Shown: positions 1 to 64,000 of the stretch, in pieces
Numbering within the stretch: the stretch's first letter is position 1
Layout: each line of letters starts with the position of its first letter
Virus record (IMG/VR): IMGVR_UViG_3300014167_000003
Coordinates: 9,998 to 73,997 of that record
Source of the DNA: a virus
Lineage: Duplodnaviria; Caudoviricetes
Length of the DNA stretch: 64,000 bases
Direction: 5' to 3' (one strand)
The notes under the pieces: model-generated
What the model saw: the letters and a program-made list of their open reading frames with translations, nothing else
Databases searched by the model: none
Told to the model about the DNA's origin: nothing
Made by a program: the position numbers and the translations under genes

Positions 1-186
1 GGGCGCGGGCACGCGCTCTATGTCCACATCACCGCGCACGACAACCACTGGACCGTGGCGCTTAATGAGAGCAAGGCGTTCGTGACGTTCACGCAGGACC
101 GGCTCCGCGCCACGAACAGCTACACGCACGGGCGCGGCATCGACGACGCCAGGATGCGGGAGATCATTAAGCCTCGATCTCGATGA
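1..186 (+). CDS. Partial hypothetical protein (5' end outside window)
   Basis: Frame 1 open from base 1 to TGA 184-186 (GRGHALYVHITAHDNHW...), converging on the - strand cluster. Confidence 0.55.
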   Translation, partial: GRGHALYVHITAHDNHWTVALNESKAFVTFTQDRLRATNSYTHGRGIDDARMREIIKPRSR

Positions 187-514
187 CGCGCACGCCTGCG
201 GCGCGCGCCTTCTTGACCATGTCGGCGGTGCCGTTCTCGCCCGGGAAGGCCACGACGACGTCCGGCCTCCATTCGAGCATGCGGCTGTTGCGGCGTGGGC
301 CGGCGCCAAGGCCGTACTTCTTCCATTCGGCGCGACAGATGTAGCGCGTGATCTCAGGCTTGGTCGCCGCCCACTCGCTCGCGAAGGTGTCGATGAACTT
401 GGCGCCGCCGTGGATCATGTGCGTGAAGTGCAGCTCGGCGTGGAGCCGGTCGAGATGCGTCCAGACCATCGCCGGGCTACCGAACCTATGGCTCCCGCAG
501 ACGAGGAGCCTCAC
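167..514 (-). CDS. SLOG-family (YspA/DUF2493-like) protein
   Basis: GTG start overlapping upstream TGA; RLLVCGSHRF, IHGGAK, AGPRRNSRML, VVAFPGENGTADMV motifs typical of YspA-like SLOG. Confidence 0.8.
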   Translation of the reverse strand: MRLLVCGSHRFGSPAMVWTHLDRLHAELHFTHMIHGGAKFIDTFASEWAATKPEITRYICRAEWKKYGLGAGPRRNSRMLEWRPDVVVAFPGENGTADMVKKARAAGVRVIEIEA

Positions 515-903
515 GCCTTGCTCCAGGCGATCAGGTTGACCTTGTGGTGCTCGATCAGCGCCCAGATCTTCGGCGCCCGCGCCTGAAGCTCCGCGAGGCC
601 CGTGCCGATCCCGTCCGCCGGCCAGACCACTTCGTTGCCGGATCTGATGTGGTTGAGCAGCCGGGTGAACCGCGCATCGATCAGCAGGCGGACCTTTTCG
701 AGATCCTCGTTCTTGAAGAACGCGTCCTCGCGCATGTGCGGCGCCCACTTCGTCGGGATGCCGACCGCGTTCGGCTCGCCGCGCATCTCCTTGGCCTGGC
801 CGCCGCGCCCGATGCCGGCGTAGTTGTCGCCGAAGACAAAGAGCGTGGCCGGGTTGGCGCGGAGCATCGCGCGGGTGATGTGCTTCTCAATGCGGAAGGT
901 CAC
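511..903 (-). CDS. Conserved phage protein with FVFGDN...GGQA motif (possibly macrodomain-like)
   Basis: GTGA-coupled start; LFVFGDN-x4-GRGGQAKEMRGEPNAVGIPTK and DGIGTGLA motifs. Confidence 0.7.
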   Translation of the reverse strand: MTFRIEKHITRAMLRANPATLFVFGDNYAGIGRGGQAKEMRGEPNAVGIPTKWAPHMREDAFFKNEDLEKVRLLIDARFTRLLNHIRSGNEVVWPADGIGTGLAELQARAPKIWALIEHHKVNLIAWSKA

Positions 904-1157
904 GGCACCTTCCTCAAGTTCTGCGCCGAGTAGATGTGCAGGAAGCCGGGCTCGTGCTCGACCACGTACCGGATCACGTTCTTGCTCGTCTTCGCCCAGC
1001 CGATCACGGTGCCTTCGAGCTGGTAGTCGCCCGTGTACTTCTCCACCCGGTCGCCAGGGAAGAATTGGACTGTCAGATCCGGGCTGCAGCGCGACATGCA
1101 GGCATTGGTGTGCTCGCACGCGCGCGGAGACTTGCAGGTCGGCGGCGGGAAGGTCAT
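900..1157 (-). CDS. Hypothetical protein, SH3-like C-terminus
   Basis: ATGA overlap with upstream gene; FFPGDRVEKYTGDYQLEGTVIG beta-rich motif. Confidence 0.6.
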   Translation of the reverse strand: MTFPPPTCKSPRACEHTNACMSRCSPDLTVQFFPGDRVEKYTGDYQLEGTVIGWAKTSKNVIRYVVEHEPGFLHIYSAQNLRKVP

Positions 1158-1354
1158 TGAGGCAATTCCTGCGTCCACTCGTGCCCGCAATTCGGACAAC
1201 GACGAGTTACGATGTCGCCGCCAGGATACCCGTCTTCCTGCTCGCCGACTTCGCGCGCATCGGGATGCAGGACAAGCGCGCCCTTAGTCGCGCCGGGCGA
1301 CCATGGGTGTTCGGCCGTGCAGATGAACGGGTTGCTGAAGTCGGGTTTGCTCAT
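1154..1354 (-). CDS. Small Cys/His protein (zinc-ribbon-like)
   Basis: Coupled ORF; CPNCG motif. Confidence 0.65.
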   Translation of the reverse strand: MSKPDFSNPFICTAEHPWSPGATKGALVLHPDAREVGEQEDGYPGGDIVTRRCPNCGHEWTQELPQ

Positions 1355-1605
1355 GTTGCCGGCCCTTCGCAGAAGCCCATGACACCGTAGCCGTCGATGG
1401 TGACGATGTGCACGTCCTTCCAGCCGATGCGGTCGTCGTCGCCACCATTGGGTGTGACGCCGACCTGATCGTCGGTGAAGCCGTCCATGGTTGGCCAGTT
1501 GCGCAGCTCGTGCCGCAGGTGCGCAATGAGGCCGGCCCGGCCGTCGACCTCGACCATCTCGGCCAATGAGTCCCAGACGAGACCCTTGTGCGGGCGGTAC
1601 TTCAC
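1351..1605 (-). CDS. Hypothetical phage protein
   Basis: Coupled start/stop overlaps with both neighbours. Confidence 0.65.
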   Translation of the reverse strand: MKYRPHKGLVWDSLAEMVEVDGRAGLIAHLRHELRNWPTMDGFTDDQVGVTPNGGDDDRIGWKDVHIVTIDGYGVMGFCEGPAT

Positions 1606-1901
1606 TTCGGCTCCTCCAGCTGCTTCTTCGGCTCCTCCTTCATGATCGACGGCGGCGCGTCGGCCTCGAACTCGTCGAGCGCCTGGTCCAGATCGGCCTT
1701 GTACTGCTCGCGACGTCGGGCATTGACCAGATAGGAGTCGTATTCATGGTTTTTTGCCGCCCGATCCTCATCGATCTGCTCGCGCGCGTCGGCGTCGGCC
1801 GCCCGCCGCTCGCCCTTCCAGAACTCGCGCTTGCCATATGGCCGCAGGTGCGTCCACCATTCGCCCGCGCGCGTCAGAATGCCCTTCTTAACCGTGGCCA
1901 T
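1602..1901 (-). CDS. Hypothetical phage protein
   Basis: GGAGGAG RBS upstream; coupled to downstream ORF. Confidence 0.65.
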   Translation of the reverse strand: MATVKKGILTRAGEWWTHLRPYGKREFWKGERRAADADAREQIDEDRAAKNHEYDSYLVNARRREQYKADLDQALDEFEADAPPSIMKEEPKKQLEEPK

Positions 1902-1952
1902 GTATTTCTCCTCCAGTAACCGCTGCAGCGCACGCGCTCGCCCACATGAACA

Positions 1953-2219
1953 TCACGCCTCTCCCATCACGTTCTCGCCACGGATCAGGAAGAAGTGCTG
2001 CCGCTGCGTCGGGTCGTCGGGACACGGCCGGCTCTGGGCGCCGCCGACGAAGATGATGTCGCCCTTGTCGACGATGCGCCACGCCCTCGGGCCCGGCATC
2101 GCCACGTTGGCCATGGCAACGACCGCCGCGCGCGGCATCGCGTTCGGCGCGCACACCGTGCAGGAGAGCCCGTCATCCTGGCAGACGACGGCGACGCCGA
2201 GGTTGGCGTGTCCGGTCAT
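1953..2219 (-). CDS. Hypothetical Cys-containing protein
   Basis: ATGA overlap with upstream membrane ORF. Confidence 0.6.
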   Translation of the reverse strand: MTGHANLGVAVVCQDDGLSCTVCAPNAMPRAAVVAMANVAMPGPRAWRIVDKGDIIFVGGAQSRPCPDDPTQRQHFFLIRGENVMGEA

Positions 2220-2338
2220 TTCTGCCGCTTCATGTTGTTGCCCGGCCACCGATCCGTCTCGTCCTCGACATGGTTGGCGACCACCGCCGCCGCTACCGCC
2301 AGCCCGTAAACCATCAGAAGCGCAAAAATCAGCGTCAT
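2216..2338 (-). CDS. 40-aa membrane peptide (not in ORF track)
   Basis: MTLIFALLMVYGLAVAAAVVANH...; TGATG and ATGA coupling at both ends. Confidence 0.6.
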   Translation of the reverse strand: MTLIFALLMVYGLAVAAAVVANHVEDETDRWPGNNMKRQK

Positions 2339-2646
2339 CACTCCCCCTTCATCACCTCCTGTGCTGGCTGCGAGAGGGCGCGGCGCGCAATCTCACGAAG
2401 CTCAGATGCAGTATCCTCGCTGTCCGGGTATTGGTCTGTATCGGCGATCTCGCGAAGCGCAGCTTCCATTGTCTGCGCCTTCACGTCCCCGCGCTCGGGG
2501 AGGGTGGCGTAGAGTGGCTCAATCACGATGCTCGATGGATCATGAAACGGCGGCGGCTTGTCGTTGTACGACCACAAAAACGGATCATCCGTATAGGGCC
2601 AACGCCAACGATATGCCACGGGCCGCCCCAGATTCGCTAGGCTCAT
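2338..2646 (-). CDS. Hypothetical phage protein
   Basis: Coupled ORF starting MSLANL. Confidence 0.65.
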   Translation of the reverse strand: MSLANLGRPVAYRWRWPYTDDPFLWSYNDKPPPFHDPSSIVIEPLYATLPERGDVKAQTMEAALREIADTDQYPDSEDTASELREIARRALSQPAQEVMKGE

Positions 2647-3173
2647 CGCTCCGCTCCCACCAAAAAGTTGACGATCTCATCCGCCGTATGATCGCGCCCG
2701 CTGCTCTGGCCAGACAGCTGGACCCAGCCGCCGCCGCTCATGCTCGGCGGCCACAGCGTGAACCCGACCGTGGAGCTATATCGGATCAGCGTGGCGATGC
2801 CCTCGGCGCCGCGCCGGTTGAGGTAGGCGCGCAGGCCGGGATCGCGGTGCGCGTCGGGGTATTTCGGGTCGACCCACACCTGCACCACCGGAACCCTTCG
2901 CACCTCGCCGGTCTCGTCGTCACGCGCCTCAACGTAGTCCATCATCATGTCGACGACCACATGAGATCGATCCGGCCGCGCGAGATCGGCGGCGTCGTCG
3001 TCAACCAGCCAGCGACACGACCAAGCGCCGCACTCCACCGGAAAGCCGGCGCCACGGTAGACGGTGCAGCCGACCTTGAACTTCTGGTGCCGGCAGCGCT
3101 CGCCAGCCTCCTTCGCGAGTGCGCGCACGGGCAGAAGACGGCAGCATAGCTGGCAATCGCCGCAGGACCTCAT
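2643..3173 (-). CDS. YkgJ-like cysteine-cluster (Zn/Fe-binding) protein
   Basis: CGDCQLCC...C...GCTVY...C..WSC.W pattern. Confidence 0.75.
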   Translation of the reverse strand: MRSCGDCQLCCRLLPVRALAKEAGERCRHQKFKVGCTVYRGAGFPVECGAWSCRWLVDDDAADLARPDRSHVVVDMMMDYVEARDDETGEVRRVPVVQVWVDPKYPDAHRDPGLRAYLNRRGAEGIATLIRYSSTVGFTLWPPSMSGGGWVQLSGQSSGRDHTADEIVNFLVGAER

Positions 3174-3457
3174 TGCTCCGCTCCCACCTTCACATCGACC
3201 ACCGCGACCGCGCAGCCCGGCGTCGCGTCCCACTCAACAAAGTACATGAACCGGTGCCCGGCGCGCTCCGCGTCCATCATGCCGAGCGCCTGCATGTCGA
3301 TGGAGCCGAGCACCCGGCCACGGTCGCCGTTCGGCCGGGTGTCGCCCTTCTCGCTATTTCTCTTGCGGACCACGGCGCCGTTCGGGATCGCGCCCTCGGC
3401 CTCGTCGCGCGAGAACGCGCCGATGTAGCCAGGGTGGTTGGCGATGACAGGCTTCAT
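3170..3457 (-). CDS. Hypothetical phage protein
   Basis: Coupled ORF MKPVIANHPG...YFVEWD. Confidence 0.6.
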   Translation of the reverse strand: MKPVIANHPGYIGAFSRDEAEGAIPNGAVVRKRNSEKGDTRPNGDRGRVLGSIDMQALGMMDAERAGHRFMYFVEWDATPGCAVAVVDVKVGAEQ

Positions 3458-3651
3458 CTCGTCCCCCAGGTAAACACGACAGAAGAGTTCCCGTACCGGA
3501 GCCCGTCCTGGCGGCAATGAAAGCACCGCACGAACTCGACCAGGAGCGCCGGCCGGTCGCGGACCATGCCGCCCGCGTGCACGTCGATCCGCCCGGTCGG
3601 GTGCCACTCATGGCGCCACGGACCCAGATCATGGAGCGGCGCACAGAGCAT
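3454..3651 (-). CDS. Hypothetical protein with CxxC
   Basis: TGATG coupling; CFHC motif. Confidence 0.5.
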   Translation of the reverse strand: MLCAPLHDLGPWRHEWHPTGRIDVHAGGMVRDRPALLVEFVRCFHCRQDGLRYGNSSVVFTWGTR

Positions 3652-3893
3652 CACCTCGTCCTCAACATCAGCCTGGCCATCGCCTCCCGCATCACCGGCA
3701 ACCCAGCCTTCCAGCACTCCTCGTCGGCATCGCCGCACCAGCCCGTCGCGCAGTGCGCGGCGTTGAACACCGCGTAGAGCGTCTCGGCCGCCTCTGCGTT
3801 AACTCGCTCACGTTCGAGCGGCGAGAGACGTTCAAAGGCATCGGTCACCATCGGCTCCGTCCCGCAATACTCATCCAGGTTCGCGAGGCTCAT
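3651..3893 (-). CDS. Hypothetical phage protein, first of the - strand accessory run
   Basis: GGAGG RBS upstream; starts MSLANL. Confidence 0.65.
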   Translation of the reverse strand: MSLANLDEYCGTEPMVTDAFERLSPLERERVNAEAAETLYAVFNAAHCATGWCGDADEECWKAGLPVMREAMARLMLRTR

Positions 3894-4025
3894 GACATCC
3901 TCCGTGTGAATGAAAAGAGGGACCCGCAGGCACGAACACGGGCCCCCCTGGCGCCGCCCCAGTCCTGCATCACTACAGGACCACCCTCACCGACCATAGG
4001 GTGTGAGCGAGGAAAGCAAACGGCG

Positions 4026-4143
4026 CCAGATGGGACCCTACCAAAGCCGATGGCGTGTTTACAGATGCGGGTGTCGCGACGGGAACATGGGACCCAAAAA
4101 TTTTGCGGATGGGACCCATATGAAAATTTCCCAGATGGGACCC
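4026..4143. repeat. Four direct copies of ATGGGACCC in non-coding DNA next to terS (candidate pac/terminus region)
   Basis: Copies at 4030, 4087, 4109, 4135; CCAGATGGGACCC at 4026 and 4131; A/T tracts between. Confidence 0.85.
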
Positions 4144-4266
4144 AAGGGAGGGCGGGCTTTAAACCAAAAATTCACCGCCGTCGCCGCGCCTGCGGCCCCC
4201 GCCCGGGTAGTACGGCTCCCCTCCCGGCGGCCCGAGGCGGCCCTGGGTGGGTGGGCCGCCCTGGCG

Positions 4267-4278
4267 TAAGCCCTTGAT
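4267..4278. promoter_or_regulatory. IHF-like site
   Basis: TAAGCCCTTGAT matches YAA-N4-TTGAT (reverse of WATCAA-N4-TTR). Confidence 0.4.
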
Positions 4279-4324
4279 GTGCCGGCGCTATCGGTGGGTC
4301 GACAGATCCAAACGGACGAATGGA

Positions 4325-4864
4325 TCAGTTGAGCGTGTCACCAGGGCCGCGCTCAGGCATCGGCTCAGCAACGGCAGGCAGCTCGGCCTGCTTCGCCTCG
4401 GCCTCCTCGGCCTTGGCGAGCGTCGCAGCCAGGGCAGCAGCCGCGTCCTCGCCCAGCTCGGCCCGCACCTTGGCGAGCACCTCTTCCGTGGTCTGCAGCT
4501 GCGCGAACTCTCCAGGCGCGCCCGTCTCCTTGCGGTCGACGAGGAGCCCGACAAGTCGAGCAGCCAGTTGCGTCGCCTGGATGGCCGCGCTCGTCTGTCC
4601 CAAGTCGCGCGCCAGCTTGCGGTCGTCGGCCAGATCCTGGAGCAAACTCTCAACCGTGATGCGTGTCCTGGTGCTCATCTGTCGCCTGATCTCCTGGATG
4701 CGGCGTTGCACTTCAGCATGCCTCAGCAGCCTGCTGGCATTCACCTCAAGGGCGCGTTGGGTTGTCGTGTTGTAGCCGGCCTCGGCGTAAGCTCTTGTCG
4801 CGTTCTGGTGTTTGACCCAGTTGCGGACGAACTTCTCGTGGCGGATGTTTTGCATCGCGGGCAT
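4325..4864 (-). CDS. terS: Terminase small subunit
   Basis: RHEKFV....NATRAYAEAGY....ASRLL....V...I HTH signature followed by ITVESLL.DL. Confidence 0.85.
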   Translation of the reverse strand: MPAMQNIRHEKFVRNWVKHQNATRAYAEAGYNTTTQRALEVNASRLLRHAEVQRRIQEIRRQMSTRTRITVESLLQDLADDRKLARDLGQTSAAIQATQLAARLVGLLVDRKETGAPGEFAQLQTTEEVLAKVRAELGEDAAAALAATLAKAEEAEAKQAELPAVAEPMPERGPGDTLN

Positions 4865-4905
4865 GGCGAGCACGCTACCACGCGCTGCGCGCTTTGCTCA
4901 AGGTG

Positions 4906-4919
4906 TGAGGCAGGGCTCA
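4906..4919. promoter_or_regulatory. Late-gene dyad upstream of terS
   Basis: TGAGG-CAGG-GCTCA. Confidence 0.65.
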
Positions 4920-5186
4920 GAGGTAGAGCCAGCAGGTGTAGGCGAGGAGGAAGGTGATGGTGATGAGCCAGCACACCGCTTCGCGGTGCAGCTCCTCATC
5001 GGTGCGTGGGCCGCAGGTCATGTGTGGGATCTCATGTCGTCTGAGCCGCGCGCGAGGAGAGCGATGCGCAAAACGCTTGTCAAGCCCACCAGGTACCGCG
5101 CTGATCGCGCTGTTCTTCTTATGTCCCATTCGTTCGTGTGCAAACAATGCGGGCGTTTCACTCGTTGCCGACGCAACCAATTAATT

Positions 5187-5200
5187 TGAGGACGGCCTCA
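5187..5200. promoter_or_regulatory. TGAGG-N4-CCTCA dyad in divergent intergenic region
   Basis: TGAGG-ACGG-CCTCA. Confidence 0.7.
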
Positions 5201-5243
5201 TTTCTTGCTGTTAACACGCGCCGAATATGGTAGTCTTTGCCAT

Positions 5244-5260
5244 GCCCAGATGGCCTGGGC
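5244..5260 (+). promoter_or_regulatory. Hairpin with ATGGC loop, copy 1
   Basis: GCCCAG-ATGGC-CTGGGC, upstream of ATG 5279. Confidence 0.7.
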
Positions 5261-5278
5261 GATACCTGGGAGAACACC

Positions 5279-5422
5279 ATGCGCAAACAATTCGTCGAGT
5301 GCTCCAGCCGCAAGCAGGCCGAGAAGGCGTGCCCGTGGGCAGAGAAGGTCGTCAAAGTCGAAGGCGGTTATTGGTGTTTTGAGAGCATCTCCGAGTGTGA
5401 AAGTTGGAAGAAGCAGAAGTAG
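5279..5422 (+). CDS. Small hypothetical protein
   Basis: GGAG RBS; MRKQFVECSSRKQAEKACPWA... Confidence 0.65.
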   Translation: MRKQFVECSSRKQAEKACPWAEKVVKVEGGYWCFESISECESWKKQK

Positions 5423-5433
5423 CGGCACCACAC

Positions 5434-5452
5434 GCCGATGATGGCCATCGGC
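5434..5452 (+). promoter_or_regulatory. Hairpin with ATGGC loop, copy 2
   Basis: GCCGATG-ATGGC-CATCGGC, upstream of ATG 5476. Confidence 0.7.
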
Positions 5453-5475
5453 AATTCAAACCTGAGAGGAACACC

Positions 5476-5688
5476 ATGTCGAAGATCACATCAGAGCCGG
5501 TTGCGGACGACCGCGTCATCGTTGGCGCCTCAGACGCCGTGTATGCCGAGTACAGCGCGCGCGCCGAGGAGCCGTTCACCGTCGCATACGCGTTCAACGA
5601 CGAGATCTATTCGGTTGAGGGCTACAACAGCCGCACTGCCGCTCTCGCCGCCGCAAAGGCCGCCGGCACGCGCGTGGAGGTGCTTTAA
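5476..5688 (+). CDS. Hypothetical protein
   Basis: GAGG RBS; TAATG coupling to recombinase. Confidence 0.65.
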   Translation: MSKITSEPVADDRVIVGASDAVYAEYSARAEEPFTVAYAFNDEIYSVEGYNSRTAALAAAKAAGTRVEVL

Positions 5689-6359
5689 TGCAGACCCTCG
5701 TCGCATACTACCGCGTCAGCACGCAGAAGCAGGGCCGCTCTGGCCTCGGCCTCGATGCACAGAAGGAGGCCGTGCTCCGCTTCGCCGAGCAGCACCGTTT
5801 GGCCATCTCGCACACGTTCATCGAGATCGAGACCGGCAAGGGCGCCGATGCATTGCACCAGCGTCCAGAATTGTCCAAGGCGCTCGATGCCGCGCGTGAG
5901 CACGGCGCCAAGATCGCCGTCGCCAAGCTCGACCGGCTCTCGCGTGATGTCCACTTCATCTCCGGCCTGATGGCGCAGCGCGTGCCGTTCGTCGTCACCG
6001 AACTCGGGCCCGACGTCGATCCCTTCATGCTCCACATCTACGCGGCGGTGGCGCAGAAGGAGGCGGCGCTCATCTCACAACGCACACGCGCGGCATTGCG
6101 GGCCGCCAAGAAGCGCGGCGTCAAGCTCGGCAACCCGAACCTCGCCGCCGCCAATAGGGCCGCCGGTGAGGCCAAGAGCGCCGTGGCGACGGCATTCGCG
6201 AAGAGCGTCAAGCCGTACATCGAACTCATCCAGGCGAAGGGCGTCACCTCGAACCGCGCCATTGCCGCCGAATTGAACCGGCTCAAGGTATCATCCGCGA
6301 CCGGCGCCGCGTGGTCCGACGTGCAGGTCGGCCGCGTCCTCAAACGGCTGGAGGCGTGA
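5688..6359 (+). CDS. Serine recombinase (resolvase/invertase family)
   Basis: YYRVSTQKQ catalytic Ser motif, AKLDRLSR, ISQRTRAAL; C-terminal HTH-like segment. Confidence 0.92.
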   Translation: MQTLVAYYRVSTQKQGRSGLGLDAQKEAVLRFAEQHRLAISHTFIEIETGKGADALHQRPELSKALDAAREHGAKIAVAKLDRLSRDVHFISGLMAQRVPFVVTELGPDVDPFMLHIYAAVAQKEAALISQRTRAALRAAKKRGVKLGNPNLAAANRAAGEAKSAVATAFAKSVKPYIELIQAKGVTSNRAIAAELNRLKVSSATGAAWSDVQVGRVLKRLEA

Positions 6360-6361
6360 AC

Positions 6362-6568
6362 ATGTCAACGTGGCACCAGGACAAGGCCAAGACGCAGCTG
6401 TGGCACGCGACGGAGTGGACCGTGGTGATCGATCCGCCGCATCAGCTGCGCGCCATCTACCGCACCAGCAGCAAGGCCCTCGCCGACGTCTACCTGCGCG
6501 GGCTCAGGGAGAACAACCCGGGCGCCGCCGCGCACGCGTACATTCTGCCACCACAGAAGGAGGCGTGA
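6362..6568 (+). CDS. Hypothetical protein
   Basis: GGAGGCGTGAACATG junction. Confidence 0.65.
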   Translation: MSTWHQDKAKTQLWHATEWTVVIDPPHQLRAIYRTSSKALADVYLRGLRENNPGAAAHAYILPPQKEA

Positions 6569-6570
6569 AC

Positions 6571-6873
6571 ATGGCGTGGTTCTCAACATCATCCGGCCGC
6601 ATCGAGATCGAGATCACCCTCGATCAGGCGCGTACCGGCTACCATCAGGGCCAATGCGACGAGGACGTGCTCTTCCTCTCGCGTGAGCCCGAGATCGCGT
6701 CCCAGCTCGCCGCTATCGATCCGGCGCTCCTTGCCGGCGAATTGCGCGAGTACGGCGCCTGGGACGACAAGGACCTTGCCGACCACGATCAAAACCTGCA
6801 GCGCATCCTCTGGCTCGCCTGCGGCGACATCTTCGACCACCAATTTGACGATGAGGCCGAAACCGGCGCGTGA
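6571..6873 (+). CDS. Hypothetical acidic phage protein
   Basis: Identical GGAGGCGTGAACATG junction. Confidence 0.7.
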   Translation: MAWFSTSSGRIEIEITLDQARTGYHQGQCDEDVLFLSREPEIASQLAAIDPALLAGELREYGAWDDKDLADHDQNLQRILWLACGDIFDHQFDDEAETGA

Positions 6874-6899
6874 GCGCCGGTCGCACCGTGATGCGGTGC

Positions 6900-6916
6900 C
6901 TGACGATGGCCGTCAG
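6900..6916 (+). promoter_or_regulatory. Hairpin with ATGGC loop, copy 3
   Basis: CTGACG-ATGGC-CGTCAG, preceded by GCACCG-TGATG-CGGTGC hairpin at 6883-6899. Confidence 0.7.
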
Positions 6917-6939
6917 CAACACGAACCTGAGAGGTTAAC

Positions 6940-7425
6940 ATGTCCGCCTACATTGTTTCCCACGACCACATCGACGGGCTCCTATCGTTCGCCCTCGATC
7001 AGGTGAGCTACTACGTGCCCACCATTGACCGGCGCATCGAGATCACGCTCGACAATGCCGAGGAGATCGGCCGCATCCTCCTCACCGAGAATGAGCGGAG
7101 CGTCTATTTCCGCTACCGCGATCTCAATGCGAGCAAGCCGGGTCTGAGCAAGCCCGGCACCGATGGCCAGGATGCGGAGAACTACTCATTCCGCCCGTGG
7201 CCATTGAGCCGGCGCCCGCAGCCTATTGAGATCCTCAAGGCATGCGAGTGCTTCGACTACCAGGCCTGCGAGACCGACGACTACGAACAGAGTATCGCCT
7301 GGCGGATCATCGACGCGATCCGGCATGGCGCCATTCGCAAATTGCCCGGGTATGAGAACGCCGATGGGTGGGAGCTGCGCCGCCCGACGTCGAAGGTCAC
7401 GCACAAGGTCGGAGGCGGCCGATGA
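6940..7425 (+). CDS. Conserved hypothetical phage protein
   Basis: MSAYIVS..HID, ENERSV..RY, LKAC.CFDYQACE, LPGYE pattern. Confidence 0.75.
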   Translation: MSAYIVSHDHIDGLLSFALDQVSYYVPTIDRRIEITLDNAEEIGRILLTENERSVYFRYRDLNASKPGLSKPGTDGQDAENYSFRPWPLSRRPQPIEILKACECFDYQACETDDYEQSIAWRIIDAIRHGAIRKLPGYENADGWELRRPTSKVTHKVGGGR

Positions 7426-7688
7426 GCAAGACCATCACCATCCATTGGGACGACGCAGCGTCGTACAACCGCTTCAAGGTGGCTCTCGACGTCCAGAACG
7501 CTGGCAACCTGCGCGCCCTGGCGCGTGAGTTCGTCAAGGTCGTCGACAGCGCCGAGGAGGCCACGCGGTCCACCAAGGGCACATGGGACGACGCCGCCGT
7601 CGTTCTCTTCGTCAATAAGTTCGAGAGCCTCTGCCGCAGCGACGCGCGGTTCTCGACCGCCTACGCGATCTGCCAGGAGAAAGCTTGA
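7422..7688 (+). CDS. Hypothetical protein
   Basis: GGAGG RBS, ATGA overlap. Confidence 0.65.
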   Translation: MSKTITIHWDDAASYNRFKVALDVQNAGNLRALAREFVKVVDSAEEATRSTKGTWDDAAVVLFVNKFESLCRSDARFSTAYAICQEKA

Positions 7689-7695
7689 TCCTGGT

Positions 7696-7723
7696 GGGCC
7701 CGAGGGTTGGCGCCCTCGGGCCC
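7696..7723 (+). terminator. GC-rich hairpin, probable terminator
   Basis: GGGCCCGAGGG-TTGGCG-CCCTCGGGCCC; only weak U tract (TGTT). Confidence 0.6.
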
Positions 7724-7799
7724 TGTTACTGCCGGCGGGCACCCGCGCCTGAGAGGCCACGAGGCCTGATACAGCAACACCGAACAATAGGAGCAATAG

Positions 7800-8360
7800 A
7801 TGGCATTCCGCAAGACAGAGGCCGTCCTGGCCGCACAGCAGGCCCGGAAACAGGCGATGATCGACGCGGCAATTGAGGTCATTGCCAGGGGCGGCATCGA
7901 TGCATTGACCACGCAGGCGGTCGCCGACCGCGTCGAGGTCTCAATTGGCACCGTGTACAATTTCTTCGCAGACGGCTCCGATCTCCTCGCCGCCGCCATC
8001 GTGCAATTGGCCAGGGCCGACATCAACGCCATGCGCAACGCGGCGAAGCTCGAATTGAGGCCCATCAACGCGCTCGCCGCCGCATTGACGGTGTTCTATA
8101 GCCGCCAGGAACGGCGCCGGTTGGTTGAGGCCATGTCCACCATGTCGTCCTACCGCGACGCCATCATCGACGAGATCGCGCGCCTCCTGGAGGAGGTGGT
8201 GCCGCAGGGCCGCCAGATCGCGGCAGCGGGCGTCCTGGGCGCGTTGTACGGCATCCATGGGTTCAGGAGCGGCGCCCAGGATCGCGCATCAGCGGCCGTC
8301 GCGTTCGCTCTCCTGGGCATCGGCGTGCCGGCGAAGGCGGTGGAGCGTCTCGTCGACTAA
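7800..8360 (+). CDS. TetR/AcrR-family transcriptional regulator
   Basis: MIDAAIEVIARGG...TTQAVADRVEVSIGTVYNFF TetR HTH; AGGAG RBS. Confidence 0.88.
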   Translation: MAFRKTEAVLAAQQARKQAMIDAAIEVIARGGIDALTTQAVADRVEVSIGTVYNFFADGSDLLAAAIVQLARADINAMRNAAKLELRPINALAAALTVFYSRQERRRLVEAMSTMSSYRDAIIDEIARLLEEVVPQGRQIAAAGVLGALYGIHGFRSGAQDRASAAVAFALLGIGVPAKAVERLVD

Positions 8361-8368
8361 ACGGTATT

Positions 8369-8575
8369 CTATGGGAGCAGATACCTGGGCGGTGAGCTGG
8401 AATTGCTCGCCGCCCTTTCCTGTTGCAGCGGCCAGAAGAGCGCCCAGCCGGTCTCGACATCGCGGATCAGCATGTGGCGCCCGCTATCCCTCAATTGCCG
8501 GTGCTCCTGCGTCGTGCCGGGCACGACGGCGCCGAGGCGCAATGCGAGATCGCGGCTACACCTCAATTCGATCAT
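8369..8575 (-). CDS. Hypothetical protein
   Basis: Terminal ORF of - strand cluster, overlapping upstream stop region. Confidence 0.5.
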   Translation of the reverse strand: MIELRCSRDLALRLGAVVPGTTQEHRQLRDSGRHMLIRDVETGWALFWPLQQERAASNSSSPPRYLLP

Positions 8576-9308
8576 TTGACCTGCCCTTCCGCTTCACGAG
8601 CACCTGCGCGTAGTCGTGCATGTGCGGGAACGTCGGGATGTCAATATACGCCAGTTCCTCGAAACATCCATCCAGGTAGCGCCAGGCGGCGTCGTCGGCG
8701 CACGCCTCCTCGCGAATGACGATGAGCTTCTGCCCGATCCGCATCGCGCGGAGCATTTGCTTGAACCAGGTGAAGTTGAGCGAGGGCCACGAGCAGAAGA
8801 CCGTGCGGTGGCTGAACCTGCGCACCATGGTCTTGGCCTGACCGCGCTGCTGTCCTAGATCGTGCTCGCCGCAGGTCCAGAAATAGCTCTCGTCGAGCAT
8901 GTCGCTCCCAATGACGTCGATGCCACGGAGCCGCATCAAACGCGTCATGTAGCCGGTGCCGGCGCCAACCTCGATGATCGGGCCATGCTCGGCGAGCGCA
9001 TCGAGAAGCTCGGCGCACGGGAGCGCAAAGCCGTAATGCCGGGTCCAGTAGTCGCGGGTGTGCCAGGCGTTCATGAGCCGGTTCATGTCGGGCATTTCCA
9101 CATCGCCGAAGTCGATGACGCCGGTCTCCTCGCCCTTCTTCAAGATCTCGGCCGTGCGACGGTCGAACTTCCTATGCTCGTCCTCGTACACATCGCCCCA
9201 GGTCTCGATGATCCTGGCGTACGGCCACACCGGCTCGCCGGCCATCCAGGCGGCCATGGTGTCGATCACGATCTTGTCGAGGACGAGGTCGACGGGGAGT
9301 TTGTTCAT
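8556..9308 (-). CDS. Class I SAM-dependent methyltransferase, substrate unknown
   Basis: IIEVGAGTGY motif I; YGFALP upstream; VFCSWP strand. Confidence 0.8.
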   Translation of the reverse strand: MNKLPVDLVLDKIVIDTMAAWMAGEPVWPYARIIETWGDVYEDEHRKFDRRTAEILKKGEETGVIDFGDVEMPDMNRLMNAWHTRDYWTRHYGFALPCAELLDALAEHGPIIEVGAGTGYMTRLMRLRGIDVIGSDMLDESYFWTCGEHDLGQQRGQAKTMVRRFSHRTVFCSWPSLNFTWFKQMLRAMRIGQKLIVIREEACADDAAWRYLDGCFEELAYIDIPTFPHMHDYAQVLVKRKGRSNDRIEV

Positions 9309-9556
9309 AGCGCTGCCCTGATCTCATCCGTGGTCGGCACCAGGATCTGCTTCACCTTCACCCACTGCTCGCGCACCGTGATGTCTTCCCACAGGCGTGG
9401 GCCAACGCGCTTGGGCAACTCGCCCTGAATGAACACGAACAGGTGGCCGTCCGCCGTCTTGCGAAAATGGGCAATGCGCAGCCCGGCCCATTCGGCGTCC
9501 TCGGCCGGCGAATAGATCCACCAGATCTCATGAAAGTCTTCTGGCTCTTCGGTCAC
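9305..9556 (-). CDS. Hypothetical protein
   Basis: GTGA coupling. Confidence 0.55.
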   Translation of the reverse strand: MTEEPEDFHEIWWIYSPAEDAEWAGLRIAHFRKTADGHLFVFIQGELPKRVGPRLWEDITVREQWVKVKQILVPTTDEIRAAL

Positions 9557-10053
9557 TGCAGAACCTCGTGGCCGAGGATGTTGCGGAACGGTCCCATCAT
9601 GATCATTCCGCCGGGCTCGGTCATCTCCTCGAACTCGCCTACGCTCGGCTTGTTGTCCTTGTCGCGCGAGATCTTGAAGAAGCCACCGAAGGCGGTGCCC
9701 TTCTCCTCGGCGACCACCCACACCGCTTCATACCGATCCGCCCGCTGCGACGGTGGCGTCTCCTTGGATGCGTCGAACACAGCACCTTCTGGCGCCGGGA
9801 CCTTGGCCATCCAGGCCTCGCACACGAATGCGTAGTATTGCGCGCCGCCGGTCATCTTGATCACGCGCTTCAATGCCTCGATCATCATGCGCTTCTCGCC
9901 GTGGTCCCGCCACGGGCACGGCACAATGGCCATCGGGCCGTCTTGATGCTGGACAAAGAACATCGGCACCAGCTCGCCGCGCTCGACGAAAATGAGCGCG
10001 GCATGGTCCTTCACGAAATTGAAAAAACTCCGAAGCTCCTCGCTCACAGCCAC
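9553..10053 (-). CDS. Hypothetical phage protein
   Basis: Coupled ORF; YAFVCEAW and R.EAV motifs. Confidence 0.7.
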   Translation of the reverse strand: MAVSEELRSFFNFVKDHAALIFVERGELVPMFFVQHQDGPMAIVPCPWRDHGEKRMMIEALKRVIKMTGGAQYYAFVCEAWMAKVPAPEGAVFDASKETPPSQRADRYEAVWVVAEEKGTAFGGFFKISRDKDNKPSVGEFEEMTEPGGMIMMGPFRNILGHEVLQ

Positions 10054-10274
10054 ACCTCCAAGATCACCGGATCATCCTCCTCCATGCGCGGAAACATGGT
10101 CAGCCCGGGCGGCAGGAGATCGCGGATCTCGTTGAGCGTATCGGCCACGAACATCTCGCCGGTCGGCAAGACCGCGTGCGTGGTCGCGATCCAGCGGCGT
10201 GCCACGAACCCGTCCGGGTAGTCGCTCGGGTGGTCGTACACGGTCCAGCCAGCCACGGGCACCTTGTACCTCAT
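10044..10274 (-). CDS. Conserved small phage protein
   Basis: WTVYDHPSDYP..FVARRW...R...DDPVILEVW pattern. Confidence 0.7.
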   Translation of the reverse strand: MRYKVPVAGWTVYDHPSDYPDGFVARRWIATTHAVLPTGEMFVADTLNEIRDLLPPGLTMFPRMEEDDPVILEVWL

Positions 10275-10612
10275 TGCAGCGTCGGCGGCCTCGGCGGCCA
10301 GTCGTTGGGCACGAGGCTCACGTTAAATTCGTGCATCGCTTGCATCGTCTTGACCATGTCCTCGATCATCTCCTGCTGCTCCACAAGGATCTTGTCGCGC
10401 TGCCTGCGGCGTCTCCTGGCCCATTCCCAATAGCCGGCGAAGAACAGCATGGCGCCGTTGGCGCCGATCATCATCATGTTGAGCAATTGCCCGAAGCTGC
10501 CCGGCGGCGATCTGTAGACCACGATGCCGCACATGATCATGCAGAAGCCCTGCGCCGCGATCACGTACGGCATCGAGTTCTCTTTCCAGGTCGGCAGGCG
10601 CGGGATCTTCAT
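10271..10612 (-). CDS. Two-TM membrane protein
   Basis: Two hydrophobic segments followed by RRRRR and coiled coil. Confidence 0.65.
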   Translation of the reverse strand: MKIPRLPTWKENSMPYVIAAQGFCMIMCGIVVYRSPPGSFGQLLNMMMIGANGAMLFFAGYWEWARRRRRQRDKILVEQQEMIEDMVKTMQAMHEFNVSLVPNDWPPRPPTLQ

Positions 10613-10815
10613 TTGTCCACTCCGGCGCAGTTGTCGCCTTGCGCACCGATCTCGCCATTCGCGGCTTTTTGATCGAGGAAGCCGCGCAGATCGGTAAGCT
10701 TGCCGCACCTCCAGCCTGTACCGCCGAGCATCAAATAGCGGCAAGTCAATGCGCCTTGGCCCGTCTTGCAAACCGCTTGCGCATAGGCGTCATCGAGCAT
10801 CGGCGGCACCTTCAT
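10609..10815 (-). CDS. Small Cys-rich protein
   Basis: C..G....TCRYL......CGK...DNC pattern. Confidence 0.65.
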   Translation of the reverse strand: MKVPPMLDDAYAQAVCKTGQGALTCRYLMLGGTGWRCGKLTDLRGFLDQKAANGEIGAQGDNCAGVDK

Positions 10816-11081
10816 GTGCTGCCCTTCATCTCGGGCTGGCCCTCGAACCGGCGCGTGATCTCCTTGAGCATGGTCACCACATCCTTGCGGGTACCATTGG
10901 AGATGTAATTGACCCGGTCCTCGCCGCCGACATCCGCAAATGGCGTCGTGAGCAATACGAAGCAGACAGTGCGATCCGTGCCCTTGAGCTTGCCATTGAA
11001 CAGCTCATCGAGTCCGTGCGCGACTTCGTTCATCAGTTCACGGAACTCGGCAACGATCTTGTCGTCCGGTGTCTCGCTCAT
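10812..11081 (-). CDS. Conserved hypothetical phage protein
   Basis: FVLLTTPF...NYISNG.R.DV...LKE...RFEG pattern. Confidence 0.7.
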   Translation of the reverse strand: MSETPDDKIVAEFRELMNEVAHGLDELFNGKLKGTDRTVCFVLLTTPFADVGGEDRVNYISNGTRKDVVTMLKEITRRFEGQPEMKGST

Positions 11082-11842
11082 GCTGCGTGCCTGTTTGCAA
11101 TGCGGAGGAAGTCGTCCTCGGCGAGTTCGAGCGTGATCTTCTGTGCCAGCAATTGATCGCCCATCGGCACCCGGCCGGTGGGCACATGAGCGCAGAGCCG
11201 GTGTCTTACCTTCTCGCCGTGCATGACGTCGACATTGCCAGTGAGCGTGCCGCCGCGCACACGGTACCGCGTCCCGGTCTTCCCGCCCACAACAACGAAC
11301 CAGCCACGACTCGTGAACGTCTCGCGCTGCTCCGGCGTGAGATGTTCGAGGAGGAGCCCATTGGCGCGCTCCGTGGCGGCCTGGCGCCGCTCGTGCTCCT
11401 CACGGTGCCGCTGCTCCAGCTGCTCGCGTGCGGCCCACCTCGATGAGAGCCTGCGCAGCATCTCCTGCTCATTATGCTCGGCGACCGCGCGCCGGTAGGC
11501 CTCCTGCTCGCGCCGTCCCTCCTCCTCCCGCGTGATGATCGCGGGCGCCGATGGCGCCCAGAGAACGCGGCCATCGTCGGTGTCGTGGAATGGGTACCAT
11601 TTGATCGAGGTGATGCCGGGTGCCGATGGCATGAACCAGTTGCTCGTCGCCTGCTGGGCGAACGCCGCCATCTGGATCTGGCGATAGTGATCGGAAACAA
11701 GCGTGCCGGTGCCGGTCGGCTCCTGATACTGCCACACCGAGCCGGTCTGCGCCGTCTGGTAGATGTTGAATATCGGCGACGGCGATGACGTCGTCGTCGC
11801 CGTGTTCGTGACCGTAGGCGAGCCGCCGAGCCAGCGCCACAT
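11078..11842 (-). CDS. Partner of the Ubl gene: S/T-rich N-terminus, coiled coil, C-terminal domain with a single Cys
   Basis: LL.HLTPEQR..F...GWFVV.G..G.RYRV...NV...RLCAHVP...PMGDQLLAQKITLE..EDDFLRIAN; starts 1 nt after Ubl stop. Confidence 0.75.
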   Translation of the reverse strand: MWRWLGGSPTVTNTATTTSSPSPIFNIYQTAQTGSVWQYQEPTGTGTLVSDHYRQIQMAAFAQQATSNWFMPSAPGITSIKWYPFHDTDDGRVLWAPSAPAIITREEEGRREQEAYRRAVAEHNEQEMLRRLSSRWAAREQLEQRHREEHERRQAATERANGLLLEHLTPEQRETFTSRGWFVVVGGKTGTRYRVRGGTLTGNVDVMHGEKVRHRLCAHVPTGRVPMGDQLLAQKITLELAEDDFLRIANRHAA

Positions 11843-11843
11843 G

Positions 11844-12080
11844 TCAGCCTCCGACGAGCTGTGGCCTCATCAGGATCTTGCCGGCCTTCGGGTTGAACTC
11901 GGTGATCCGCTTGCCGCTCTCGCCGTCCTCCCTGATCTCGAACGCGCTATATCCTTCCGCGATCAGGGTCTCGAACGTTGCCTTGGCCGCGCGCACCTCG
12001 ACCGGCTTTGCCGGGTCCCAGGTCACTTCGCTGTGGCCGGTGCGGTCCATGATGTTCATTTTGCCGAAGCTGCCGTGCAT
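11844..12080 (-). CDS. 78-aa putative ubiquitin-like (beta-grasp) protein ending in Gly-Gly
   Basis: AGGAGG RBS; predicted beta-beta-alpha-beta-beta-beta; ends KILMRPQLVGG-stop. Confidence 0.7.
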   Translation of the reverse strand: MHGSFGKMNIMDRTGHSEVTWDPAKPVEVRAAKATFETLIAEGYSAFEIREDGESGKRITEFNPKAGKILMRPQLVGG

Positions 12081-12139
12081 GTCTTCCTCCTGTTTTTGTT
12101 TGTCGTCGCTTCCAGGCGATGAACCGCATCGCCTCCTTC

Positions 12140-12349
12140 CTAAAACGGTCTCCTGCCATGTTCCGCCTCGATGTGCATGCGGGCCTCCTCCTCGGTCGCC
12201 CATTGGTGCGGGCTATCCGCCTTAAGACCGACGTTTGCAATGCAGATCCGACAGGCGAAGGTCATTTTATCGGGATAGGTGGCCGGCAGCGGCTCCCACC
12301 AGTCAACACCAGGGAAGGCAAACCACAGGCCGGCGGCGGTCATGGTCAT
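12140..12349 (-). CDS. Small C2H2-like zinc-finger protein
   Basis: CRIC...HIEAEH; ATGA coupling. Confidence 0.6.
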   Translation of the reverse strand: MTMTAAGLWFAFPGVDWWEPLPATYPDKMTFACRICIANVGLKADSPHQWATEEEARMHIEAEHGRRPF

Positions 12350-12531
12350 CGTGGTGTCGCCCACTCCCAGGCACCGTCGCGAAAGACCATGCCGTACTCT
12401 TCGTGGCAGTATTTGCAGGTGAGCTTGTCGCCCTCCTCGGGCGGCTTCTCGGCGGCCACCATCGCCTCATCGAGCGTCGCGATACAACAGCGCATCAGGC
12501 CGCCATGGCGCACAAGGTACTTTTCATTCAC
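12346..12531 (-). CDS. Small Cys-rich protein
   Basis: RCC and CKYC motifs. Confidence 0.6.
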   Translation of the reverse strand: MNEKYLVRHGGLMRCCIATLDEAMVAAEKPPEEGDKLTCKYCHEEYGMVFRDGAWEWATPR

Positions 12532-12569
12532 GGCTCGATCTCCAGGCGCCGGCCTTCCATGTCACGGCG

Positions 12570-12977
12570 TCACGCCTTCTTCTTGACGGGCCGTTTCTCC
12601 GCGCGCTCGCGGCGCTTGGCCAGGAGCGCCATGTATTCCTTCTTCTCCTGCTTCGCCTTGGCGATCTCGGTGTCGTAGTTGGGCTTCTCGTCGCGCACGA
12701 GGTCGTATTTGTAGCCCATGGCGCCGGCCATCTTGGCGAAGGTCGCGTGCTGCGGGCGCCGCGTCTGACCACCGAACATGTTGTGAATGGTGCTCGGCGA
12801 GAGGCCCGCAAGGTCCGCCAGGTCGATCTCCTTGATGCGCTCCTTCTGCCAAAGCGTCCTGAACTTGTCGATCTCAGGGTCCTTGTCGATGAAGTTGTAG
12901 CTGCGCGTTAACCAGAGAGAGCCACTATTGCTCCCTTTCATGGTGGTGAGTATCGACCTCGGCGTACGCTTAAGCAT
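12570..12977 (-). CDS. XRE/Cro-like HTH protein
   Basis: EIDLADLAGLSPSTIHNMFGGQTRRP HTH; basic C-terminus. Confidence 0.75.
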   Translation of the reverse strand: MLKRTPRSILTTMKGSNSGSLWLTRSYNFIDKDPEIDKFRTLWQKERIKEIDLADLAGLSPSTIHNMFGGQTRRPQHATFAKMAGAMGYKYDLVRDEKPNYDTEIAKAKQEKKEYMALLAKRRERAEKRPVKKKA

Positions 12978-13728
12978 TGGCTACTTCCTCCTGATGTTCA
13001 ACAACCGCCTTTGCCTTCGGCGCGGGCGGTACCAATTTGACCTTCTTGACCTTGGCGATCTCCTCGCCGACCGTCTTGAGTTTGCCGATAATTTTGTACT
13101 TACCCTCCTCGACCCGCGCGATGACCTTGTCGTCGAGGAGCTTCTTGATCTGTGGCGACACCGACTTCGGCGAGCGCCCGGCCGCCTCGAACAGGCGCTC
13201 CAGCTCCGCATTGGTGAACGTGCCAGCCCGGTGCTTCATCTTCTTCCAGATCAATTCGGCGCCAGACATCCCGAACGCAGCAAGCCCCCGTGGCTTGCGC
13301 GGGGGCTTGTCTTGCTTGGGCTTAACAGTTTTCGGCTTGGCGCTGGGCTTTGGGTGATGCTCGATCAGCTTGATCGTATCCTGGCGCCGGTAGCGTCCCG
13401 GGGCGATGCGGGCGAGCGTCTTGCCGGCCTGCAATTCGGAGAGGTAGCCGTAGATCGCCTGGTAGGTGATGCCCTCTTTCTCCAATACGGCAAGCACCTC
13501 TCTCACCGTGAACTCCTCGTGCGCCGCAATGTACTCGTCGATCATCTTCCGGGGCGGCTTCGCAAATTGCTTCTTTTGCCGGAACGTCGCGATGTCGGTG
13601 ATCATCTCGTACCCGACATTGGTGATGCCCAGGGATAGGAAGGTGGTCAGCACGGCTTCGAGGTTACCCTGTTCGATCTCGGCGCTCACGCGCCACCGCA
13701 CCTGCATCTCGATCTGTTTCTTTGCCAA
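12970..13728 (-). CDS. Basic protein with two putative winged-helix modules
   Basis: FTVREVL...YQAIYGYLSEL...RIAPGRY and FTNAELE...SPKSVSPQIKKL...RVEEGKY; TTG start. Confidence 0.65.
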   Translation of the reverse strand: MAKKQIEMQVRWRVSAEIEQGNLEAVLTTFLSLGITNVGYEMITDIATFRQKKQFAKPPRKMIDEYIAAHEEFTVREVLAVLEKEGITYQAIYGYLSELQAGKTLARIAPGRYRRQDTIKLIEHHPKPSAKPKTVKPKQDKPPRKPRGLAAFGMSGAELIWKKMKHRAGTFTNAELERLFEAAGRSPKSVSPQIKKLLDDKVIARVEEGKYKIIGKLKTVGEEIAKVKKVKLVPPAPKAKAVVEHQEEVANA

Positions 13729-13782
13729 CGGTCGTCTCCTGTTGCCTTTGTGAAAACTTACTAACGACTCGCCGACAATGTG

Positions 13783-13801
13783 TTAACAGCAGGCGAGTTA
13801 A
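13783..13801. promoter_or_regulatory. TTAAC-N9-GTTAA dyad in divergent region
   Basis: Direct sequence; related TAAC half-sites at 5212, 24083-24120, 62295-62317. Confidence 0.45.
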
Positions 13802-13876
13802 CTCTGGCAGAAATTTGGTGTCCGTCAAACGCGTCGTGTTGCCGGCGGAACATCTCCCTCAAAAAAAATATCAACA

Positions 13877-13896
13877 AGTGTTCCCGTGGGAACACT
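13877..13896. promoter_or_regulatory. Perfect 9-bp inverted repeat upstream of the Crp/Fnr gene
   Basis: AGTGTTCCC-GT-GGGAACACT, ending 20 nt before ATG 13917. Confidence 0.6.
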
Positions 13897-13916
13897 CTTC
13901 AAGCGACGGGTGGACT

Positions 13917-14561
13917 ATGCCCAAGGCCGTTGAGACCTTCTTGTCCAAGCTCAAGGACCCGAGGATCGTCACTCACAAGTACGATGTCGGCGAGGCCATC
14001 TACCGAACCGGCGATGCGGCCAAGTCGATCTTCTGGCTCCGCATTGGTCGGCTCAAGACCACGGTGCCAGCCGAGATCCCGGGCCACACCGACCCGGTGG
14101 TGGCGATCACCGAGGCGGGAGAGTTCTTCGGCGAGGCGGCGCTGCTCCACCCGCCCAGGCGCGTCGCCACCGTCACTGCCATGATCCCCTGCGAGATCGT
14201 CGAATTGCCAAATGAGGCGGCCCTCGAAGCCATGGGCCAGCAGCCCGGCCTCGCCATCTACATCATCCGCCACCTCCTCCACGACCGGCGCCAGCGCGGC
14301 GCCATGGCCATGGTGCGGCGCGTCGGCACCCTGGAGCAACGGGTGGCGTTCGTGCTCCTCTCCCTGGAGAAGTTCGGCGCGGTGCCGACCGGCGTGACGC
14401 AGCAGATGATCGGCGAGCTGTGCGACATCTCCCGCGCCAGGACGTCGACCATTTTGAATGCGATGAAGGCGAAGGGGATGATCCACTACAACGCCACCAT
14501 AGACCTGGACATGCCGAAGCTGATCGACATGCTCCCGGCGTCGGTGCGGGACTTCGTGTGA
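13917..14561 (+). CDS. Crp/Fnr-family regulator (cNMP-binding domain plus HTH)
   Basis: GE.IY..GD....F....G, GEFFGEAALL..PRR.ATV.A, LEQRVA..LL, TQQMIGELCDISRARTSTILN. Confidence 0.9.
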   Translation: MPKAVETFLSKLKDPRIVTHKYDVGEAIYRTGDAAKSIFWLRIGRLKTTVPAEIPGHTDPVVAITEAGEFFGEAALLHPPRRVATVTAMIPCEIVELPNEAALEAMGQQPGLAIYIIRHLLHDRRQRGAMAMVRRVGTLEQRVAFVLLSLEKFGAVPTGVTQQMIGELCDISRARTSTILNAMKAKGMIHYNATIDLDMPKLIDMLPASVRDFV

Positions 14562-14562
14562 T

Positions 14563-14937
14563 CTAGTGCCCGACATTGACGAGCGCCTCGGCCATCTCAC
14601 AGAGCGCCTTCTGCAGTGACGTCGGGAGAGCCTGGAAGGCCACCACCATGCGGGCGCCCACCCGCGTCGAGGCCATCTGCAGCGTCTGGCTCTCGATCTC
14701 GTTTATGACGAAGCCGTCACCAAGGAAGAAGCTCGGCGCCACGTCGAGCAGGTTGGCCAGCTGCAGCATGCGCGAGCCCGAGATCCGGTTCGTGCCCTTC
14801 TCGTACTTCTGGACCTGCTGGAACGACACGCCGAGATCGTGGGCGATCTTCTCCTGGCTGTAGCCCATCTCCAGCCGGCGGGCGCGCAGCCGCGCGCCGA
14901 TCTGCTGGTCCATGACCTTGGTTTCTGCGGTCTGCAT
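14563..14937 (-). CDS. PraR-like XRE-family repressor (candidate immunity repressor)
   Basis: IGARLR.RR...GYSQEK.A..LGVSFQQVQKYEKGTNRIS.SRM...A..LDV...FF, the rhizobial PraR-type HTH. Confidence 0.88.
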   Translation of the reverse strand: MQTAETKVMDQQIGARLRARRLEMGYSQEKIAHDLGVSFQQVQKYEKGTNRISGSRMLQLANLLDVAPSFFLGDGFVINEIESQTLQMASTRVGARMVVAFQALPTSLQKALCEMAEALVNVGH

Positions 14938-14963
14938 CCTCGCTCCCCTGTTGGTTGAGCCGG

Positions 14964-14993
14964 ACGATAAGGTTCCGCTATTGGGGTGGTCAA
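14964..14993 (-). promoter_or_regulatory. Sigma70-like promoter for the XRE gene
   Basis: TTGACC-N18-TATCGT on - strand. Confidence 0.5.
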
Positions 14994-15021
14994 GCCGTCT
15001 CAGGTCGTACCGTGAACACTT

Positions 15022-15059
15022 TAGACCCCGGCTAGACCCCGGTGGCGTTTAGACCCCGG
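15022..15059. repeat. Integrase arm-type sites, left arm
   Basis: TAGACCCCGG x3 at 15022, 15033, 15050. Confidence 0.8.
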
Positions 15060-15098
15060 GTCTGATCCTTTTGTTCTGAGCTAAGTGCTTGGTTTTGT

Positions 15099-15144
15099 TG
15101 GTCGGAGCGAAGGGATTTGAACCCTTGACCCCTAGTCCCCCAGA
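15099..15144 (-). mobile_element. attP core: 3' half of tRNA-Pro(GGG)
   Basis: - strand T-CTGGGGG-ACTAG-GGGTC-AAGGG-TTCAAAT-CCCTT-CGCTCCG-A-CCA: anticodon loop, T-arm, acceptor 3' strand, CCA; no D-arm or 5' half; adjacent to integrase. Confidence 0.88.
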
Positions 15145-15256
15145 GATTATTATGACCTTATTCGGGACGAAGCGGGCTAGTGGCGTATTGCAGTAAACAC
15201 CTTAAAATAAGCCACTTACCGTTCCGTGTCGTTCATTACGTGCCCACCTCGTTTAC

Positions 15257-15289
15257 TAGACCCGGGCCGGTTTTTAGACCCGGGGTCTA
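15257..15289. repeat. Integrase arm-type sites, right arm
   Basis: TAGACCCGGG at 15257; palindrome TAGACCC-G-GGGTCTA at 15275-15289. Confidence 0.8.
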
Positions 15290-15307
15290 CTCGAAAGGTT
15301 CAAGCCC

Positions 15308-16606
15308 ATGCCGAGCATCACCACCGAGATCTGCAAGCGCAAGGTCACCCAGCGCACCGACATCTACGACAACAAGTGCCGAGGCTTCAGCGTCCGCCTG
15401 TCGCCCACGGCGCCGGCCATGTTCGCCTTCAAGTACTACGACAAGGCGCTCGGCAAGCAGGTCAAGCTGACCCTGCAGCACTTCGACCCGATCAACTACA
15501 CCGTCGATAAGGCGCGCGCCGAGGCCTACCAGCTCAAGGCGAAGGCCGAGGCCGGCGTCGATCTCGCGCAGCAGAAGCGCGTCGCCACCACACAGCGCGC
15601 CAAGATCAGCGGCGTGACGTTCGAACAGATCGCCAAGGAGTACATCGACGCGATCAGCACCTTGGAAAAGAAGGCCGATGGCGAGCTGCGGCCGGTCAAG
15701 GAGAGCTGGAAGAACGACGAGGGTTACCTGAAGCGTCCACGCGCGGCGTGGGGCGCATGGGTCGCCTCCGAGGTCACCGACGATGATGTGATGGCTCTCC
15801 TGTTCTCCATCGACTCCGTGTCCAGCCGCAACCGGACCCGCTCCGTGCTCCACACGATGTTCAAGTGGGCGAAGCAGCCGCCGCGCAAGTACGTCACCAG
15901 CAACCCGTGCAGCGACCTGCCGAAGCGTGACAAGGAGTACAGCAAGGACCGCGCGCTCGACCGCGACGAGATCAAGAAGCTCTGGATCGGTCTCGACCAT
16001 CCCGACCTTCCGGCATCGCGGCCGGTGGCGCTGGCTCTCAAGCTGATCCTGTGCACGATGCTGCGCCCCGGCGAGGTGATCGTTGCCGAGCGGTCGTTCC
16101 TGAAGACGGTCGCCAAGGTGCAGGTCATCCAGTTGCCGCTGAAGGCCGTGAAGAAGCGCCGGGCGATCACCCAGCCGTTGACCGGCCTCGCACTGGCGCT
16201 GATCGCCGAGGCCAAGTCGAAGCACAACCACGACCTCCTGTTCATCGGCCGTAGCCACAAGACCGGTGACGCCGTGCCGATGAAGCGCAACACGCTGTCG
16301 CAGGCACTCGTTGGCAAGAAGGACAAGAAGGGCAAGGTGCTGCGTCAGGGCATCCTCGACTTCCTCAGGATGAAGAAGTTCACGCCGCACGATCTGCGGC
16401 GCACGGCGGCGACGTTGGCGGGTGACGCCGGCTTCGACGACAAGACCATCGGCCGTTGCCTCGACCACGCCGAGGAAGGCGCCGCCGATGTGACCGGCGT
16501 CTATAACCGCTCTGCCTACATTGAACCGCGTCGGCAGGTGCTCGCTGCGGTCGAGAGCCAGCTCTTGGAGATCCTCGGCGACAAGGCGCTGCCTCTCGCG
16601 GCCTGA
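15308..16606 (+). CDS. int: Tyrosine integrase with N-terminal arm-binding domain
   Basis: Catalytic R (MLRPGEV), HDLRRT, LDH, VYNRS. Confidence 0.95.
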   Translation: MPSITTEICKRKVTQRTDIYDNKCRGFSVRLSPTAPAMFAFKYYDKALGKQVKLTLQHFDPINYTVDKARAEAYQLKAKAEAGVDLAQQKRVATTQRAKISGVTFEQIAKEYIDAISTLEKKADGELRPVKESWKNDEGYLKRPRAAWGAWVASEVTDDDVMALLFSIDSVSSRNRTRSVLHTMFKWAKQPPRKYVTSNPCSDLPKRDKEYSKDRALDRDEIKKLWIGLDHPDLPASRPVALALKLILCTMLRPGEVIVAERSFLKTVAKVQVIQLPLKAVKKRRAITQPLTGLALALIAEAKSKHNHDLLFIGRSHKTGDAVPMKRNTLSQALVGKKDKKGKVLRQGILDFLRMKKFTPHDLRRTAATLAGDAGFDDKTIGRCLDHAEEGAADVTGVYNRSAYIEPRRQVLAAVESQLLEILGDKALPLAA

Positions 16607-16619
16607 TCGAAGACAACGC

Positions 16620-16652
16620 AACGCCCGCGAAGCGGAAGGCTTCGCGGGCGTT
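16620..16652. terminator. Hairpin between convergent int and alpA-like genes (bidirectional terminator)
   Basis: AACGCCCGCGAAGC-GGAAG-GCTTCGCGGGCGTT, 14-bp stem. Confidence 0.8.
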
Positions 16653-16659
16653 GTCGTGT

Positions 16660-16869
16660 TCAGACGGCGCGTTCGCGCGGCAACGCTTCCTGCCACGCGA
16701 CAACCTCGTCCTCGTACCAGTACTTGTGCTGGCGCCCGATGTAGACACCCCGAGGGAAACGGCCTTCCTTCTCCATGCGGATCATGGTCGACCTTCCCAA
16801 CGGCACCAGCTTCAACACCTGGCGACGGTCCAGCATCTTCCTCACTTCATCGACCATGACCGCACCCAT
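16660..16869 (-). CDS. AlpA-family excisionase/regulator
   Basis: LDRRQVL..VPLGRSTM.RMEKEGRFP....G....W...EV..W. Confidence 0.85.
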   Translation of the reverse strand: MGAVMVDEVRKMLDRRQVLKLVPLGRSTMIRMEKEGRFPRGVYIGRQHKYWYEDEVVAWQEALPRERAV

Positions 16870-16872
16870 CGT

Positions 16873-17355
16873 TTAGCTACGCCGTGCGATGCTGGCGATC
16901 CGATCCGCCATGTCGCTGTTGCTGATCTCACCGCCGCAGTTGCACGAGAACTCGTGCAGGTCGTCCTGGCTCAGTTCGAAGAACCGCGCCGCCTGCCCGA
17001 CGCTCACCATCGGCGCCACATTGAGCGTCGGCACGCCTTCGAGATCCGCCTTGTAGCCGGCCGCGACAAACTCCGGCACCGCGAGCGCCGCCTGGAAGAT
17101 CGACTCCGGGTGCCCAATGAGGAAGAGCTGATCCGGCATGTAGTACTCCAGGCCGTGGAACAGGAAGAACGGCTTCGGCGGGCTCCAGTACATCTCGATG
17201 GCGTCGAGCAGCCCGCCATCCCTGCCGCGCCAGCGCGCGAAGTGCGCGAGCTTGATGAGCTTCTCCTGCTTCGTCATCACCACCGCCTTCGGCGGCGCCG
17301 AGGACAGCGTTGCGCCGAGCGCTTCCAGTTCGGTCTTCGACAGCTGCGTGTTCAT
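16873..17355 (-). CDS. Hypothetical protein
   Basis: ATGA-coupled ORF. Confidence 0.65.
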   Translation of the reverse strand: MNTQLSKTELEALGATLSSAPPKAVVMTKQEKLIKLAHFARWRGRDGGLLDAIEMYWSPPKPFFLFHGLEYYMPDQLFLIGHPESIFQAALAVPEFVAAGYKADLEGVPTLNVAPMVSVGQAARFFELSQDDLHEFSCNCGGEISNSDMADRIASIARRS

Positions 17356-17591
17356 GCCATGCTCCTCTGTTGCCCCCTGCGTTCAACCACCGAGGTGGAG
17401 GCGTGCTCCTCGATGGAAACCTTCTTCCACAGCTCGCGGCGATCCGCCGGCAACCCGATCTTCTTCGCGTGGCGCCGCAGCGTCTGCGTGCTGTGGCCCA
17501 TGCGTTCAGCGATCTCGCCGGGCGTCAGGCGGCTGTACCAGAGCTTCGTCAGCAGTTTGCTGTCCACCCGTTTGTGTAACCGGCTCTTCAC
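17352..17591 (-). CDS. Small HTH protein
   Basis: GTG start after AAGGAAG; TPGEIAERMGHSTQTLRRHAKKIGL. Confidence 0.65.
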   Translation of the reverse strand: MKSRLHKRVDSKLLTKLWYSRLTPGEIAERMGHSTQTLRRHAKKIGLPADRRELWKKVSIEEHASTSVVERRGQQRSMA

Positions 17592-17681
17592 GGTCGTCTT
17601 CCTTTTCTGCGGCAGGCATGGACAGATCGAAGGCCTCGCGCCTGAACTGCCGAAACGCGGCAAGGAGCGCGCTCCACTTCA

Positions 17682-18017
17682 TCAGTTCACCCGCTCCGGC
17701 TTCTCGTGCATTGCCTCGATGACATTGACGGCGTCCTGCAGCTGCTCGACCAGGTGCGCGACACCGCCGTCGTAGTGGCGCTCCAGGTAGGCGCGGGTGC
17801 CCATCATGAAGTCCTTGATCTCCTCGACCGAGAACGGGAACTCACCGGTCGGGAGCACGATCAGGATCGCCGGCTCCTCGGCCTTGCCATCGAGGGAGAC
17901 GACGCCATCGATCACGCCCACCGTGTCGCCGTCCTTCAGTTCGCAGTACGCCTTGATGAACTTGTCGGCGCGCGTCGGGTAGTTGTCGCTGGTGTTCATC
18001 TCCCTCGGGTAGTCCAT
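17682..18017 (-). CDS. Hypothetical protein
   Basis: AGGAGAG RBS, acidic ORF in operon. Confidence 0.65.
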   Translation of the reverse strand: MDYPREMNTSDNYPTRADKFIKAYCELKDGDTVGVIDGVVSLDGKAEEPAILIVLPTGEFPFSVEEIKDFMMGTRAYLERHYDGGVAHLVEQLQDAVNVIEAMHEKPERVN

Positions 18018-18026
18018 CTGGCTCTC

Positions 18027-18434
18027 CTACTGAAACGCATTCGTCGGCAGGCGCCGAGGCAGCGACGCGACGATCTCGCGCGCGGCCTGCTGTTCGGGCC
18101 CGGCCTGTTCGAGCTGGTTGTCCGGCACCACGGGCTTGATCGCGAACTTGCGCGCCTCGCTCTTGGCGTTGTTCGCCGTCTCCACCACGACGTCCAGGCG
18201 GGTGGTCAGGTCGATGCTGTACGCCTGGAGCCGGTCACGCTCGGAGCGCAGCTTCGTCACCTCGCTGCGCAGGAAGTCGTTCTCGCGCATCAGGTCGACG
18301 TTCGAGGCGATGATCGCGGTGTTCTGGTCTTTGAGGGCGGCGAGTTCGTCCGCCATGATGTGGTAGTCGTCAAACGCCTTCTGCAGCGGATTGTCCCCGA
18401 GCAGCGGCGGCTTCGTCTTGGCTGTCTGTGACAT
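18027..18434 (-). CDS. Coiled-coil protein
   Basis: Heptads LAALKDQN...LRSEVTKLRSERDRL. Confidence 0.65.
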   Translation of the reverse strand: MSQTAKTKPPLLGDNPLQKAFDDYHIMADELAALKDQNTAIIASNVDLMRENDFLRSEVTKLRSERDRLQAYSIDLTTRLDVVVETANNAKSEARKFAIKPVVPDNQLEQAGPEQQAAREIVASLPRRLPTNAFQ

Positions 18435-18780
18435 ACTTGGTCCTCCGTTCGAGAATGGCGTCCAGTCGTCCCCGGATCGCTGCGATCTCGTTGCGCAGCG
18501 TCGGCTCTTGCTGCAGCCGCTCGTGGATGCGGCGGCAGGCATACATGATCGTGGTGTGGTCCTGGTTGAACTTGCGGCCGATGGCCGGATAAGACGACCG
18601 CGTCAGCTCCTTGCAGAGGTGGACCGCAACGTGGCGGACATTTACGAGGCTGGCGTCACGGTACTTCGCGAGCAACATCTCGCGGTCGATGCCGTAGTAG
18701 TCCGCGACAGCGTCCTGGATGTCGCGCATCTGCAGCGGCCACGTCGCCAGTTCGTGCAGGCTGAACCACGTCTCCTTCAT
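18370..18780 (-). CDS. Stand-alone DnaA domain IV (C-terminal HTH) protein
   Basis: IQDAVADYYG...L....R......RHVA.HL..ELT..SYPAIGRKFN.DHTTIMYA.RRI. Confidence 0.88.
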   Translation of the reverse strand: MKETWFSLHELATWPLQMRDIQDAVADYYGIDREMLLAKYRDASLVNVRHVAVHLCKELTRSSYPAIGRKFNQDHTTIMYACRRIHERLQQEPTLRNEIAAIRGRLDAILERRTKYVTDSQDEAAAARGQSAAEGV

Positions 18781-19709
18781 GTGGCGCCCTCGGCAATGGG
18801 TGCGGCGCCCGCCGCAGTGGGCTGATCAACGGGCGCCGCAGGCTCGGTGGCGGTTCCAACCTCCGAGCCCTCCGGCGACGACACAGCGGGGGCCGATGTC
18901 GCCGGGTTCTTGTTCTTCCGCGTGTCCACCGTCATCGCGGCGGCGATGGACGCATCAATGGCCTGACCGAAGCCCTCACCGCCAGGACCGCGCAGGCGGG
19001 CCGCCAGGCCCGGCGTGGCGCGCGTGTCCGAGACGACCTTCACGTCCTCGGCCTCCGGGAAGTCGTCGCGCGCGTAGATGCCGGCGATGATGTCAGGGCA
19101 ATACACCCGCGCCCAGTCGCGCACCATGGCGTAGAACATCTGCTGGTCCGGCTTCGTGTCCCACAGCGGCGAGCCCTTGCGCTTGCCGTACTCATTGAGC
19201 GGCGGGCGCAGGTTGGCCAGCGTGAACTGCTTGGCGCTGTCCTTCGGCGGCCACTCACGCGGCTCGGTCTCGCCCTTAAACGTCGCGTACACGAAGCAGA
19301 TCCGGTCGTCGCCGTCGCCCTCGTACCTGGCCCTGATGCGCTCCTTGATCGGCGCCCGCGCCTCGATGATCGAGTGGTAGAAGTTCGACATGTAGGCGAC
19401 CTGTTCGACGCCCTTGTTGACGACCAGGTACGTCTGCGACGCCAGCGTCAGCGGCGAGACGCCCAGCTCGTCCGCCTTGAGGATGATGCCCCAGCAGCCG
19501 CCGACGTTGCCCTGGAGCCAGGGCGGCAGCAGCGGCCCGGCGGTCGCCATCAGCTTCGCCGCCTCGGCCATCTGCAGCGCGTTGTCGAACCGCAGGCCAC
19601 CGACATGCTCGCCCATGGGGATGAGCGCGGTCTTCTCGGTCATCACGCGCTCGATCTTGCCCTCGGCGAGATCGCGCCTGGTCACCGGGCCATCGTTAAC
19701 TTCGGTCAT
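18777..19709 (-). CDS. recT: RecT-like single-strand annealing protein
   Basis: GN...C..I...A..LG.SP...A..TY.V; W...P.QM....R.WAR.Y.PD...GIY..DD; same operon as RecE-like exonuclease. Confidence 0.75.
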   Translation of the reverse strand: MTEVNDGPVTRRDLAEGKIERVMTEKTALIPMGEHVGGLRFDNALQMAEAAKLMATAGPLLPPWLQGNVGGCWGIILKADELGVSPLTLASQTYLVVNKGVEQVAYMSNFYHSIIEARAPIKERIRARYEGDGDDRICFVYATFKGETEPREWPPKDSAKQFTLANLRPPLNEYGKRKGSPLWDTKPDQQMFYAMVRDWARVYCPDIIAGIYARDDFPEAEDVKVVSDTRATPGLAARLRGPGGEGFGQAIDASIAAAMTVDTRKNKNPATSAPAVSSPEGSEVGTATEPAAPVDQPTAAGAAPIAEGAT

Positions 19710-20098
19710 GCACCGCTCCCAAAGATCCGTTCACGAAATTGGCTCAGCAGCTCCACCACCCGCTCATGCTGCCGTGGCTGCTCCAGCTGCATGTAGTCGG
19801 CGAGGCTGCTTTCGAGCACCTGGATGTTCTTGTCGATCCGCTCGACGATGGGTGTCTCGATGTCGCGTATCGGCTTCGGCGGGTGCTTGGCGTGCGCCGG
19901 GCACAGGTCGTGCTTGTTGTCCTTGCCGACCACCCAGCCGCGCTCGACGAGCTTGCGCTCGATCACCTCGGGCGGCAGGTCCGTCCTGGTGTTGCAGTTG
20001 ACCGTCGCGGTGACGCCGCAGCGGCAGCACTCGACCTTGTAGCGGCGCCGGGTGTCGCCGAGCGGGTTCACCATCCTGTCGAAATATCGGTTGGTCAT
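19706..20098 (-). CDS. Zinc-binding protein
   Basis: CCRC...GW......DLCP.H. Confidence 0.65.
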   Translation of the reverse strand: MTNRYFDRMVNPLGDTRRRYKVECCRCGVTATVNCNTRTDLPPEVIERKLVERGWVVGKDNKHDLCPAHAKHPPKPIRDIETPIVERIDKNIQVLESSLADYMQLEQPRQHERVVELLSQFRERIFGSGA

Positions 20099-21030
20099 TA
20101 TGTCCACCAGAACTGCGGGAACGGCTCCGGCCGCTCGCCCTGGCCGCGCCACATCAGCTTGTCGACGGTCTTCTCATCATGCGCCGCGTTCACCGCCTTG
20201 ATGATCAGCGCGATGAGGAGGAGCGGGTCGCGGCGCTTCTCGTCCGTTCGATGGAGGAGCACCTCGCGCAGCTTATAGAACGGGTCATTGATGGCGACGC
20301 CGGTCGGGTTTTCGAGCGTCTCGACCATGCGCTCGGCCAGCGGCTCGTCGTGGCTCGCCAGCATGTAGTAGGCGAACCCGAGGATCGCCGGGTTGATCAG
20401 CCGGCGCAGGTTCTTGTTGACGCGGGCCACCGCGCGAACCATCTCGGGGTGCGCCTTGTACGCCTCCTCGATCATGGCGTTCTCGACCCGGTTCTCGGCA
20501 TTGCGCGAATTGAGCATGGTGCCGCGCTGGTAATGGATCAGGTAGACGAGCGCGTGCGACGTCGATGCCTTATGGTGCGAGAGCCCGCTCACCGCGAGCA
20601 CGTCGGCGCCGGAGCGGCTCTTCCTGATGGTGTCGATGGTCGAGAACGCGTCGGGCTTGACGCCGAACACGATGATCACCCACACCCGCGCCTTGGAATA
20701 GATCACCGCCCAGAGCCGGTGCTGGCCGTCGAGCACGTCGCCGGTCGAGCCGATCTTGATGGTCTCGCCGTTGACCTTCCACAGCCCGTTCGACATCTGC
20801 CGCGCAATGCGCTTGGCATGCATGTCGGAGAGCGGCCGGTTGTTGTCGTTGCCTTCCAGGATGCGCGCGGCGAGGGTCTCGTCGATGTAGCCCTCCCACT
20901 GCCGCAGCCCGTTGCCGATGTCCTTGGTCGGCAACCCGAAGAAGGCAGCAGCATCGGCAATGGTCGGCGCCACGGGCGCCGCCGGCTCCGGCAGGTCACC
21001 CTTGGCCTTCAGCTTTTCGAGGAGAGACAT
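20098..21030 (-). CDS. ParB-like (DGQHR) domain protein
   Basis: NRPL...IARQM..G.W..NGETI....G.VLDGQHRL.AV....ID...R...D. Confidence 0.82.
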   Translation of the reverse strand: MSLLEKLKAKGDLPEPAAPVAPTIADAAAFFGLPTKDIGNGLRQWEGYIDETLAARILEGNDNNRPLSDMHAKRIARQMSNGLWKVNGETIKIGSTGDVLDGQHRLWAVIYSKARVWVIIVFGVKPDAFSTIDTIRKSRSGADVLAVSGLSHHKASTSHALVYLIHYQRGTMLNSRNAENRVENAMIEEAYKAHPEMVRAVARVNKNLRRLINPAILGFAYYMLASHDEPLAERMVETLENPTGVAINDPFYKLREVLLHRTDEKRRDPLLLIALIIKAVNAAHDEKTVDKLMWRGQGERPEPFPQFWWT

Positions 21031-21527
21031 CGCTGGAACTCCTGTAGCCACGACAATGCGGGAACGAGCTTGCGGTCGATCAGTCCGGTGCGGTCGAGCG
21101 CGACGGCAACGGCGGCAACATCGGACGCGAGCGGAAGGCTGGTCAGCTCCTCCAGGGCGGTCTTCAGGTGGCCCCAGATCGCCGCCTTCTCGTCGAACGT
21201 CTTTTTCCGGTCGTCGGGTGCCGCCGCACGCTTGCGCCTCTTCTTGGGCCTGTGCGCCACATGAGCGAGCGTGCGGTAGGCGCCGTCGACAGAGATCCGG
21301 CCGAGTTCGAGGTTGGCGATGATCGTCGGGTCGCCACGCAGGAGCACCTGGCGCGCCTTGACGACGCTCGACCGGTGCACCTCGAACTGGTCCGCCGCCT
21401 GCTGGATCGACACCGGAGGGTCAGCCGTCTCGTGGTGCCTGCCGTTCTCCGAGATGCCCAGGTTGCACACCCGCGCCGCCGCGAAGGCCCGGCGCGCAAT
21501 TTCTCCGTTGTCGGGTTTATCGAGCAT
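21009..21527 (-). CDS. HTH protein (ParB C-terminal-like)
   Basis: SIQQAADQFEVHRSSVVKARQVL..G...G.ISV..A; GAGG RBS right after repeat array. Confidence 0.7.
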   Translation of the reverse strand: MLDKPDNGEIARRAFAAARVCNLGISENGRHHETADPPVSIQQAADQFEVHRSSVVKARQVLLRGDPTIIANLELGRISVDGAYRTLAHVAHRPKKRRKRAAAPDDRKKTFDEKAAIWGHLKTALEELTSLPLASDVAAVAVALDRTGLIDRKLVPALSWLQEFQRCLSSKS

Positions 21528-21545
21528 TAGATCCACCTCACTGTA

Positions 21546-21903
21546 CGTTGCGATGCGTGGAGGCGAGGAGCGTGGCGATGCGATGCGAGGAGGCGCGAGG
21601 TGTCGAGCAGCTGTGCGTAGCGGTGGCAAATTTCGCAGACGTTGCGTTGCGTTGCGTTGCGGGGCGCCGCGAAGCGATGCGTTGCAGAGCGGGGCGCTGT
21701 GACGCGGAGCGCTGCACTGCGTGGATAAACTTGGTAGACGTTGCGTTGCGGGGCGACGCGAAGCGGTGCGATGCAGAGCGGCGCTCTGTGAGGCGGAGCG
21801 TTGCACTGCGGTGCGAGGTGAAGCGGAGCGGTGCGTCGTAAAATTCTGGTAGACGTTGCGAGGCGCTGCGGTGCGTGAGCGGCGTTGCATTGCGCTGTTG
21901 CGG
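21546..21903 (-). repeat. Array of four 5-nt-periodic CGC-NN units (candidate guide RNAs)
   Basis: - strand: degenerate unit A 21903-21856; unit B 21835-21741 (19 pentamers); unit C 21721-21642 (16); unit D 21622-21548 (15). Each ends CGCAA-CGT; linkers CTACCAGAATTTTA, CTACCAAGTTTAT, CTGCGAAATTT. Confidence 0.95.
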
Positions 21904-22398
21904 TCATCCCTGCGCTCCCTTGATCTTTTCGAGGAGGCTCGTGAGGTCGGGAACCGAGGAAGGCACAGCCCTGACCTTGACCGTTGCCGCCGCGTCCTCA
22001 ATAGCCGCCAGCCGCGTGTTGTTCGTCGAGGCGCGCAACTGGTCGCCCGTGGACAAGGCGTCGAACTGGACAATGTGGCCGAGGCGCTTGCGGCCCCGGC
22101 GCGCGCCGCGCGCGATCTTCTTCAGATCGGCATCGGAGTGCGCCACCAGGTCTTGGTCGTGCATCCGCTTCCAGCCGTAGCTGCGGAGCCGGCGAAAGTG
22201 CACCGGAGGGTCGCCGCGCTCCAACTCACGAAGCGCCGACCGCATCACATGACTGCCAGGGTCGACCGTATGCCCGAGCGTCTGACTGATCCGTTGGTCG
22301 GTGATCTCGTCGTTAACACCAACCAGCAGGACCGCAAGGCGGCGTGCCATTTCGGCGATCTCGGGGCGCTTGATGAACATGGGGCGCGGCGTTGTCAT
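21904..22398 (-). CDS. Accessory protein between RAMP gene and array (winged-helix-like N-terminus, basic helical C-terminus)
   Basis: Starts 3 nt after RAMP stop; MRSALREL...HFRRLRSYGWKR then helix KKIARGARRGRKRL. Confidence 0.75.
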   Translation of the reverse strand: MTTPRPMFIKRPEIAEMARRLAVLLVGVNDEITDQRISQTLGHTVDPGSHVMRSALRELERGDPPVHFRRLRSYGWKRMHDQDLVAHSDADLKKIARGARRGRKRLGHIVQFDALSTGDQLRASTNNTRLAAIEDAAATVKVRAVPSSVPDLTSLLEKIKGAQG

Positions 22399-22401
22399 GG
22401 T

Positions 22402-22959
22402 TTAGTTCCAGGTGAATTTGGTAGGTTTGAACCGACCGTTCAGCCCGCCCTTTTGCGGTTTGAAGCGGCCGATGCCGATGCTGGTGCCCGCCGTCTTCAA
22501 CACGCGTTCAAAGATCTCCTTGGTGACGGTGTCGTCCAAGATTGTGAACGCAGCGTCAGCCTCCCACTGCGGTATCACCGGGAAGGTACGCCAGACCCGC
22601 TTGCCGCTGCCCCTTACGCCATCGACGTTGCAGCTAACACGGACGGAGGCAACGGTGTCCTTCCTGGCGGCCAATACAACATCATGGTCGCAAATGACGT
22701 CGGCTTCGAAGAACTTGGTATAGGTCTTCTTGCCTTTGCCGGGGATTTGGATGCCGAGCTTTTTCGCGGAGGCGTCAAGACATTGCTTGAGGGCCATGGC
22801 CGGAATGTAGATAAAACCGTCCTCGTTGTAGTTGCACTTCTCCCGCCAAGTGCGCTTCTCGTGGTCGTCGTTCGTTTCGCCGCTCAATTTCGGCACTTCA
22901 TGCTGATGGGATTGAGAATACGGGGTAATGCTTTCAAGCCGAACAGTGACGTTACGCAT
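22402..22959 (-). CDS. Stand-alone Cas7-like RAMP (RRM-fold) protein
   Basis: First strand VRLESITPYS, YIPAMALKQCL, thumb-like GVRGSGKRV.R.FP.I..W, Gly-rich loop AG..IGIGRFKPQKGGLNGRF; GGAGG RBS; no other cas genes in window. Confidence 0.78.
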   Translation of the reverse strand: MRNVTVRLESITPYSQSHQHEVPKLSGETNDDHEKRTWREKCNYNEDGFIYIPAMALKQCLDASAKKLGIQIPGKGKKTYTKFFEADVICDHDVVLAARKDTVASVRVSCNVDGVRGSGKRVWRTFPVIPQWEADAAFTILDDTVTKEIFERVLKTAGTSIGIGRFKPQKGGLNGRFKPTKFTWN

Positions 22960-22978
22960 TGTCGTCCTCCATTATGGT

Positions 22979-23030
22979 CGTTGCGATGAGTTGCGGCGCG
23001 CAGCGCAGCTCTGCGATGCGTGGCGGGGCG
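22979..23030 (-). repeat. Fifth CGC-NN unit (10 pentamers) in the RAMP gene leader
   Basis: - strand CGCCC CGCCA CGCAT CGCAG AGCTG CGCTG CGCGC CGCAA CTCAT CGCAA, flanked on both sides by CGACCAT. Confidence 0.92.
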
Positions 23031-23039
23031 GAATGGTCG

Positions 23040-23969
23040 CTACGCTGCCTCCCGCAGGTGAAGTTTGAGCCGCTCGTCGATCTGATCCCGCCGCCACTGC
23101 GCCAGATCGATGAACTCCGCGTCCGCGCGGTCGTCGCCGGGCCCCGGCCAGTGGCCGTTCGACAAGCAGTCCGCGAACGTTCGCAACGCGGCGCGGTTCA
23201 TCTTGGCGCCGCGCGCGATGTCCTCATCGCGAAGCGTCGTCACCCGCACGCAATGCGGCGGCGTCTTCTCGACCCAGATGAGGCTGAATGAGGTGGCCTC
23301 CATGTCGAGCGCCTTGGCGCCTTCGAACACGAGACCGGCTTGCTGGCAGTAGCCGTAGTTGCCGAGAGACGCCTGCAGGTCGCGGTACACCACGCTCGTT
23401 GTCGTCTTGAGATCGCCGAAGTCGCCGCTGTCGCTCGGGATCACATCGGGCCGCGCCTTGAGCCAGATGCCGGTCTCCTGATCCTTCCAGATCATCGAGC
23501 GCTCGATCTGGCCGTTGAGGATGCCGCTCTGCACGAGCGGGTTGGCGCCGAGAGCCAGCGCCATGCCCTTGATGGCGTCGATCATGCTGTTCGTCAGGAC
23601 GGTCTTGCCGGCGCGCTGCTGGGCCCGCTTCCACTCGCGGCAGGCCTTCCTGTTGCCGTGCCAGGCGGCGCCATCGAGCCAGTCCGGCTGCACCGCGAAC
23701 TGGTCGCTGAAGCCGACCTCGCCGCAGATCAAAAAATGTGCCGCCCGGCCGAGGACGAATGCCTCGTTGTCGTCCTCGACGATGCGCTCCGGGTTGATGC
23801 CGCAGCGGGCCCAGGCGTGTGCCGGGCTCTTGTCCCAGAGCACCCGGAGCGGCGACGACGACACCGATGGGCCGACGCAAAGATCACCGTGGTACTGGGC
23901 CAGCGGGATGCCAGCGTACAGGCCGGCAACACCGATGCGTTCGCCGTTCCAGGGAATTGATCGGATCAT
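23040..23969 (-). CDS. RecE/exonuclease VIII-like PD-(D/E)XK nuclease (DUF3799-like)
   Basis: YH....VSSS.L....SPAH, GRAAH, E.S..W.D.ETG...KARPD...DLKTT, Y..Q. Confidence 0.88.
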   Translation of the reverse strand: MIRSIPWNGERIGVAGLYAGIPLAQYHGDLCVGPSVSSSPLRVLWDKSPAHAWARCGINPERIVEDDNEAFVLGRAAHFLICGEVGFSDQFAVQPDWLDGAAWHGNRKACREWKRAQQRAGKTVLTNSMIDAIKGMALALGANPLVQSGILNGQIERSMIWKDQETGIWLKARPDVIPSDSGDFGDLKTTTSVVYRDLQASLGNYGYCQQAGLVFEGAKALDMEATSFSLIWVEKTPPHCVRVTTLRDEDIARGAKMNRAALRTFADCLSNGHWPGPGDDRADAEFIDLAQWRRDQIDERLKLHLREAA

Positions 23970-24082
23970 GGTGGGGCTCGGTGATGCGGGTGTTTTCGAG
24001 GCGCAATTTCTCGCGCCGCGAGGTGAGGCGTTTCAAGCAAAATATTTGCTGTTAGATCCGTTAGATCGAGGCGTTCGGCGCA

Positions 24083-24102
24083 CTAACGGCGCGCCGTGTT
24101 AG
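24083..24102. promoter_or_regulatory. CTAAC-N10-GTTAG dyad with palindromic core in the main divergent control region
   Basis: Core ACGGCGCGCCGT 24086-24097; more TAAC/GTTA half-sites to 24266; perfect TTGACA at 24301. Confidence 0.55.
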
Positions 24103-24432
24103 CCCGTTCGCGGTGTTAACTCGCGATACAGAACGCAGGGAGCCTACGGCTCCTGCTATTCTGGTATTTTGTTATTACTGAGCCGCGCGTAGCACGAGCC
24201 ATGCCAACTCTCCCCGTGTTAGCTAATTTTTTTCTTGCTAACGGAGGCTACGCCGAAATTTCTAACGCGTGTCATCGCGGTGTCACCTTGGGAACACCAA
24301 TTGACAATTTATTTTTTCAGCATTGAGTCGCCTGCGGAAATTGCCTCAAAGGATCGATCACCGATCTTCTAGTACCTTGACGAAGGTTTGAAACCTTTCG
24401 CAGTCATTGCGTCCTCAACCACGGAGGACACC

Positions 24433-24807
24433 ATGGCCAAGGACGCAAACACCAACGAGCCGAGCGACGAGGACGTCAACGCCGCCGTCGACAACATCGA
24501 GAAAAACCTCGACGACCTTCTCAAGGAAAAGATGGCCTACATGTCGCGGGCCAAGCGCATCCGCGACCAGATCGGCGTCGAATACGACCACGCCGTGAAC
24601 CACGGCATCAGCAAGAAGCTCCTCAAGTCCATCATCAAGGAACGCGAACTGCACCGGAAGATCACGGCGCTGTCCGCCGACCTGGAGTTCGACGAGGCGG
24701 CCGAGCGCAAGATGCTGCTCGCGAAGCTCGGCGACTTCGCGGACACGCCGCTCGGCCAGGCGGCGCTGAACAGCGGCGAGCACACGCTCCGTAGCGTGGG
24801 TGCGTGA
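24433..24807 (+). CDS. GapR/DUF2312-like DNA-binding protein
   Basis: GGAGG RBS; helical IRDQI..EY..A...G.SKK.L..II.ER and DTPLG.AA tail. Confidence 0.65.
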   Translation: MAKDANTNEPSDEDVNAAVDNIEKNLDDLLKEKMAYMSRAKRIRDQIGVEYDHAVNHGISKKLLKSIIKERELHRKITALSADLEFDEAAERKMLLAKLGDFADTPLGQAALNSGEHTLRSVGA

Positions 24808-25940
24808 TGAACGGTGAAGCAGACCAAGCATACGGTAGCCTTGTCGAAGGCGTCTTCATCGCCGGCTTCACGCTGGAGCGCGCGTTTCAAAAGCTGGAAT
24901 GGCTGCTCACCGACGCCCGCTGGAAGACGGTCGGCGGCGGGTACGAGGACGTCAACCAGTTCCTCGACACCATCAAGCTCGACCAGTTCAAGATCATCGC
25001 CGAGCAGCGCAAGAAGATCGCGGCGGTGATCAAGAAGCTGGAACCGAAGGCGTCGAACGTCCAGATCGCCAAGGTGGTCGGTGTCAGCGACGAGACGATC
25101 CGTCGCGACACCACAAATGTGGAGGCCGGGAAGAAAGACACCAAGCAAACCAAGGCAACGCCCAAGGCTGAGACCACAAATGTGGCACTTGCTCTCACGG
25201 GCGCCGCCGCAGCGGCGACCGTCATCAGCAAGGCGGCCAAGGACGAGCGCAAGGCGGCGAAGGAGCAGGCGCGCGAGGCCGCCATCGCCGAGAACCTCAA
25301 GGTGCTGCCGGCGGTCAGCGACCGTTTCCGGCTGCTGTGCTCCGATCTCGCCACCGCCGACATCGCGCCCGGCTCCATCGACTGCATCGTCACGGACCCG
25401 CCGTACCCGGAGGAGTTTCTGCCGGTGTTCGCCACGCTCGCGTGGAAGGCGGCGATGTGGCTCAAGCCGGGCGGCTCCATGCTGGTGATGAGCGGGCACA
25501 TGTACCTGCCGCAGGTGCTTGCTCACCTGACCCACGCGCCTGGTCTCAACTATCACTGGACGTTGGCCTACCTGACGCCCGGCGGGCAGGCGGCGCAGAT
25601 GTTCCCGCGCAAGGTGAACACGTTCTGGAAGCCGGTGTTCTGGCTCGTGAAGGGTGAGTACAGCGGCGACTGGGTCGGCGACGTCACGCGGTCGGACGTC
25701 AACGACAACGACAAGCGCTTCCACCACTGGGGCCAGTCCGAGAGCGGCATGGCCGATCTCATCGGCCGCATCTCGATGCCGGGCCAGACCATCCTCGATC
25801 CGTTCTGCGGCGGCGGCACCACGGGCGTGGTCGCTGTCCAGATGGACCGGAAATTTATCGGCATCGACGTCAGCGAGCAGGCCATCGCAACAACCGCGTC
25901 CAGGCTCCACGAGGTGGCAAATGCAGCAATGGTGGCCTGA
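24807..25940 (+). CDS. N6-A/N4-C DNA methyltransferase (beta order) with N-terminal HTH
   Basis: IVTDPPY precedes ILDPFCGGGTTG; SNVQIAKVVGVSDETIRRD HTH. Confidence 0.92.
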   Translation: MNGEADQAYGSLVEGVFIAGFTLERAFQKLEWLLTDARWKTVGGGYEDVNQFLDTIKLDQFKIIAEQRKKIAAVIKKLEPKASNVQIAKVVGVSDETIRRDTTNVEAGKKDTKQTKATPKAETTNVALALTGAAAAATVISKAAKDERKAAKEQAREAAIAENLKVLPAVSDRFRLLCSDLATADIAPGSIDCIVTDPPYPEEFLPVFATLAWKAAMWLKPGGSMLVMSGHMYLPQVLAHLTHAPGLNYHWTLAYLTPGGQAAQMFPRKVNTFWKPVFWLVKGEYSGDWVGDVTRSDVNDNDKRFHHWGQSESGMADLIGRISMPGQTILDPFCGGGTTGVVAVQMDRKFIGIDVSEQAIATTASRLHEVANAAMVA

Positions 25941-26379
25941 TGGCGTTCGTCAGGAGCGGAGCGGATGGCGCGACGAGGCAATAAGCGCGCGGCACCGGCA
26001 CTGGGGCTTTAATTGCCCGGCGGTCGACATCGATTTCCTGGTCGTCGAATACAACCTCGGTGTCCCGGTGGCACTAATTGAGTTCAAGCACCATTTGGCT
26101 GATCCGCCGGACATCAAACACGCATCGTACCGCGCCTACCTCGACCTTGCCGACAACAGGGCGACGCCGCTGCCTTTCCTGATTGTGAGGTATTGGCCTG
26201 ACATCTGGGCTTTCGAAGTCACGCCGATAAACGAAATGGCAAAGCAGCATTTCACGCCCGGCGAGCGCCTCTGCGAACGCGAGTTTGTGATCCGGCTGTA
26301 CAGGCTGCGCAGGCTGGCGGTCACGCAGCACCTCGAAGGAGCGTTGCACACCGAACTGCCTCCCGAGTGGGAGCGTTGA
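25921..26379 (+). CDS. PD-(D/E)XK-like nuclease-fold protein
   Basis: VDIDFLVVE...ALIEFK. Confidence 0.6.
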   Translation: MQQWWPDGVRQERSGWRDEAISARHRHWGFNCPAVDIDFLVVEYNLGVPVALIEFKHHLADPPDIKHASYRAYLDLADNRATPLPFLIVRYWPDIWAFEVTPINEMAKQHFTPGERLCEREFVIRLYRLRRLAVTQHLEGALHTELPPEWER

Positions 26380-26380
26380 C

Positions 26381-26899
26381 ATGGTTGTTCTCGCTCTCGA
26401 CCTCGCGTCGACCACCGGCTTCGCGGTCGGGGCGCCGGGCACGGTGCCGGTCTCCGGCTCGGTCAGGTTTGCCTCCCAGGGCTCGTCCCATGAGGCTGTG
26501 TTCGCCGCCGCGTTGAAGTGGATGTCGGACACCATGGCCAAGTACGACCCATCCACGGTCGTCTGGGAGGCGCCGCTGCCCACCACGTTCAAGCGCGGCC
26601 TCACCAACGTCGGCACCACCACGCTCCTGTACGGCCTGCCGGCGGTCATTGGCGCCTGCTCGTACCTGAAAGGCGTCTACGACATCCGCAAGGCGTCGCC
26701 GCGCGACGTGCGGCTGCACTTCATCGGCTGCTGCCCGCCGCGCAAGAGCGCCAAAACCATGACCATGAAACGCTGCCGCGACCTCGGCTGGCCGGTCGGC
26801 GACGACAACGAAGCAGATGCCCTCGCACTATGGAGCTTCATGTGCACAATTATCGACCCTTCGCAGGCGAAACTGCTGTTGCACCGGGCCCGTCGGTAA
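26381..26899 (+). CDS. RuvC-like Holliday junction resolvase
   Basis: VLALDLA..TG, VVWEAP, DDNEADALA acidic residues. Confidence 0.85.
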   Translation: MVVLALDLASTTGFAVGAPGTVPVSGSVRFASQGSSHEAVFAAALKWMSDTMAKYDPSTVVWEAPLPTTFKRGLTNVGTTTLLYGLPAVIGACSYLKGVYDIRKASPRDVRLHFIGCCPPRKSAKTMTMKRCRDLGWPVGDDNEADALALWSFMCTIIDPSQAKLLLHRARR

Positions 26900-27087
26900 A
26901 GGGCGAGCTGCGCGTCAGCGCCAAGCTCGACCCGCGTGTCGCCGAAGTATTCCGGCGGGCGGCGGATGAGCGTGATGTTGCCGTGCAGACGCTGCTGCGG
27001 CGGCTGCTTCTGGTCGTCGCCGGCACGGCGTCGAAGAACTACCGGGACAACCTGATCACCGCGATCCTCGATGACCAGGGCAAGTGA
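26830..27087 (+). CDS. Ribbon-helix-helix-like protein (start uncertain)
   Basis: LRVSAKL...FRRAADER...VQTLLRRLL. Confidence 0.5.
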   Translation: MELHVHNYRPFAGETAVAPGPSVKGELRVSAKLDPRVAEVFRRAADERDVAVQTLLRRLLLVVAGTASKNYRDNLITAILDDQGK

Positions 27088-27090
27088 TCG

Positions 27091-28608
27091 ATGGACGCGG
27101 CGCCGGACGTCGGGGATCTGTACGACAACGGCAACACGCCGCTGACCGACCTGGCGGCCGAGGCGCAGCTGCTCGGCCTGATGCTGCAGACGCCGCAGCG
27201 AATGACTGAGGTCATCGACATCCTCACCGAACGCGACTTCTTCGACCCGCTGCACCGCCAGTTCTATCTCGGCCTCCACCGCGCCTACCACGACGGCTGC
27301 GAGATGGTCGACGTCATCAAGATCGACCCGCAGTACGCGTCAAACCTGATGGCACACGCGGAAACGTCGCTCGATCCGGCCGAACTGGCCGACCGCATCC
27401 AGCAGATCGGCGAGCGCCGCGCAATTGGTGGCTCCGACGACGACCGGTTCGGCTCCGAGATCGCCTTCAAGAGCAAGTTCGGCGGCCGGCGCTGGGAGGA
27501 GATCGGCGACGCCACGACGCCCGGGTATCGCTGGGTGGTCGAGGACGTCATCCCGATGGGCGAGGCCACGCTGATGTTCGGCGATAGCGGCTCCGGCAAG
27601 AGCTTCGTCTCCTTCGACATCGCCATGCACATCGTCCGTGGCCTGCCCTACTACGGCCACAACGTCGAGCCGGGCCTCGTGGTCTACGTCGCCGCCGAGG
27701 GCGCCCTCGGGTTCGCCAAGCGCAAGAAGGCCTACGCGCTGCAGCACCAGCTCGCCGACGACGCCGCCTTCCCGTTCTACCTGATCACCCGCCGGCCCGA
27801 CTTCTTCGCCAACGACACCGACACCGCCGCCCTGATCGAGGAGATCCACGCGGTCGCCGCCATGTACAAGGTGCCGCTGATCATGATCGTGCTCGACACC
27901 CTGTCCGCCCTGGCGCCGGGCATGAACGAGAACGCCAGCCAGGACATCTCGGCGGTGCGGCGCCGCATCGTCCGCATCCAGGAAGAGTTCTTCGTCTCCA
28001 TCCTCCTCGTCCACCACAAGCCGAAGAACGGGAGCACACCGCGCGGGCACGGGAGCCTCACCGCAGACTTCGAGACCACCATCGAGCTGGAGGTCCTCAC
28101 CGACAAGAAGACCATCGAGGGCAAGGAGGTCTATCGCGCCACCGCCAGGAAGCAGCGCGACGGCAAGCGCGGCATCCACTGGGAGTTCGTGCTGCCGATC
28201 TTTGAGGTCGGGTGCAATAAGTGGGGAAACGCAGAAACGAGCTGCGTGGCGGTGCCGTACAAGTCCGCCGTCACCGACCTCTCCGGCTTCCACGCCAACG
28301 CCAATGAGCTGCTCTTCCTCCAGGCGCTCTATCGCGCCCTGGACGAGCACGGACAGCCGCCGCCGCACGGCCTGCCGCGCAGCATCACCCGCGCCGTGGA
28401 AATTAAGCATGTGCGCGTCGCGATGCGCGAGCGCGTGATCGACAAGGACGTCGACCCGGCCGTCGCCGACAACCGCTTTCGTGGCGCGTTCAAGCGGGCC
28501 GGCGACAAGCTGCGCGACGGCGCCGTGATCGGCGTGCAGAGCGGCCTCATCTGGCCCACCGGCAAGCCGGTGCGCGGGTTCAATGCAACGGTGCAGGTGG
28601 AGACATGA
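27091..28608 (+). CDS. Replicative helicase: DnaB-like N-terminus plus RecA-type AAA_25 ATPase
   Basis: AE.QLLG.ML...DFFDP.HR; Walker A GDSGSGKS; Walker B IVLDT; HH.KPK...RGHGSL. Confidence 0.88.
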   Translation: MDAAPDVGDLYDNGNTPLTDLAAEAQLLGLMLQTPQRMTEVIDILTERDFFDPLHRQFYLGLHRAYHDGCEMVDVIKIDPQYASNLMAHAETSLDPAELADRIQQIGERRAIGGSDDDRFGSEIAFKSKFGGRRWEEIGDATTPGYRWVVEDVIPMGEATLMFGDSGSGKSFVSFDIAMHIVRGLPYYGHNVEPGLVVYVAAEGALGFAKRKKAYALQHQLADDAAFPFYLITRRPDFFANDTDTAALIEEIHAVAAMYKVPLIMIVLDTLSALAPGMNENASQDISAVRRRIVRIQEEFFVSILLVHHKPKNGSTPRGHGSLTADFETTIELEVLTDKKTIEGKEVYRATARKQRDGKRGIHWEFVLPIFEVGCNKWGNAETSCVAVPYKSAVTDLSGFHANANELLFLQALYRALDEHGQPPPHGLPRSITRAVEIKHVRVAMRERVIDKDVDPAVADNRFRGAFKRAGDKLRDGAVIGVQSGLIWPTGKPVRGFNATVQVET

Positions 28609-28910
28609 GCCTCAAACCGCAGAACATCATCCAGGCCGCCGAGGCGGATCTCGCGCGCAAGCGCCGCAATGCCGAGCGCGCGAAGAACCACGATCACGAG
28701 TATGAGCAATACGCGTTCCACCGCGCCCATGTCCGCCGCGCGCGCGACGCGCGCGAGCTGATCCGCCTGGCTCTCATGGACCCGTGGGTGGCGGACGACA
28801 GCGCCAAGGTCAATACGGTGCTCATTTACAGCGACGCGCGGCTCCTGGTGGCGGCGCTACTCTGTGCCGACCGGCGCGAAGAAGCAGCGCCGCTCGCCGC
28901 CCATCCTTGA
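28605..28910 (+). CDS. Hypothetical protein
   Basis: ATGA coupling to helicase. Confidence 0.55.
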   Translation: MSLKPQNIIQAAEADLARKRRNAERAKNHDHEYEQYAFHRAHVRRARDARELIRLALMDPWVADDSAKVNTVLIYSDARLLVAALLCADRREEAAPLAAHP

Positions 28911-29213
28911 CCCGTCGAGACCGCGCATCACGACACCATGGCAGCGCCAGTAGTGGCCATCCTCGCTCGGCGTTGCCTCGCTGTACGGCACCAGCTCGTC
29001 ATTGTAGGCGTGGAGGATGAGGCCCTTCGGCGTGGCCTCGACGAGCTTCGGGTCGAGGCGCTCGCAGTCCTGCGGCCCGCAGCAGTGCACGCCGGTCTGT
29101 GGTGAGACGTAGCCGCCATGCGTGATCCAGTTCGGCAGGCCGGTGTCCGGGTCGTGCGCTAGTGCGGCGGTGGCGCAGATAATGAGCATTAAAGAACAGG
29201 CGGCCCGGATCAT
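28857..29213 (-). CDS. Secreted Cys-rich protein of lysis region
   Basis: Signal peptide ALA-H; CCGPQDC, YWRCH, RCFFAP. Confidence 0.7.
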   Translation of the reverse strand: MIRAACSLMLIICATAALAHDPDTGLPNWITHGGYVSPQTGVHCCGPQDCERLDPKLVEATPKGLILHAYNDELVPYSEATPSEDGHYWRCHGVVMRGLDGSRMGGERRCFFAPVGTE

Positions 29214-29476
29214 CCCTTCGCCTCGATGCGCCGGTCCATCATGTTCATTCGGTCGCTGATCGCGTCGAGCCGGGCGGACTGCACCGCCACCTGCCGCATC
29301 AGTTCGCCGATCTTCTTGATCTCTTCCTGGACGTCGCGCATGTCGTGTGCGAGCTGCACGACGCTGTTGTTGAGCCGGAGCAGGACCAGGAGCCCGCCGC
29401 CGAGGATCGAGCTGATCTCGATCAGGTTGCCGAGCGTGATCGACGCCTCGAATGTAAACGCACCGACGTCGCTCAT
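29210..29476 (-). CDS. Single-TM coiled-coil protein (lysis accessory)
   Basis: ITLGNLIEISSILGGGLLVLL then heptads. Confidence 0.65.
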   Translation of the reverse strand: MSDVGAFTFEASITLGNLIEISSILGGGLLVLLRLNNSVVQLAHDMRDVQEEIKKIGELMRQVAVQSARLDAISDRMNMMDRRIEAKG

Positions 29477-29856
29477 CGCTTCAATATCCTCGCCACGTTC
29501 TCGAACGTGCGTTTGCCGAAGTAGAACGACATCACCAGCCCAGACCACATGCTGACATCGCCTTTGAGCGGCGGCGTGGTGCCGAGTCCAAGCATCGTGT
29601 CCCACACCACGCACTTGGCGAAGAACACCAGCACGATGTACATCGCCAATTTTTCTGGCTCCCATGGGTGACCAATTTCGGCGACTTTGAGCTGCGTTTG
29701 CGCAGCGATCTCAGCTTGCTGCGCCGCAATTTCTTTGCCCGCCAGGTCCGCCGCGATTTGCGCATCTTGGGTCGTCGCCTTCAGGTGAAGGTTGTACGCG
29801 CTGATCAGTCCCTGGATGACCGGGCCGCCCAGGAACCCGATGATCGTCATCCACAT
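29473..29856 (-). CDS. Holin-like membrane protein
   Basis: Hydrophobic segments; SFYFGKRT C-terminus; downstream of endolysin. Confidence 0.65.
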   Translation of the reverse strand: MWMTIIGFLGGPVIQGLISAYNLHLKATTQDAQIAADLAGKEIAAQQAEIAAQTQLKVAEIGHPWEPEKLAMYIVLVFFAKCVVWDTMLGLGTTPPLKGDVSMWSGLVMSFYFGKRTFENVARILKR

Positions 29857-29857
29857 G

Positions 29858-30199
29858 CTATTTGCCCAGCGTCCGCACGCGGGCCCAGACGTTGATCGCC
29901 ATCACGCCGACCATGACGTAGCCGACGATCTGCGGCGTCAGGTACTGCTGGATCTGCGCCGTGAGGCTTCCATCGCCGAACAGCTGGCTTGCCTTGTCCA
30001 GCACCGCGACCATGGCGCCCGCGATGATGACGAGCTTCGACCAGACGATGGTGGCGCTGTCCTTGCCGGCGGCGAGCGTGCGGTCGATGAAGGAGCCCTT
30101 CTCGGTCATCCAGGCGTGCACGAACGTCCAGGCGACCCAGGCGATCACGACGAGCGTGGCGATCAGGAGCGCGATGGAGAGAGCCTTGAAGATCATCAT
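29858..30199 (-). CDS. Three-TM membrane protein (holin/antiholin candidate)
   Basis: Three hydrophobic helices; ATGA-coupled to endolysin. Confidence 0.65.
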   Translation of the reverse strand: MMIFKALSIALLIATLVVIAWVAWTFVHAWMTEKGSFIDRTLAAGKDSATIVWSKLVIIAGAMVAVLDKASQLFGDGSLTAQIQQYLTPQIVGYVMVGVMAINVWARVRTLGK

Positions 30200-30894
30200 G
30201 TCGTGGTTCCTTTCCTGTGAATGAAGATCGCGGACAGAGCGGCAATGATCTGGGCCCACTCGCTCGCCTTGGCCGGCTGCGGCACAAGCGGCGGGATCGC
30301 GGGCTTCGGCGCCACGGGCGTAAGCGTGACGCCCGTGAAGGTGATGGTCGGGTCGATCTTCATCATCGCCATCAGGAGCCCGGCGCAGCCGAGCTGCTGG
30401 TCGATCACGGTCGCATCGAAGCGACCGTCGGCGATGAACTTGCCGGTCTTGTACTGATCGGTGCCGGACCACAAATACGGGCTCGGGAGGCCACGCGCGG
30501 CGTAGCCGAGGCCGTTGTACTCTTCGAGCAGCGTGAGCGCGCCGCCAATTGACCAGTCCCTATTGCGCGCGGCGTACGGTGAGCAATTGGTCAGCGCGTC
30601 GAGCGCCGCGTCCTGCCAGCTCTTGAACGGCCCGCGTCCCTTCGGCTCGTGCGTGGAGACCTGATCGTAGCGGTCGCCCTGCGCCAGGTTGGCGTCCCAG
30701 CGCTGGCTCGCCTCGCGCTCGTGGATCACGGCAATGATCGCCCACGGCACGCCGGTCAGCTTCTCGACGGCGAGGTACTGCGGCTTGGCGACATTGTCGG
30801 TGAGATATTTTGCGACGGTCGCGAAGTTGCGGGTCGGCTTGGCGACGGCCCACCGCTTTGCATTCGCGATCTTCAGGGCAGCCATATCGACCAT
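30196..30894 (-). CDS. Endolysin, lysozyme-like family
   Basis: GVPW..IAVIHERE, GRGPF.SW..AA.DAL, LEEYNGLGY, PSPYLWSGT, DG.FD...D.QLGCA. Confidence 0.88.
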   Translation of the reverse strand: MVDMAALKIANAKRWAVAKPTRNFATVAKYLTDNVAKPQYLAVEKLTGVPWAIIAVIHEREASQRWDANLAQGDRYDQVSTHEPKGRGPFKSWQDAALDALTNCSPYAARNRDWSIGGALTLLEEYNGLGYAARGLPSPYLWSGTDQYKTGKFIADGRFDATVIDQQLGCAGLLMAMMKIDPTITFTGVTLTPVAPKPAIPPLVPQPAKASEWAQIIAALSAIFIHRKGTTT

Positions 30895-30920
30895 GGCGAA
30901 GGCCTCACACCGTCAAGATG

Positions 30921-30934
30921 TGAGCACTACCTCA
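30921..30934. promoter_or_regulatory. Late-gene dyad upstream of endolysin
   Basis: TGAGC-ACTA-CCTCA. Confidence 0.7.
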
Positions 30935-30952
30935 AACCATGCGGGTTGTCAC

Positions 30953-33900
30953 CTACGCGTAGGGGTTAACAGCGCCGCCGTACGGCCCGACGTCGCCGCC
31001 GACACGGTACTTGCGCTTGATGTCGATGAGCTTGTCATTGAACATGACGTAGTTGTGGCTCTCGGGCCTGCTAAGCTCGCGGAGCAGCCCGTTGAGGCGC
31101 ATATAGTCGCCGCTGCCACTCTCCTCGGCCTTCACAAGCTGCCGCCTGACGGCAACGAGCGCCTTCTGGCGGGTGCCATATTCATCGATCACAGGCTTCA
31201 CGTCAGCAGCCGGGCGCGACATCTGGTCATCGTAACGCAGGCCCGGGATGCCTTCACGGTCGAGCCCCATCGCAGAGCGCCGGTATCCCTCGCTCTGTGT
31301 GGTCGCCGGCAGGCCAAAACGCGTGTAGATCTGCTGGCCCGTCAGGCTGTCGACATCGGCTTGCTGTAGGCGGCGCTCGTAATTCTCACGCTCGGCATCG
31401 TTGAGCGGGCGCCCAAAACCAACAGGAGACGACGTCCCCCGGCTCAAAATGCGGCTGATCACTTCCCGCTGGTCCTTGACCGACTTCTCCATCAGCGGCG
31501 CGGCCTTGTTCTGGACGTAGCGCGACTGATCCTTGAACCGTGCGTCCCAGTCGAGCAGATGCTCGGGGTCGACGTTCAGGCCGACCTCGTACATCTTGCC
31601 GCTGGGGCCGCCGAGCTTCTGCTCCAGGCGCGGGATCGCCCTGGTAAGATGGTCGATCTGACGCTGCCGGTTCGCAGCGAACATCTCAAGGTCTTCGGGG
31701 CTGTACGTCGATGCGAGCGGCGGGTTTGCGCGCTGGTCCCTTGCCCGCTGCAGGAAATAGTCGCGCTTCTCGGTCTCCTTCTGCAGGTCCTCGAAGAACT
31801 TGTCATAGCTGCCCTTGCTGCGGGAAAGCAGGCGATCATAGTGTTGCTGCGCCAGCCACCGGTCGTTGTCGTCGCCCGAAGTCTTCATGTCCCGGAGCAT
31901 GGACGGCGTGACCCGCTCCCCATCGAGTGTCAGATGAGGCGAGACCGTCTTCTGCAGCGCGTCGCGGTAGCGTTGCGCGACGCCCTCCTTGTCAGCAAAG
32001 TAGAGCCCGTGGCCGTAGACCTGCTGGCCCTCGCCCGAGCCGATCTTCGAGATATCGAACCTGTCGAAGTCGTACGGCGAGCCGTGGTAGGCGGTGATGT
32101 CCCCCTGGCCGGTGTCGTCGCCGGCAGACGGCGGCAGGTCTTCCCGCTGCGTCGGCTCGGTGCCCGTGGCGCCGCCGCCGGCCTTCTTCGGCACCGAGCC
32201 GCCGTGCGACAGCAGCGGCTTCTTGCCCTTGATGAAGTCGTGCAGCACCTTCTCCGGGCGCTCGCCGCGCATCTTTGCGGTGAACAGAACGCGCTCGTTG
32301 AACATCTCCGGGAAGGTGTGCGTCGGTGGCGAGCCGAGGCCGGTCATCTTGCCGGCACCGCTCCAGGCAGCGGCCTGTGCGTCGGCCGGCGCCAGGCCGG
32401 CCTTCTTGGCAAGCGAGCGATAGAGCCCTTCGGCTGCGCCGTACTCGTTCTCGTTCGGCTGTGCCGCCCAGAACGCCGGGATCTCTTCCGCCTCCTTCAT
32501 CGAGAGCTTGCCACGCTCGACCAGGTGCTGCGGCCGATAGACCACCTTGTCGTCGCCGCTCGGTTCGCCGAAGCGCGCGGCGAGCGTGTCCTTGCCCTCA
32601 GCCCTCGGCCCGACCGTGCGCGTCTCCAGGAAGCGCGGGTCTTGCGTCCGCATGCCGATGTTGCGGAACGCGTGCGTGTCGACGGTGACCGGGACGAGGT
32701 TGCCCTGGAGGTTCTGCGAGAACGACGCGGGCTTCGGGTTCCTGAGCGCGTCCCAGCTGCCTTCGTCGCGCAGCGTCGCGTAGTTCTCACGGTGCTGCTT
32801 CTGGGCGAAGTGCCCGTATGGGTATGGCAGCTTCTCCGGCAGGTCGCGGTCGTTGAGCGCGTGCAGGTACTGATAGCTCGCGTTGCGGATGTTCTCCGGC
32901 ACCGCCGAGCGCGGCGACGTCGCGGCAACGTGGTCCATGTACTTCGCGAACGCACGGAGACCGTCTTCGAGCCCGAGCTTCTCGACGAAGGCGCGGCGGA
33001 TCGGCTCGGTGTGATACCACTTGTCCGCGCCCATCGCCTTGCCGGCCTCAATGCTCTTCATGATGCCGCGCCGGATCTTCGGGTCATCGAGCGCCGCCTG
33101 GAGCCGCTCCGAGACGCCACGCGGCGGCTCGTACCGCTCCATCGCCTCTTGCGGCACCTGCGGCACCCGGTTCTGCGTGCTCAGGTCGAGCGGGCCGGCG
33201 CCCTTCGGGCCGGCCTTGATCTCGTCGAGCGCCTCCTTCTGCGCCTTGGTGTAGTTCTTGCCATGGATCGGCAGGCCCTGCTCGTCGACCAGGAGCGCGC
33301 TGCCCTTGTGGATGGCCGGCGACGCCACGCGGTCCTCCATCGTCCACTCGGGAAGGAGGCCCATCTTCTGCTTGGCGTAGATCGTGTCCTCGGCATTGGC
33401 GGTGCGGTTGAACTCGCCATGCGGGCCGTAGTTGAGCCAGCTGTTCTGCCCGCGCGTCTCGGTCGTCATCGCGCGCCGCGCCTCGGGCGAGTACATGGCA
33501 GCGTGCGCGCGCCAGGCATTGTCTTCGCCAGGGCCACGGAAGCCGTAGCCGTTCTTCACATGGCCGAAGTAGTCGTGGACGATGCGGAACAGGTCATTGT
33601 TGAGCAGCTCGTGCTCGCCGATCTTCTCGCCGCTCGGCCGCAGCATCGGGTGGTCGGGGTCCGGCACCTCGCCGGGACCGAAGCCCTCGCTGGTCTTGAA
33701 GAACGCCATATGGTTGTTGTCGGCGACGTCCTTCACGACCTCGCGCGGGTTGGTCTTGTACGGATAGTCAGCGGCACCGGTCGGGGTGATCTTGAGCCCG
33801 CTCTCCTTGATCGCTTGGTACTGCGCCAAGGTCTCGCGGATCAGCGCGTCGTACGCCGCCTTCGTGTCCGGGTCATGCGGCGTGTGTGGCATGTCCTCGA

Positions 33901-36589
33901 ACGCCTGCGCAATGTCCTTCGCGTGCTCGACATCAATGGGATGGTACTTGTCCGGCGGCGCCCGGCCGAAGTCCTTGTCGGCCATGTAGCGCTCGGCAAC
34001 GTCATGCGCGGCGCCGACCGGGCCCGGGACGAACGGCTCGCCGTTTATGCTTTGGGCTTTGGTCGGGAGCCCGGGGAGCGGTTGCCGCCCAGCTGCCCGC
34101 CGCTCTGCCTGTAGAGCCGCTTGCTGAAGGCCTTCTCCTCCTCCAGTTGCTCCTGCCAGTCCTCGTCCGACATCCACGCCGGCTTTTTCTTCGGCTCCTG
34201 CGGCGGCGGCTTCTGCATCACCCGTCCCTTTCTTGATCCTGGTTTTGAGGCCCGCACGCAGGGCACCGGCTTCGCCCGGCATCGGCGCCCCGCCGAGCAT
34301 GACCATACCGGAAAGATCCATCGCCGGCTCGATCATTTCTTCAGTTGTGATCGGCTCCCGGCTTTGCAGCGCCCTGCCAGGGATGGCGAGGGTGTTGATC
34401 GCGCGCTTCAAGTAAAGCTTGGCCAGTGGGTTGGCGAACGTCTCGGGCGACATCGCCGCTTGGTCGGCCTCCGACAGTTCGGGGCTCCCGCCATCAGCAT
34501 AGCCCTTGGCGGCGTACTTGGCGCGCGCCTTCAGGAACGCATTGTTGCCGGCCGCGCCGCCTGCCGCCTTGCGGATGACGCGACCGCCGCGCTTGCGCGT
34601 CACGTCTTCGCCACCAACAAGGTACCGCGCGACGGCGTCGCGCTCCGGCCCCTGCAATGTGAAAATGCGCGATGCCTCCTCGCGCACCCGCGCCATCCTG
34701 GCTTCTTTCGCCGCGCGCCGCTGCGAGAGCCCGAACCGCTCGGCGGCGCCGGCCGCCGCGTGGATGCCCGTTTTGACCGGGCTCGTGACGGCACCCGCGA
34801 CATCGGCGAGGCCGATCTTGTCGAACATGCCGGGCTGCACCGTCCAGCGCTTCTGCGCCTCCTGGCGCAGCGCGGTCGGGCTCCCTCCGTGGATGCGCGT
34901 CGGCGCCGTGTGCATGTGGCGCTCATGGTCCATCGCCGTGACCAGCGTCTCGGCGGCCTCGTCGCCGATGGCCCAGCGCAGCTTCTGGATGTTGTTCGGC
35001 GAAAGCACGGTGTTGATGGTGTCGGCCGTCAGCACATCGCGCCGGCCGAGCGAGTTCTCCAAGTAGGAGCGCATGCCGATCCGCATCGCCTTCATCTCGG
35101 CGGGCGAGTAGGCGGCGGTCAGGAACGGCAGTTCCTCCCGGTCGATCTTGCCGGTGAGCACCTCCCTGCCGAACTTCATCGCGTTGATAATGGTGGTTGG
35201 CGTCGCATACTCATTACGCGCCTGCTTCCAGACGTCGCCAACCGCCGGGTGGTTGTCGAGAGCGTCCACGAGCGCGTTCTTGATACCGACATAACGTCGC
35301 GCGGCGTTCATCTCGCCGCCCTTGATCGCCTTGCCGATCATGTCGTCGAGCGCTTCCTTGGCGTACTGGAATGCACTTGCGGTCGGCACCCGCGTCAAGC
35401 CGGGTGGGTCGTTGACATCGAGGAAGCCGTGCGTGAGTGGCTCTCCTTCGATGGTGAGCGACCGGTTGGCCTCACGCAGCGCGCCGCTTGCTTCGAGACG
35501 CGGCATCAGCGCCTCGATCTCCGGCGTCGGCGTAATGACCGTGTTGCGAAACTTCTCATAGAACGGCGCGGCTGCGCGCTGGCGGTCGCCCTCCATGATG
35601 CGACGCAGTTGTGCGACGTTCTCGTTGACGCCGAACGAACGGTCGAACTGCTGGCGCACGCGCTCGACCGCCTCCAACGCACGTTGCCGCAGCGAACCCA
35701 TCACCTCCAATTTGCCCGGGCCAGGCGGTGCCGCAACGGCGCCCATGTCGGCTTCGAGACTCGGCGTGATCTCACCGAAGAAATGGTGCGCCGACATCTC
35801 TTCGAGGCGCTGGTCGATGGTGTGCGGCGTGAAGCCCTGCTCCTCCATGACCGCGCGCATATGTGCGATGGTCTCCGGCGACATGCCGGCGAGCGGGCCA
35901 CCCGCGCCGTTGGCGCTCAGTGCGCGGCGCTGCGGCGGCAGCTCATGCGGAACATCGGTCGGCAGCAGGTCGACACCCGCCTCGGGGCGCACCACCTGGC
36001 GCGGCACCTCGGGCGAGACCGGAGCCGGCGGCGCGCCGGGCGGCGGTGTCGGCGACGGCGCGACCTCCTCCGCGTCACGCCGCAGCACGTCGGGAATATC
36101 GCGGATGTGGCCCGAGAGGCCGGTGATGCCGCGCGTGGCGCTCGGCATCTCGGCCGCGAACGCGTTCGGCATCTCCTGGAGTTCGCCCTGGAGCGTGTCG
36201 GCCGAGGTGCGGCCGATCACCGGCTCCAGCGCGCCGGCACCAAGGCCAGCCAGGCCGCCGATCACGACGCCGGGCTGACGCGCGGTGACATCCGCCGCCT
36301 TCGCGGCGGGCTGCAGCCAATTGAGCCACGGGTAGCGCTTCAGGTTTTCCTGGGAGAACCCGAGGTCGCCCTCCATCGCCTGGTTGGCGCCCTCGTGCAT
36401 GCGCGTGCCGATGCCGCGCCGCTCTTCCGGCATATTGTACCGCGTCGTCGGCTCGGCGTGCATCTTGCCGCTGGCGTCCGGCAGCGACAGAAACATCGCG
36501 GGCGGCTGGGTCGGCTCGTGCGACACGACGTCCCAGTCGCCCTTCTTCGGCGCGAGCGGCTCGGTCGATACGACGTCCCAGTCACCCAT
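30953..36589 (-). CDS. 1878-aa multidomain ejection/polyvalent protein
   Basis: After pilot gene; helical N-terminus, HDYFGH domain, HhH-glycosylase-like domain, ART-like YHGS...GEG...YG.GLYFA domain. Confidence 0.85.
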   Translation of the reverse strand: MGDWDVVSTEPLAPKKGDWDVVSHEPTQPPAMFLSLPDASGKMHAEPTTRYNMPEERRGIGTRMHEGANQAMEGDLGFSQENLKRYPWLNWLQPAAKAADVTARQPGVVIGGLAGLGAGALEPVIGRTSADTLQGELQEMPNAFAAEMPSATRGITGLSGHIRDIPDVLRRDAEEVAPSPTPPPGAPPAPVSPEVPRQVVRPEAGVDLLPTDVPHELPPQRRALSANGAGGPLAGMSPETIAHMRAVMEEQGFTPHTIDQRLEEMSAHHFFGEITPSLEADMGAVAAPPGPGKLEVMGSLRQRALEAVERVRQQFDRSFGVNENVAQLRRIMEGDRQRAAAPFYEKFRNTVITPTPEIEALMPRLEASGALREANRSLTIEGEPLTHGFLDVNDPPGLTRVPTASAFQYAKEALDDMIGKAIKGGEMNAARRYVGIKNALVDALDNHPAVGDVWKQARNEYATPTTIINAMKFGREVLTGKIDREELPFLTAAYSPAEMKAMRIGMRSYLENSLGRRDVLTADTINTVLSPNNIQKLRWAIGDEAAETLVTAMDHERHMHTAPTRIHGGSPTALRQEAQKRWTVQPGMFDKIGLADVAGAVTSPVKTGIHAAAGAAERFGLSQRRAAKEARMARVREEASRIFTLQGPERDAVARYLVGGEDVTRKRGGRVIRKAAGGAAGNNAFLKARAKYAAKGYADGGSPELSEADQAAMSPETFANPLAKLYLKRAINTLAIPGRALQSREPITTEEMIEPAMDLSGMVMLGGAPMPGEAGALRAGLKTRIKKGTGDAEAAAAGAEEKAGVDVGRGLAGATGGGEGLQQAALQAERRAAGRQPLPGLPTKAQSINGEPFVPGPVGAAHDVAERYMADKDFGRAPPDKYHPIDVEHAKDIAQAFEDMPHTPHDPDTKAAYDALIRETLAQYQAIKESGLKITPTGAADYPYKTNPREVVKDVADNNHMAFFKTSEGFGPGEVPDPDHPMLRPSGEKIGEHELLNNDLFRIVHDYFGHVKNGYGFRGPGEDNAWRAHAAMYSPEARRAMTTETRGQNSWLNYGPHGEFNRTANAEDTIYAKQKMGLLPEWTMEDRVASPAIHKGSALLVDEQGLPIHGKNYTKAQKEALDEIKAGPKGAGPLDLSTQNRVPQVPQEAMERYEPPRGVSERLQAALDDPKIRRGIMKSIEAGKAMGADKWYHTEPIRRAFVEKLGLEDGLRAFAKYMDHVAATSPRSAVPENIRNASYQYLHALNDRDLPEKLPYPYGHFAQKQHRENYATLRDEGSWDALRNPKPASFSQNLQGNLVPVTVDTHAFRNIGMRTQDPRFLETRTVGPRAEGKDTLAARFGEPSGDDKVVYRPQHLVERGKLSMKEAEEIPAFWAAQPNENEYGAAEGLYRSLAKKAGLAPADAQAAAWSGAGKMTGLGSPPTHTFPEMFNERVLFTAKMRGERPEKVLHDFIKGKKPLLSHGGSVPKKAGGGATGTEPTQREDLPPSAGDDTGQGDITAYHGSPYDFDRFDISKIGSGEGQQVYGHGLYFADKEGVAQRYRDALQKTVSPHLTLDGERVTPSMLRDMKTSGDDNDRWLAQQHYDRLLSRSKGSYDKFFEDLQKETEKRDYFLQRARDQRANPPLASTYSPEDLEMFAANRQRQIDHLTRAIPRLEQKLGGPSGKMYEVGLNVDPEHLLDWDARFKDQSRYVQNKAAPLMEKSVKDQREVISRILSRGTSSPVGFGRPLNDAERENYERRLQQADVDSLTGQQIYTRFGLPATTQSEGYRRSAMGLDREGIPGLRYDDQMSRPAADVKPVIDEYGTRQKALVAVRRQLVKAEESGSGDYMRLNGLLRELSRPESHNYVMFNDKLIDIKRKYRVGGDVGPYGGAVNPYA

Positions 36590-39582
36590 CAGGGCACCAG
36601 CTCAGGCTTGCCGTTCTTCAGCGTCCACTTCGTGCCATTGCCGAAGGTGGTGATCTTGCCTTCCTCCAGTTTTGCCAGCGCCTCGGGCGGCAGCGCAGGG
36701 GCGGTGCTCTGCGTCTTGTCGTCAGGCAGCGCGTTCTTCCGCGTGTCCGTCTCCGTGTCGCCCGGCTTCGCGTAGCCGTTGGAAGGGATCGTCGTCTGCC
36801 CGCGCTTGACGGCATCATATTCGCGGTCGATCTGCTTCTTCAGCTGCTGCACGGCCTTCTCGTATGTCCCCTTCGAGAAACCCGTGTCGAGATAATGCAG
36901 GGCGAGATCGCGGTCGCTCTCGCGCATCACACCGGTCGGGTTCATGGCCTTGGCCCAATGCTCGGCGAGCTGCAGGTTGGCCATACCGAAGGTGACGAGC
37001 CTGTCGTCGTTGGTCGCGAGCTGGCCATGCTGGATGAAGTGATCAAACGGCACGTAGCCGGTGTAGCGCGTGACGTTCCTCGACTCCTCCAGAGCCGCCG
37101 GGATCGCGGCATCCGCTGCATTGAGAATGATCTTGAGCTGGGCCTCGCGCGTGCCACGGGTGCGCGCCTCGGCGTTCAGGGTGGCCTGCTGCGCGGCATA
37201 CTCCTGCTTCTTGCGCGAGTAGTCTTCGTCCGAGATGTTGCGCGCGGCCTTGCGCTCCTCGAACTTCTGCTGAACCAGGGAGTTGTTCGCGCCGCTGTAG
37301 CCGAGCCGCTTCATGCGCGACTCGTCGCCAGTCGTCAGGGCGTAGTCGGCGATACCCTCGGCGGTCTTCTCGGAGATCGTCGCGGTCTTTTCGCCCTTGT
37401 TGATGATCTTGTCGCCCTCCTTGAACTGGTACGGCAAGCCAGTCCTCGGGTCCTTGAAGATGTATTCGCCCGTGGCAGAGTTGAACGCCCCCGGGATGAC
37501 CATCCCCTCTTTCGTCACCAGCGTGCCGGAGGGCGTGAACTTCTCCCGGTCGTGTGCGTCCTGCTGCGCGAGCGTCCGCTCCTTGTACGGGCGCTCGGCG
37601 TTCTTCTGCTGGTCGAGATAGTGCTGCGCTTCGAGATCCAGCCGGCGCTGGCCCTGCTCGGCGGTGACGTCCTTCTGCGCCGCCTCGCGCTGCTGCTCCA
37701 GCACCTTCACGCCTTCGAGGCCACCGCGCCCGATGTTGACACCGGCATACGGCGAACTGCCGCCCATGATGCCAAGGCTCGCCGCGAGGAGAGCCATCCA
37801 CGGGCTTTTGGTGAAGTCGCTGGCGGCGTCGTGCTTCTCGTGCTTCTTCTCGGTGGGCGTCTTCGTGTCGTCGCCCTCATCGGCAAACGACAGCGCCGAC
37901 GACTGGCCCGGCGGTGCGTACGGGTTGTCGCCGCCAGGGTTGGTGATCGCCTTCGGCAGGCCGCTCTTGTCGACGGTGCCCGTATCGCCGGAGAACGCGA
38001 GCACCTGCGGCGTGCCCGTCGCGTCGGCCTTGTCCTCAATGGCCTGCGCGTACGCCTTGCGCGGGTCAGCGCGCGGCACCATGACGTCGCCGGGATCGAG
38101 CACCGCCGTGATGCGCGGATCGTAGCCGTAGGCGTTCTGCGAGCCCTGCATCACCGCTGCGGCCTGCGGGTTGCTCGCGCCGGCAGCGGGCGCCAGCGCG
38201 TCCCAGCCACCACGGTCGATCACCGGGTTGTTGCCGGCGACCGTGCTCGGGTCCTGCGGCGGCACGATGCCGGCGTTGCTGCCGTCGCCGTCGAAGCGCG
38301 CCGCGAACGTATCGCCGCCCGTGTCGAAGCCGGTGTACGGGTTGCTGACCGTGCCGCCACGGTTGGCGAACATGGCGCCGATCTTGGCGATGTTGCCGAT
38401 GGCGCCGAGCGCCGTCGTGAGATCGCTGCCGCTGTTGCTCTGCTGCTGCGGCGGGTTGAGGTTGATCTGCGGGATATGCGCCTGGATCGGATGCGGCTGG
38501 CTCTGCGGAATGACGCCCATCTGGCTGACGTTGATCGGGTTGTCGCTGAAGCCGGACGGGAGGCTATAGACCGGCGTGCTCGCGCCCGGCGAGCCACCGC
38601 CGTCCATGTGCGGCACCTCGCCACCGACCGCGTACGGGCTCGTCGGGTTGACGAGGTTTTGGCCAGGCCCGTAGCCCTCATAGTCGGACGGCGAGAGACC
38701 AGGGAGCGGGTTTTGTGCCGAGCCGAGCTGCGAGGCCGGCACGTCGGCGCCGCTGCCCTTGTTGGTGAGATAGCCGTTGCTGCCGAATGCGCCCGTGGCG
38801 CCGAGCGCGGCCACACCGACGCCAGCGCCGCCCGCGAGCTGGCTGAAGATGCTCGGCTGCGCCGGAGTGGACTGCCCGGTGCCGTAGGTGGTGCCGCCGA
38901 GGCCGGGCGCGAGCGCGCCGACCGAGTTGGTGAGGAACTGGCTCTGCTGATACGGGAACGCCGCCTGAGCGAGCGCGAGCTGATACGGCGAGTTCAATTG
39001 CGCCTGCTGCAGCTGCTGCTGCAGGCCGCCCGTGCCGAGCTGCGCGTTGGCGGCGCCGAGCACCGAGTTCTGCCAGCCCGAGGCGAGCGACGCGTTGCCG
39101 TAGCCGGCCGCCTGCGCCTCCTGCACGGCGTTGGTGTACTGCTGCGCCAGGACGTTGCCCTCCTGCGCCGTCTGCTGCCCGGCGACGTCCGCCTGGCCAA
39201 CCGCGACGCGATCCGCGCCAACGCCGCCGGCCTGCTGCGTGAGCGCGCCGGTCGTCTGCGACATCTGCTCGCCGAACAGGTTCTGCAATTGACCGGTGAT
39301 GCTGCTGACGTACGGGTTGTAGAACGCCTGCGCGGCGGACGGCGTGAAGTTCTGCAGGCCCTGCTGGAAGTACGGGTTGGTCATCCCCTGCGCGTTGTTA
39401 ACCGTATTGAACGCGCTCTGCTGGGCATTCGAGAAGCCCGCGACGGGCGCCTGCGGGATAGCGAACGGCAGCTGCGCGGTGTTCTGCGCCTGGGTGAGCG
39501 CGCCGCTGATGGCGTTGTAGGCGGCGGGCGTCGGCGTGTACGTCGACTGCTGCTGCGTGGTGCTGGTGCCCTTGTTACCCAT
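36589..39582 (-). CDS. DNA pilot/ejection protein
   Basis: MG.KG.STTQQQS start, Q/A/G-rich low complexity, podoviral position after GNAT. Confidence 0.8.
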   Translation of the reverse strand: MGNKGTSTTQQQSTYTPTPAAYNAISGALTQAQNTAQLPFAIPQAPVAGFSNAQQSAFNTVNNAQGMTNPYFQQGLQNFTPSAAQAFYNPYVSSITGQLQNLFGEQMSQTTGALTQQAGGVGADRVAVGQADVAGQQTAQEGNVLAQQYTNAVQEAQAAGYGNASLASGWQNSVLGAANAQLGTGGLQQQLQQAQLNSPYQLALAQAAFPYQQSQFLTNSVGALAPGLGGTTYGTGQSTPAQPSIFSQLAGGAGVGVAALGATGAFGSNGYLTNKGSGADVPASQLGSAQNPLPGLSPSDYEGYGPGQNLVNPTSPYAVGGEVPHMDGGGSPGASTPVYSLPSGFSDNPINVSQMGVIPQSQPHPIQAHIPQINLNPPQQQSNSGSDLTTALGAIGNIAKIGAMFANRGGTVSNPYTGFDTGGDTFAARFDGDGSNAGIVPPQDPSTVAGNNPVIDRGGWDALAPAAGASNPQAAAVMQGSQNAYGYDPRITAVLDPGDVMVPRADPRKAYAQAIEDKADATGTPQVLAFSGDTGTVDKSGLPKAITNPGGDNPYAPPGQSSALSFADEGDDTKTPTEKKHEKHDAASDFTKSPWMALLAASLGIMGGSSPYAGVNIGRGGLEGVKVLEQQREAAQKDVTAEQGQRRLDLEAQHYLDQQKNAERPYKERTLAQQDAHDREKFTPSGTLVTKEGMVIPGAFNSATGEYIFKDPRTGLPYQFKEGDKIINKGEKTATISEKTAEGIADYALTTGDESRMKRLGYSGANNSLVQQKFEERKAARNISDEDYSRKKQEYAAQQATLNAEARTRGTREAQLKIILNAADAAIPAALEESRNVTRYTGYVPFDHFIQHGQLATNDDRLVTFGMANLQLAEHWAKAMNPTGVMRESDRDLALHYLDTGFSKGTYEKAVQQLKKQIDREYDAVKRGQTTIPSNGYAKPGDTETDTRKNALPDDKTQSTAPALPPEALAKLEEGKITTFGNGTKWTLKNGKPELVP

Positions 39583-40094
39583 CAGGCGTATGCCGCGCTA
39601 GACGAGTGCACCGAGCCCTTGTTGCCGTAGAGAAAGAACGCGCCGATGGGCGGCAGCATGCGCCGATAGAGCCGCACCTTGGCCTCGGTCCTCTCGTTCG
39701 AGATGATGCCGGTGAGCAGCGGGAGGTGGGTCCGGTCGCTCTGGGTCTTCATCCACTCGACCAGCGCCTTGGCGTGGCCGGAGCGTCGGCATTCCGGGTC
39801 CACGTAGACGATGAACTCCTCCAGATGCCGGTCGTGCGAGTACCAGTGCGTGCCGATGCAGACGAAGACCAGCGCCTCCAGGCGGCCGACGTCGCCGATC
39901 ACGCCGATGGCGCCGCGCGGTCCGGTGTCCCACTCAGGGATCGCGTCGGGCACGAGCGCCCTGGAGAGAAACCACTCGACCTTCTCCGGCGCCAGCGTGA
40001 ACTGGCCGTTCTCGCGGTGGCCTTGGAGGAAGAGGCGCCAGATCTCCTGGTGGTCCGCAGGCCCGGCAACGCGGACAATGGACGGGCACGTCAT
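39582..40094 (-). CDS. GNAT acetyltransferase of the virion module
   Basis: YVDPECRRSGHAKAL acetyl-CoA motif A. Confidence 0.8.
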   Translation of the reverse strand: MTCPSIVRVAGPADHQEIWRLFLQGHRENGQFTLAPEKVEWFLSRALVPDAIPEWDTGPRGAIGVIGDVGRLEALVFVCIGTHWYSHDRHLEEFIVYVDPECRRSGHAKALVEWMKTQSDRTHLPLLTGIISNERTEAKVRLYRRMLPPIGAFFLYGNKGSVHSSSAAYA

Positions 40095-40097
40095 GGC

Positions 40098-40745
40098 TCA
40101 GTCCTTCTTCGGCGGTTTGAGGCCCTTGAGGGTCTTGATGTGCTTCGCGCGCGTGCGCAGCACCCACTTGTCCAATTCCTTGTGGCCGTGATCGAGGTCG
40201 CCGAACTTCTGGATGATCTTCTCGGGCGGGATCACGATCTCGCCGCCGGCCGCAATGATCGGCGTTGGCTCTCCGGTGCCGCCGCCACGCGCCTTCGGCG
40301 TCGTCGGCGGCTTCAAATTGATCGACGGGATGTGCGCCTTGATGCCGTGGCCCGCCATCGGCGCGCTGCCGTAGGGGCCCATCTTGAACATCTTGTTAAC
40401 AATGTTGGCGCCGGCCAGGCTATTGCCCTGCCCGAGCGCCGCGACGTGATCGGCCGGGAGGACGTAGGCGCCGCCGCCGACTGTGATCGGCAGCTTGTCT
40501 GTGCGGCCCGGTACGGCGCTGTGGAGGAAGCCCTCATGAAACATCTGCCGCTGCGCCGAACGCTCACCCAGCGGCGCCTGGAAGCCTCCTGAGGCCATGT
40601 GAGCGCCTGCCCGTCGCGCGGTGTTGTAGGCGATGGCGAGCGCCTGCTGCCGCGACTGCACATGTGGCGACTTGCCGACGTCGTGCATCAGCGTGGCGAC
40701 GTTCGCCTTAAAGGCTCCGGGCGACTTGCTGTGATCGAGCGGCAT
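40098..40745 (-). CDS. Virion-associated protein
   Basis: QALAIAY..AR N-terminal motif; GRTDKLP, GAYVLPAD, GGEIVIPPE. Confidence 0.7.
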   Translation of the reverse strand: MPLDHSKSPGAFKANVATLMHDVGKSPHVQSRQQALAIAYNTARRAGAHMASGGFQAPLGERSAQRQMFHEGFLHSAVPGRTDKLPITVGGGAYVLPADHVAALGQGNSLAGANIVNKMFKMGPYGSAPMAGHGIKAHIPSINLKPPTTPKARGGGTGEPTPIIAAGGEIVIPPEKIIQKFGDLDHGHKELDKWVLRTRAKHIKTLKGLKPPKKD

Positions 40746-40749
40746 GGTC

Positions 40750-40763
40750 TGAGAATATCCTCA
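40750..40763. promoter_or_regulatory. Late-gene dyad 4 nt upstream of ATG 40745
   Basis: TGAGA-ATAT-CCTCA. Confidence 0.7.
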
Positions 40764-40780
40764 AAGCTTCGTTGTCGCAA

Positions 40781-41716
40781 TTACCCGGCGCGGATGAGCG
40801 TCAGGCCGCCGACGTAGGTCGGCGGGAGCTGCGGCAGCGTGATCTGGCTGCTGCTGCCGTAGGTGATGCCGGTCTTGGCCGAGTTGGTGTTTGGGCTGTT
40901 CGAAGCACTACCGAACGCCTCATAGCTACCGCCGCCAGCCGAAATGCCGCCGACGATGGTGCCGTTGTTGATGAGGGTGTAAGCAATTCCGTGCACATGC
41001 CCGGGGTCGCTTGACTGTGGCAGATAGATGCTCGTGAGCATCGTCGCCTGCACGCCGCCGACGTTGCCAACCGCGCTCGCATTGAAGGTGGCGCCGTTGG
41101 CGCTGCTGATCGGCGTCGAGGCGCTCTGGTTCAGGGTGAGCCGGTACTTGCCTTGCGAGTTCGGCAGCGTCGTCCCGCCGAGCACGAGCGACAGGATCGG
41201 ATAGGTCGCCGAGGAGAACGTGGTGCCGTCGCAGTTGAGGTACGGCGGCACGGTGCAGCCGGACACCCATAGCGGCACCGAGGAGCCGGCATAGTCCCAA
41301 TATTGTCCGACGCGGCCGAGGTTCTTGTACTTCAAATTGGTCCCGTCGTTGAAGACGTCGATGGTCTCGCCCGGCGGGCAGCAGATCACCTGGCCGCCGG
41401 AGACCGTCGTTTCGAGTGTGATCGTGTATGCGCTCGATCCGGTGCACAGGTTCTGGATCTCGTACGCCTTGGTGAACGTGCTCGGGAACGTGATGGCGAC
41501 GTTGCCGGCGAGCGTCGAATTGAACGTGATCTGCCGGCACTGATACTGGCCGGAGTTGAGCACGACGCCCGTGTTGTTCAGGCCGACCGTGGCAATACCG
41601 CCGACGATCAGGTCAATGAGGACCATGTTGCCGTTGACGGGCGAGTCCCACGAGCCGACGTCGGAGCCATTGCTCGGCTCCAGAAGGTTGACGTTCGCGG
41701 TGTAGCTGGTGGTCAT
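40781..41716 (-). CDS. Tail fibre with tail-collar-like domain
   Basis: YLNCDG..FS...YP.L...G...LP collar motif. Confidence 0.75.
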   Translation of the reverse strand: MTTSYTANVNLLEPSNGSDVGSWDSPVNGNMVLIDLIVGGIATVGLNNTGVVLNSGQYQCRQITFNSTLAGNVAITFPSTFTKAYEIQNLCTGSSAYTITLETTVSGGQVICCPPGETIDVFNDGTNLKYKNLGRVGQYWDYAGSSVPLWVSGCTVPPYLNCDGTTFSSATYPILSLVLGGTTLPNSQGKYRLTLNQSASTPISSANGATFNASAVGNVGGVQATMLTSIYLPQSSDPGHVHGIAYTLINNGTIVGGISAGGGSYEAFGSASNSPNTNSAKTGITYGSSSQITLPQLPPTYVGGLTLIRAG

Positions 41717-41725
41717 AGATCACCT

Positions 41726-41953
41726 CTATTGCGGATAGATCGGCACTTTGCCGGTGAAGCCAGAACTCGTTGTCACAAGGATGAAGAACGACGCCTCCGA
41801 GGAGGTGAACGTCACGCTGCCGGTCGATGCCGGCGCGCTGGTCGACGTGCCGGTCACCTGCGGGAAGATGGCCTTGATCGCAGAGGTCATGTTGTTCATG
41901 GCCTGCACGCCGTTTTGTAGCGTTGCCCATGCGACGTCCCAACCTTGTGCCAT
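41726..41953 (-). CDS. Small virion protein
   Basis: AGGAGG RBS; MAQGWDVAW... Confidence 0.65.
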   Translation of the reverse strand: MAQGWDVAWATLQNGVQAMNNMTSAIKAIFPQVTGTSTSAPASTGSVTFTSSEASFFILVTTSSGFTGKVPIYPQ

Positions 41954-41955
41954 TG

Positions 41956-44010
41956 CTACCTCCTGCCCGACATGCCGTACCGGAAACGGATGCGGCCAAT
42001 GCGCCAGAACTCGCTCGACGCCGTGCTCTGGATGAAGGCCGACATCAGCCGGTTGCGGAAGCGGATGTTGATGAACTCGGTCGACTGCGTCACGACATAC
42101 GGCCCGTACACGGTCGGCGTGTCGTTCGGGTAGTTGACGCCATAGAACGTGATGGTGACCGACGCGGTCGGCGAGGCCGAGCGGAGCCCGTAGATGAAGT
42201 CGGGAATGATCATGTCGACGAACGGGAAGTCCTGGCCCTCGCTGATCGTCCACCAGCCGGTCTGCACGCCGGGAAGGCTGGCGCCCGTGATCGAGGTGCC
42301 GGTCTCGTGCTGCCAGATCACGCCGTTGGCGTCGGCGCCGATGGGCATGCCGAGGATCGAGACGTCCGTCCAGGCGGTGCGGCTGATCGAGCCGTAGTCC
42401 CACTCGTACTCCTGGCCCTCGATGTGCACCTTGACGTAGCTGTCGCATTCACCCGCCGACGCGGCGGACGGGTAGAGCCACGCCACCTCGTTAAACGCGG
42501 AGTTAACCGCAACGCGGACCTTGTACTGGTTCGCGGAAGAAAGGTTCTGGAAGACCTGGTCCCAGACGCTGCACGGCAGCGGCACGACGCCGTTGGAGCC
42601 GAGCGTGAAGAAGTTGCTGTTGCTCATCCAGTACGGGTTGCCGGAGAGGATGCCGCAGGCGTGCGACGAGACCCAGCCGCAGCCCGTGCCGATCTTGGTG
42701 AAGTTGAAGACGATGACGCCGCCGACGTAGTTCATCGTCCAGACCTCGATGTCGGTCGAGATCAGGCCGAACTGCGGGCATTGAATGCCGCCGACGATCT
42801 GGCTCCCGGTCGAGAACGTGAACGAGCCCGCCGTGGTCTGGTTGGTGACGGCCCAGTTGGTGTAGTCGCCGGCATTGCACCAGCGCACCACCAATTGGTT
42901 CTGCACGCCGGACGACTGCACCGAGCGCCAGGCGACGAGGATCTGCTGCGGCATCGAGACAAAGATGCCGCCATTGAAGAACGGCGCCTCGTTGATCACC
43001 TGGGCGTTCTGGAAACCGAAGTCCGGCGACCACGCATAGATCGGCCCGTTGGTCGGGCACGCCAGAAGGACCTCGCCCCAGTTGTCGACGGTCCAGTCCA
43101 CGGCGGTGATCGGCGTGCCTGGCACACCGGTCTGGCTCGTGCCCGTGCCGAAGCCGCCAGTCCCGAAACCACCCGCGCCGAAGCCGCTGCCGGCGGTCTG
43201 CGGGCCCAGCGTCACGTAGTAGACGATCTGCGCGTGGCTCGTGTTCATGGTCGCCGACGCGGTCGTGCTCGCCTGCGTCACCGAGGTGATGGTGAAGGCC
43301 GTGCTGTCGGTCACGCTGCTGATCTGGTACTTGCCCTGCACGACAATGCCGACGCTCGACCCGCTGCCGACCGTCGTCGGCGCAATGAACTGCTGGAAGA
43401 GGCCGGTCGTCGCCGTGAAGCCGTTATTGGGCAGCGTCACGGTCACGGTCGCCGAGCCGGACGAAATGTTGAAGATCGGCAGGATGCCGCTCGACGCGAC
43501 GGTCGCGGTCGACGCGTACGGAAGGAGGATGGTGTAGACCGTCGAGCCGCCGACCGTATGGATCGGGTACGCGCCGTTGAGCAGGTACGGGCCAATGGCG
43601 ACCGGCGTGTTCAGGTAGATGGTGTTGTAGAGCGACGCGTTCGCGTTGGCGTCGACAATGGTGCAGACCAGGTTGGCGCTGCCGCCGGTCGCCGACGAGA
43701 TCGAGAAGTTCGGCGCCGGGTTGGTGGTGACGGTCTGCGGCGTGATGTCCTGGTAGCTGCCTGCGGTGACCACGCCGAGGTTGCCGGTGCCGGCGATGCT
43801 CAGGTGCTGCGTCCCGGCGGCGTCCTGCCACGGATGGAGATCGCGCACCGTGGAGCCGAACGTGGCGTAGTATTGCGCCCAGCCGCCCACCGTCTGGATC
43901 ATCGCCTCCTTGTACCGGATCAGCTGCGACACCGAGACGCCGGCCGAGTTCGCCGAGAGCGTCTTCTGCGTGTCCACGCCGGGAACGAGCTGCACCGCGC
44001 TCCAGGTCAT
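41956..44010 (-). CDS. Tail nozzle / tail tubular protein B-like
   Basis: 684 aa beta-propeller-like, WGE.LLA, VRW...D...W, GCG...S motifs; podoviral tail position. Confidence 0.8.
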   Translation of the reverse strand: MTWSAVQLVPGVDTQKTLSANSAGVSVSQLIRYKEAMIQTVGGWAQYYATFGSTVRDLHPWQDAAGTQHLSIAGTGNLGVVTAGSYQDITPQTVTTNPAPNFSISSATGGSANLVCTIVDANANASLYNTIYLNTPVAIGPYLLNGAYPIHTVGGSTVYTILLPYASTATVASSGILPIFNISSGSATVTVTLPNNGFTATTGLFQQFIAPTTVGSGSSVGIVVQGKYQISSVTDSTAFTITSVTQASTTASATMNTSHAQIVYYVTLGPQTAGSGFGAGGFGTGGFGTGTSQTGVPGTPITAVDWTVDNWGEVLLACPTNGPIYAWSPDFGFQNAQVINEAPFFNGGIFVSMPQQILVAWRSVQSSGVQNQLVVRWCNAGDYTNWAVTNQTTAGSFTFSTGSQIVGGIQCPQFGLISTDIEVWTMNYVGGVIVFNFTKIGTGCGWVSSHACGILSGNPYWMSNSNFFTLGSNGVVPLPCSVWDQVFQNLSSANQYKVRVAVNSAFNEVAWLYPSAASAGECDSYVKVHIEGQEYEWDYGSISRTAWTDVSILGMPIGADANGVIWQHETGTSITGASLPGVQTGWWTISEGQDFPFVDMIIPDFIYGLRSASPTASVTITFYGVNYPNDTPTVYGPYVVTQSTEFINIRFRNRLMSAFIQSTASSEFWRIGRIRFRYGMSGRR

Positions 44011-44747
44011 CAGGCCCTCGGCGGCGTTGCGGTCGGCGCCGGGATCTTGTCCGACCAGGTGACCGACATGAACTTCTGGCGCAGGCTATCGGTCATCGCC
44101 GACTGCATGAGCTTCGTGGCCTGGTTCTCCCAGCTCTGCGCCATCTGCGGGTTGTCGCTCTGGGCGCCGAAGTCGCGCATGTGGCCCGCCATGAACACCA
44201 TGCCGAGGGCGATCATCAGCTCGGGCAGGTTCTGCGAGAGCCAGGTCGTCGGGTTGGACGCGGACATCGGCGCCGGCCGGATCACGCCGATCACCTCAGT
44301 GCCGTAGGCCTGATCCGGCGTCGGCCCGAAGATGATCTCGGTGTCGGTGATGCGCGCGAAGTACTCCGGCTGTCCGGTGTTGCTCGACGTGGCGGACGGG
44401 TAGATCGCGTCGATCACCGCTTTTGAGGCCGGCGTCAGCGGCACGCGGGTGGCGTAGGACGAGGTGGCGCCGGCCGAGGTCAGGAGGTTCAGGGCCTCAA
44501 TTTCGAGGAGCGTGCCCTGCGTCGTCGAGAGCGCGATGGACTGCACACCCGAGGAGCACGAGACCGAGGTGTCGGTCACGCGCACCGCCGGGAGGTCGAG
44601 TTCGCGGTAGGCGCGGCCTTCGACGTAGTCGATGCAGCCAGGCATGATGCCCTGGAAGTTGTTGTCGCCGGAGACAAGGATCGTCGAACTGATCACCGTG
44701 AGGGTGGCGATCTCGGAGACGAACGATGAGTAGGTCAGACCAACCAT
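44010..44747 (-). CDS. Head-tail adaptor-like protein
   Basis: G.P.YFA...FGP.PD..Y, WLS...PEL. Confidence 0.7.
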   Translation of the reverse strand: MVGLTYSSFVSEIATLTVISSTILVSGDNNFQGIMPGCIDYVEGRAYRELDLPAVRVTDTSVSCSSGVQSIALSTTQGTLLEIEALNLLTSAGATSSYATRVPLTPASKAVIDAIYPSATSSNTGQPEYFARITDTEIIFGPTPDQAYGTEVIGVIRPAPMSASNPTTWLSQNLPELMIALGMVFMAGHMRDFGAQSDNPQMAQSWENQATKLMQSAMTDSLRQKFMSVTWSDKIPAPTATPPRA

Positions 44748-44754
44748 GGGCGCC

Positions 44755-45564
44755 TCAGATGTCGTTCGGAGCAGCGTCGGAGACGTTCAGGATCGCCTGG
44801 GCGATGTAGACCGACGAGACGCCGTCGCCCTGGATGGCGATCTGGTGGTACGGGTACGCGGCGCCGGAGGTTGTCGTCGCCGTGAGCACCTCGCCGACGA
44901 CGCCGAGCGTCGTGGTCGAGTAGATCGTCGTCCAGGTGTTGCCGTCGTAGCTGCCGTTCAGGTAGACGCCCGTCTGCGGTGTCGCGGAATTGAGGAACGG
45001 CTGATCGTTCGGCGCGTAGAGCGTGAAGCTCGAAACGGTGTGCTCCACCGCCGCGACGGTCGACGGGAGCGTGAGCGCAATGCCGCTCGGCTGCGCGTTC
45101 CAGTTCTTGCCGACCGTGTTCTGGTAGCTGCTGTTGCTCACCGCGAGCGCCGCGCTCATCTCGGCGCGCTTATTGGTGACGCCATTGAACGCGGCATCAA
45201 CGCCGCCATTGAGCTTCATGTTGCCGATGCTGCCCGATACCGAGCGCGGCGGGTGCGGCAGGAAGTTGTCGCCCGGGTTGTAGCCGAGCGCCGAGAGCGG
45301 GTTGTCGGCATTGACGTAGTTCTCGGGACGCGGGTCGGCGACCGGCACCGGGTCCATCGGCAGGCGGATGGTGCGCCCGCTCTCCTGCGGCACGTCAAGG
45401 CAGGTGCGGCAGACCTGGATGCGCAGGTTGAACAGGCGCGGCCCCTGCTGCCAGTCCCACTGCCACTGCAGATCGCCCTTGTTGTACATGAAGCCGCAGC
45501 GGTCGCAGATGGCGAGCGCCTGTGGCGCCCGGCTGCTGATCTTGGCGTGACCATGTGGCCGCAT
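44755..45564 (-). CDS. Zn-binding virion protein (CDRCG...C..C...DP.P..DPRP) with beta-sandwich extension
   Basis: CDRCG and CRTC motifs; S/T-rich C-terminus. Confidence 0.7.
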   Translation of the reverse strand: MRPHGHAKISSRAPQALAICDRCGFMYNKGDLQWQWDWQQGPRLFNLRIQVCRTCLDVPQESGRTIRLPMDPVPVADPRPENYVNADNPLSALGYNPGDNFLPHPPRSVSGSIGNMKLNGGVDAAFNGVTNKRAEMSAALAVSNSSYQNTVGKNWNAQPSGIALTLPSTVAAVEHTVSSFTLYAPNDQPFLNSATPQTGVYLNGSYDGNTWTTIYSTTTLGVVGEVLTATTTSGAAYPYHQIAIQGDGVSSVYIAQAILNVSDAAPNDI

Positions 45565-45565
45565 G

Positions 45566-46282
45566 TCAGCGCCTCCAGTAGCCGGTCATGCCGGGCGTGA
45601 CGTAGAGCGGCACCCACTCCGTGTCCTCGGTCGAGGCGATCATCCAGGCCTCATCCCGGTCGGCCTTCCGCAGCTGCTCCTGCTCGGGCCGGTAGATGCG
45701 CGCCAGGCGGTGCGCGAGGTCGGCGGTGATCGCGTCGAAGAACCGCGTCGGCAGCTGGAGGTTCTGCCCGTTGCCGACCGTGGCGTCCTGGATCTGGTTG
45801 GCGGCGTAGTAGAAGAAGTCGTACGGGTACGAGCCATCCGGCGTCAGGTAGAACGTGATGGTCGGCGAGATCTGCCGGTCGAAGAAGTACTGGCTCGGGA
45901 AGCCCTGCGTGTTCTTGGTCGAGATCGCGGCGTACTCGTCGCGCGAGATCGGGAACATGTAGCGGTCGAGCTGCGGGTTGCTGGAATAGCGGATGAAGCA
46001 GGAGAAGATCATCCGCGTCTCGGCCGGCAGCGAGTACGTCGCCGAGCCCTGGACGAGCGGGATCGTCGCCTGCTGGATGGTCCACTGGTTCTGCCCAGGC
46101 ATCGTGTTGAAGCGGACCAGCGCCAGGTTCAGCTCCATGATCGCGCGCTGCATCTGCGTCTGCTGGATCTCGGTCGGCCGGATCTGGATGCGGTCGAAGG
46201 CATTGAGGATGAACTCGCCACCGCTCGGGTTGAAATTGTAAGTGCCCGAGGTGGTCTGAACCGGGTTGAACGGGTTGCTCAT
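45566..46282 (-). CDS. Tail tubular protein A / adaptor
   Basis: ISRDEYA.I..K...GFPSQY.FDRQ, LA.RLA. Confidence 0.75.
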   Translation of the reverse strand: MSNPFNPVQTTSGTYNFNPSGGEFILNAFDRIQIRPTEIQQTQMQRAIMELNLALVRFNTMPGQNQWTIQQATIPLVQGSATYSLPAETRMIFSCFIRYSSNPQLDRYMFPISRDEYAAISTKNTQGFPSQYFFDRQISPTITFYLTPDGSYPYDFFYYAANQIQDATVGNGQNLQLPTRFFDAITADLAHRLARIYRPEQEQLRKADRDEAWMIASTEDTEWVPLYVTPGMTGYWRR

Positions 46283-46563
46283 GAGATCAACCTCAATGTG
46301 CCGGTGGTGGCGGTCGCCTGCCCTGGCGCCGAGATCGAGTAACTCGTGATGCCGAGCGCCGCGACGTTGGTGCCCCAGGTCGCGGTGAAGAACGAGCCGG
46401 ACTGCGACATGCCAATGGTCACGGTGTTCGTGACGATGCTGTTCGACGAATACGGGTAGGTGATGGAGAGCGTTGCCGACGTCGGCACGGTGAGCGTGTC
46501 CGTGGAGTCGAAGAACTCCGCAGTGAACTGCACGGTCGAGCCAAGGGTGACGTTGATCGGCAT
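46279..46563 (-). CDS. Small Ig-like virion protein
   Basis: 94 aa alternating beta strands. Confidence 0.6.
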   Translation of the reverse strand: MPINVTLGSTVQFTAEFFDSTDTLTVPTSATLSITYPYSSNSIVTNTVTIGMSQSGSFFTATWGTNVAALGITSYSISAPGQATATTGTLRLIS

Positions 46564-46583
46564 CGCACGGCTATACCATGCTC

Positions 46584-46597
46584 TGAGGCATTCCTCA
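46584..46597. promoter_or_regulatory. Late-gene dyad within a longer inverted repeat
   Basis: TGAGG-CATT-CCTCA flanked by ACCATGCT/AGCATGGT. Confidence 0.75.
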
Positions 46598-46605
46598 AAG
46601 CATGG

Positions 46606-47685
46606 TCATAGGATCTGGATTGAGACGTGCGCCGAGGTGATAACAGCGACGGCCGAGCCACCGACAACGGTGGAGGCCTGTTCAATTGCGCCCGAGGTGC
46701 CTGCGGTGGCCACCTGCTCCACCACGCCGATCTCGCCGCCCGTGAAGCTCTCCTCGATCACGCCGATCTCGCCGGAGACAACGGTGTTCCAGAAGCGGAC
46801 GCTCTCGACCAGGGTGTCCTTGGTCTCGATGGCCGAGAGCGCCGCGAACGTCGTCGCGGTCGGCCGCAGCTGGCTCGGCCCGGTGTAGAATTGCTGCAGC
46901 CAGGAGCCGAGGCCGATCTTGAGCCGCACGGGCTCGGACAGGTTCGCGAACCACTCGATCAGCTCCTGGAGCGGGATGACGGACGGGTCGGTCGCGAAGA
47001 ACTGCTGCTCCGGCGCCGGCAGGCCGGGCTTGAGCCGCACGGGCTCGGTCAGCCAGTTGTAGTAGGCGAACGAGACGAGCGGCTTGTAGCTGCCGTAGGC
47101 CAAGAACTGCTGCTCGGCGGCCGGCACGCCGGGCTTCTGGCGCACGGGTTCCGAAAGCCAGTCGAAATACGAGAACGTGACAACGGGCTTCTGGTCGCCG
47201 TAGGCGAACGCCTGCTGCAGCTCCGGCCGCAGCCCTGGCTTGATGCGGACAGGCTCCGAGAGCCAGTCGAACCAGGAAATGTTGATAAACGGGAACGGCT
47301 GGGAGAACTCGTACTGGTTGTCGCCCGGCAGCAGCCGCAGCGACACCCGAACCGGGTCCGACAGGTTGTTGAAGTAAGCGAACGAGACGAGCGGGTTGTT
47401 CGGCGCCTGGATCAGCGCCTGCTGGTCGGCAGCGGCCAACCCAAGCTTCGTTTTGACGATTGGCTCGGACCACGCATAGTGCCACGACGCCTCGTCGTTG
47501 CTCGGGTCCAGCGCCTGCGGTATCGGCGCGAAGGCGCCAGATGCGGCCAAGGCGATGGCGAGAGCCGGCGCGATCTTCTGCCGCACGGGCTCGGACCATG
47601 GGAAATGCCACTCGCTTTCGGTCTGAGCCGGGTCACTCCGCGCGAGAACCGGTTCGGTCGTTTGCTGGTACTGAAATCTTAGCAT
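46606..47685 (-). CDS. Tandem-repeat virion protein (WLSEPVR repeats)
   Basis: Seven ~32-aa repeats centred on (W/L)(S/T)(E/D)P(V/I). Confidence 0.8.
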   Translation of the reverse strand: MLRFQYQQTTEPVLARSDPAQTESEWHFPWSEPVRQKIAPALAIALAASGAFAPIPQALDPSNDEASWHYAWSEPIVKTKLGLAAADQQALIQAPNNPLVSFAYFNNLSDPVRVSLRLLPGDNQYEFSQPFPFINISWFDWLSEPVRIKPGLRPELQQAFAYGDQKPVVTFSYFDWLSEPVRQKPGVPAAEQQFLAYGSYKPLVSFAYYNWLTEPVRLKPGLPAPEQQFFATDPSVIPLQELIEWFANLSEPVRLKIGLGSWLQQFYTGPSQLRPTATTFAALSAIETKDTLVESVRFWNTVVSGEIGVIEESFTGGEIGVVEQVATAGTSGAIEQASTVVGGSAVAVITSAHVSIQIL

Positions 47686-47686
47686 T

Positions 47687-48883
47687 TCAGTAGCTCACGA
47701 TCTCTTTCGTGATGATCGGGTCCGCGTAGACCGGGTAGCCGTGGATGTAGTCGGCAACCGTCAGCGTGATCGCCGCCCAGCCCAGCGACATCGAACCGGA
47801 GCTACCTCCGGTCAGATACGCAAAATTGGCCAAATCGCCAGGATTGTACGTATCTGTGTGCGTCGAGTCTTCGAACGCGCCGGTTGTTGACGAGCCGACG
47901 CTGAACGTATTGGCGCCATTGGCGCCGTTCTTCCTGAGCGTAAATGGCGTCGCGCCGTTGACCGAGTTGCTCAGCACATAGCACCGGAAGTGAGCCAGCG
48001 ATCCCATAACGCTAAGCGGAACTTGGACAAGCGACTCGGTCGTGTTTGTTCCACCCCAATCATAGGCCGCATTGCATAGCGGCTGGTATTGCGTGGAAGC
48101 GCTATACGCAATGCCGTTAAGGATGGTCGAAATCTCGCTCGCGGTCGTCGTATGCGAGATTTGGCACGCAAACATGTTGCCTATGGTGCCCCCGGTTAAA
48201 GCCGGGCTAGTGAACCCAAAGCTATCCCCGTTAACAAGCGTGTCCGAGTGCGTCGTGTCCTCATAAATACCCGTCACGCCGCTGGTAGCGGTTACCGTCT
48301 GGTTGCCGGCGGCGCCGTTGTGCCGCGAGGTGCAGGTGAAATTAGCCGTCGTCGAGTTTTGCTGGAGCATCAAAATCATGTGCGACGCCGTCCCGGGCGC
48401 GCGTATCAGTGTCGCGCCTTGTCCCGTCGTGCCACCGACCTGTGCGCCCGCCAACGAATAGTAGCTGACCGTGGAAACGCCACCAGAATAGCCCGTACCG
48501 TGAAGGCTATACGTTCCGCTATCGGCGGACACGACCATCATGAAGAACGGCGTTTCGTAGCCCGTGCCGCTCCCGGTCTGCAGCAGGTTGATCGTGTCGC
48601 CGACCGCAAAATGGATCGTGTTCGTCGTGTGGAAGACGCCAGCGGTGCTGTCGGTCGCGTTAATCGCCACGCCCGTCGAAGTGCTGTTCTGCCTGAGCGT
48701 AAGAGCGCGGCTGGTGCCGTTGGCGTCAAAGGCCGCGTACATGACGACCACGGAACCTGAAAACCGCATGGTACGCGTCGCCTGCGACTCGGTCGATGCG
48801 TTCAACCAGCCGCCGCCCGCAAACACGTAAGTCGGCAGCGTCTGAGGGTACAGGTTCGAGCCGCCAGTGATCGTCGCGGCCAT
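47687..48883 (-). CDS. Tail fibre/receptor-binding protein, three similar beta-sandwich modules
   Basis: TLRQNS.../SRHNGA.../TLRKNGA... each followed by G.(F/Y).......GD; lower GC than flanks. Confidence 0.7.
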   Translation of the reverse strand: MAATITGGSNLYPQTLPTYVFAGGGWLNASTESQATRTMRFSGSVVVMYAAFDANGTSRALTLRQNSTSTGVAINATDSTAGVFHTTNTIHFAVGDTINLLQTGSGTGYETPFFMMVVSADSGTYSLHGTGYSGGVSTVSYYSLAGAQVGGTTGQGATLIRAPGTASHMILMLQQNSTTANFTCTSRHNGAAGNQTVTATSGVTGIYEDTTHSDTLVNGDSFGFTSPALTGGTIGNMFACQISHTTTASEISTILNGIAYSASTQYQPLCNAAYDWGGTNTTESLVQVPLSVMGSLAHFRCYVLSNSVNGATPFTLRKNGANGANTFSVGSSTTGAFEDSTHTDTYNPGDLANFAYLTGGSSGSMSLGWAAITLTVADYIHGYPVYADPIITKEIVSY

Positions 48884-49215
48884 CAGACCACTGCCGAAAT
48901 AAGTGTCGCCGCAATGACCGTCGATGATCCTGGTGTCGCCTGCACGGCGGCCAGCTGCGCGGCGGTGACGTTGTTCAGGATCATCTGGTCGGTCGAGCTG
49001 TACGTGACGAAGGTCCGCCTTGGATCAGCGCCCAGCGCGATCAGCTGGTTCAGAACGACGTTCTTGGCGCGGTTGTGTGCGAGAACGGCGGTCAGGTGAT
49101 CCGAGCTACCTGCAACGGACGAATGCTTCGTGCAGGCATTGATGGTTGCCGTCCAAGTAACATTGGCGTCATACTCGATGACGCAGCCGCACGTATCCGG
49201 TGACCACCGTGTCAT
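48883..49215 (-). CDS. Hypothetical tail-module protein
   Basis: MTRWSPDTCGC...C.KH. Confidence 0.65.
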   Translation of the reverse strand: MTRWSPDTCGCVIEYDANVTWTATINACTKHSSVAGSSDHLTAVLAHNRAKNVVLNQLIALGADPRRTFVTYSSTDQMILNNVTAAQLAAVQATPGSSTVIAATLISAVV

Positions 49216-49217
49216 GT

Positions 49218-49502
49218 TCAGTCCCCATAGGTTCGGATCGCCCTGATCCCATAGGACCGGAGCGCTATGTCCCGCGCCTCCATCCGCTCAAGCTTCTTTT
49301 CCATCGGGTCGCAGCTGCCCGCCTTAACGCAGTCCGGGCAGATCATCTTCATGCAGAGCCGGCACATGCCGCCCAGGTCGTCCGGGTCGCACCTCGGCCG
49401 CACGATGACCACCTTGTTGCAGTGGAAGCAGGTGAACGTGTCCGCTTCCTGCCGCAAGCCGCCCGGGTCGAAGCTGAACGCGTAGCCGCCAGCGCCGTGC
49501 AT
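49218..49502 (-). CDS. Multi-Cys zinc-finger protein
   Basis: CFHC, CRLC, CPDC, C. Confidence 0.7.
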   Translation of the reverse strand: MHGAGGYAFSFDPGGLRQEADTFTCFHCNKVVIVRPRCDPDDLGGMCRLCMKMICPDCVKAGSCDPMEKKLERMEARDIALRSYGIRAIRTYGD

Positions 49503-49503
49503 A

Positions 49504-50031
49504 CTACTGCTCGCTGAAGAGCACCGTGCCGGTGAACGTGCCGGTGTAGCCCGCCGACCGCGCCGAGAGCACGAAGCCGTTGTAGGTCGCCGCCGGATAG
49601 ACCAGTTCGGAGCCCGGCGCCGCGACCCAGCGGTACGAGGCGCGCTGGTTGACACCGACATAAAAGTTCTGGACGCCGAGCGTGCAGGCGGCGGACGACA
49701 CGACGGACGAGTTCACCGCCGCAAACGCCGCAAAGCCGGCGTCGGCGGTGTCCAGCGCCGTCTCGCTCGACACGCTGGAGATCGAGCCCAGCCAGGCCGC
49801 CGAGGAGAAGACGGTGCCACGGTTGACCGCCCACTCGACGTAGTTGTCGGCCGGCGTGCCGTTGGTGCCGATCAGGATGTCGTAGATCTTGCCGCGCCGC
49901 AGGCCGGTGATGGTCGGCGCGTTGGTGATGTTGCCGCTCGACGCGGCCACCAGGATGATGGGCGTGTAGGTGGTGCCCATGGTCACCTGCCCGGTCCAGT
50001 TCGTCGAGTTCGTCAGTGCAAAGTTAGCCAT
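49504..50031 (-). CDS. Virion structural protein
   Basis: Beta-rich, WVA.PG.EL motif; GGAG RBS. Confidence 0.7.
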   Translation of the reverse strand: MANFALTNSTNWTGQVTMGTTYTPIILVAASSGNITNAPTITGLRRGKIYDILIGTNGTPADNYVEWAVNRGTVFSSAAWLGSISSVSSETALDTADAGFAAFAAVNSSVVSSAACTLGVQNFYVGVNQRASYRWVAAPGSELVYPAATYNGFVLSARSAGYTGTFTGTVLFSEQ

Positions 50032-51097
50032 GCTGGCTCTCCGTCGCGGCAGGATCGACCGCGCGCTTGCGGCGCGGCTTGCGAGGCGTCGCGGCGACCT
50101 CGGCGGGTTGAATGTTGTATTGCGGCACGGCCCACTGAGGCTGCGGCGTAAACACCGGCAGGACCTGCGCGGGCCCGGGCATCTCCAATTCGACGATCCG
50201 CTTCTTGAGCTGCGCGTTCTCGTACTGCAGCCGGCCCATGTCGTTGGAGACGCCGGACCAGATGCTCTCGAAGTAGTCGAGGTCCTCCATCGCGCCCTGC
50301 AGGTACGTGATGGAGTTGTTGAGCCGGTCGCGCTCCTGGGTCATGCCGTTGATGCGGCCACCCACCTCCTCGCGCCTGGCCATGATCTTGCGGCCGAAGG
50401 GCGTGCTGTCGACGTAGGCGTACAGAGCCGGGCTCTGCATGATGTCGCTCTCGTGCGGCGCCGACACCTTGATGCCGAGCTTCATCGCCTCACGCTTGAA
50501 ATGGAAGAAGCCGGGACGCTGCCGGATGTACTCGTCGCGGCTCGCCATATCGATGCCGTAGAGCGCGATCTCGGTGGCACCCTGGTCGATGGCCAGCGCC
50601 ATCATCCAGGCGAACGACGAGGTGAAGAACTCGTCGCCGAACTTGGCGACCAGGTAGTCCTTCGGGAACACCGTCGCCCTGGGCACGAGGGTCTGGTCCT
50701 GCATGTAGACCGGGAACGGCTGCACCTTGAGCCACTCGATGTACGGGCGCCCGTAGCTCTCATTCTGCGGCCAGAGGAGGTTCGAGTGCAGCTCGAACCA
50801 GACGTCAACGCGCGGCAGGGTGTTCTGGTTACCCGGCGAGCAGGCCCAGATCTTCCACGAGGGATCGTTATAGGGCGCCAGCATGCGCGACGACGGCGCG
50901 GTGCCGATGAGAGCCACCTTGAGCGGCGCGGACGCGGGAGCGGCGGCCGGAGTTGGGTTATGAGCCGCCCCGGCCGCCGCACCGACCGACGCGGGTGCGC
51001 CATCTTCGCGGGTCGGTTCATGCGCCGCAATGACATGCGGCTGGCCATTGTTGCCGTTGAGGTGTGCCTGCTGAAACGTGGGAGTGAGAATTGTCAT
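50024..51097 (-). CDS. GT29/Maf(DUF115)-like glycosyltransferase-fold protein
   Basis: VALIGTAPSS, W.IW, SSFAWMMALA...GA.EIALYGIDM...EY sialylmotif-like pattern. Confidence 0.6.
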   Translation of the reverse strand: MTILTPTFQQAHLNGNNGQPHVIAAHEPTREDGAPASVGAAAGAAHNPTPAAAPASAPLKVALIGTAPSSRMLAPYNDPSWKIWACSPGNQNTLPRVDVWFELHSNLLWPQNESYGRPYIEWLKVQPFPVYMQDQTLVPRATVFPKDYLVAKFGDEFFTSSFAWMMALAIDQGATEIALYGIDMASRDEYIRQRPGFFHFKREAMKLGIKVSAPHESDIMQSPALYAYVDSTPFGRKIMARREEVGGRINGMTQERDRLNNSITYLQGAMEDLDYFESIWSGVSNDMGRLQYENAQLKKRIVELEMPGPAQVLPVFTPQPQWAVPQYNIQPAEVAATPRKPRRKRAVDPAATESQHG

Positions 51098-51481
51098 TCA
51101 GTTGCCCGTGATGGTGCCAGCCGTCACGGCGACCGTCTGGCCTGCGGTGATGCTGTTGGTGGGTGAGATGATGATGTCGGCAGGGCCCGGCGGCGTGTTC
51201 ACGGTCAGGCCGTAGATGACGATGTTGCCGTTGCTGTCTTCGAACCTCGCCGCCGCCGCCTGGCCGCTCAATGCGGCCGAGGGATCGATCAGCGAGAGGC
51301 CATTGAGGGTCATCGCGCCATTCGCGGCGGTCCAGCTCGGGCGTGACAATTGCAATGAGGAGAGGATGTTGCCGCCGGCATCGAGCAAGCGCATGTAGCC
51401 ATTGCTGGCGCCTGCATCGATGGCGTTGATCACCTGCTGCAGCCTGTTGGTCAGAACGGTGACGCTGTAGTCGACGGCCAA
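51098..51481 (-). CDS. Virion structural protein
   Basis: TTG start; G.AAAARF.DS.G. Confidence 0.7.
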   Translation of the reverse strand: MAVDYSVTVLTNRLQQVINAIDAGASNGYMRLLDAGGNILSSLQLSRPSWTAANGAMTLNGLSLIDPSAALSGQAAAARFEDSNGNIVIYGLTVNTPPGPADIIISPTNSITAGQTVAVTAGTITGN

Positions 51482-51502
51482 GACAAACCCCTAGCAAAGG
51501 TC

Positions 51503-51516
51503 TGAGGAGGTCCTCA
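51503..51516. promoter_or_regulatory. Late-gene dyad
   Basis: TGAGG-AGGT-CCTCA. Confidence 0.75.
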
Positions 51517-51538
51517 TAGCATCAATGCAATTGCGCGT

Positions 51539-51895
51539 CTATCCGATGCCGACCTGCAGCGCGGTCAGCGAGACGACGGCGCCAGACGACGCGGTGACGG
51601 TCAGCCGCCAGGCCGCGATGGGCGTGGTGATGCTGGTGTAGAAGTTGGTGTAGCCGGACGACGTCGCGGGATAGGTCGAGAAGATCGTCACGCCGGAAGA
51701 GTTCGGGTAGATGCCCGTCGAGTTCAGGAAGGTGAAGGTCGGGTCCTCGACCGTGTAGTCGATCTGGAAGGTGGTGAGCGAGGCGCCGGCCGTCACGGCG
51801 CTGAAGCCGATGTTCATCGGCGCCGTCACGTGCCAGTTCGTGAGCTTCCACGGGCTCGAACCAGACGAGTTCAATGTGACGGTGATCGGCTGCAT
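51539..51895 (-). CDS. Virion structural protein
   Basis: S/T-rich beta protein; ..P..AWRL.V. Confidence 0.7.
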   Translation of the reverse strand: MQPITVTLNSSGSSPWKLTNWHVTAPMNIGFSAVTAGASLTTFQIDYTVEDPTFTFLNSTGIYPNSSGVTIFSTYPATSSGYTNFYTSITTPIAAWRLTVTASSGAVVSLTALQVGIG

Positions 51896-51911
51896 CTCGG
51901 CCCTTCAGGCC

Positions 51912-52130
51912 TTAGCCCCGGTGTGCAGAGCTGAACGGGTTGGCGTCGCAGCTGCCGCCGCGCGCCTTCTTCATCCGGTGCTTGCCCTTGTGGCCGTGCA
52001 CGGAGCCGCCATGCTTCTTCTCGTGAGCTTCCTTCATCTCCTTCGAGCCCTGGTCGTCGGCCTCGAAGTGCTTCTCGTGCAGCGAGCCGCCGCGCGCCTT
52101 GTGCTTCATGTGGTGCTTGGTGTGACCCAT
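51912..52130 (-). CDS. Small His/Lys-rich protein with three GG motifs
   Basis: AAGGAG RBS; KARGGSL, KHGGSV, KARGGSC. Confidence 0.7.
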   Translation of the reverse strand: MGHTKHHMKHKARGGSLHEKHFEADDQGSKEMKEAHEKKHGGSVHGHKGKHRMKKARGGSCDANPFSSAHRG

Positions 52131-52141
52131 GGTTCTGCTCC

Positions 52142-53134
52142 TTAGACCGACGAGTACTGGGTGTAGCCGAACAGCGGCGCCACGTTGGTGGAGGTGATCG
52201 CCGCGATGTTGGCGGCGGTCGGGTTGCACTGGATCTGCACCCGCAGCGTGCCGTTCGAGGCGGTCGTGCTCTCGTAGATGCCGCGCACGTCGGGCGTGGT
52301 CGACGTCTGGGTCACGATGGTCGACGCCAAGATCAGGTTCGCCGAGGACAGCGCCACCGCGACCTGGCTCGAATACGAGGTCGGCAGCAGGTTGATCAGC
52401 GCGTTCTGGCCCGTGTACGGCGTGTAGAGCGGCATGCCGTAGTGGTCACTGATGCCGATGCTCACGCCGCTCGACGTCGGCGTCGAGCAGTTGGTGATCG
52501 ACGAGACGTACTTGAACGCCTTCTGGCTGTAGATCAGGTAGCCCGACGACTGCGACGTGCCCTGCGACAGCGCGATGGTCTCGGTGATCTTGTAGCCGTA
52601 CATGTCACGGCCGGCGATTGACCAGGTGCCGAGGTCGCCCGAGGACGACGTGGTGATCGAGATGCAGCGGCCGGTGCCGCCGGCCGGGTTCCAGACCGCG
52701 AACGCGCCGTCGCTGCCGAACGACAGATACGCGGCGGTGCTGTCGATGGCCAGCAGGTTGGCGGTCGCCTTCCCGGTCTCGGGCGCGATGATCGTGGTCT
52801 GGTACGTGCCGTTGGCCGACGACGCGGCGTTGAGCGTGTACGTGGTGGTGCCGGACGAGACGGCGGTGTTCGACACGAACGCGTTGGTCGACAACGTGGT
52901 GGGCACGTAGTCGATCTGCGCAATGTTGTTGAAGAAGCTCACCGTCAGCTTCGAGTGGCCCGGCTGGTAGGCGTACGCCACCCGAGGGTCCATCATCGAG
53001 TCACCGAGGTCCGACCACATCGGCGCCCGGTTCGGGTTGTGCTCCAGGTCGTTGCCGAGGATGCCCGTGCCGGCGGTCGACGTCTGCACGAGGCCGAACT
53101 GGCCAATTGGTCCAGTGAATGCGGTTTCCGTCAT
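52142..53134 (-). CDS. Capsid-associated/decoration protein
   Basis: Follows MCP; S/T-rich; G.D.YG...E, GLP pattern. Confidence 0.7.
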   Translation of the reverse strand: MTETAFTGPIGQFGLVQTSTAGTGILGNDLEHNPNRAPMWSDLGDSMMDPRVAYAYQPGHSKLTVSFFNNIAQIDYVPTTLSTNAFVSNTAVSSGTTTYTLNAASSANGTYQTTIIAPETGKATANLLAIDSTAAYLSFGSDGAFAVWNPAGGTGRCISITTSSSGDLGTWSIAGRDMYGYKITETIALSQGTSQSSGYLIYSQKAFKYVSSITNCSTPTSSGVSIGISDHYGMPLYTPYTGQNALINLLPTSYSSQVAVALSSANLILASTIVTQTSTTPDVRGIYESTTASNGTLRVQIQCNPTAANIAAITSTNVAPLFGYTQYSSV

Positions 53135-53149
53135 TGGTCCATCCGCCGG

Positions 53150-54064
53150 TTACGAGGTCGGGAACGTGCCCCAGATGTGCCGCCAGTCGAAGTACGACGG
53201 CACATAGCGCTGGTAGCCCTTGACCAAGAGGTTGTCGGTCGAGAACTCGACGCTCATGTCGCTCTCGAATGCCTTGCGGTTGAAGAACACCAGGCCCGGG
53301 TGGTTGGTCAGGACGAACCACGCGTAGTTCGAGGTCAGGTAGTCATAGACCATGTAGCCTTCCTTGAAGGACTGCTCCATTTCCCTGACAGCGTTGACGT
53401 CGTTGTTGCCGGTGCCGACGCGCAGCTCGGACTTGAACAGGCGCGCCGCGATGGGCTCCAGGTTCGCCGGCACGATCAGCTTCTGGCCGCGAGCGTGGAT
53501 CTTCAGGCCCGCGTTGTTCTTCCAGGTCGAGCGGATGGTGATCGCCGCGTTGAGCAGCGAGGTCTCGTTCAGCGAGACGTCCGGCGACGGCTGGTTGGCG
53601 ATGGTGGCGCCGTCGATGGGATGCGCGGTGTTGATCAGCGACACGCCGTCGCCCTGCACCGTGGTGTTGAACGTCGTCGCGGTGTTGATGATGTTGGCGG
53701 CGTAGACCTCCTCGGTCTCCTTGAACGCCTCCATCAGGCCGTCGTTGTTCGGCCCGAACTCTGCCTTGTACAGGTTGTCGTCGATGGCGGGACGGGTGAT
53801 GGCGTACATCAACCCGATCTCGAAGTGCTGCGCATTGTAGATGTAGCGCTGCCCGCTGTTGTTGTCGGTGGCGGTCGGGCCACCTTCATTCTTCAGCTGG
53901 GCGTAGCCGAGGTACCGCATCGAGGCCCGGCGCTCCAGCGACATGTTGGAGTCGGCCTGCTTGAAGATCTGCGGCCACTGCCGCTCGATCATCGGGTACC
54001 GGCCGTCAATACCCCAGAGGCCGGGAAGGAGGAGATCCTTGATCTGCGAAAGTGCGACGGGCAT
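53150..54064 (-). CDS. Major capsid protein (HK97 fold, gpT-like family)
   Basis: LLPGL..I.G.Y, KNEGG...D, IT..AI.DNLY, E...A..IN, DY.TS..AWF. Confidence 0.88.
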   Translation of the reverse strand: MPVALSQIKDLLLPGLWGIDGRYPMIERQWPQIFKQADSNMSLERRASMRYLGYAQLKNEGGPTATDNNSGQRYIYNAQHFEIGLMYAITRPAIDDNLYKAEFGPNNDGLMEAFKETEEVYAANIINTATTFNTTVQGDGVSLINTAHPIDGATIANQPSPDVSLNETSLLNAAITIRSTWKNNAGLKIHARGQKLIVPANLEPIAARLFKSELRVGTGNNDVNAVREMEQSFKEGYMVYDYLTSNYAWFVLTNHPGLVFFNRKAFESDMSVEFSTDNLLVKGYQRYVPSYFDWRHIWGTFPTS

Positions 54065-54079
54065 CGGTCATCCTCCCTT

Positions 54080-54772
54080 TTACGAGCTGCGCGCCGTCAG
54101 ATTGAGACGGTCGCAGTTGTTGAGGCGAACGATGAGCATGTTCGCGACGTTGGTGTTGTCCGTGCCGTTGATGAAGGCGTTGGTGCCGATGGCCGGGCCG
54201 GAGAGGCCGCCAGGAGGCGCATACGCCGAGTAGAAGTCGACGATGCGGAACGGCTGGCTGTTGCTCGACGTGGTCGAGGTCGACTCGACCGTGACGTTCG
54301 AGTAGCCGGAGAGCGTGTTGCCGGTCGTGGTGTTGTAGGTGATGCCGATGTTCAGGCCGATGTAGGACGACAGGATCGTCGCCTTGGTCGAGGCCTGCAC
54401 CAGGAACTGCTCATCAGGGTCGTCGATGACGTACGCCTTGATGTCCATCGTCGAGCCGGTGACGGAGCCGTCGTAGTAGTTGCTCCACACGACGCGCTGA
54501 ACGATGGGCTGATACTGGTAACAACCCTGGAAGACGCCCCGACACAGGAAGCCGGTCGACGTCGAAACAGAGTTGTTGTTAACCGACGTGATGTAGGCGC
54601 CGGAAAGGTTGGTGCCGCCGTTGCTCGACGTCATCACGGGATCGCCCCGGAAGATCAAGCCGGCGTCGGTGGATGCGATCCAGACTTCGGTCAAGCCGGC
54701 AGTCGGCGACCCGCCTTCGGCGCGGCGGAAGCTCTGGAAGCCCATCGTGGGAGATGCAATGGTATTCGTCAT
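54080..54772 (-). CDS. Capsid cement/decoration protein
   Basis: Directly upstream of MCP; IF.GDPV, GVF.GC.Y, V.DDP...F.VQ. Confidence 0.7.
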   Translation of the reverse strand: MTNTIASPTMGFQSFRRAEGGSPTAGLTEVWIASTDAGLIFRGDPVMTSSNGGTNLSGAYITSVNNNSVSTSTGFLCRGVFQGCYQYQPIVQRVVWSNYYDGSVTGSTMDIKAYVIDDPDEQFLVQASTKATILSSYIGLNIGITYNTTTGNTLSGYSNVTVESTSTTSSNSQPFRIVDFYSAYAPPGGLSGPAIGTNAFINGTDNTNVANMLIVRLNNCDRLNLTARSS

Positions 54773-54798
54773 GTGGACGGCTCCTGAATGGCAACCAC

Positions 54799-54877
54799 CC
54801 GCGACATCGCGGTCTGGTCATCACCTGAGCCTCCACAGCGCGCGGAGGGCGACTTATTGGAGCCAGCGCGGCTTCAA
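54799..54877 (-). promoter_or_regulatory. Structured 5' leader of capsid operon (three hairpins, two with GCGCU loops)
   Basis: UUGAAGCC-GCGCU-GGCUCCAA, CUCCGC-GCGCU-GUGGAG, CCGCG-AUGU-CGCGG. Confidence 0.6.
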
Positions 54878-54882
54878 TGAAT

Positions 54883-54896
54883 TGAGAACTACCTCA
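54883..54896. promoter_or_regulatory. Late-gene dyad upstream of capsid operon
   Basis: TGAGA-ACTA-CCTCA. Confidence 0.7.
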
Positions 54897-54926
54897 GTTC
54901 TTGATGCCGCGCAAGACCCATGCGGT

Positions 54927-55544
54927 TTACTCCGGGATCTCGATCCGCTCGACCGAGCGGTTGATCGTGTTCTTGACGCTCTTGTGGTTGGAGCCGGTGA
55001 CGCCAGGAATGCCGTGGCCGATCTGGTCCTCGGCAATGCGCAGCGGCAGCTGCGCGTCGCGCACCTCGGCGCGCTTGGCCTTCTTCTGCAGCTCGGTCGG
55101 GCGCGCGACCAGAAGGCAGTCGTCCACCGTGATCGGCGCGCTGTTGTCGCCCTTCGGCATGAACAGCCCGTCGAGGATGCCGTCAAAGTCTTCCTGGTGG
55201 ACCGGCGTCCAGCCGCCCTTGGTCATCCGCGACATCTCCTGCGGCATCTCCATGCCGCGCACGGCGCGGGTGATCCACTGCAACGCGATGCCGTCGCGCC
55301 AGAGCGCATCGACGATCTCCTGCGGGATCTTGAGCCGGTCGCTGCCTTCAAGGCCGACGCCAGCGAAGTCGTCGCCCTCCCAGTTCGGCTGCGCCTTCAT
55401 TTTGAGAACCATCGGGTTCCTCGGCGGCGCGACGGCACGGTCGGCGGCGGCAGTGACCGCCTCGGGCGTCATCCTGGCGCGCGGCTTGCCCTTCGGCCAG
55501 CCGCCGCGACGCGGCGTGGCGCCGGTTTCGGTATTCTCACTCAT
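54927..55544 (-). CDS. Conserved head-module protein
   Basis: Between scaffold and capsid; LQW...G...KGGW.PV. Confidence 0.7.
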   Translation of the reverse strand: MSENTETGATPRRGGWPKGKPRARMTPEAVTAAADRAVAPPRNPMVLKMKAQPNWEGDDFAGVGLEGSDRLKIPQEIVDALWRDGIALQWITRAVRGMEMPQEMSRMTKGGWTPVHQEDFDGILDGLFMPKGDNSAPITVDDCLLVARPTELQKKAKRAEVRDAQLPLRIAEDQIGHGIPGVTGSNHKSVKNTINRSVERIEIPE

Positions 55545-56551
55545 CCGGTCTGCTCCGTGGTCTGGCGATAGCTGCCGTTGGCCTTCATGGCCGCGAGCTT
55601 GCGCTTGTTCGCCGCGTAGAGCGCTTCCTTCTGCGCATTGGTCATGTCCGTCGCGGTGAACGAGTTGCGGGCGATCAGCCGCTCCTCGGGCGAGAGCGTG
55701 ACCGAGTTGGTCTGCCGCGTGCCATTGGCACTCGGCACGTCACGAGAGACAGGGGCAGACACGGGCATACTCCTTCGTTGCTGCTGCTGCGGTGGATCGG
55801 GCTCCTTCTTGAACCCGAACTTGGTGTCGAGCGCGTCGAAATACGCGGTCGAGAATGCCGAGATGCCGTCCAGTTCGACGATGGCGCCGTGCGCCGCCTG
55901 GATCTTGGCGTTCTGCTTGGCGTCGTTGATGAACTCAGGGTGCTTGCGCAGCCAGTCCCTCGCCTGCTCCGGCAGCTGCGAAATGCGGGCCTCGAAGTCC
56001 TGGCTCGCCGGCCTGGCGGGCGTGGCCGGCGCCGCCGTCTTGGCCGCCTCGCGCCGGGTCTCGAACGACTGCTTGCCCTCGTCGAGGCGCTCGATGCGCG
56101 CGGCGGCGGTGGCGATCAGGCGCTGCGCCTTGGCGGCGTTCGACCAGTCGCCGGCCGCCGAGAACGCGGCATAGTCGGCCTCAGCCTTTTCCAGCACCGA
56201 GGTCTCGGCGGCGATGGCGGTGAGGACCGAGTTGTACTGGGCGTCCTCACGCTCGCCGCGCTCCTTGGTGATCTCCTCCTGGTGCTGCTGCGCCTGGCGC
56301 AGGGCCTCGTCGCGCTCGCGCTGCGCCGTGCGCGCCAGATCCTCGGCGCGCTGCTGCGCTTCGAGCGCCTTCTGCAGCGGGCCGCCTTCGTCATCGTCGA
56401 CCTTCTTCTTGGTCGGCGGCGGCGCCAGGTTGATCTCTACCGGGACGTCGAGATCATCATCGGGAAGTTCGATGACGACCGACTCTTCCGGCACCGAATT
56501 GTCGTCCATGAGTACCGGCTCTTTGACCGGCGGTGGTTTGATCCTGGGCAT
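55541..56551 (-). CDS. Capsid scaffolding protein
   Basis: Acidic start, long coiled coil, V.LS.EER..A...Y..K C-terminus. Confidence 0.75.
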   Translation of the reverse strand: MPRIKPPPVKEPVLMDDNSVPEESVVIELPDDDLDVPVEINLAPPPTKKKVDDDEGGPLQKALEAQQRAEDLARTAQRERDEALRQAQQHQEEITKERGEREDAQYNSVLTAIAAETSVLEKAEADYAAFSAAGDWSNAAKAQRLIATAAARIERLDEGKQSFETRREAAKTAAPATPARPASQDFEARISQLPEQARDWLRKHPEFINDAKQNAKIQAAHGAIVELDGISAFSTAYFDALDTKFGFKKEPDPPQQQQRRSMPVSAPVSRDVPSANGTRQTNSVTLSPEERLIARNSFTATDMTNAQKEALYAANKRKLAAMKANGSYRQTTEQTG

Positions 56552-56973
56552 CAGAAGGTCACCGTGTCAGGGTTGATGAGGCGCATGCGGATGTGCTGCG
56601 GACCGAGCAGCCGGCAATGCACGTCGTTGATGATCAGCTGCGCACCGTCCTTGACGGTGTAGACGATCCAGTCGCCGACGTTGACGCGCTGACCGTCGAA
56701 CGTCGTCTCCGCGTCGTCCTCGAACGCGGTCGGGCCCATCTTCACGACGAGGCCGACCTTGGACTGGTACGCGTCTTCCTGGATCTGGTCGTCGGCGGCG
56801 TACCACTTCATGCCGCCAAGCGTGCCCTGGCGTGGACGCGGACGCGTCACGACGAGGATCTGGTTATAGAACACCTCAAGGCCCGACAGGTCGCCGAGGT
56901 GCTTCAGGATGGCTTCCTTGGTGCTGCCATCCTCGGCAATTGGAAGCGTCTTCTTTGCGTGTTGGACTGACAC
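56551..56973 (-). CDS. groES: GroES-like co-chaperonin
   Basis: ILV....T.GG.....D......G.VV.MGP.A....V.VGDW.VY. Confidence 0.8.
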   Translation of the reverse strand: MSVQHAKKTLPIAEDGSTKEAILKHLGDLSGLEVFYNQILVVTRPRPRQGTLGGMKWYAADDQIQEDAYQSKVGLVVKMGPTAFEDDAETTFDGQRVNVGDWIVYTVKDGAQLIINDVHCRLLGPQHIRMRLINPDTVTF

Positions 56974-57171
56974 TTAGAGTTCTCCACTCAATTTCAGGTC
57001 GGCCTCGCGCGAGATGTTCAGCGCGATATTGAGCCCCTGCAGTTCGCCGACCATGCGCTTGTAGGCCGCATAGTCGCCCGGTACGCCATCGACGATGGCG
57101 TTGACGAGATCGGCGCGGTGCGCCGCGAGCAGTTCCTCGAACACCCGCGAGTGATGGCTCTTGACCGTCAC
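56974..57171 (-). CDS. Small helical protein
   Basis: GTGA coupling; DYAAYK.MVG..QGL..A. Confidence 0.65.
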   Translation of the reverse strand: MTVKSHHSRVFEELLAAHRADLVNAIVDGVPGDYAAYKRMVGELQGLNIALNISREADLKLSGEL

Positions 57172-57734
57172 TTGCCTTTCGCCCTCCGCTCGGCCTTCTC
57201 CTTGCGGCCGACGCCGGTCGCGGCGCCGCCCGTGTAGAAGCCGCTGTTCTTCTTGGTGCGGTCGGCCCACTTCTTGTCGTTGGCCTTGGTGTCCTCGCCC
57301 TCGATGTACTTGATGCGACCGCCGGACTTGCGCATCGGCATGCCCGGAGGAGGCGGCGCGCCAGGGCCACCCGGCGGCGGCATCATCGGCTTGGGAGGAA
57401 GGGCCGGGCCAGCCATCGGCGGCCCGGCAGGTGGGCCGCCAGGCATAGGCCCAGCGACCGGAGGAGCCCCTTCTTTGTGCGGCATCACAATGGCGATGTT
57501 GGTCTGGTGACCCTTGCCGCCCTTCTTGACCTTGCCGCCGCGCGCGTAACGCTTCGGCGCGCTGTGGCCGGTGACCTTGTCATGGGCCTCGGCTGCGGAC
57601 TTGCTGGTTACCTTGCTGAAGGCGTGGCTCTTGGCGTGCTGCTTCGCGCCCGCCGGCTCTTCCTTCAGGACGACGTGGCCGACGCGACGGTGCGCGACCT
57701 GGTGCTCACGATGCTGGTGATACGGGTGGGTCAT
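57168..57734 (-). CDS. Basic, Pro-rich protein with GG motifs
   Basis: YARGGKV, RKSGGRI; Pro/Gly tract. Confidence 0.7.
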   Translation of the reverse strand: MTHPYHQHREHQVAHRRVGHVVLKEEPAGAKQHAKSHAFSKVTSKSAAEAHDKVTGHSAPKRYARGGKVKKGGKGHQTNIAIVMPHKEGAPPVAGPMPGGPPAGPPMAGPALPPKPMMPPPGGPGAPPPPGMPMRKSGGRIKYIEGEDTKANDKKWADRTKKNSGFYTGGAATGVGRKEKAERRAKGK

Positions 57735-57739
57735 GTTCG

Positions 57740-58009
57740 TTACTCCACGAAGCCGTAGATGGGTTTGATGATGAAGCTCAGGGTGTTCGTGAATTTGTCG
57801 GCATGATCATGGTGTGCCGACTGGCTGCCGCTGGCCTCGATGGAGACGGCCGACGCGTCCGGCATTGCCGCCAGCGACACCTGAATAATATTGAGCACCT
57901 TGTTCTTGATGCTCTCTTCCGGCTCGCTGCACTCGTACGCCGACAGCGCCTTCTCGGCCGACGCCACCACGGCGGCGGGCTTGCCAATTGCGTAAAACGA
58001 CCACGACAT
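57740..58009 (-). CDS. Hypothetical protein
   Basis: Directly after portal stop. Confidence 0.65.
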   Translation of the reverse strand: MSWSFYAIGKPAAVVASAEKALSAYECSEPEESIKNKVLNIIQVSLAAMPDASAVSIEASGSQSAHHDHADKFTNTLSFIIKPIYGFVE

Positions 58010-60520
58010 CTACTTGCCTCCGCTGGGTTTCGGCTTTGCCGCCGCTGCCTTCCGCTGCACTTCCGCCATTGCCTTCTTCTGTTCGAGGTCGGCGGCATTC
58101 TTCTGCTCGTTGAGACGCATGGTCTGCTCGTGCGCCTGCTGTTGCGTCGCCAGCGTCTGCTGGTGCCGCTCGCGCTCGGCCTGCAGCTGCTGCTGGTTCC
58201 TGGCGTGGTCGGCCTGCAGCTGCACCGCCGTCTTGGCGACGTTCTGCTGCAGGTCCGCCTGGGCGCCGACGTGGTCGGTCACCATCTCGTGGTGCGCCTG
58301 CGCGCGCTGGATCGCCATGTCCTGCTGCGACTGCGCGTGCGTCATCTGCAGGTCGTGGGCGTGGATGATCATCTCGGCCTGCACCCGCATCTGCTCCAGG
58401 TAGATCTCGAAGCCCTGCATGCGCTCCTTGAACTGGCGCTCGGCGGCGGCGTCGGCGAACTCGGCCTGCTGCTTCTGCTGGTCGAGGTAGAGCTTCGCCT
58501 GGTCGATCTGCGTCTTCATTTGCTCCGCCTGCGCCTTGGCCTGAATGGCGACCATGCGCGGATCGGGCGGCGGCTGGTTCGTTTGCGCGGTGATCAGGCC
58601 CTCGCTGTCGATGTCGGCGATCCGCATGATGCGCTTCAGCGCCGCGCGGCCGTCCATGTCCTGCGGGTACTTCGTAACCAGCATGTCGATGATGGTCGCC
58701 TTGGCGATCCGGTGCAGGCTGGTCGGGTTGTTGGGATCGGCGACAGGCACCAGCTCGCGCTCTTCGAGCGCCTGCTTGAACTGCTCGATGGTCCACTGCC
58801 GCGCCGGCTTCTTGTTGTGGCGCCAGAACGCTTCAGGGTCCTCACGGAAGCGCTCCTTGAGGAGCGCGAACTCTTCCGCCTGGGCGGCATGGAGGCGCTT
58901 GTGCACGCTGTCCATGATCTTTGTCGCCTGCTCGATCAGTGCCATGGTGGTGCCGACCGGCACATCCGCCTTGCCCTCGCCGATGTTGAGGTCGGCGGTC
59001 TGGCCGAGCCGCTGGCCCACCTCCTCGATGTGCACGGCGAGCTGCGCGAACGCGGCGCCCGTGTCCTTGTACGGCAGCGGCATGAACGCGTCGCTGATCT
59101 TCATGCCCGGCGGCACGTCGACCGGGAAGCCGCCACCAGGCGGCACGCGGATCTGGTTGATGTTCTGGCGCCCGGCCTGCTTGGCGAACAGGAAGCCCGG
59201 GAAGTTCGCGAACATGCCGTTGTCGATCATGATCCGCCAGATCGCGGTCAGCGCCATGGTGACGTTGCCGAGCAGGTGGATGAGGCCGATGCCGTAGAAG
59301 CCCAGGCCACGGATGAATGGGAATTGCACGAAGAAGTTCTTGGCCAGCGCCTGCTCGTCGTCCTCGGCCCAGTTGCGGCGCACGGCGAGAACCTGGCGGC
59401 TCTCCTTCTCGATGGTGACGACGTACGGGAGCGGCAGCTCCTTGCCCTTGAATTGCTTCGGCGCGAAGTCCGGCAGGTCCCACTCGCAGTAGCATTCGTA
59501 GACGGTGTAGTCGGCGTCCTTCGGCTGCTGCGGCTGCGGCTTGTACCCGCCGATGGCGGCCTTCTCCTTCTCCGGCTCCGTGACCAGCGTCGCCGGGTCC
59601 GGCGCGCCGAGCTTGACGTCGCGGTAGTAGCCGTCGATCTGCATGCGGCGCAGCCAGGACGGCCGCATCTTGATCTTGTGCGTCACCCGGCCGCAGTTGC
59701 GGATGTCGGTCGCCGCGTTGGACACGATCATGTCCTCGGCGTCGACACTCTCCGACACCGGGCGGCGGCGCAAAGGACAGTTGTAGACCTTCTTGAAGCC
59801 GTCGCCGCCGAAGCCGACGTAGAAGAGCATGCGGTCGGTGTCAGGCACGTACTCGGTCGCGGTGACGGTGAGATAGTGGTTGAAGTCCTTTTCGAGCGCC
59901 GAGCCCAGGTCGTCCATCGCCTGGCCCTCGATGTCGCCGGGCGGGTTGTTGTGGCCCATGCCGGGAGCCGGCGGCGTACCGGGCGGCGGCTCCGGCAGAT
60001 CCGGCCGCATCGGCTGGTCGTTGCGGACCTTGACCGGGCCGGCGGCGGGCAGCAGCTCGCCGCGCGCGGTCGCCTGAAACTTGACGGTCGCCTCCAGGAG
60101 GAGCGGGTGCCGGATCGTCGACATGCCTTCCAGTGGCGCCGAGGATGTGCCGAGATCGCCGCGCGGCTCCTCGATCTTCAGGCCGAGGAAACGAATGCCG
60201 GTCGCGCGCGTGTCCATCCAGTCCTTGCGCGAGTCGATGTCGAGCTGGATGCCGGTGAGCAGATCCGACGCCATGCGGCCGAGTTCGTCGTCGCTGATCT
60301 CGCCGGCAAGGTTGCGGTAGAAGTCGTTCTCGTCGACATCGCCGGCATCGATGCCGCTGCCGTCGCTGATGGTGACGGAGCCGTCCTCGTGCTCGATGTG
60401 CGTGGTGCCGTCGTGGTGGGAGATCTTCGGCGCGCCGTCGCCAAGATCGATCTCAGTAGGGTCCAGCTGCGCCTCTGTGGGCGCTGGATCAACCAGACGA
60501 AGACCTGACGGCGCGGCCAT
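58010..60520 (-). CDS. Portal protein
   Basis: 836 aa after TerL; HPLL.EA..FQA.A..EL, G..FKKVY, GFYGIGLIHL, P.GT..AL.E, coiled-coil tail. Confidence 0.9.
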   Translation of the reverse strand: MAAPSGLRLVDPAPTEAQLDPTEIDLGDGAPKISHHDGTTHIEHEDGSVTISDGSGIDAGDVDENDFYRNLAGEISDDELGRMASDLLTGIQLDIDSRKDWMDTRATGIRFLGLKIEEPRGDLGTSSAPLEGMSTIRHPLLLEATVKFQATARGELLPAAGPVKVRNDQPMRPDLPEPPPGTPPAPGMGHNNPPGDIEGQAMDDLGSALEKDFNHYLTVTATEYVPDTDRMLFYVGFGGDGFKKVYNCPLRRRPVSESVDAEDMIVSNAATDIRNCGRVTHKIKMRPSWLRRMQIDGYYRDVKLGAPDPATLVTEPEKEKAAIGGYKPQPQQPKDADYTVYECYCEWDLPDFAPKQFKGKELPLPYVVTIEKESRQVLAVRRNWAEDDEQALAKNFFVQFPFIRGLGFYGIGLIHLLGNVTMALTAIWRIMIDNGMFANFPGFLFAKQAGRQNINQIRVPPGGGFPVDVPPGMKISDAFMPLPYKDTGAAFAQLAVHIEEVGQRLGQTADLNIGEGKADVPVGTTMALIEQATKIMDSVHKRLHAAQAEEFALLKERFREDPEAFWRHNKKPARQWTIEQFKQALEERELVPVADPNNPTSLHRIAKATIIDMLVTKYPQDMDGRAALKRIMRIADIDSEGLITAQTNQPPPDPRMVAIQAKAQAEQMKTQIDQAKLYLDQQKQQAEFADAAAERQFKERMQGFEIYLEQMRVQAEMIIHAHDLQMTHAQSQQDMAIQRAQAHHEMVTDHVGAQADLQQNVAKTAVQLQADHARNQQQLQAERERHQQTLATQQQAHEQTMRLNEQKNAADLEQKKAMAEVQRKAAAAKPKPSGGK

Positions 60521-60543
60521 CTAATACCTGTTGGGCCAAGGTT

Positions 60544-60557
60544 TGAGGACGTCCTCA
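60544..60557. promoter_or_regulatory. Late-gene dyad upstream of portal
   Basis: TGAGG-ACGT-CCTCA, perfect palindrome. Confidence 0.78.
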
Positions 60558-60567
60558 TAACATGGCG

Positions 60568-62244
60568 TCAGGTTGGATACAATGCGCCGGCCCTTGGGCG
60601 GTACTTGGTCTCGTCCTCGACCTCGAACGCGCGCTCTTCCTTCTTCACCGCCCAGCCGGCGCGACGCAGGTAGATGAGCGCCATGCTGCACGTATCGGCG
60701 AGGTCGTCGTGCAGCGCGCGCGGGACGAGCGCGCACTGCTTGATCATCTCGTCGGCCCAGGTCTTGTCCGGCGCGAACACCATGCCCTCGGCGAACAGGT
60801 GCACCACGGTCTGCAGCCGCGCGACCTTGTCGGGCGACTTAATAAAACCGGTGCTCGGGTTAACAAGCTCGATGCCGAAGTCGAACAGGCCGAACAGCCG
60901 CGCCAGCTCCTGGCTCACGCTGTGCCCGGCCGCCTTGTCCTCGACCAGGAGCCGGTCGACCTTGATCTTGCCGCCGCACCAGGAGCCCTTGCAGTCGGCG
61001 CCGACGCGCGAGACGAGGTCGTGCACCAACATTCGCTCGGCCCAGCAATAGGCGAGGAAGATCTTCGGGTTACCCGCCGGATCGCGGAAGATGCCCCAGA
61101 TCGAAAGTGCGCTCGGGTCGTTCTCTTCCTTCTCGGTGTACGCGGTGTCGAGCGCGGCGATCACGTACTCAAACCCCGGGTATTCATCCGGCTCGGCGCC
61201 GTACTTCTTCGCCGTCTCCTCGTCCCAGTCCTGCCACCAGGCCTCGCGGATGATGCCGCCGCCGCGCGGTGCCGGCGTCTGCTGGTACTGGCCGGCGTAG
61301 GCGTAGGGACCGAGTTCGGTTTCGAGCTTCGCACACTCCTCGGCCGGGAAGCGGTCGGGCCACAGCAGCTCGCCGTCCTCGGTGCGCCGGTCGAACCAGA
61401 AGATGTCGTCGGGATCGATCTCCTCGATGTCGTCGCCGATGAAGGTCTTGATCTTGTCGCCCACCCAGGCGTTAACATGCTGGCACGGCACGTAGGACAT
61501 CGGCACACAGAAGTGCACGTAGTTCATCTTGCTGGCGAGGATGTGGCCCGAGAGATCGCCCTCGTGCACCCGCTGCATGACGACGATCATGGCGCCGGTC
61601 TTGCGGTTGTTCAGGCGGCTCGGCATCGTCTCCGACCACCACTTCACGGTGTCCTCGCGGACCTTGTCGGACTCGGCCTCCTTCACCAGATGAGGGTCGT
61701 CGGCGACCAGGACGTCGGCGCCGAAGCCGGCGGCCTTGGCGTCGACCGACGAGGCCATGCGGTAGCCGCCCTTGTCGTTCTCGAACATGCCGGCGCGCTG
61801 GCGCACCATCTTGAAGCGCCCGCCCCACATACTCTTGTACCAGGCGGACTCGATCAGACGGGCGCACTTGATCGAATGTTCGAGCGACAGCTCCTCCGCG
61901 TACGACGCGTAGAAGAACGACACCTGAGGCCCCATGAGTGGCCCTCGGTTACGCTGCGCCCACACCCACGCGCAGAAACAGATCGAGATGATCGCGGTCT
62001 TTCCGGTACGAGGCGGCTCGTTGATGAGCAGGCGCGAGATGTAGCCGCGCGCGACCGCCTCCATGTGATCGCAGATGTCCTTGAGGTGCCAGTTGTCGAC
62101 GAAGTCGGCCGGGTCGAACTGCGGCCACGCGGCCTTGAGGAACTCATAGAAACTGTCCTCAAGCCGTTCGGCCTCCTGCAATTTCTTCATCGCGCGACCG
62201 GCCTCCAGGATCTTGGTCGCGTATTCGAGCTGGCTCATCTGCAT
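60568..62244 (-). CDS. terL: Terminase large subunit
   Basis: Walker A NEPPRTGKT, Walker B LVADDPH, YQQ.P, nuclease ALDTA, VEDKAAG, HDDLAD. Confidence 0.95.
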   Translation of the reverse strand: MQMSQLEYATKILEAGRAMKKLQEAERLEDSFYEFLKAAWPQFDPADFVDNWHLKDICDHMEAVARGYISRLLINEPPRTGKTAIISICFCAWVWAQRNRGPLMGPQVSFFYASYAEELSLEHSIKCARLIESAWYKSMWGGRFKMVRQRAGMFENDKGGYRMASSVDAKAAGFGADVLVADDPHLVKEAESDKVREDTVKWWSETMPSRLNNRKTGAMIVVMQRVHEGDLSGHILASKMNYVHFCVPMSYVPCQHVNAWVGDKIKTFIGDDIEEIDPDDIFWFDRRTEDGELLWPDRFPAEECAKLETELGPYAYAGQYQQTPAPRGGGIIREAWWQDWDEETAKKYGAEPDEYPGFEYVIAALDTAYTEKEENDPSALSIWGIFRDPAGNPKIFLAYCWAERMLVHDLVSRVGADCKGSWCGGKIKVDRLLVEDKAAGHSVSQELARLFGLFDFGIELVNPSTGFIKSPDKVARLQTVVHLFAEGMVFAPDKTWADEMIKQCALVPRALHDDLADTCSMALIYLRRAGWAVKKEERAFEVEDETKYRPRAGALYPT

Positions 62245-62275
62245 GCGCGAGATATAGCGCTCGAAAATAAAGATG

Positions 62276-62289
62276 TGAAGAACTCCTCA
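62276..62289. promoter_or_regulatory. Late-gene dyad upstream of terL
   Basis: TGAAG-AACT-CCTCA. Confidence 0.65.
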
Positions 62290-62322
62290 GTTTGTTAACG
62301 CGCCGTGCTAACACGCGCGGCC

Positions 62323-62481
62323 ATGAGTGAACAGAAACGCATCTCCTGGCTGACGCGCATCAGCATTAGCCCCGTCACGCAGGCCGCCTTCAGGGCGATC
62401 ACCGACGACATCAAGCAACCCATGTCGACCGTGATCGGCCGGCTGATCGAAGACTTCGTCACCGCCAAGAGCACGTCATGA
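62323..62481 (+). CDS. Ribbon-helix-helix protein (not in ORF track)
   Basis: 52 aa: RISISPVTQAAFRAITDDIKQPMSTVIGRLIEDFV. Confidence 0.6.
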   Translation: MSEQKRISWLTRISISPVTQAAFRAITDDIKQPMSTVIGRLIEDFVTAKSTS

Positions 62482-62636
62482 CCAAACAGGAAATGATCGA
62501 CCTGCGGCGAACGGTGTTCGCCCGCGTCGAACGCTTGCGCAAGATCGGTGACTACGGTGCCGGCGCCGCCGACATCCGCGAGACCGTCGAGGCGCAGCTC
62601 AAACTGATCGACCACCTGCTGGAGCGGATGCGATGA
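62478..62636 (+). CDS. Small helical protein (not in ORF track)
   Basis: ATGA coupling at both ends; MTKQEMIDLRRTVF... Confidence 0.6.
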   Translation: MTKQEMIDLRRTVFARVERLRKIGDYGAGAADIRETVEAQLKLIDHLLERMR

Positions 62637-63181
62637 CCCTTGGCGACCTTCCAACCATCCACGACGCCGGCCACGCGCACACCACGTACAGCCTGGCCAA
62701 CATGTCCTCGCCGATCAGCAGCACGGCAGCGACCACGAACACCCAGAACTTCATGGCCCAGCACGAGGCCGTTGGCCTCGGCGTCGGCAACATCGTGTTC
62801 GGCCAGCCGATCCGGTTCGATGTGTTCGAGGATCAAGAAGCGCGCGTCCTTGCTGCCGCCATGGCAAACAAGCCGCCGAAACCCAAACCCCAGAAGAAAG
62901 AGGAGCCGTTCATGGGTCGCCGTCTCGTACAGGTCTATATCGCCGACACCGACGAAAACGTGCCGCTGGAGCACTCGCTGCTCTATTCCGGCGAGCAGAA
63001 GCTGACCGACGCCACGGATCAGGAACTCTTTTTCGAGATCGACATCAAGGCGATCCTCGAAGGCCACAACGCCAAGCGGGTTAACTTCGTCAACAAGAAG
63101 GTCAAGGAGCGCACCGAGAACCTGGAGCCGGTCAAGATCCGCGATCTCAAGATGATCGTGGTCAACGTCGCCACCTTCTGA
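62633..63181 (+). CDS. Hypothetical phage protein
   Basis: RLVQVYIAD.D..VP...LLY.G...TD.TDQELFFE...HN.KR. Confidence 0.7.
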   Translation: MTLGDLPTIHDAGHAHTTYSLANMSSPISSTAATTNTQNFMAQHEAVGLGVGNIVFGQPIRFDVFEDQEARVLAAAMANKPPKPKPQKKEEPFMGRRLVQVYIADTDENVPLEHSLLYSGEQKLTDATDQELFFEIDIKAILEGHNAKRVNFVNKKVKERTENLEPVKIRDLKMIVVNVATF

Positions 63182-63696
63182 TGACGCCGACGATCTCCAC
63201 CGAGCGGCTCATGCTTCGGCCGCTGACCAAGCCGACGTCGCGGCAGCTCGCCTGGCTGCGCGACCCGGCGGTGGTGCAGTACTCGCAGCAGCGGCACAGG
63301 ACGCACACCCTGTCGACGCAGCTCCACTACGTGAACTCGTTCGTCGGCCGGTCGCACCTGTGGGCGATCCACCACGTCGGCTCCGGCGAGCACATCGGGA
63401 ACCTGAGCGCCATGAACGATGAGCCGAACAACGTCTCCGACGTTGGCATCATGATCGGCGAGAGCAAGTACTGGAACCACGGCTATGGCCGCGAAGCTTG
63501 GCGCCGCGCCTGCGAGTGGCTGCTCGACCCGCAGTGCGGCGGCGTGCGCAAGCTGCAGGCCGGCTGCGCCAGGACGAACACCGCCATGCTGAAGATCATT
63601 CGGGACAGCGGCTTCAAGCAGGAAGGCGAGCTGCTCAACCAGTTCATGTTGGACGGCGGCGTCGTCTCGGCGCTGCTGTTCGGGAGGATGAAATGA
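63181..63696 (+). CDS. RimJ/RimL-type GNAT acetyltransferase
   Basis: TERL.LRP, HIGN, GIMIG..YW..GYG.EA, N.AM....GF..EG. Confidence 0.88.
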   Translation: MTPTISTERLMLRPLTKPTSRQLAWLRDPAVVQYSQQRHRTHTLSTQLHYVNSFVGRSHLWAIHHVGSGEHIGNLSAMNDEPNNVSDVGIMIGESKYWNHGYGREAWRRACEWLLDPQCGGVRKLQAGCARTNTAMLKIIRDSGFKQEGELLNQFMLDGGVVSALLFGRMK

Positions 63697-63878
63697 CCGA
63701 GTTCGAACAGGAGATCATCGACAAGATCTTCGCCATCCGGGTCCGCAACAACGTGCCCTGGAAGCGCCTCATGGAGATCGCCATGAAGCACGCGCCCGAG
63801 GAGACCAAGGCCGCGCTGAACGAGATCAACCAGCACGACCACGACATCTCGCTCCTGATGGGAGTTCTTTCCAAATGA
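63693..63878 (+). CDS. Small helical protein
   Basis: GGAGG RBS; I..IR..NN..W..L. Confidence 0.65.
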   Translation: MTEFEQEIIDKIFAIRVRNNVPWKRLMEIAMKHAPEETKAALNEINQHDHDISLLMGVLSK

Positions 63879-64000
63879 AGCAGTCCGAGATCATGCTGGC
63901 CGGTGAAGGCGACGAATGGTTCAAGCGGAATGAGGCGAACCTCGGGAAGTTTGACCCGGTGTCCGCCGTCATCGAGGGCCACAAGATCGAGCCGAAGAGC
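63875..64000 (+). CDS. Partial probable class I methyltransferase (truncated by window end)
   Basis: ATGA coupling; GEGD.WF.RN...P.S resembles N-terminus of sugar-cluster methylases; motif I would lie beyond 64000. Confidence 0.45.
   Translation, partial: MKQSEIMLAGEGDEWFKRNEANLGKFDPVSAVIEGHKIEPKS

Follow-up and report, generated by a model that had tools for sequence, protein, structure and literature searches.

Ubiquitin-like tagging in bacteria has so far been described as a host weapon against phages (Bil, Bub, type II CBASS), always with an E1. Bil operons encode a Ubl, an E2, a JAB peptidase and an E1, and similar E1/E2/JAB/Ubl gene clusters were described by Iyer et al. 2006 (PMC1779556). 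An E1-free route is represented by E2-only (type II short) CBASS, in which the Serratia E2 forms a Cys101 thioester with the C-terminal Gly of cGAS after removing the last residue, using Cys101 and His87 (bioRxiv 10.1101/2022.05.25.493364). Among the sulfur carriers of the ThiS/MoaD type, E. coli MoaD is a small beta-grasp protein that ends in Gly-Gly, the moaE gene follows after a gap of 1 nt, and the E1 (MoeB) is encoded elsewhere. The known phage case of a ubiquitin-like beta-grasp domain with a conserved C-terminal Gly is the lambda/T1 tail assembly protein I (TAPI), which is partnered by the JAB/NlpC peptidase TAPK (PMC1779556). Here, we analyzed a two-gene unit of a tailed phage that consists of a small protein with a predicted ubiquitin fold ending in a free Gly-Gly and a partner protein with a single invariant cysteine. 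In our literature searches, no paper describing this pair was found.

The analyzed stretch of 64,000 nucleotides (the window) corresponds to bases 9998-73997 of the complete 73,997-bp virus record IMGVR_UViG_3300014167_000003, which has direct terminal repeats and originates from a wetland metagenome. The phage encodes SU10-like portal and adaptor proteins, a terminase small subunit, RecT, a PDDEXK nuclease, a DnaB-like helicase and a tyrosine integrase. The pair is located on the minus strand in the regulatory/early region, in a run of small genes between a methyltransferase gene (8556-9308) and HTH regulators (12570-12977, 14563-14937), next to the integrase gene (15308-16606) and 19 kb from the structural genes. 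All positions below refer to the window:

11844-12080, minus strand: gene for the 78-aa Gly-Gly protein (P0001), with the stop codon TGA at 11844-11846
11847-11864, minus strand: codons for the C-terminal tail P-Q-L-V-G-G
12086-12091, minus strand: Shine-Dalgarno sequence AGGAGG, 5 nt before the ATG at 12080
11078-11842, minus strand: gene for the 254-aa partner (P0002), with the stop codon at 11078-11080, separated from the TGA of the Gly-Gly gene by the single base 11843
11543-11842, minus strand: partner residues 1-100, a predicted disordered, Thr/Ser/Trp/Tyr-rich and almost lysine-free head
11342-11530, minus strand: partner residues 105-167, predicted to form one long Ala/Arg/Glu/Gln helix
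11081-11335, minus strand: partner residues 170-254, the conserved end domain, predicted as a helix, a four-strand meander, two helices and a last strand
11192-11194, minus strand: codon of Cys217 (TGC), the only cysteine of the partner

The original prediction described a 78-aa ORF with a strong ribosome binding site that ends in LVGG-stop and, one base further, a 254-aa protein with one cysteine followed by helices in its C-terminal domain, without ThiF/E1 or JAB genes in the window, and this observation was correct in each detail. Cys217 lies in the sequence VRHRLCAHVP and is followed by predicted helices at residues 227-248. A longer, 119-aa frame starting at 12203 is not supported for the small gene, because its relatives begin with the same MHGS/T residues. 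Third-position GC contents of 0.75 and 0.83 for the two genes fit coding sequence in this genome with 64% GC, and each gene is present once in the genome. Contigs from a wetland metatranscriptome library covered only 12098-12280, just upstream of the small gene and with 100% identity, and the region from 12539 onwards, but not the pair itself, which is too little to speak of expression.

A profile search of 1.84 billion representative sequences with the small protein returned 1,478 clusters at E up to 0.001 and 135 at 1e-10. Of the best 150 clusters, 129 end exactly in GG, with PQLVGG and PQLRGG as the commonest tails, whereas the others end in a single Gly (AG, PG, RG) or carry 1-10 residues after GG. 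In longer members, the domain is always the last one, and a few members are tandem two-domain forms. Pro73, Gly77 and Gly78 are invariant in 21 aligned relatives, which go down to 31% identity. Because GGAGG also encodes Gly-Gly, we considered whether the conserved tail may be a by-product of a ribosome site for the following gene. This was rejected, since only 9 of 35 distinct loci spell GGAGG, the first Gly codon is GGC in 15, GGA in 9, GGT in 6 and GGG in 4 loci, and the stop codons vary as well, so that selection acts on the protein. The structure prediction for the small protein gave a beta-grasp, the topology that the original prediction had suggested from the sequence pattern, with a flexible tail directly after the last strand, and structural comparison returned only beta-grasp matches, among them BubA, MoaD, TtuB, UFM1 and SUMO.

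For the partner, 93 relatives were found, and an AlphaFold2 model built with 42 of them showed the head with pLDDT values of about 41-60, the helix with values above 95 and the end domain with values of 92-98. In 117 distinct partner sequences, Cys217, Asp229 and Ala249 never change, Asn203, Gln234 and Glu242 change once, and His219 and Pro226 change twice; Asn250 is also invariant or near-invariant. Over 94 proteins, the head contains 16.9% Thr, 9.5% Ser, 5.4% Trp, 5.2% Tyr and only 0.1% Lys, and the helix contains 16.0% Arg against 1.4% Lys. Thirty-nine of 81 partners have no lysine before the end domain and 65 of 81 have at most one, whereas the lysine content is 8.0% in the Gly-Gly protein and 5.3% in the end domain. 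Fifty-two of 94 partners begin with Met-Pro.

Neither protein was recognized by existing family models. Searches against Pfam, PHROGs, NCBIfam and PADLOC gave nothing for P0001 or P0002, Pfam gave nothing for 150 and 42 relatives of the two proteins, respectively, and profile searches of PDB sequences yielded only chance hits. In particular, the ThiS/MoaD model PF02597 matched neither P0001 at E up to 1 nor the 150 relatives at E up to 0.01, an hhalign comparison with E. coli MoaD gave a probability of 2%, and no UQ_con or Prok-E2 hit was obtained for P0002 or 41 relatives at E up to 1. For the fold of the partner, Foldseek against the PDB found nothing, a wider structure search (VIA) was filled by coiled coils and single helices matching the long helix, and the ESM Atlas returned only unnamed clusters. 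In a second look, 12 of 50 rows were E2 enzymes aligned over about 90 residues. The predicted order of helix, four-strand meander and two helices equals that given for E2 domains (PMC1779556), with Cys217 at the end of the fourth strand and Asn203 upstream of it, but the end domain has no H-P-N motif and a much shorter active-site loop than E2 enzymes. No protein of more than 445 aa was found to contain the end domain, which is weak evidence against fused forms.

The two genes were found together wherever the locus was informative (22/22 counted from the partner and 27/27 from the Gly-Gly protein). Of the 22 viral contigs identified through the partner, 20 have a gene for a 72-98-residue protein ending in P-x-x-x-G-G directly upstream, one carries it 540 bp upstream, and the last is cut by the contig end. 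Starting from the small protein, 27 of 27 informative loci have the partner directly downstream. Gaps are mostly 1-4 nt or overlaps of the TGATG kind, and the variation of spacing and relative frame between loci rules out that the two genes are joined by programmed frameshifting or read-through. The rule also holds for distant members, namely the tandem forms in Virus Rctr197k, in a 595-kb uncultured phage and in a Logan contig, as well as for members ending in AG or in GG plus an extension. In huge phages (Virus Rctr197k, KX853510, 2809-4061; LR756511.1, 220744-221983), the small protein is a tandem of two beta-grasp-like domains and ends in PG instead of GG, while the partner keeps Cys and His, and Rctr197k has a second partner-like gene. 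Two pattern scans of GTDB genomes with narrow patterns found no relative, and none of the cultured phages has the partner according to tblastn. A 397-aa protein of the cultured jumbo phage Agrobacterium phage Atu_ph07 (BFVD entry A0A2L0UZL2) matched the partner model structurally (E 1.4e-2, probability 1.0, 110 columns) and may offer an experimental handle, although sequence profiles did not find it in the phage genome (MF403008).

No third gene is conserved near the pair, and the neighbors are small unnamed early genes, HTH regulators, integrases and recombination genes. A 61-aa protein with a zinc-ribbon-like motif (EEGDKLxCxYC...FRDGAWEW) is encoded upstream of the pair here (12346-12531, minus strand) and in at least three other loci. 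Near its lysogeny region, the phage additionally encodes a Crp-like cNMP-binding regulator, a TetR regulator and a serine resolvase (13722-14561, 7800-8360 and 5688-6359, plus strand), and the same order of integrase, HTH, Crp, pair and TetR recurs in one further contig (L053). Genome bases 1-9997, just before the window, carry a sugar pathway typical of nonulosonic (sialic/pseudaminic/legionaminic-like) acid synthesis with NeuB, DegT aminotransferase, class-III aminotransferase, cytidylyltransferase, PIG-L deacetylase, formyltransferase, GNAT and GFO/IDH/MocA oxidoreductase, which is unusual cargo for a 74-kb phage.

ThiF (PF00899) and Prok-JAB (PF14464) are absent not only from the window but from the complete phage record, and a Pfam scan of its 50 larger proteins listed no adenylating or ligase family among the 25 families shown. 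Of 15 further carriers of the pair, ten of them at least 90% complete, only a 436-kb phage (IMGVR_UViG_3300032782_000001) has a ThiF gene, located 190 kb from its pair. This ThiF gene belongs to a separate operon (3337-6382 of the examined contig, L071) of a Prok-JAB (184 aa, HSHP...S..D motif), an 89-aa protein ending in KTPFG, a 143-aa helical protein and a short ThiF-like E1 (194 aa), with an orphan partner-family gene 1 kb away. The E1 has relatives in 19 other huge phage contigs, and the operon looks like a second, E1-containing ubiquitin-like system of jumbo phages. However, of the 19 relatives of this E1 only one has a pair within 7 kb, as expected by chance, and we do not count this proximity as support for a link between the pair and an E1.

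Conservation of the terminal GG, of the cysteine and of gene adjacency, as well as the fold comparison, had been named beforehand as tests of the original prediction, which proposed an E1-independent or host-E1-hijacking conjugation pair, or a decoy against ubiquitin-like antiphage systems. This interpretation is partly supported by our results. In the explanation that we favor, with a probability of only about 0.35, the two genes form one translationally coupled phage module, in which a beta-grasp protein uses its free C-terminal Gly-Gly as working end, and the partner is its dedicated acceptor or reader, with a lysine-poor flexible head and a long helix carrying a small domain with an invariant Cys and near-invariant His (Cys-x-His) plus Asn and Asp. 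Most likely, the tail would dock at the cysteine pocket. A free carboxylate cannot become a thioester without energy, and since the phage has no activating enzyme, any covalent step, i.e. a thioester on Cys217 followed by transfer to a target, would have to start with adenylation by a host E1-type enzyme, either the MoeB/ThiF-type enzymes that nearly all bacteria have or the E1 of a host ubiquitin-like defense system. Otherwise, the complex would be non-covalent. The scarcity of lysine before the end domain would be expected for a protein that sits next to a lysine-reactive acyl group and must not tag itself. Our analyses establish the gene anatomy, the predicted fold, the conservation of GG and Cys, the obligate pairing and the absence of a phage E1, whereas docking, adenylation, the thioester or any other product, the use of a host E1 and the targets are inferred.

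Two alternatives are less likely than this explanation and about equal to each other. The Gly-Gly protein, alone or held by its partner, might act as a decoy or trap that occupies the E1/E2 of host systems such as type II CBASS (Cap2), Bil or Bub without itself tagging anything. In line with this, the pair sits among small early/accessory genes next to regulators, the integrase and an anti-restriction-like gene, where counter-defense genes are usual, host systems of this kind recognize a C-terminal Gly tail, and the phage has no E1 or JAB of its own. However, a decoy would not need an obligate second protein with conserved Cys, His, Asn and Asp, and no PADLOC defense-system model was matched. 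Alternatively, the pair might be non-covalent, with a beta-grasp adaptor whose terminal Gly-Gly only fits a binding groove and a cysteine that is structural or binds a metal. Strict placement of the domain at the extreme C-terminus and a near-universal GG are, however, typical of proteins that use the terminal carboxylate, and a single invariant Cys with neighboring His, Asn and Asp is more like an active site than a metal site, which needs more ligands.

A sulfur-carrier function, in which the Gly-Gly protein would be adenylated and thiocarboxylated by host enzymes and deliver sulfur with the partner cysteine as relay, as in MoaD-MoaE or ThiS-ThiG, is unlikely. The gene layout equals that of E. 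coli moaD-moaE, the MoaD tail FFPPVTGG resembles the pattern hydrophobic-P-[QP]-[LMV]-x-GG of the present family, in which the variants PPMVGG, PPIAGG and PPLAGG occur, and MoaD and TtuB are among the fold matches. On the other hand, no PF02597 match was obtained, the partner does not look like a biosynthetic enzyme and has no relation to MoaE or ThiG, and no sulfur-using pathway is visible beside the pair. E1-independent acyl transfer as in E2-only CBASS, in which the partner cysteine, helped by His, would cut a peptide bond after the Gly and so form the thioester without ATP, and for which the minority of family members with 1-10 residues after GG might speak, is very unlikely, because this protein and 86% of the best 150 relatives end at GG-stop, leaving no peptide bond to cut and no energy for a thioester, and there is no sign of read-through.

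It is possible, though doubtful on present evidence, that many phages carry their own minimal ubiquitin-like tagging system, a ready-to-use Gly-Gly modifier plus a miniature E2-like cysteine carrier, which borrows a host E1-type enzyme (MoeB/ThiF or a defense E1) to tag host or phage proteins or to divert host ubiquitin-like immunity. A very widespread phage-borne Gly-Gly protein with a dedicated cysteine partner and no E1 would represent the viral side of bacterial ubiquitin-like tagging, with phages either tagging proteins by borrowing a host enzyme or jamming host immunity. Both families are without any annotation, and about 1,500 protein clusters would gain a testable function. The pair is small (78 + 254 aa) and easy to express.

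In comparison with the Bil and Bub operons and the clusters of Iyer et al. 2006 (PMC1779556), which encode E1 and JAB, the complete phage has neither, no PADLOC, Prok-E2 or Prok_Ub model was matched, and the genes are carried by phages and not by the host. E2-only CBASS likewise works without E1 and places a C-terminal Gly tail in the pocket of a small Cys/His protein, but there the tail belongs to cGAS, a residue after the Gly is cut and the system is a host defense against phage, whereas here the tail ends at the Gly and belongs to a separate predicted beta-grasp protein of the phage. TAPI lies in the tail module and is fused to a further C-terminal domain, while the present Gly-Gly protein is free-ended, encoded in the early region and has a different partner. 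MoaD-MoaE shares the predicted beta-grasp, a similar last strand and tail and the 1-nt gap, and shows that an operon without E1 is normal for this class, but the partner described here, with its disordered head, long helix and invariant Cys, is unrelated to MoaE and is encoded in a phage early region and not in a cofactor operon.

What the first reader, a model, noticed from the sequence alone, without database searches (positions are those of the whole stretch)
21546..23030. Candidate RNA-guided system: lone Cas7-like RAMP gene plus 5-nt periodic CGC-NN arrays
Seen: a 185-aa ORF (22402-22959) with RAMP hallmarks (N-terminal L.S.TP strand, YIP...LK, Gly-rich IGIGRF..GG.NGRF loop) and no other cas genes. 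It is flanked by five units of strict 5-nt period, a near-constant triplet (CGC; variants TGC, CAC, CTC, AGC) alternating with a free dinucleotide. Units hold 10-19 pentamers (unit A is degenerate), end in CGCAA-CG and are separated by short linkers, several containing ACCA. A wHTH-like gene lies between RAMP and array. Knowledge: Cas7-family RAMPs polymerise on guide RNA with a fixed nucleotide step. I recall recently reported phage VIPR systems with GGY/NN guides (not verifiable here). Inference: each subunit binds one CGC and presents NN for gapped target pairing, making this a CGC-type variant that could silence competing phages or regulate genes.
Basis: partly seen in the sequence, partly recalled or inferred. 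Interest (0 to 1): 0.97.

Follow-up and report, generated by a model that had tools for sequence, protein, structure and literature searches.

The report
Phage VIPR system with CGC guides
This temperate phage carries a VIPR system, the CRISPR-related RNA-guided DNA silencer described in 2026 preprints; its five guide RNAs use CGC instead of the published GGY as the fixed part of each five-base unit, so it is an untested variant of a known kind.

Summary
ORF 22402-22959(-) is a Vipr protein: its clade profile finds SUSP1 Vipr as the only PDB hit (E 9.8e-12), and the model has a RAMP fold (Z 12.3 to Csm3). Five CGC-NN tracts lie on the gene's strand, one upstream and four behind a winged-helix-like vap gene. 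There is no Cas1 in the complete 74-kb phage. About 121 of 129 homologous loci carry period-5 arrays (CGC 79, CAC 11, CTC 10, GGC 9, GAC 8).

Two results go beyond the text of the papers I could read. (1) The one-base-skip code holds for CGC guides: in three sibling phages, seven guides match sibling genes (up to 26/28), all wobble-aligned. (2) G-loop R165 (SUSP1 D177) covaries with the triplet's middle base: Arg in 56/57 xGx loci, non-Arg in 14/15 xAx loci. Tree support for this is suggestive only.

No target was found for this window's own guides, and array transcription was not shown. Non-GGY VIPR arrays are already reported in silico (YNNNG class; CAC/NN, GAC/NN), and this scan found CGC-type VIPRs before on other DNA. 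Verdict: a genuine but modestly novel variant of a known system.

The parts
22402..22959 (-). vipr gene: 185-aa stand-alone RAMP (Vipr); thumb about 108-127, G-loop 158-177 with R165/F166/K167 = SUSP1 D177/W178/R179
   Evidence: hhalign 97.9%, 168 columns vs SUSP1 Vipr; E 9.8e-12; both in phrog_4652; pLDDT 95, RAMP fold
21904..22398 (-). vap (accessory) gene, 158-164 aa, N-terminal winged-helix-like domain plus long helices; starts 3 nt after the vipr stop
   Evidence: its homologues found in loci L001-L003, L008, L129 all lie directly behind vipr; Z 7.8 MAGE-G1, 6.7 PurR; no detectable similarity to SUSP1 Vap1
22981..23030 (-). vrRNA unit E, 10 CGC-NN pentamers in the vipr leader, bracketed by CGACCAT repeats
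21856..21902 (-). vrRNA unit A, degenerate (two register breaks)
21741..21835 (-). vrRNA unit B, 19 pentamers; its last 14 are paralogous to unit C
21642..21721 (-). vrRNA unit C, 16 pentamers
21548..21622 (-). vrRNA unit D, 15 pentamers, ending just before the RBS of the next gene
21836..21855 (-). linker A/B (CGTCTA-type); similar linkers at 21722-21740 and 21623-21641; candidate 3' tails or processing sites
   Evidence: similar linkers in L001-L003; no stable fold, no Rfam family
23040..23969 (-). context, not part of the system: PD-(D/E)XK exonuclease (DUF3799). RecT at 18777-19709(-), excisionase 16660-16869(-) and integrase 15308-16606(+) mark the early region of a temperate phage

Best explanation
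This is a functional VIPR system of a complete 74-kb temperate phage (65% GC), from a large Vipr clade whose guides use an S-N-C triplet, here CGC. Inferred from SUSP1: the tracts are transcribed in the phage's early operon into short vrRNAs. Vipr polymerises one protomer per pentamer, buries each CGC and presents each NN. The NNs pair with double-stranded DNA, skipping every third target base (usually the codon wobble base). The filament, helped by the winged-helix Vap, blocks transcription of genes of competing related phages or prophages. The change from GG to CG goes with changed reading residues: SUSP1 H17, D177 and R138 are S17, R165 and F126 here, and R165 probably reads the middle G. 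SHOWN here: Vipr homology, RAMP fold, array anatomy, co-occurrence and strand, the 1-nt skip for CGC guides of relatives, and residue-triplet covariation. INFERRED: transcription, binding, repression, the role of Vap and the targets of this locus.
For: Sole PDB hit is SUSP1 Vipr, E 9.8e-12; hhalign 97.9% over 168 columns; same PHROG as SUSP1 Vipr. Foldseek gives type VII Cas7/Csm3 at E 2e-8, VIA Z 12.3. About 121/129 homologous loci have arrays; of 82 representatives picked for having a sense-strand array, 77 reach score 12 on the sense strand against 8 on the antisense strand. In paralogous units B and C, triplets differ at 1/42 positions and NN at 6/28 (Fisher p 0.014). Skip test on the 299 guides of up to 30 units: scores of 16 or more number 7 for skip 1, against 0, 0 and 2 for skips 0, 2 and 3, and 2 and 0 in shuffles. 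Best hit is 26/28, score 24, against at most 17 in shuffles. All 7 hits are wobble-aligned in ORFs; 5 of them, checked against own and sibling records, match a sibling better than self. R165 covariation.
Against: No target above chance for units A-E in the phage's own genome, 4.2 Mb of relatives, 50 genomes or records, IMG/VR or metagenome scans. Unit A is degenerate. No structured 3' tail like the SUSP1 pseudoknot was found. The skip evidence comes mostly from one sibling group (L039/L042/L046; 58-60% Vipr identity to this protein). R165 covariation is not significant on well-supported branches alone (3 pairs).
Confidence: 0.88

Rival explanations
1. A VIPR locus that is decaying or mainly regulatory: the protein binds the tracts, but this phage's guides no longer address a foreign target. 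Binding to unit E in the vipr leader and to unit D before the next RBS would autoregulate translation of the operon.
For: No target found. Unit A is broken; C is a partial duplicate of B with four terminal CGCAA units. E and D end about 10 nt before ribosome-binding sites.
Against: vipr and vap are intact, with the clade's invariant residues. Position 3 is C in 60/60 pentamers and NN diverge faster than triplets. An upstream unit plus a downstream array is the normal SUSP1 layout. Missing targets are expected for an uncultured phage.
Confidence: 0.07
2. The clade targets RNA or uses a different pairing geometry from SUSP1, or acts as a homing-like allele-exclusion device with the neighbouring RecT and exonuclease rather than as a plain repressor.
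For: Structural neighbours are the RNA-targeting type III/VII Cas7 proteins. In siblings L039/L042/L046 the guides sit 30-300 nt from the allele they match, one in frame inside an SNF2 gene. RecT/DUF3799 lie near vipr in 5-12 loci.
Against: Matches lie on both coding and template strands (4 sense, 3 antisense), which fits DNA targeting. The skip is 1, as in SUSP1. The Vipr structures postdate the fold library. This window's guides show no local match (z at most 0). No nuclease domain was seen in Vap.
Confidence: 0.04
3. The pentamers are a microsatellite or coding repeat, unrelated to the RAMP gene.
For: Open frames run through the tracts.
Against: Period 5 with free NN; sense-strand bias; presence beside about 94% of homologues across many phyla; the triplet covaries with the protein; decoded guides match real genes.
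Confidence: 0.01

Closest known systems
VIPR type II of Escherichia phage SUSP1 (bioRxiv 10.64898/2026.04.26.720920, .720927; PDB 36PP)
   Same: Homologous ~20-kDa stand-alone RAMP; two-gene vipr-vap operon; one guide upstream and an array downstream; pentamers of fixed triplet plus NN with a pyrimidine at position 3; 1-nt skip on wobble positions; relatives' vipr genes among the targets.
   Different: CGC rather than GGY; G1/G2-reading residues replaced (H17 to S17, D177 to R165, R138 to F126); about 20% identity; Vap not detectably related to Vap1; guides up to 19 units (published 9-16); 19-20-nt linkers with no pseudoknot tail found; temperate GC-rich phage.
Non-canonical VIPR arrays reported in silico (YNNNG/NNNGG/NNNNG in 10.64898/2026.04.26.720920 Methods; GAC/NN, CAC/NN and others in 10.64898/2026.10.21.760802)
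   Same: CGC/NN is an instance of YNNNG; CAC and GAC arrays occur in this same protein clade.
   Different: The passages read name no CGC system, do not test the skip rule for non-GGY guides and give no residue-triplet code. Figures and supplementary data were not available to check.
Class 1 CRISPR Cas7-group RAMPs (Csm3, type VII Cas7, Csf2)
   Same: RRM core, thumb and G-loop; polymerisation on a guide RNA.
   Different: No CRISPR repeats or Cas1; 5-nt step with gapped pairing instead of 6-nt step with contiguous pairing.

Membership tests
VIPR | Vipr protein: stand-alone RAMP homologous to described Viprs | tested here: met
VIPR | Minimal locus (vipr plus vap), no CRISPR array or cas operon | tested here: met
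   (no Cas1 in the complete genome)
VIPR | Phage or provirus location | tested here: met
   complete virus record with terminal repeats, integrase and excisionase
VIPR | Tandem pentamers of fixed triplet plus variable NN flanking vipr (GGY or a related consensus) | tested here: met
   CGC/NN fits the YNNNG class of the paper's Methods
VIPR (canonical GGY, SUSP1-like type II) | GGY triplet and its reading residues H17, D177, R138 | tested here: not met
   CGC; S17, R165, F126
VIPR | 1-nt skip target code | tested here: inconclusive
   met for CGC guides of relatives; no target found for this window's guides
VIPR | vrRNAs expressed and bound by Vipr | not testable with these tools
   only one RNA run holds the region, as contigs, none over the arrays
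VIPR | Structured 3' tail | tested here: inconclusive
   conserved CGCAA-CG end and short linkers, but no stable fold or Rfam match
VIPR types I-VII | Assignment by Vipr phylogeny and vap family | not testable with these tools
   the paper's data files are not held; a DNA-binding-type vap would fit types II, VI or VII
Class 1 CRISPR-Cas | CRISPR array and multi-gene cas operon | tested here: not met

The most novel reading that the evidence does not exclude
This Vipr clade has a swappable protein-RNA code: the G-loop residue at 165 sets the middle base of the scaffold (Arg for G; Gln, Phe, Val or Ser for A), and this changed repeatedly. The resulting VIPR pairs would be mutually orthogonal, letting phages escape hijacking by rivals' guides. 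In some members guides sit beside, or in frame inside, the allele they attack in siblings, like homing elements, which hints at how guides are acquired.
Probability: 0.35. Interest if true: 0.7.

Novelty: new variant of a known kind. Interest (0 to 1): 0.4.

Why it matters
VIPR is a minimal programmable DNA-binding platform, and structures and target tests exist only for GGY systems. A CGC clade of more than 1,800 proteins that keeps the skip code, with a candidate one-residue switch for scaffold specificity, offers orthogonal tools and a direct test of how the protein reads its guide. The locus itself is one of many examples.

Tried and rejected
Pfam gave nothing for Vipr or Vap.

Target searches for the window's guides were all at chance level: own genome and loci, 60 fetched pieces of related phages, unmasked arrays for guide-against-guide targeting, 50 genomes or records with 3 mismatches (3 hits against 2 in the control), IMG/VR exact scans and a metagenome scan (63 hits, none extending beyond 27/38). 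L138 (21 of the first 22 positions of D) is expected by chance in a library of that size. The peptide-like antisense reading of B/C matched no protein gene.

General self-targeting is not enriched. Residues tied to triplet position 1 (C versus G) follow the tree and are not independent. No sigma-70 promoter was found, no Rfam family or ribozyme, and no unusual folding.

One wetland metatranscriptome holds three tiny identical contigs, one inside vap and none on the arrays; this shows neither expression nor its absence. The second 185-aa gene in L129 is not a vipr duplicate. The genes downstream of the array are not conserved near homologues and are left out of the system. Complex prediction was not run. 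One search failed and was rerun.

Full report
Observation. The window is part of a complete 73,997-bp phage record with terminal repeats. Integrase, excisionase, RecT and a DUF3799 exonuclease place the locus in the early region of a temperate phage. On the minus strand lie a 185-aa ORF (22402-22959), a 164-aa ORF (21904-22398) starting 3 nt after its stop, one pentamer tract upstream (E) and four downstream (A-D). In 60 intact pentamers the third base is always C, the triplet is CGC in 44, and 15 of 16 dinucleotides occur. Phased runs hold up to 14 exact CGC, against at most 5 in shuffled windows. These are the only such tracts in the genome.

The protein. The AlphaFold model (pLDDT 95) matches Cas7-group RAMPs: Foldseek E 2e-8 to type VII Cas7 and Z 12.3, rmsd 2.4 over 141 residues to Csm3. 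These structure libraries predate the Vipr entries. By sequence, the best PDB hit is SUSP1 Vipr (E 0.013 single), and with a 137-sequence profile it is the only hit, E 9.8e-12. hhalign against the SUSP1 protein gives 97.9% over 168 columns, and both fall in phrog_4652. The family is large: 1,865 hits and 1,129 clusters at 50% identity. There is no Cas1 in the genome.

The accessory gene. It has about a dozen close homologues; those located in fetched loci lie directly behind vipr. Its N-terminal 80 residues resemble winged-helix domains at middling Z of 6.7-7.8. It is not detectably related to SUSP1 Vap1. A DNA-binding role is an inference.

Co-occurrence. About 121 of 129 loci carry period-5 arrays. 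The dominant sense-strand triplet is CGC 79, CAC 11, CTC 10, GGC 9, GAC 8. Among 82 representatives, chosen from loci with a sense-strand call, 77 have a score-12 array on the vipr strand and 8 on the other. Canonical GGC arrays occur inside the same clade, which fixes strand and register. Units B and C are paralogues: triplets differ at 1/42 positions, NN at 6/28 (p 0.014), as expected of a fixed scaffold with a variable code.

Skip rule. The 299 decoded guides of up to 30 units were scanned against 2 Mb of loci at skips 0-3. Scores of 16 or more: 7 at skip 1; 0, 0 and 2 at skips 0, 2 and 3; 2 and 0 in shuffles. On 2.4 Mb of related phage DNA the best skip-1 hit was 26/28 (score 24; shuffles at most 17; the high skip-3 scores were unmasked own arrays). 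The seven hits come from CGC guides of three sibling phages and fall in an SNF2 helicase, small neighbouring genes and the vipr G-loop. All seven place the skipped base on the third codon position, four sense and three antisense. Five match a sibling better than self, for example 26/28 versus 21/28 and 22/24 versus 16/24. This agrees with the published code and with the relative-targeting and self-avoidance reported for GGY guides. Because the evidence comes from one sibling group, it supports the clade rather than this locus. The window's own guides have no target above chance in any search.

Reading residues. SUSP1 reads G1 with H17 and D177, G2 with R138 and W178, and Y3 with a pocket including R179. 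Here these are S17, R165, F126, F166 and K167. Across 82 representatives, column 165 is the strongest correlate of the triplet's middle base: Arg in 56/57 G loci, non-Arg in 14/15 A loci, mixed in T loci (7 of 10 Arg). On a tree built without that column, each trait changes 10 times. Ten independent pairs on all branches give 7-8 concordant and 0 discordant, and column 165 ranks first of all columns (7.3 versus 4.2 for the next). On starred branches only three pairs remain (2 concordant, 0 discordant), which is not significant. I infer that R165 took over G2 reading after loss of the thumb arginine. This is a testable lead, not a shown contact.

Mechanism. By homology to SUSP1, the tracts give short RNAs on which Vipr forms a filament, one protomer per pentamer, with NN pairing to dsDNA at a one-base skip. 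The result is transcriptional silencing of competing phages, aided by Vap. Expression, binding and repression were not testable here.

Comparison and verdict. It works like VIPR and meets the membership features that could be tested, except the canonical GGY scaffold. The founding paper already lists YNNNG, NNNGG and NNNNG alternatives, of which CGC/NN is a case, and a second preprint reports CAC/NN and GAC/NN arrays with Vipr-like proteins. Earlier notes of this scan describe CGC-type VIPRs in other genomes. A type cannot be assigned. Verdict: a real, experimentally uncharacterised variant of a known kind; interest 0.4.

Noticed in passing
L039:2224-2301 (ORF 1470-2849), L042:5199-5251 (ORF 4432-5799), L046:5429-5481: A CGC-NN guide array lies in frame inside an SNF2-family helicase gene in three sibling phages; the L039 guide matches the helicase sequence just upstream in L042 (26/28) better than in itself (21/28).
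   Followed up: partly
L039 (1364, 2867, 4837, 5285), L042 (6811), L046 (4569, 6038, 6105): Guides are scattered between genes and sit 30-300 nt from the homologous site they match, a homing-endonuclease-like layout that may reflect local guide acquisition. Not seen for the window's guides.
   Followed up: partly
L039:1293-1461: The guide behind vipr encodes the vipr G-loop with a TC-x serine codon while the phage's own gene has AGC serine: a synonymous change that a wobble-skipping guide cannot tolerate, possibly self-avoidance.
   Followed up: no
L047:4595-4987, L054:3641-3988, L070:5170-5507: Very long unbroken pentamer runs of 68-79 units, far beyond the published 9-16.
   Followed up: no
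L052:8059-8337: A GGC-type array lies 3.5 kb from a vipr whose adjacent array is CGC-type: two scaffold types in one locus. My tally counted L052 as GGC.
   Followed up: no
L125:2128-2220: An array on the strand opposite to vipr, besides two on the sense strand.
   Followed up: no
window 20098-21030(-) and 21009-21530(-): A DGQHR-motif (ParB/DndB-like) gene (phrog_5931) and an HTH-like gene follow the array in the same operon; not conserved beside other vipr homologues.
   Followed up: partly
window 24804-25940(+): DNA methyltransferase (N6/N4) with an N-terminal HTH extension, facing away from the VIPR operon across an AT-richer control region near 23970-24390.
   Followed up: no

Follow-up and report, generated by a model that had tools for sequence, protein, structure and literature searches.

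A probable VIPR locus of the CGC-scaffold type, with a duplicated pair of guide units, in an uncultivated phage

The pentamer-rich stretch examined here is, with a probability that we would put at about 85%, part of a VIPR locus of the CGC-scaffold type belonging to an uncultivated phage, in which two adjacent repeat units (B and C) are sister guide RNAs. This assignment is based on the RAMP fold of the protein encoded beside the array, on the homology of this protein to the Vipr of Escherichia phage SUSP1, on the linkage between such arrays and the vipr gene in related loci, and on the finding that the guides of a sibling system follow the skip-one/wobble rule of VIPR. The 64,000-nt sequence analysed (hereafter, the window) derives from a virus record of 73,997 nt with a GC content of 64%, and the locus lies on its minus strand.

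VIPR, as presented in a 2026 preprint, comprises a phage-borne minimal RAMP protein (Vipr), an accessory vap gene whose product has a predicted DNA-interacting fold and a set of vrRNAs, and serves for the RNA-guided silencing of the DNA of competing phages and satellites (10.64898/2026.04.26.720920). According to the same text, a vrRNA is made of 9-16 YNNGG pentamers plus a 3′ tail, one vrRNA being located upstream of the genes and several downstream; the reference arrays are expressed as RNAs of ~100 nt, which are recovered together with Vipr on purification; and double-stranded DNA is read by the NN pairs, one base (usually the codon wobble) being skipped per pair, with targets on both strands (10.64898/2026.04.26.720920). 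Escherichia phage SUSP1 and a Pseudomonas fulva prophage are given there as type II examples, and 'a related consensus' to GGY is permitted, YNNNG repeats being among those listed (10.64898/2026.04.26.720920). By cryo-EM, one protomer is seen per repeat, which sequesters the GGY triplet and exposes NN for pairing (10.64898/2026.04.26.720927), and in a satellite recombinase gene targeting has been found to track the periodicity of the codons (10.64898/2026.10.15.759431).

Organization of the locus

Reading along the minus strand, the gene for a RecE-like exonuclease (23040-23969; DUF3799, phrog_412) is followed by a single pentamer unit, E (22975-23037), composed of about ten C-NN-C-G pentamers and ending with AACGA and a short tail, ~10 nt ahead of the ribosome-binding site of vipr. 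The vipr gene (22402-22959, minus strand) encodes a Cas7-like RAMP of 185 aa, with the G-rich loop GIGRFKPQKGG; 3 nt past its stop codon starts a vap-like accessory gene of 164 aa (21904-22398, minus strand). Four more units come next, all on the minus strand. Unit A (21836-21903; about ten pentamers) has a degenerate 5′ end and a 1-nt phase slip, only the last four or five pentamers being regular, and carries the tail CAACGTCTACCAGAATTTTACGA. Unit B (21722-21835) contains 19 pentamers, 17 of them with variable NN and then two with AA, before the tail CAACGTCTACCAAGTTTATCCA, while unit C (21623-21721) contains 16 (12 variable, then four AA) before the tail CAACGTCTGCGAAATTTGCCAC. Unit D (21536-21622) is made of 15 pentamers, including several CTC, CAC and AGC variants, and its end, CAACGT, stands just ahead of the ribosome-binding site of the following gene, whose start codon is at 21527. 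Past the array come a 172-aa gene (no relation), a phrog_5931 gene and, farther downstream, a RecT-like gene; the other neighbours are genes without an assigned family.

The 5-nt periodicity, which a preliminary description of this DNA had placed within a shorter interval, thus runs through four units at 21536-21903 and a fifth at 22975-23037. In gene-sense reading, every unit is a run of 10-19 C-NN-C-G pentamers, whose 3′ end is formed by two to four CAACG pentamers and then a tail of ~22 nt, such as that of unit B. Across the clade, the tail can be described as (CGCAA)2-4, then CG[T/A], then a short conserved linker.

When folded as RNA, the units performed no better than their shuffled versions (z -0.9 for B, +0.6 for C and +1.7 for D), as expected for protein-coated guides, and no pseudoknot of the SUSP1-clade type was evident in the short tail. 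Searches with Rfam at gathering thresholds returned no family, and no tRNA genes were found. A CRISPR-Cas repeat-spacer array is absent from the neighbourhood, as are Cas5, Cas6, Cas10, Cas3 and Cas1; the only repeats are the pentamer units themselves.

For many vrRNA units, the distance from their end to the ribosome-binding site and start codon of the gene that follows is 10-30 nt, as observed at window positions 21536-21550 and 22975-22990 and in related loci (designated by L numbers) at L009:2915-3000 and L023:3565-3670. In several loci, moreover, single vrRNA units are interleaved among the genes, so that for units near gene starts a cis effect on translation, or a role in processing, is possible.

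The Vipr protein and its partner

The AF2 model of the 185-aa protein (pLDDT 89) was matched by Foldseek to type VII Cas7, Csm3 and Cmr4 at E about 3e-7, and with VIA-align (Z about 11) the matches at the top of the list were Cas7-type RAMPs only, as would suit Vipr, a minimal single-RRM RAMP with a thumb and a glycine-rich loop. No Pfam family was found for the protein, which has 1865 homologues, the best 120 of the 1865 being 56-75% identical to it. Similarity to SUSP1 Vipr is absent at the BLAST level: the relationship is remote, and is brought out by profile methods only. A profile of the family (A1) gave one match in the 90.7-kb SUSP1 genome (KT454805.2; E 4e-5), and the place matched is the ORF located between the GGY/NN arrays, i.e., the reference Vipr. 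A direct comparison of A1 with SUSP1 Vipr by hhalign yielded a probability of 83.5% (E 8e-6, over 132 columns). The arrays of SUSP1 lie on the vipr strand, one upstream of the gene and three downstream.

Within the family, the G-rich loop does not vary, reading GIGRF(K/R)PxxGG throughout. The two residues that read guanine in SUSP1 Vipr, D177 and W178, are replaced by R and F in the 185-aa protein; given this replacement, and given that the triplet here is CGC and not GGY, the details of RNA recognition may differ from those in SUSP1. The aligned Vipr sequences (residues 156-180 of the window protein) have the same G-loop, G(I/V)GRFRPE, in CGC, CTC, GGC and GAC loci alike, the corresponding stretch in SUSP1 being GVGDWRPR. 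We accordingly found no covariation of G-loop residues with the type of triplet; the loop being invariant across triplet types, the scaffold triplet does not covary with the residues that read guanine in SUSP1.

The model of the 164-aa protein is of moderate quality (AF2, pLDDT 74) and consists of a winged-helix-like N-terminal half followed by long helices. Its Foldseek matches were all weak (E 0.02-0.5) and corresponded to winged-helix regulators (MarR, ArsR, GntR and ScpB folds). Homologues of this protein adjoin vipr in L001, L004, L011, L023 and L048-L050, and a distant one occurs in L002; by BLAST, no similarity to SUSP1 vap1 was detected.

Related loci and their scaffold triplets

For comparison, we collected 37 loci from metagenomes and named genomes (e.g., Paracoccus, Devosia, Bradyrhizobium, Roseomonas and Lichenihabitans). 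In 34 of the 37, sense-strand pentamer arrays were found beside the vipr homologue, and the three array-less loci are cut off by contig ends; on the antisense strand of the related loci the array triplet is mostly absent. An array directly upstream of vipr, as in the window, occurs also in L001, L004 and L048-L050. The three closest relatives (71-75% identical protein) have the same triplets and tails and unrelated NN strings.

The triplet depends on the locus: it is CGC in most alphaproteobacterial loci, and, over the whole set, GGC in three loci, GAC in one, and CTC in a low-GC Flavobacteriaceae-type phage and a few others. CTC-NN arrays, whose triplet has no guanine, were observed at L002:4590-5085 and in L003 and L007 (low-GC Flavobacteriaceae-type phage contigs), as well as in L018 and L025, with units ending in CTCAACTCAACT plus ATTCGTTTGT. 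The CTC consensus is outside the variants named in the VIPR preprint, namely YNNGG, NNNGG, YNNNG and NNNNG (10.64898/2026.04.26.720920).

Because the first two triplet bases vary by lineage under an invariant G-loop, and because the CTC type is guanine-free, one could imagine that the CGC/CTC/GGC/GAC clade, with its more than 1800 members, reads its guide scaffold differently from SUSP1 Vipr, in a more relaxed way. One could also imagine that the apparently strong antisense bias of its guides (see below) reflects a preference for the non-template strand or mRNA, undescribed for VIPR. We regard this proposal, which is drawn from sequence comparisons, as unlikely.

The phage also encodes an SU10-type portal protein (58010-60520 of the window, minus strand) whose homologues in metagenomes number in the thousands; identity is 52-75% for the 120 listed with the best scores, many of them on contigs of 70-77 kb. 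Judging from these thousands of homologues, the phage is a member of a large uncultivated family. The sole named match among the portal homologues listed comes from a fragment of a Reyranella MAG and is not strong enough to serve as a pointer to the host.

The skip-one code in a Paracoccus prophage

Since the host of the window phage was not found, the code was tested on a sibling system, carried by a Paracoccus litorisediminis prophage (L008; NZ_WMIG01000026.1), whose Vipr is 58% identical to that of the window. Targets of its guides were sought in 121 Paracoccus genomes.

The guide L008:2900 (positions 2900-2964) reads GA CC CT AT GA CG GT AC CT GT, with one base skipped per pair. In the 121 genomes it gave four perfect skip-one matches (20/20) and four others with 1-2 mismatches, as compared to 1 match for its reversed-pattern control. 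The four perfect matches fall at one site, where the skipped wobble bases are the only ones that vary among them. This site encodes the peptide DPLIERVTLV, which in L058 (the locus examined) is part of the ATPase domain of a prophage gpA-type terminase large subunit. A second guide, L008:3580 (3580-3654), had matches with 2-3 mismatches in 21 of the 121 genomes, the control giving 0. Its site corresponds to the catalytic motif of a large serine recombinase (IYTRKSSEEGL); here, too, the skips are on wobble bases, and the guide is antisense to the gene. The Paracoccus guides with targets are therefore one sense (L008:2900) and one antisense (L008:3580).

The matches to terminase and recombinase genes, with their skips on wobble bases, indicate that CGC-type arrays are guides obeying the published VIPR skip-one rule. 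The mechanism put forward in the preliminary description, with NN as guide letters and, after every pair, an unread base that falls on the wobble position, coincides with that rule and was reproduced in the Paracoccus sibling.

Duplication of units B and C

A gapless alignment of B (21741-21810) with C (21652-21721) on the + strand shows 7 mismatches in 70 bases, at offsets 15, 25, 30, 41, 44, 51 and 60. In the NN-GCG register, 6 of the mismatches are among the 28 NN bases and 1 (GCT vs GCG) is among the 42 triplet bases, an excess at NN with a one-sided Fisher P=0.014. Re-alignment thus returned exactly the counts given in the preliminary description for the 14 aligned pentamers, and the + strand dinucleotide lists offered there for B and C were also correct.

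The off-consensus triplets TGC, CAC and TGC (minus strand) occur at identical positions in B and C, and the core NN strings are identical at 18/24 bases. Furthermore, when ~130 units from the 37 loci were compared, B/C was the sole clearly related within-locus pair found. On these grounds, B and C are true duplicates, as opposed to units with a chance resemblance, with C paralogous to the 3′ two-thirds of B. Tandem Repeats Finder reported a 30-nt period inside B (21739-21834; 3.2 copies, 69% match), from which B itself seems to have grown through internal duplication of six-pentamer blocks.

Codon-like reading and orientation of the guides

In the + strand reading, the residue pairs implied by the differences between B and C are T/P, V/I, I/(F,L), A/G, S/T and (F,L)/L. 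Scored with BLOSUM62, the six differences have an expected mean of +0.43, as compared to -0.6 to -0.8 for a null of random single-base changes (P 0.02-0.04, for six changes and one of two possible readings; about 0.04-0.08 if both readings are allowed). In the opposite reading the mean is -0.98. The earlier remark that most changes are conservative when read on the + strand thus held up, the score of +0.43 standing against about -0.7 (P 0.02-0.04 for that single reading). A repetition of this substitution test was sought in further paralogous guide pairs, and none of the ~130 units from the 37 loci provided an informative one.

The composition of the guides was also considered at the level of the family. 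For the 592 NN pairs from 20 high-GC loci of the CGC type, the correlation of their frequencies with the reverse complement of codon positions 1-2 is r=0.73, as opposed to r=-0.23 for the sense orientation, and the other codon phases fit far worse. With the same 592 pairs, a model that mixes antisense codon(1,2) frequencies with a uniform background outperforms the uniform model by 15.5 log-likelihood units. The BLOSUM62 test on B/C and the NN composition together suggest that CGC-type guides are antisense to coding strands and skip the wobble base.

Searches for targets of the window guides

In the phage record of 73,997 nt, no self-targets beyond those of shuffled guides were observed with skips of 0, 1 or 2, so that the gapped NN search suggested in the preliminary description brought no excess in the phage's own sequence at these skips. 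A merged B/C pattern with exact skip-one spacing (42 bits) had 0 matches in viral, genome and metagenome collections, and exact skip-one patterns built from units D and E and from the 5′ portion of B had 0 matches in viral contigs. A looser, residue-tolerant B/C pattern had 0 matches in viral contigs and 1 in metagenomes; the latter places the skip on codon position 1 of a gene with a NifU domain, and was set aside as a chance match. Allowing up to 3 mismatches, the B pattern matched once in 401 genomes from the order of the closest named Vipr host, vs one match for the control. This match, in a dehydrogenase-like housekeeping gene and out of codon phase, was likewise attributed to chance. With up to 2 mismatches, the merged B/C pattern gave 0 matches in 301 Alphaproteobacteria genomes.

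Nothing above shuffled guides emerged from 20 related phage loci, which cover the surroundings of the portal and terminase genes, or from five whole related viral records. When the 93 guides of all loci were run against all loci (~300 kb), no enrichment was seen at any skip length. At the peptide level, the motif encoded by B/C did not exceed shuffles in the phage and the loci, in agreement with the preliminary description, whose author had seen no such peptide in the window by eye. The idea that B and C are guides to one homologous gene in rival phages is hence plausible and unproven, no target of B, C, D or E having been found in the phage, three public collections, 20 related loci and ~700 alphaproteobacterial genomes.

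Proposed mechanism and alternative explanations

Along the minus strand, the putative system starts with a single vrRNA unit, followed by vipr, a winged-helix-like vap gene and another four vrRNA units. If it works as in SUSP1, each unit would be transcribed in the vipr sense, and one Vipr protomer would bind to each pentamer, sequestering the conserved C-G-C triplet and leaving the two NN bases exposed. The NN pairs would jointly base-pair with double-stranded target DNA, every third base being skipped, and the bound filament would silence transcription of a competing phage or mobile element. Transcription, RNP formation and DNA silencing at the window locus are what we infer from the analogy with SUSP1. 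As to B and C, they arose from the duplication of one guide; selection for Vipr binding would have maintained the triplets and the tail while the guide letters diverged.

In our estimate, there is a close to even, if slightly lower, chance that retargeting has directed B to one variant of a protein-coding gene and C to another, both guides being antisense to its coding strand. Alternatively, B and C may be VIPR guides whose differences merely reflect neutral drift after a recent tandem duplication, with one copy perhaps redundant or targetless and with a codon-like look that is coincidental. The excess of NN mismatches would be expected from purifying selection on the triplets alone, the substitutions are just six (with P about 0.04-0.08 once the two readings are allowed for), no target for B or C came out of the searches made, and no second informative paralogous pair was found among the ~130 units of the 37 loci. 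However, the conservative pattern has the same orientation as the independent, family-wide NN composition, and the target sites in Paracoccus differ only at wobble bases, showing that guides track protein-level conservation. Drift appears to us a serious possibility, albeit one that we would not call probable.

The other alternatives concern the nature of the array. The pentamer units might be cis-regulatory leader RNAs, on whose triplets a TRAP-like multimer would assemble to control downstream translation, with no target in trans. TRAP, which binds 11 triplets separated by 2-3 nt spacers, sets a precedent for the recognition of spaced triplets, and units E and D, together with many units of the relatives, end 10-30 nt before a ribosome-binding site. 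TRAP itself (GAG/UAG triplets, 2-3 nt spacers) resembles the present case in its triplet-plus-spacer periodicity and in binding as a homo-oligomer; on the other hand, its fold is unrelated, it forms a closed 11-mer ring, it is a cis regulator and its spacers carry no information. Moreover, a leader function would leave unexplained the hypervariable NN beside conserved triplets and the existence of multi-unit arrays in which units have their own tails, not to mention the perfect gapped matches of a sibling guide to terminase genes and the matches to recombinase genes. We therefore consider it very unlikely that the arrays are simply leaders, but a cis effect could coexist with the guide function.

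The location of the arrays, in an early replication/recombination region near RecE-like and RecT-like genes and a winged-helix protein, would also suit a set of duplex DNA binding sites (origin iterons, a centromere or a packaging site) for a winged-helix or another DNA-binding protein. However, the orientation of the arrays relative to vipr is fixed in 34 loci of very different gene context, and their partner in every array locus is an RNA-binding RAMP, not a replication protein. In addition, the guides of the sibling match foreign genes by the skip-one code, and the reference arrays are described in the preprint as being expressed as RNAs of ~100 nt that co-purify with Vipr (10.64898/2026.04.26.720920). 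In the face of these observations, binding sites in duplex DNA seem highly improbable.

Finally, it is scarcely credible that the array is a protein-coding gene (ORF 21527-21907, minus strand; 126 aa) for a pentapeptide-like repeat protein. In favour of such a gene, its frame is open, its ATG shares bases with the stop codon of the gene before it, its own stop does so with the start codon of the gene after it, and gene callers predict similar ORFs over the arrays of relatives (e.g., L001 5034-5780 and L003 4576-5493). The open frame is nevertheless uninformative, because CGCNN repeats cannot form stop codons in any minus-strand frame; all three are open, and one of the ORFs that cover the region reaches 354 aa. 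Searches of Pfam and PHROG gave no family for the 126-aa ORF, the repeats have a period of 5 nt rather than 3 nt, with units that slip phase by 1 nt, and in the relatives triplets and tails are preserved but the NN bases, and hence any protein sequence, are not. Proteins of 126-305 aa have been called, by gene callers and in a simple list of ORFs, across arrays in the window (21527-21907, minus strand) and at L001:5034-5780, L003:4576-5493 and L050:4045-4548; since CGCNN and CTCNN repeats are devoid of stop codons, such array-spanning calls are likely annotation artefacts in public data.

Comparison with known systems

The locus resembles VIPR of SUSP1 in being a minimal two-gene phage locus that encodes a small Cas7-like RAMP with a G-rich loop, in having one vrRNA upstream (at the same position as unit E) and an array downstream on the same strand, and in the make-up of the units, with 9-19 pentamers each, three conserved and two hypervariable bases per pentamer and a conserved 3′ tail. 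The accessory protein, to judge from its model, may be similar to a DNA binder, and the sibling system adds skip-one/wobble guides directed against a prophage terminase and a recombinase.

There are also differences. The triplet is CGC (C-NN-C-G), which deviates from the GGY consensus and probably represents the 'YNNNG' variant that appears in the preprint, while relatives of this locus use CTC, GGC or GAC. The G-loop contains GRF, in place of GDW in SUSP1. The tail is short (~22 nt) and shows no evident pseudoknot, whereas the SUSP1 clade has one, and the 164-aa vap gene lacks detectable similarity to SUSP1 vap1. Lastly, the guides of this clade look biased to the antisense of coding strands.

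With class 1 CRISPR-Cas systems, in which Cas7, Csm3 or Cmr4 assemble on crRNA, the locus has in common the RAMP fold, with its thumb and G-loop, and presumably the use of one protomer per fixed-length RNA segment, with bases flipped out periodically. In contrast to those systems, no repeat-spacer array and no Cas5, Cas6, Cas10, Cas3 or Cas1 are found near this locus; the segment is 5 nt with three bases sequestered, as opposed to 6 nt with one base flipped; and the guide information is non-contiguous.

Significance

What is new in these results is modest, and consists of the triplet variation under an invariant G-loop, the guanine-free CTC sub-type and the apparent antisense bias of the guides; the mechanism is already published, and no new kind of biology is involved. 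Nevertheless, VIPR is known only from preprints since April 2026, and the window locus extends it to a very large and highly conserved CGC-scaffold clade of environmental, mostly alphaproteobacterial phages. With the Paracoccus matches, the skip-one/wobble code gains independent support, of a computational kind, in bacteria other than Enterobacteria and Pseudomonas. Units B and C, for their part, provide a natural case of guide duplication followed by the change of guide letters only, which could be a way for these phages to diversify their target range without any acquisition machinery.

What the first reader, a model, noticed from the sequence alone, without database searches (positions are those of the whole stretch)
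22959..23037. A CGC-NN unit sits in the RAMP gene's own leader
Seen: ten pentamers bracketed by CGACCAT direct repeats end about 10 nt before the GGAGG RBS of the RAMP gene. Unit D likewise ends just before the GAGG RBS of the HTH gene at 21527. Inference: RAMP polymerising on these units could autoregulate translation, or processing at the linkers could release guides and reshape the recombination-operon mRNA. No Cas6-like nuclease is evident, so processing is unexplained.
Basis: partly seen in the sequence, partly recalled or inferred. Interest (0 to 1): 0.7.

Follow-up and report, generated by a model that had tools for sequence, protein, structure and literature searches.

The report
Phage VIPR guide unit, CGC type
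The CGC-NN five-letter repeat tract in front of the Cas7-like gene is real, and it is best read as a guide-RNA unit of a phage VIPR system (a CRISPR-like RNA-guided DNA silencer first described in 2026), so it is a new example of a known kind, not a new kind.

Summary
Observation confirmed. On the minus strand, ten CGC-NN pentamers (23030..22981) fill the gap between the stop of a RecE-like exonuclease gene and the GGAGG/ATG of a 185-aa gene. CGACCAT copies bracket them.

The 185-aa protein is a Cas7-type RAMP by predicted fold. By profile comparison it is a full-length homologue of the SUSP1 Vipr protein (97.9%, E 4e-13). The locus order matches the published VIPR layout: unit, vipr, small accessory gene, four more units.

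In 129 loci that carry this protein, period-5 arrays are near-universal, lie on the gene strand, have a fixed xxC triplet and free NN, and often end 10-30 nt before a start codon. Guides from these loci match other phage loci best under the published 1-nt skip rule; controls with shuffled NN order do not.

The leader tract is therefore most likely the counterpart of vrRNA1. No target was found for this window's guides. Autoregulation of translation is plausible from the geometry but untested.

VIPR is described in 2026 preprints, which include non-GGY triplets. This scan has noted VIPR-like systems in at least 180 other genomes. Verdict: new member of a known kind.

The parts
23033..23039 (-). 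5' copy of the CGACCAT direct repeat, directly after the TAG stop (23042..23040) of the RecE-like exonuclease gene
22981..23030 (-). Leader unit U0: ten CGC-NN pentamers. NN = CC CA AT AG TG TG GC AA AT AA. The last three pentamers (CGCaa CTCat CGCaa) resemble the conserved 3' handle seen in related loci, which leaves about 7 variable NN. Proposed counterpart of vrRNA1.
22974..22980 (-). 3' copy of CGACCAT. It belongs to the recurrent 3' junction CGCAA-CGA(C/T)CA seen after units in related loci.
22966..22970 (-). GGAGG ribosome-binding site of the vipr-like gene, 10 nt after the last pentamer
22402..22959 (-). vipr-like gene: 185-aa single-domain Cas7-type RAMP with a G-rich loop (IGIGRFKPQKGGLNGRF) and a beta-hairpin carrying DGVRGSGKRV
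21904..22398 (-). 164-aa accessory gene (vap-like), starting 3 nt after the vipr stop. The N-terminal half is predicted to be winged-helix-like. Homologues occur only next to the closest Vipr relatives.
21856..21902 (-). Unit A: about ten CGC-NN pentamers with two register breaks, starting 1 nt after the accessory gene's stop
21741..21835 (-). Unit B: 19 pentamers, preceded by the 20-nt linker cgtctaccagaattttacga (21855..21836)
21642..21721 (-). Unit C: 16 pentamers, preceded by the 19-nt linker 21740..21722. It is a diverged duplicate of the last 14 pentamers of B: 6 changes in the 28 NN bases and 1 in the 42 triplet bases.
21548..21622 (-). Unit D: 15 pentamers (9 exact CGC), preceded by the 19-nt linker 21641..21623. 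GAGG (21539..21536) and ATG 21527 follow it.
21009..21527 (-). Next gene in the operon (172 aa, no family match).
23040..23969 (-). Upstream gene of the operon: RecE-like PD-(D/E)XK exonuclease. It is context, not part of the VIPR module.

Best explanation
The tract is a guide-RNA unit of a VIPR system and is the counterpart of vrRNA1 of phage SUSP1.

Proposed mechanism:
1. It is transcribed from the minus strand as part of the exonuclease-vipr operon. No promoter or terminator of its own was detected.
2. One protomer of the 185-aa Vipr-like RAMP binds each pentamer. The protomer buries the fixed CGC and presents the free NN dinucleotide.
3. The filament recognises double-stranded DNA in which the NN pairs match two of every three bases (1-nt skip).
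4. Binding silences a gene of a competing phage or other mobile element.

About seven NN pairs (CC CA AT AG TG TG GC) would carry the specificity. The last three pentamers act as a constant 3' handle.

Shown here:
- The repeat itself.
- The RAMP fold and homology to Vipr.
- The conserved layout of the locus.
- Hypervariable NN between conserved flanks.
- Family-level support for the 1-nt skip rule.

Inferred from the preprints and from homology:
- Transcription and release of this unit.
- Filament formation on it.
- DNA silencing.

Unknown: the target of this unit.
For: 1. Fold. The AlphaFold model has pLDDT 87. The top PDB matches are all Cas7-type RAMPs: type VII Cas7 8z4j_J with Foldseek E 5e-8, and Csm3 6ae2_B with Z 11.2, followed by Cmr4 and type IV Cas7.

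2. Homology to the experimentally studied Vipr. The profile of this family against the profile of the SUSP1 Vipr family gives hhalign probability 97.9%, E 4.4e-13, over 159 columns covering residues 1-171. The pairwise comparison is weaker.

3. Same layout as SUSP1. In KT454805.2 the order is one GGY-NN unit, vipr, a small accessory gene, then three units, all on the gene strand (paper). Here the order is one unit, vipr, accessory gene, then four units.

4. The association holds across the family.
- Among 126 loci with enough upstream sequence, 63 have an array ending within 150 nt upstream of the gene (mostly 10-30 nt) and 109 have arrays within 1.5 kb downstream.
- On the gene strand the dominant triplet ends in C in nearly every locus (CGC, CAC, CTC, GGC, GAC); the exceptions are weak arrays such as GTC in L103 and GTT in L122.
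- This matches the pyrimidine pocket described for the third base of GGY.

5. Guide-like variability.
- NN positions carry 0.00-0.05 bits of information, against 1.2-2.0 bits for the triplet.
- L008, L009 and L011 have near-identical vipr genes and flanks, but their leader units differ at NN and in length while keeping CGC.

6. Skip rule. I scanned 141 unique guides from these loci against 1.2 Mb of the same loci with the arrays masked.
- Strong hits (p<1e-8) numbered 6 at skip 1, 1 at skip 0, 0 at skip 2, and 1 at skip 3. The skip-3 hit is probably array-to-array homology.
- 25 runs with shuffled NN order at skip 1 gave a mean of 0.44 and a maximum of 2. None reached p<1e-9, against 3 for the real guides.
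- The best hit matches 26 of 28 positions inside an SNF2-helicase gene, with the skipped base at codon position 3.
- The leader unit of L084 hits a terminase gene at 20 of 22, also with the skip at the wobble position.

7. The leader RNA has no special structure (z = +1.0). This suits a protein-coated single strand.

8. The window's guides have no self-target in the 74-kb contig, as reported for VIPR.
Against: - No target was found for any unit of this window. Searches were exact-pattern scans of IMG/VR and of metagenomes, and scans allowing up to 3 mismatches in five related viral records, five genomes bearing the RAMP and 401 genomes of one order.
- The fixed triplet is CGC, not the canonical GGY.
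- No structured 3' tail like that of SUSP1 is evident. The tract runs straight into the RBS.
- No promoter was detected, so the unit would have to be cut out of an mRNA by unknown nucleases.
- With only about 7 variable pentamers it is at the short end of the published 9-16 repeats.
- The accessory gene shows no sequence similarity to SUSP1 vap1.
- There is no expression or binding data for this locus.
Confidence: 0.75

Rival explanations
1. The tract is a cis-acting operator. The RAMP polymerises on the tract while it is still part of the mRNA and blocks the adjacent RBS, so vipr is autoregulated. This could be the tract's only role or could add to a guide role.
For: - The last pentamer ends 22 nt before the ATG and 10 nt before GGAGG. 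My inference is that this lies within reach of a 30S footprint.
- In the family, leader arrays end mostly 10-30 nt before the vipr start.
- 110 of 273 arrays are followed within 60 nt by an RBS and a start codon, against 12.5% of random positions.
- No promoter was detected between the upstream gene and the unit, so the unit is probably part of the mRNA.
Against: - The same placement occurs ahead of many unrelated genes. It may simply reflect tight packing of units into intergenic gaps.
- NN hypervariability between conserved flanks is not needed for an operator but is expected for a guide.
- In SUSP1 the upstream unit ends about 100 nt before the ATG and acts as a guide.
- No regulation data exist.
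Confidence: 0.25
2. The tract is a decaying or orphan unit: a remnant of an array that is no longer loaded or used.
For: - It is short, with about 7 variable pentamers.
- Two of the ten triplets are off-consensus (AGC, CTC).
- No target was found.
- Half of the related loci have no array upstream of the gene.
Against: - Eight of ten triplets are exact CGC, the register is unbroken, and the 3' handle and junction are intact.
- An upstream unit is present in 63 of 126 loci at a constrained distance.
- Ten repeats is within the published 9-16 range.
Confidence: 0.1
3. The tract is a double-stranded DNA site: iterons for the winged-helix accessory protein, a replication origin, or a recombination site of the RecE/RecT module.
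For: - The arrays sit inside a recombination operon.
- The neighbouring accessory protein looks weakly winged-helix-like.
Against: - The 5-bp period and the strict strand polarity relative to the RAMP gene hold across 129 loci.
- The arrays track the RAMP gene, not RecE/RecT or the accessory gene. The accessory gene has only 13 homologues.
- The triplet co-varies with a residue in the RAMP G-loop.
- The RNA role is published for homologous systems.
Confidence: 0.03

Closest known systems
Type II VIPR of Escherichia phage SUSP1 and a Pseudomonas fulva prophage (bioRxiv 10.64898/2026.04.26.720920, 10.64898/2026.04.26.720927 and 10.64898/2026.10.15.759431)
   Same: - Small single-RRM RAMP that is homologous over its full length.
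- Pentamer tandem repeats with a fixed triplet ending in a pyrimidine and free NN.
- One unit upstream of vipr, a small accessory gene after it, then an array, all on one strand.
- Phage-borne, with no other cas genes.
- The 1-nt skip rule is supported at family level.
   Different: - The fixed triplet is CGC, not GGY.
- SUSP1 residue D177, which reads G1, aligns with Arg. R138, which holds G2, aligns with an invariant Phe.
- There is no long structured tail. Units are separated by 19-20 nt linkers or run into the next RBS.
- No sigma-70-like promoter precedes the unit here, whereas TTGACA...TATACT hexamers lie upstream of the unit in SUSP1 (my reading).
- The accessory protein is unrelated in sequence.
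- The target is unknown.
Non-canonical VIPR arrays found by a genomic language model (bioRxiv 10.64898/2026.10.21.760802), and the alternative repeats YNNNG, NNNGG and NNNNG of the discovery paper
   Same: - Period-5 arrays next to Vipr-like folds with fixed triplets other than GGY. GAC/NN and CAC/NN are named there and also occur in this protein family.
- CGC-NN fits YNNNG in the discovery paper's notation.
   Different: - CGC/NN is not named in the text I could read, and figures are not held.
- Those papers do not, in the parts read, describe units packed against start codons.
Class 1 CRISPR backbone proteins (Cas7 family: Csm3, Cmr4, type VII and type IV Cas7) on crRNA
   Same: - RRM core, G-rich loop and thumb hairpin.
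- Best structural matches.
- One protomer per fixed-length RNA segment.
   Different: - The period is 5 nt, not 6.
- There is no CRISPR repeat-spacer array and no Cas5, Cas6, large subunit, Cas1 or Cas2 nearby.
- The guide information is non-contiguous.

Membership tests
VIPR system | Vipr protein: a small (~20 kDa) single-RRM RAMP with a G-rich loop and thumb, homologous to the described Vipr proteins | tested here: met
   - Model pLDDT 87.
- Top PDB matches are Cas7-type RAMPs.
- hhalign against the SUSP1 Vipr family: 97.9%, E 4.4e-13, residues 1-171.
VIPR system | Tandem pentanucleotide repeats (about 9-16) in which a fixed trinucleotide ending in a pyrimidine alternates with a hypervariable dinucleotide. 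GGY is canonical; published variants include YNNNG, GAC/NN and CAC/NN. | tested here: met
   - Units of 10, about 10, 19, 16 and 15 pentamers of CGC-NN.
- The period-5 signal is unique in the window.
- NN positions carry 0.00-0.05 bits across the family.
- NN differs between near-identical loci.
- The triplet is CGC, not GGY. This fits the published YNNNG variant.
VIPR system | Minimal locus: units flank vipr, with or without one accessory gene, on the same strand, and there is no CRISPR array or other cas genes | tested here: met
   - The order is unit, vipr, 164-aa gene, four units.
- Neighbours are RecE-like and RecT genes and proteins of unknown function.
- The order is the same in SUSP1.
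VIPR system | Accessory (vap) protein with a DNA-interacting fold | tested here: inconclusive
   - Model pLDDT 70.
- The N-terminal half is helix-helix-helix-strand-strand.
- PDB matches are only weak: ScpB-like and MarR/PadR, E 0.007-0.2.
- No similarity to SUSP1 vap1.
- Only 13 homologues, all beside the closest Vipr relatives.
VIPR system | Invariable, structured 3' tail after the repeat tract | tested here: inconclusive
   - Only a conserved end (CGCaa CGCaa CG...) and 19-20 nt linkers are seen.
- The leader RNA is no more structured than shuffled sequences.
- No hammerhead or other Rfam match.
VIPR system | NN dinucleotides specify a DNA target with one skipped base per pair, with the skip typically at the codon wobble position | tested here: inconclusive
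   - Family level, supported: strong hits are enriched at skip 1 over skips 0, 2 and 3 and over shuffled guides. The best hits place the skip at codon position 3.
- This window, no result: no target was found for its units.
VIPR system | Units are expressed as ~100-nt RNAs that co-purify with Vipr and repress matching targets | not testable with these tools
   This needs small-RNA sequencing, pull-down and reporter assays.
VIPR system | Carried by a phage or provirus (the majority of described systems) | tested here: met
   - The window lies in a 73,997-base virus record.
- It has a RecE/RecT module.
Class 1 CRISPR-Cas | CRISPR repeat-spacer array and a multi-subunit effector (Cas5, Cas7, large subunit, with or without Cas6) with adaptation genes | tested here: not met
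   - No such genes appear among the ten neighbouring ORFs.
- The repeats have a 5-nt period, not about 60-70 nt.

The most novel reading that the evidence does not exclude
Two linked readings are not excluded.

1. Guides built into the operon. In this Vipr clade the guide units sit in the intergenic gaps of an operon and end 10-30 nt before the next start codon. Loading of Vipr on the nascent mRNA would then both make guides and set the translation or stability of vipr and its neighbours. That would be a built-in feedback absent from the SUSP1 model.

2. A single specificity residue. One G-loop residue may set the middle base of the fixed triplet. At position 165, Arg goes with G and Gln goes with A. 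The Arg-to-Gln switch occurs in at least four separate lineages. If true, mutually orthogonal VIPR scaffolds could arise by a single residue swap.
Probability: 0.3. Interest if true: 0.6.

Novelty: new member of a known kind. Interest (0 to 1): 0.4.

Why it matters
VIPR is a very recent addition to RNA-guided systems and has been studied experimentally in only two close relatives. This locus belongs to a large, well-conserved clade (about 1,900 proteins in the search) across many bacterial phyla.

The clade uses CGC, CAC, CTC, GGC or GAC as the fixed triplet and packs its guides between genes. It therefore offers:
- natural material for asking how the protein reads the fixed triplet;
- a source of possibly orthogonal scaffolds;
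- a test case for how guides are released from an mRNA without a dedicated nuclease.

For this particular finding the result is modest. The leader tract is an expected VIPR component, not a new regulatory device.

Tried and rejected
- **Rfam.** Permissive thresholds on 20500-24500 gave no family and no hammerhead.
- **Pfam and PHROGs.** Pfam gave no family for the RAMP, the accessory gene or the 172-aa gene. PHROGs gave only phrog_4652, of unknown function, for the RAMP.
- **Promoters and terminators.** No sigma-70-like promoter in 20800-26500. No terminator lies beside the leader.
- **GenBank phages.** tblastn with the RAMP found only one distant hit. SUSP1 was not found this way. Homology needed profiles.
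- **Coding repeat.** The 126-aa ORF 21527..21907 and the 354-aa ORF 21009..22073 run through the arrays. I rejected a coding reading because the signal has period 5, not 3 or 15, and the same arrays occur with other triplets.
- **Targets of this window's guides.**
  - Exact 1-nt-skip patterns for U0, B, C, D and a degenerate B/C pattern found nothing in IMG/VR.
  - The degenerate B/C pattern and the first ten NN of B found nothing in metagenomes.
  - U0 with up to 3 mismatches found nothing in five related viral records.
  - D with up to 3 mismatches found nothing in five genomes bearing the RAMP or in 401 genomes of one order.
  - The best scores in the window's own contig and in 128 loci were at chance level for all skip lengths.
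  - These searches allow few or no mismatches and the host is unknown, so absence of a target is not shown.
- **Relatives search.** Not available, because the record is viral.
- **VIPR type.** I could not assign one of types I-VII, because the paper's figures and tables are not held.

Full report
**1. The observation**

All genes here lie on the minus strand. The upstream gene ends with TAG at 23042..23040. The following elements come next:
- CGACCAT at 23039..23033.
- Ten pentamers at 23030..22981: CGCcc CGCca CGCat CGCag AGCtg CGCtg CGCgc CGCaa CTCat CGCaa.
- CGACCAT again at 22980..22974.
- GGAGG at 22970..22966.
- The ATG of a 185-aa gene at 22959.

Downstream, after a 164-aa gene, lie four more units:
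- A: 21902..21856, irregular.
- B: 21835..21741, 19 pentamers.
- C: 21721..21642, 16 pentamers.
- D: 21622..21548, 15 pentamers.

The units are joined by 19-20 nt linkers. D ends 20 nt before ATG 21527.

The period-5 signal is unique in the window. GCG on the plus strand reaches 9 of 10 at period 5 and at most 5 of 10 at periods 3, 4, 6 and 7. That 7-mer is itself over-represented in the window, 28 copies against 11 expected.

**2. The protein**

- Pfam has no match. PHROGs gives only phrog_4652, function unknown.
- The protein has about 1,900 well-conserved homologues, all unnamed (alignment A1).
- An AlphaFold model (pLDDT 87) matches Cas7-type RAMPs and nothing else at the top.
  - Type VII Cas7 8z4j_J: Foldseek E 5e-8.
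  - Csm3 6ae2_B: Z 11.2.
  - Cmr4, type IV and type I Cas7 follow.

The 'RAMP' call is right.

**3. Association with the repeat**

- In 80 IMG/VR loci encoding a homologue there are 200 clusters with at least 7 of 10 identical trimers at period 5. Periods 4, 6 and 7 give 1, 0 and 0.
- I added 48 loci from bacterial genomes of many phyla. On the gene strand the dominant fixed triplet is then CGC, CAC, CTC, GGC or GAC in nearly every locus; weak arrays such as GTC in L103 and GTT in L122 are the exceptions.
- Positions 4-5 of the pentamer carry 0.00-0.05 bits.
- Arrays end within 150 nt upstream of the gene in 63 of 126 loci, mostly 10-30 nt before the ATG. They lie within 1.5 kb downstream in 109 of 126.

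**4. What is known**

[quoted passage not shown] It describes VIPR systems as follows:
- A ~20 kDa RAMP (Vipr) and an accessory gene (vap).
- vrRNAs of 9-16 GGY-NN pentamers with a 3' tail.
- One vrRNA upstream of vipr and an array downstream.
- The NN pairs recognise dsDNA with one skipped base per pair.
- Targets lie in competing phages and satellites.
- There are seven types, and alternative repeats YNNNG, NNNGG and NNNNG.

A companion preprint (10.64898/2026.04.26.720927) shows one protomer per pentamer. G1 is read by H17 and D177. G2 is held by R138 and W178. Y3 sits in a pocket that excludes purines.

A third preprint (10.64898/2026.10.21.760802) reports non-canonical triplets such as GAC/NN and CAC/NN.

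I fetched SUSP1 (KT454805.2). It has the layout unit, vipr (29061..28474), vap1, three units, with GGY-NN on the gene strand.

**5. Membership**

- Pairwise BLASTP between the window's protein and SUSP1 Vipr aligns only the C-terminal 51 residues (E 9e-7).
- Profile against profile (A1 against an alignment of 24 SUSP1-family proteins, A4) gives 97.9% probability, E 4.4e-13, over residues 1-171.
- Protein homology, repeat type, strand, locus order and viral location are therefore all met.
- CGC-NN corresponds to C-NN-CG, which is YNNNG in the paper's notation.
- The accessory gene is unresolved. It has 13 homologues only, a model of pLDDT 70 with a winged-helix-like N-terminal half, weak PDB matches, and no similarity to vap1.
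- A structured tail is not evident.

**6. Does this clade work like VIPR?**

Two tests.

Variability. L008, L009 and L011 have near-identical vipr genes, linkers and an identical upstream unit. Their leader units differ at NN and in length (10, 14 and 10 pentamers) while the CGC columns stay. This is the signature of a guide cassette.

Skip rule. I parsed 275 units from all loci and kept those with 9-20 pentamers left after trimming the two 3' pentamers, which are mostly xxxAA. This left 161 guides, 141 of them unique. I scanned them against 1.2 Mb of the same loci with all arrays masked, at skips 0-3.
- Guides with a hit at p<1e-8: 1 at skip 0, 6 at skip 1, 0 at skip 2, 1 at skip 3. The skip-3 hit is probably an unmasked homologous array.
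- 25 runs with shuffled NN order at skip 1 gave a mean of 0.44 and a maximum of 2. None reached p<1e-9, against 3 for the real guides.
- Best hit: L039:2224-2303 matches L042:5133-5174 at 26 of 28 positions. The site is inside an SNF2-family helicase gene, antisense, with the skipped base at codon position 3.
- A second L039 guide hits what appears to be the corresponding gene in L046 at 19 of 22.
- The leader unit of the Paracoccus prophage L084 hits the terminase large-subunit gene of a Devosia prophage (L086) at 20 of 22, again with the skip at the wobble position. Only the first of these hits is individually significant after correction.

Together they support the published rule for this clade, and they show that a leader unit can look like a guide.

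**7. This window's guides**

- No self-match and no match among the loci beyond chance.
- Exact 1-nt-skip patterns found nothing in IMG/VR or in metagenomes.
- Searches allowing 3 mismatches found nothing in five related viral records, five genomes bearing the RAMP or 401 genomes of one order.

The targets remain unknown. The host is unknown too. The exonuclease's best GenBank phage match is a Brucella phage at 36% identity, which hints at an alphaproteobacterial host.

**8.

Polymerisation on the units and release of guides agree with the preprints. Autoregulation is not tested.
- The tract ends 22 nt before the ATG, and no promoter-like site lies between the exonuclease gene and the tract. 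The unit is therefore probably part of the mRNA, and a filament on it could hinder the ribosome.
- However, 110 of 273 arrays in the family are followed within 60 nt by an RBS and a start codon, against 12.5% of random positions. This happens ahead of many different genes. The placement is a general packing habit, not something special to vipr.
- How the units are cut out is unexplained here, and also in the parts of the preprints that I read. No ribozyme was found.

**9. Extra observation**

The G-loop residue at position 165 of the window's protein aligns with SUSP1 D177. It follows the middle base of the triplet.
- CGC loci: Arg in 60 of 61.
- GGC loci: Arg in 8 of 8.
- CAC loci: Gln in 7 of 8. 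These fall in at least four separate lineages whose CGC neighbours keep Arg.
- GAC loci: Phe, Val or Ser in 5 of 6 (tree).

SUSP1 R138 aligns with an invariant Phe. This suggests direct reading of the triplet by the G-loop and an easily changed specificity. I have not seen this in the texts read.

**10. Verdict**

The tract is best explained as the vrRNA1-type guide unit of a CGC-NN VIPR system embedded in a phage recombination operon. It is a new member of a kind described in 2026 preprints. Notes of this scan already record VIPR-like systems in at least 180 other genomes, and other notes cover this same locus.

Noticed in passing
window 22465-22467 (codon of residue 165 of the 185-aa protein); loci L050, L051, L053, L054, L057, L074, L096 and others: The G-loop residue at position 165 (G-x-G-[R/Q/F]-F-R-P) follows the middle base of the fixed triplet. 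CGC and GGC loci have Arg in 68 of 69. CAC loci have Gln in 7 of 8, in at least four separate lineages. GAC loci have Phe, Val or Ser in 5 of 6. It aligns with SUSP1 D177, a residue that reads the first G.
   Followed up: partly
L039:2224-2303 and L039:2867-2931 against L042:5133-5174 and L046:6954-6986: [quoted passage not shown] The skipped base is at codon position 3. This looks like inter-phage targeting.
   Followed up: partly
L084:5900-5964 against L086:10876-10908: The leader unit of a Paracoccus litorisediminis prophage matches the terminase large-subunit gene of a Devosia prophage at 20 of 22 positions, with the skip at the wobble position. It is not individually significant after correction.
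   Followed up: partly
window 21741-21810 and 21652-21721: The last 14 pentamers of unit B and the first 14 of unit C are diverged duplicates. They differ at 6 of 28 NN bases and 1 of 42 triplet bases. This would fit two guides against variants of one target.
   Followed up: partly
window 21527-21907 and 21009-22073, minus strand: Long ORFs (126 aa and 354 aa) run through the pentamer arrays. They are probably artefacts of a stop-poor, C-rich repeat. The gene after the array most likely starts at ATG 21527 (172 aa, no family match).
   Followed up: partly
L018:9641-9926 and L052:9054-9138: These two loci have CGC-NN arrays around the vipr gene but GGC-NN arrays about 4 kb downstream. This may indicate a second system, or captured guides with another scaffold.
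   Followed up: no
OR003939.1 (Phage DSL-LC04) 22444-22857: This is the only GenBank phage hit to the window's RAMP (30% identity over 82% of the query). It is annotated as a helix-turn-helix transcriptional regulator, so it is probably a mis-annotated Vipr-like gene.
   Followed up: no
whole window: CGACCAT occurs 28 times on both strands, against 11 expected from shuffles. No reason was found.
   Followed up: no
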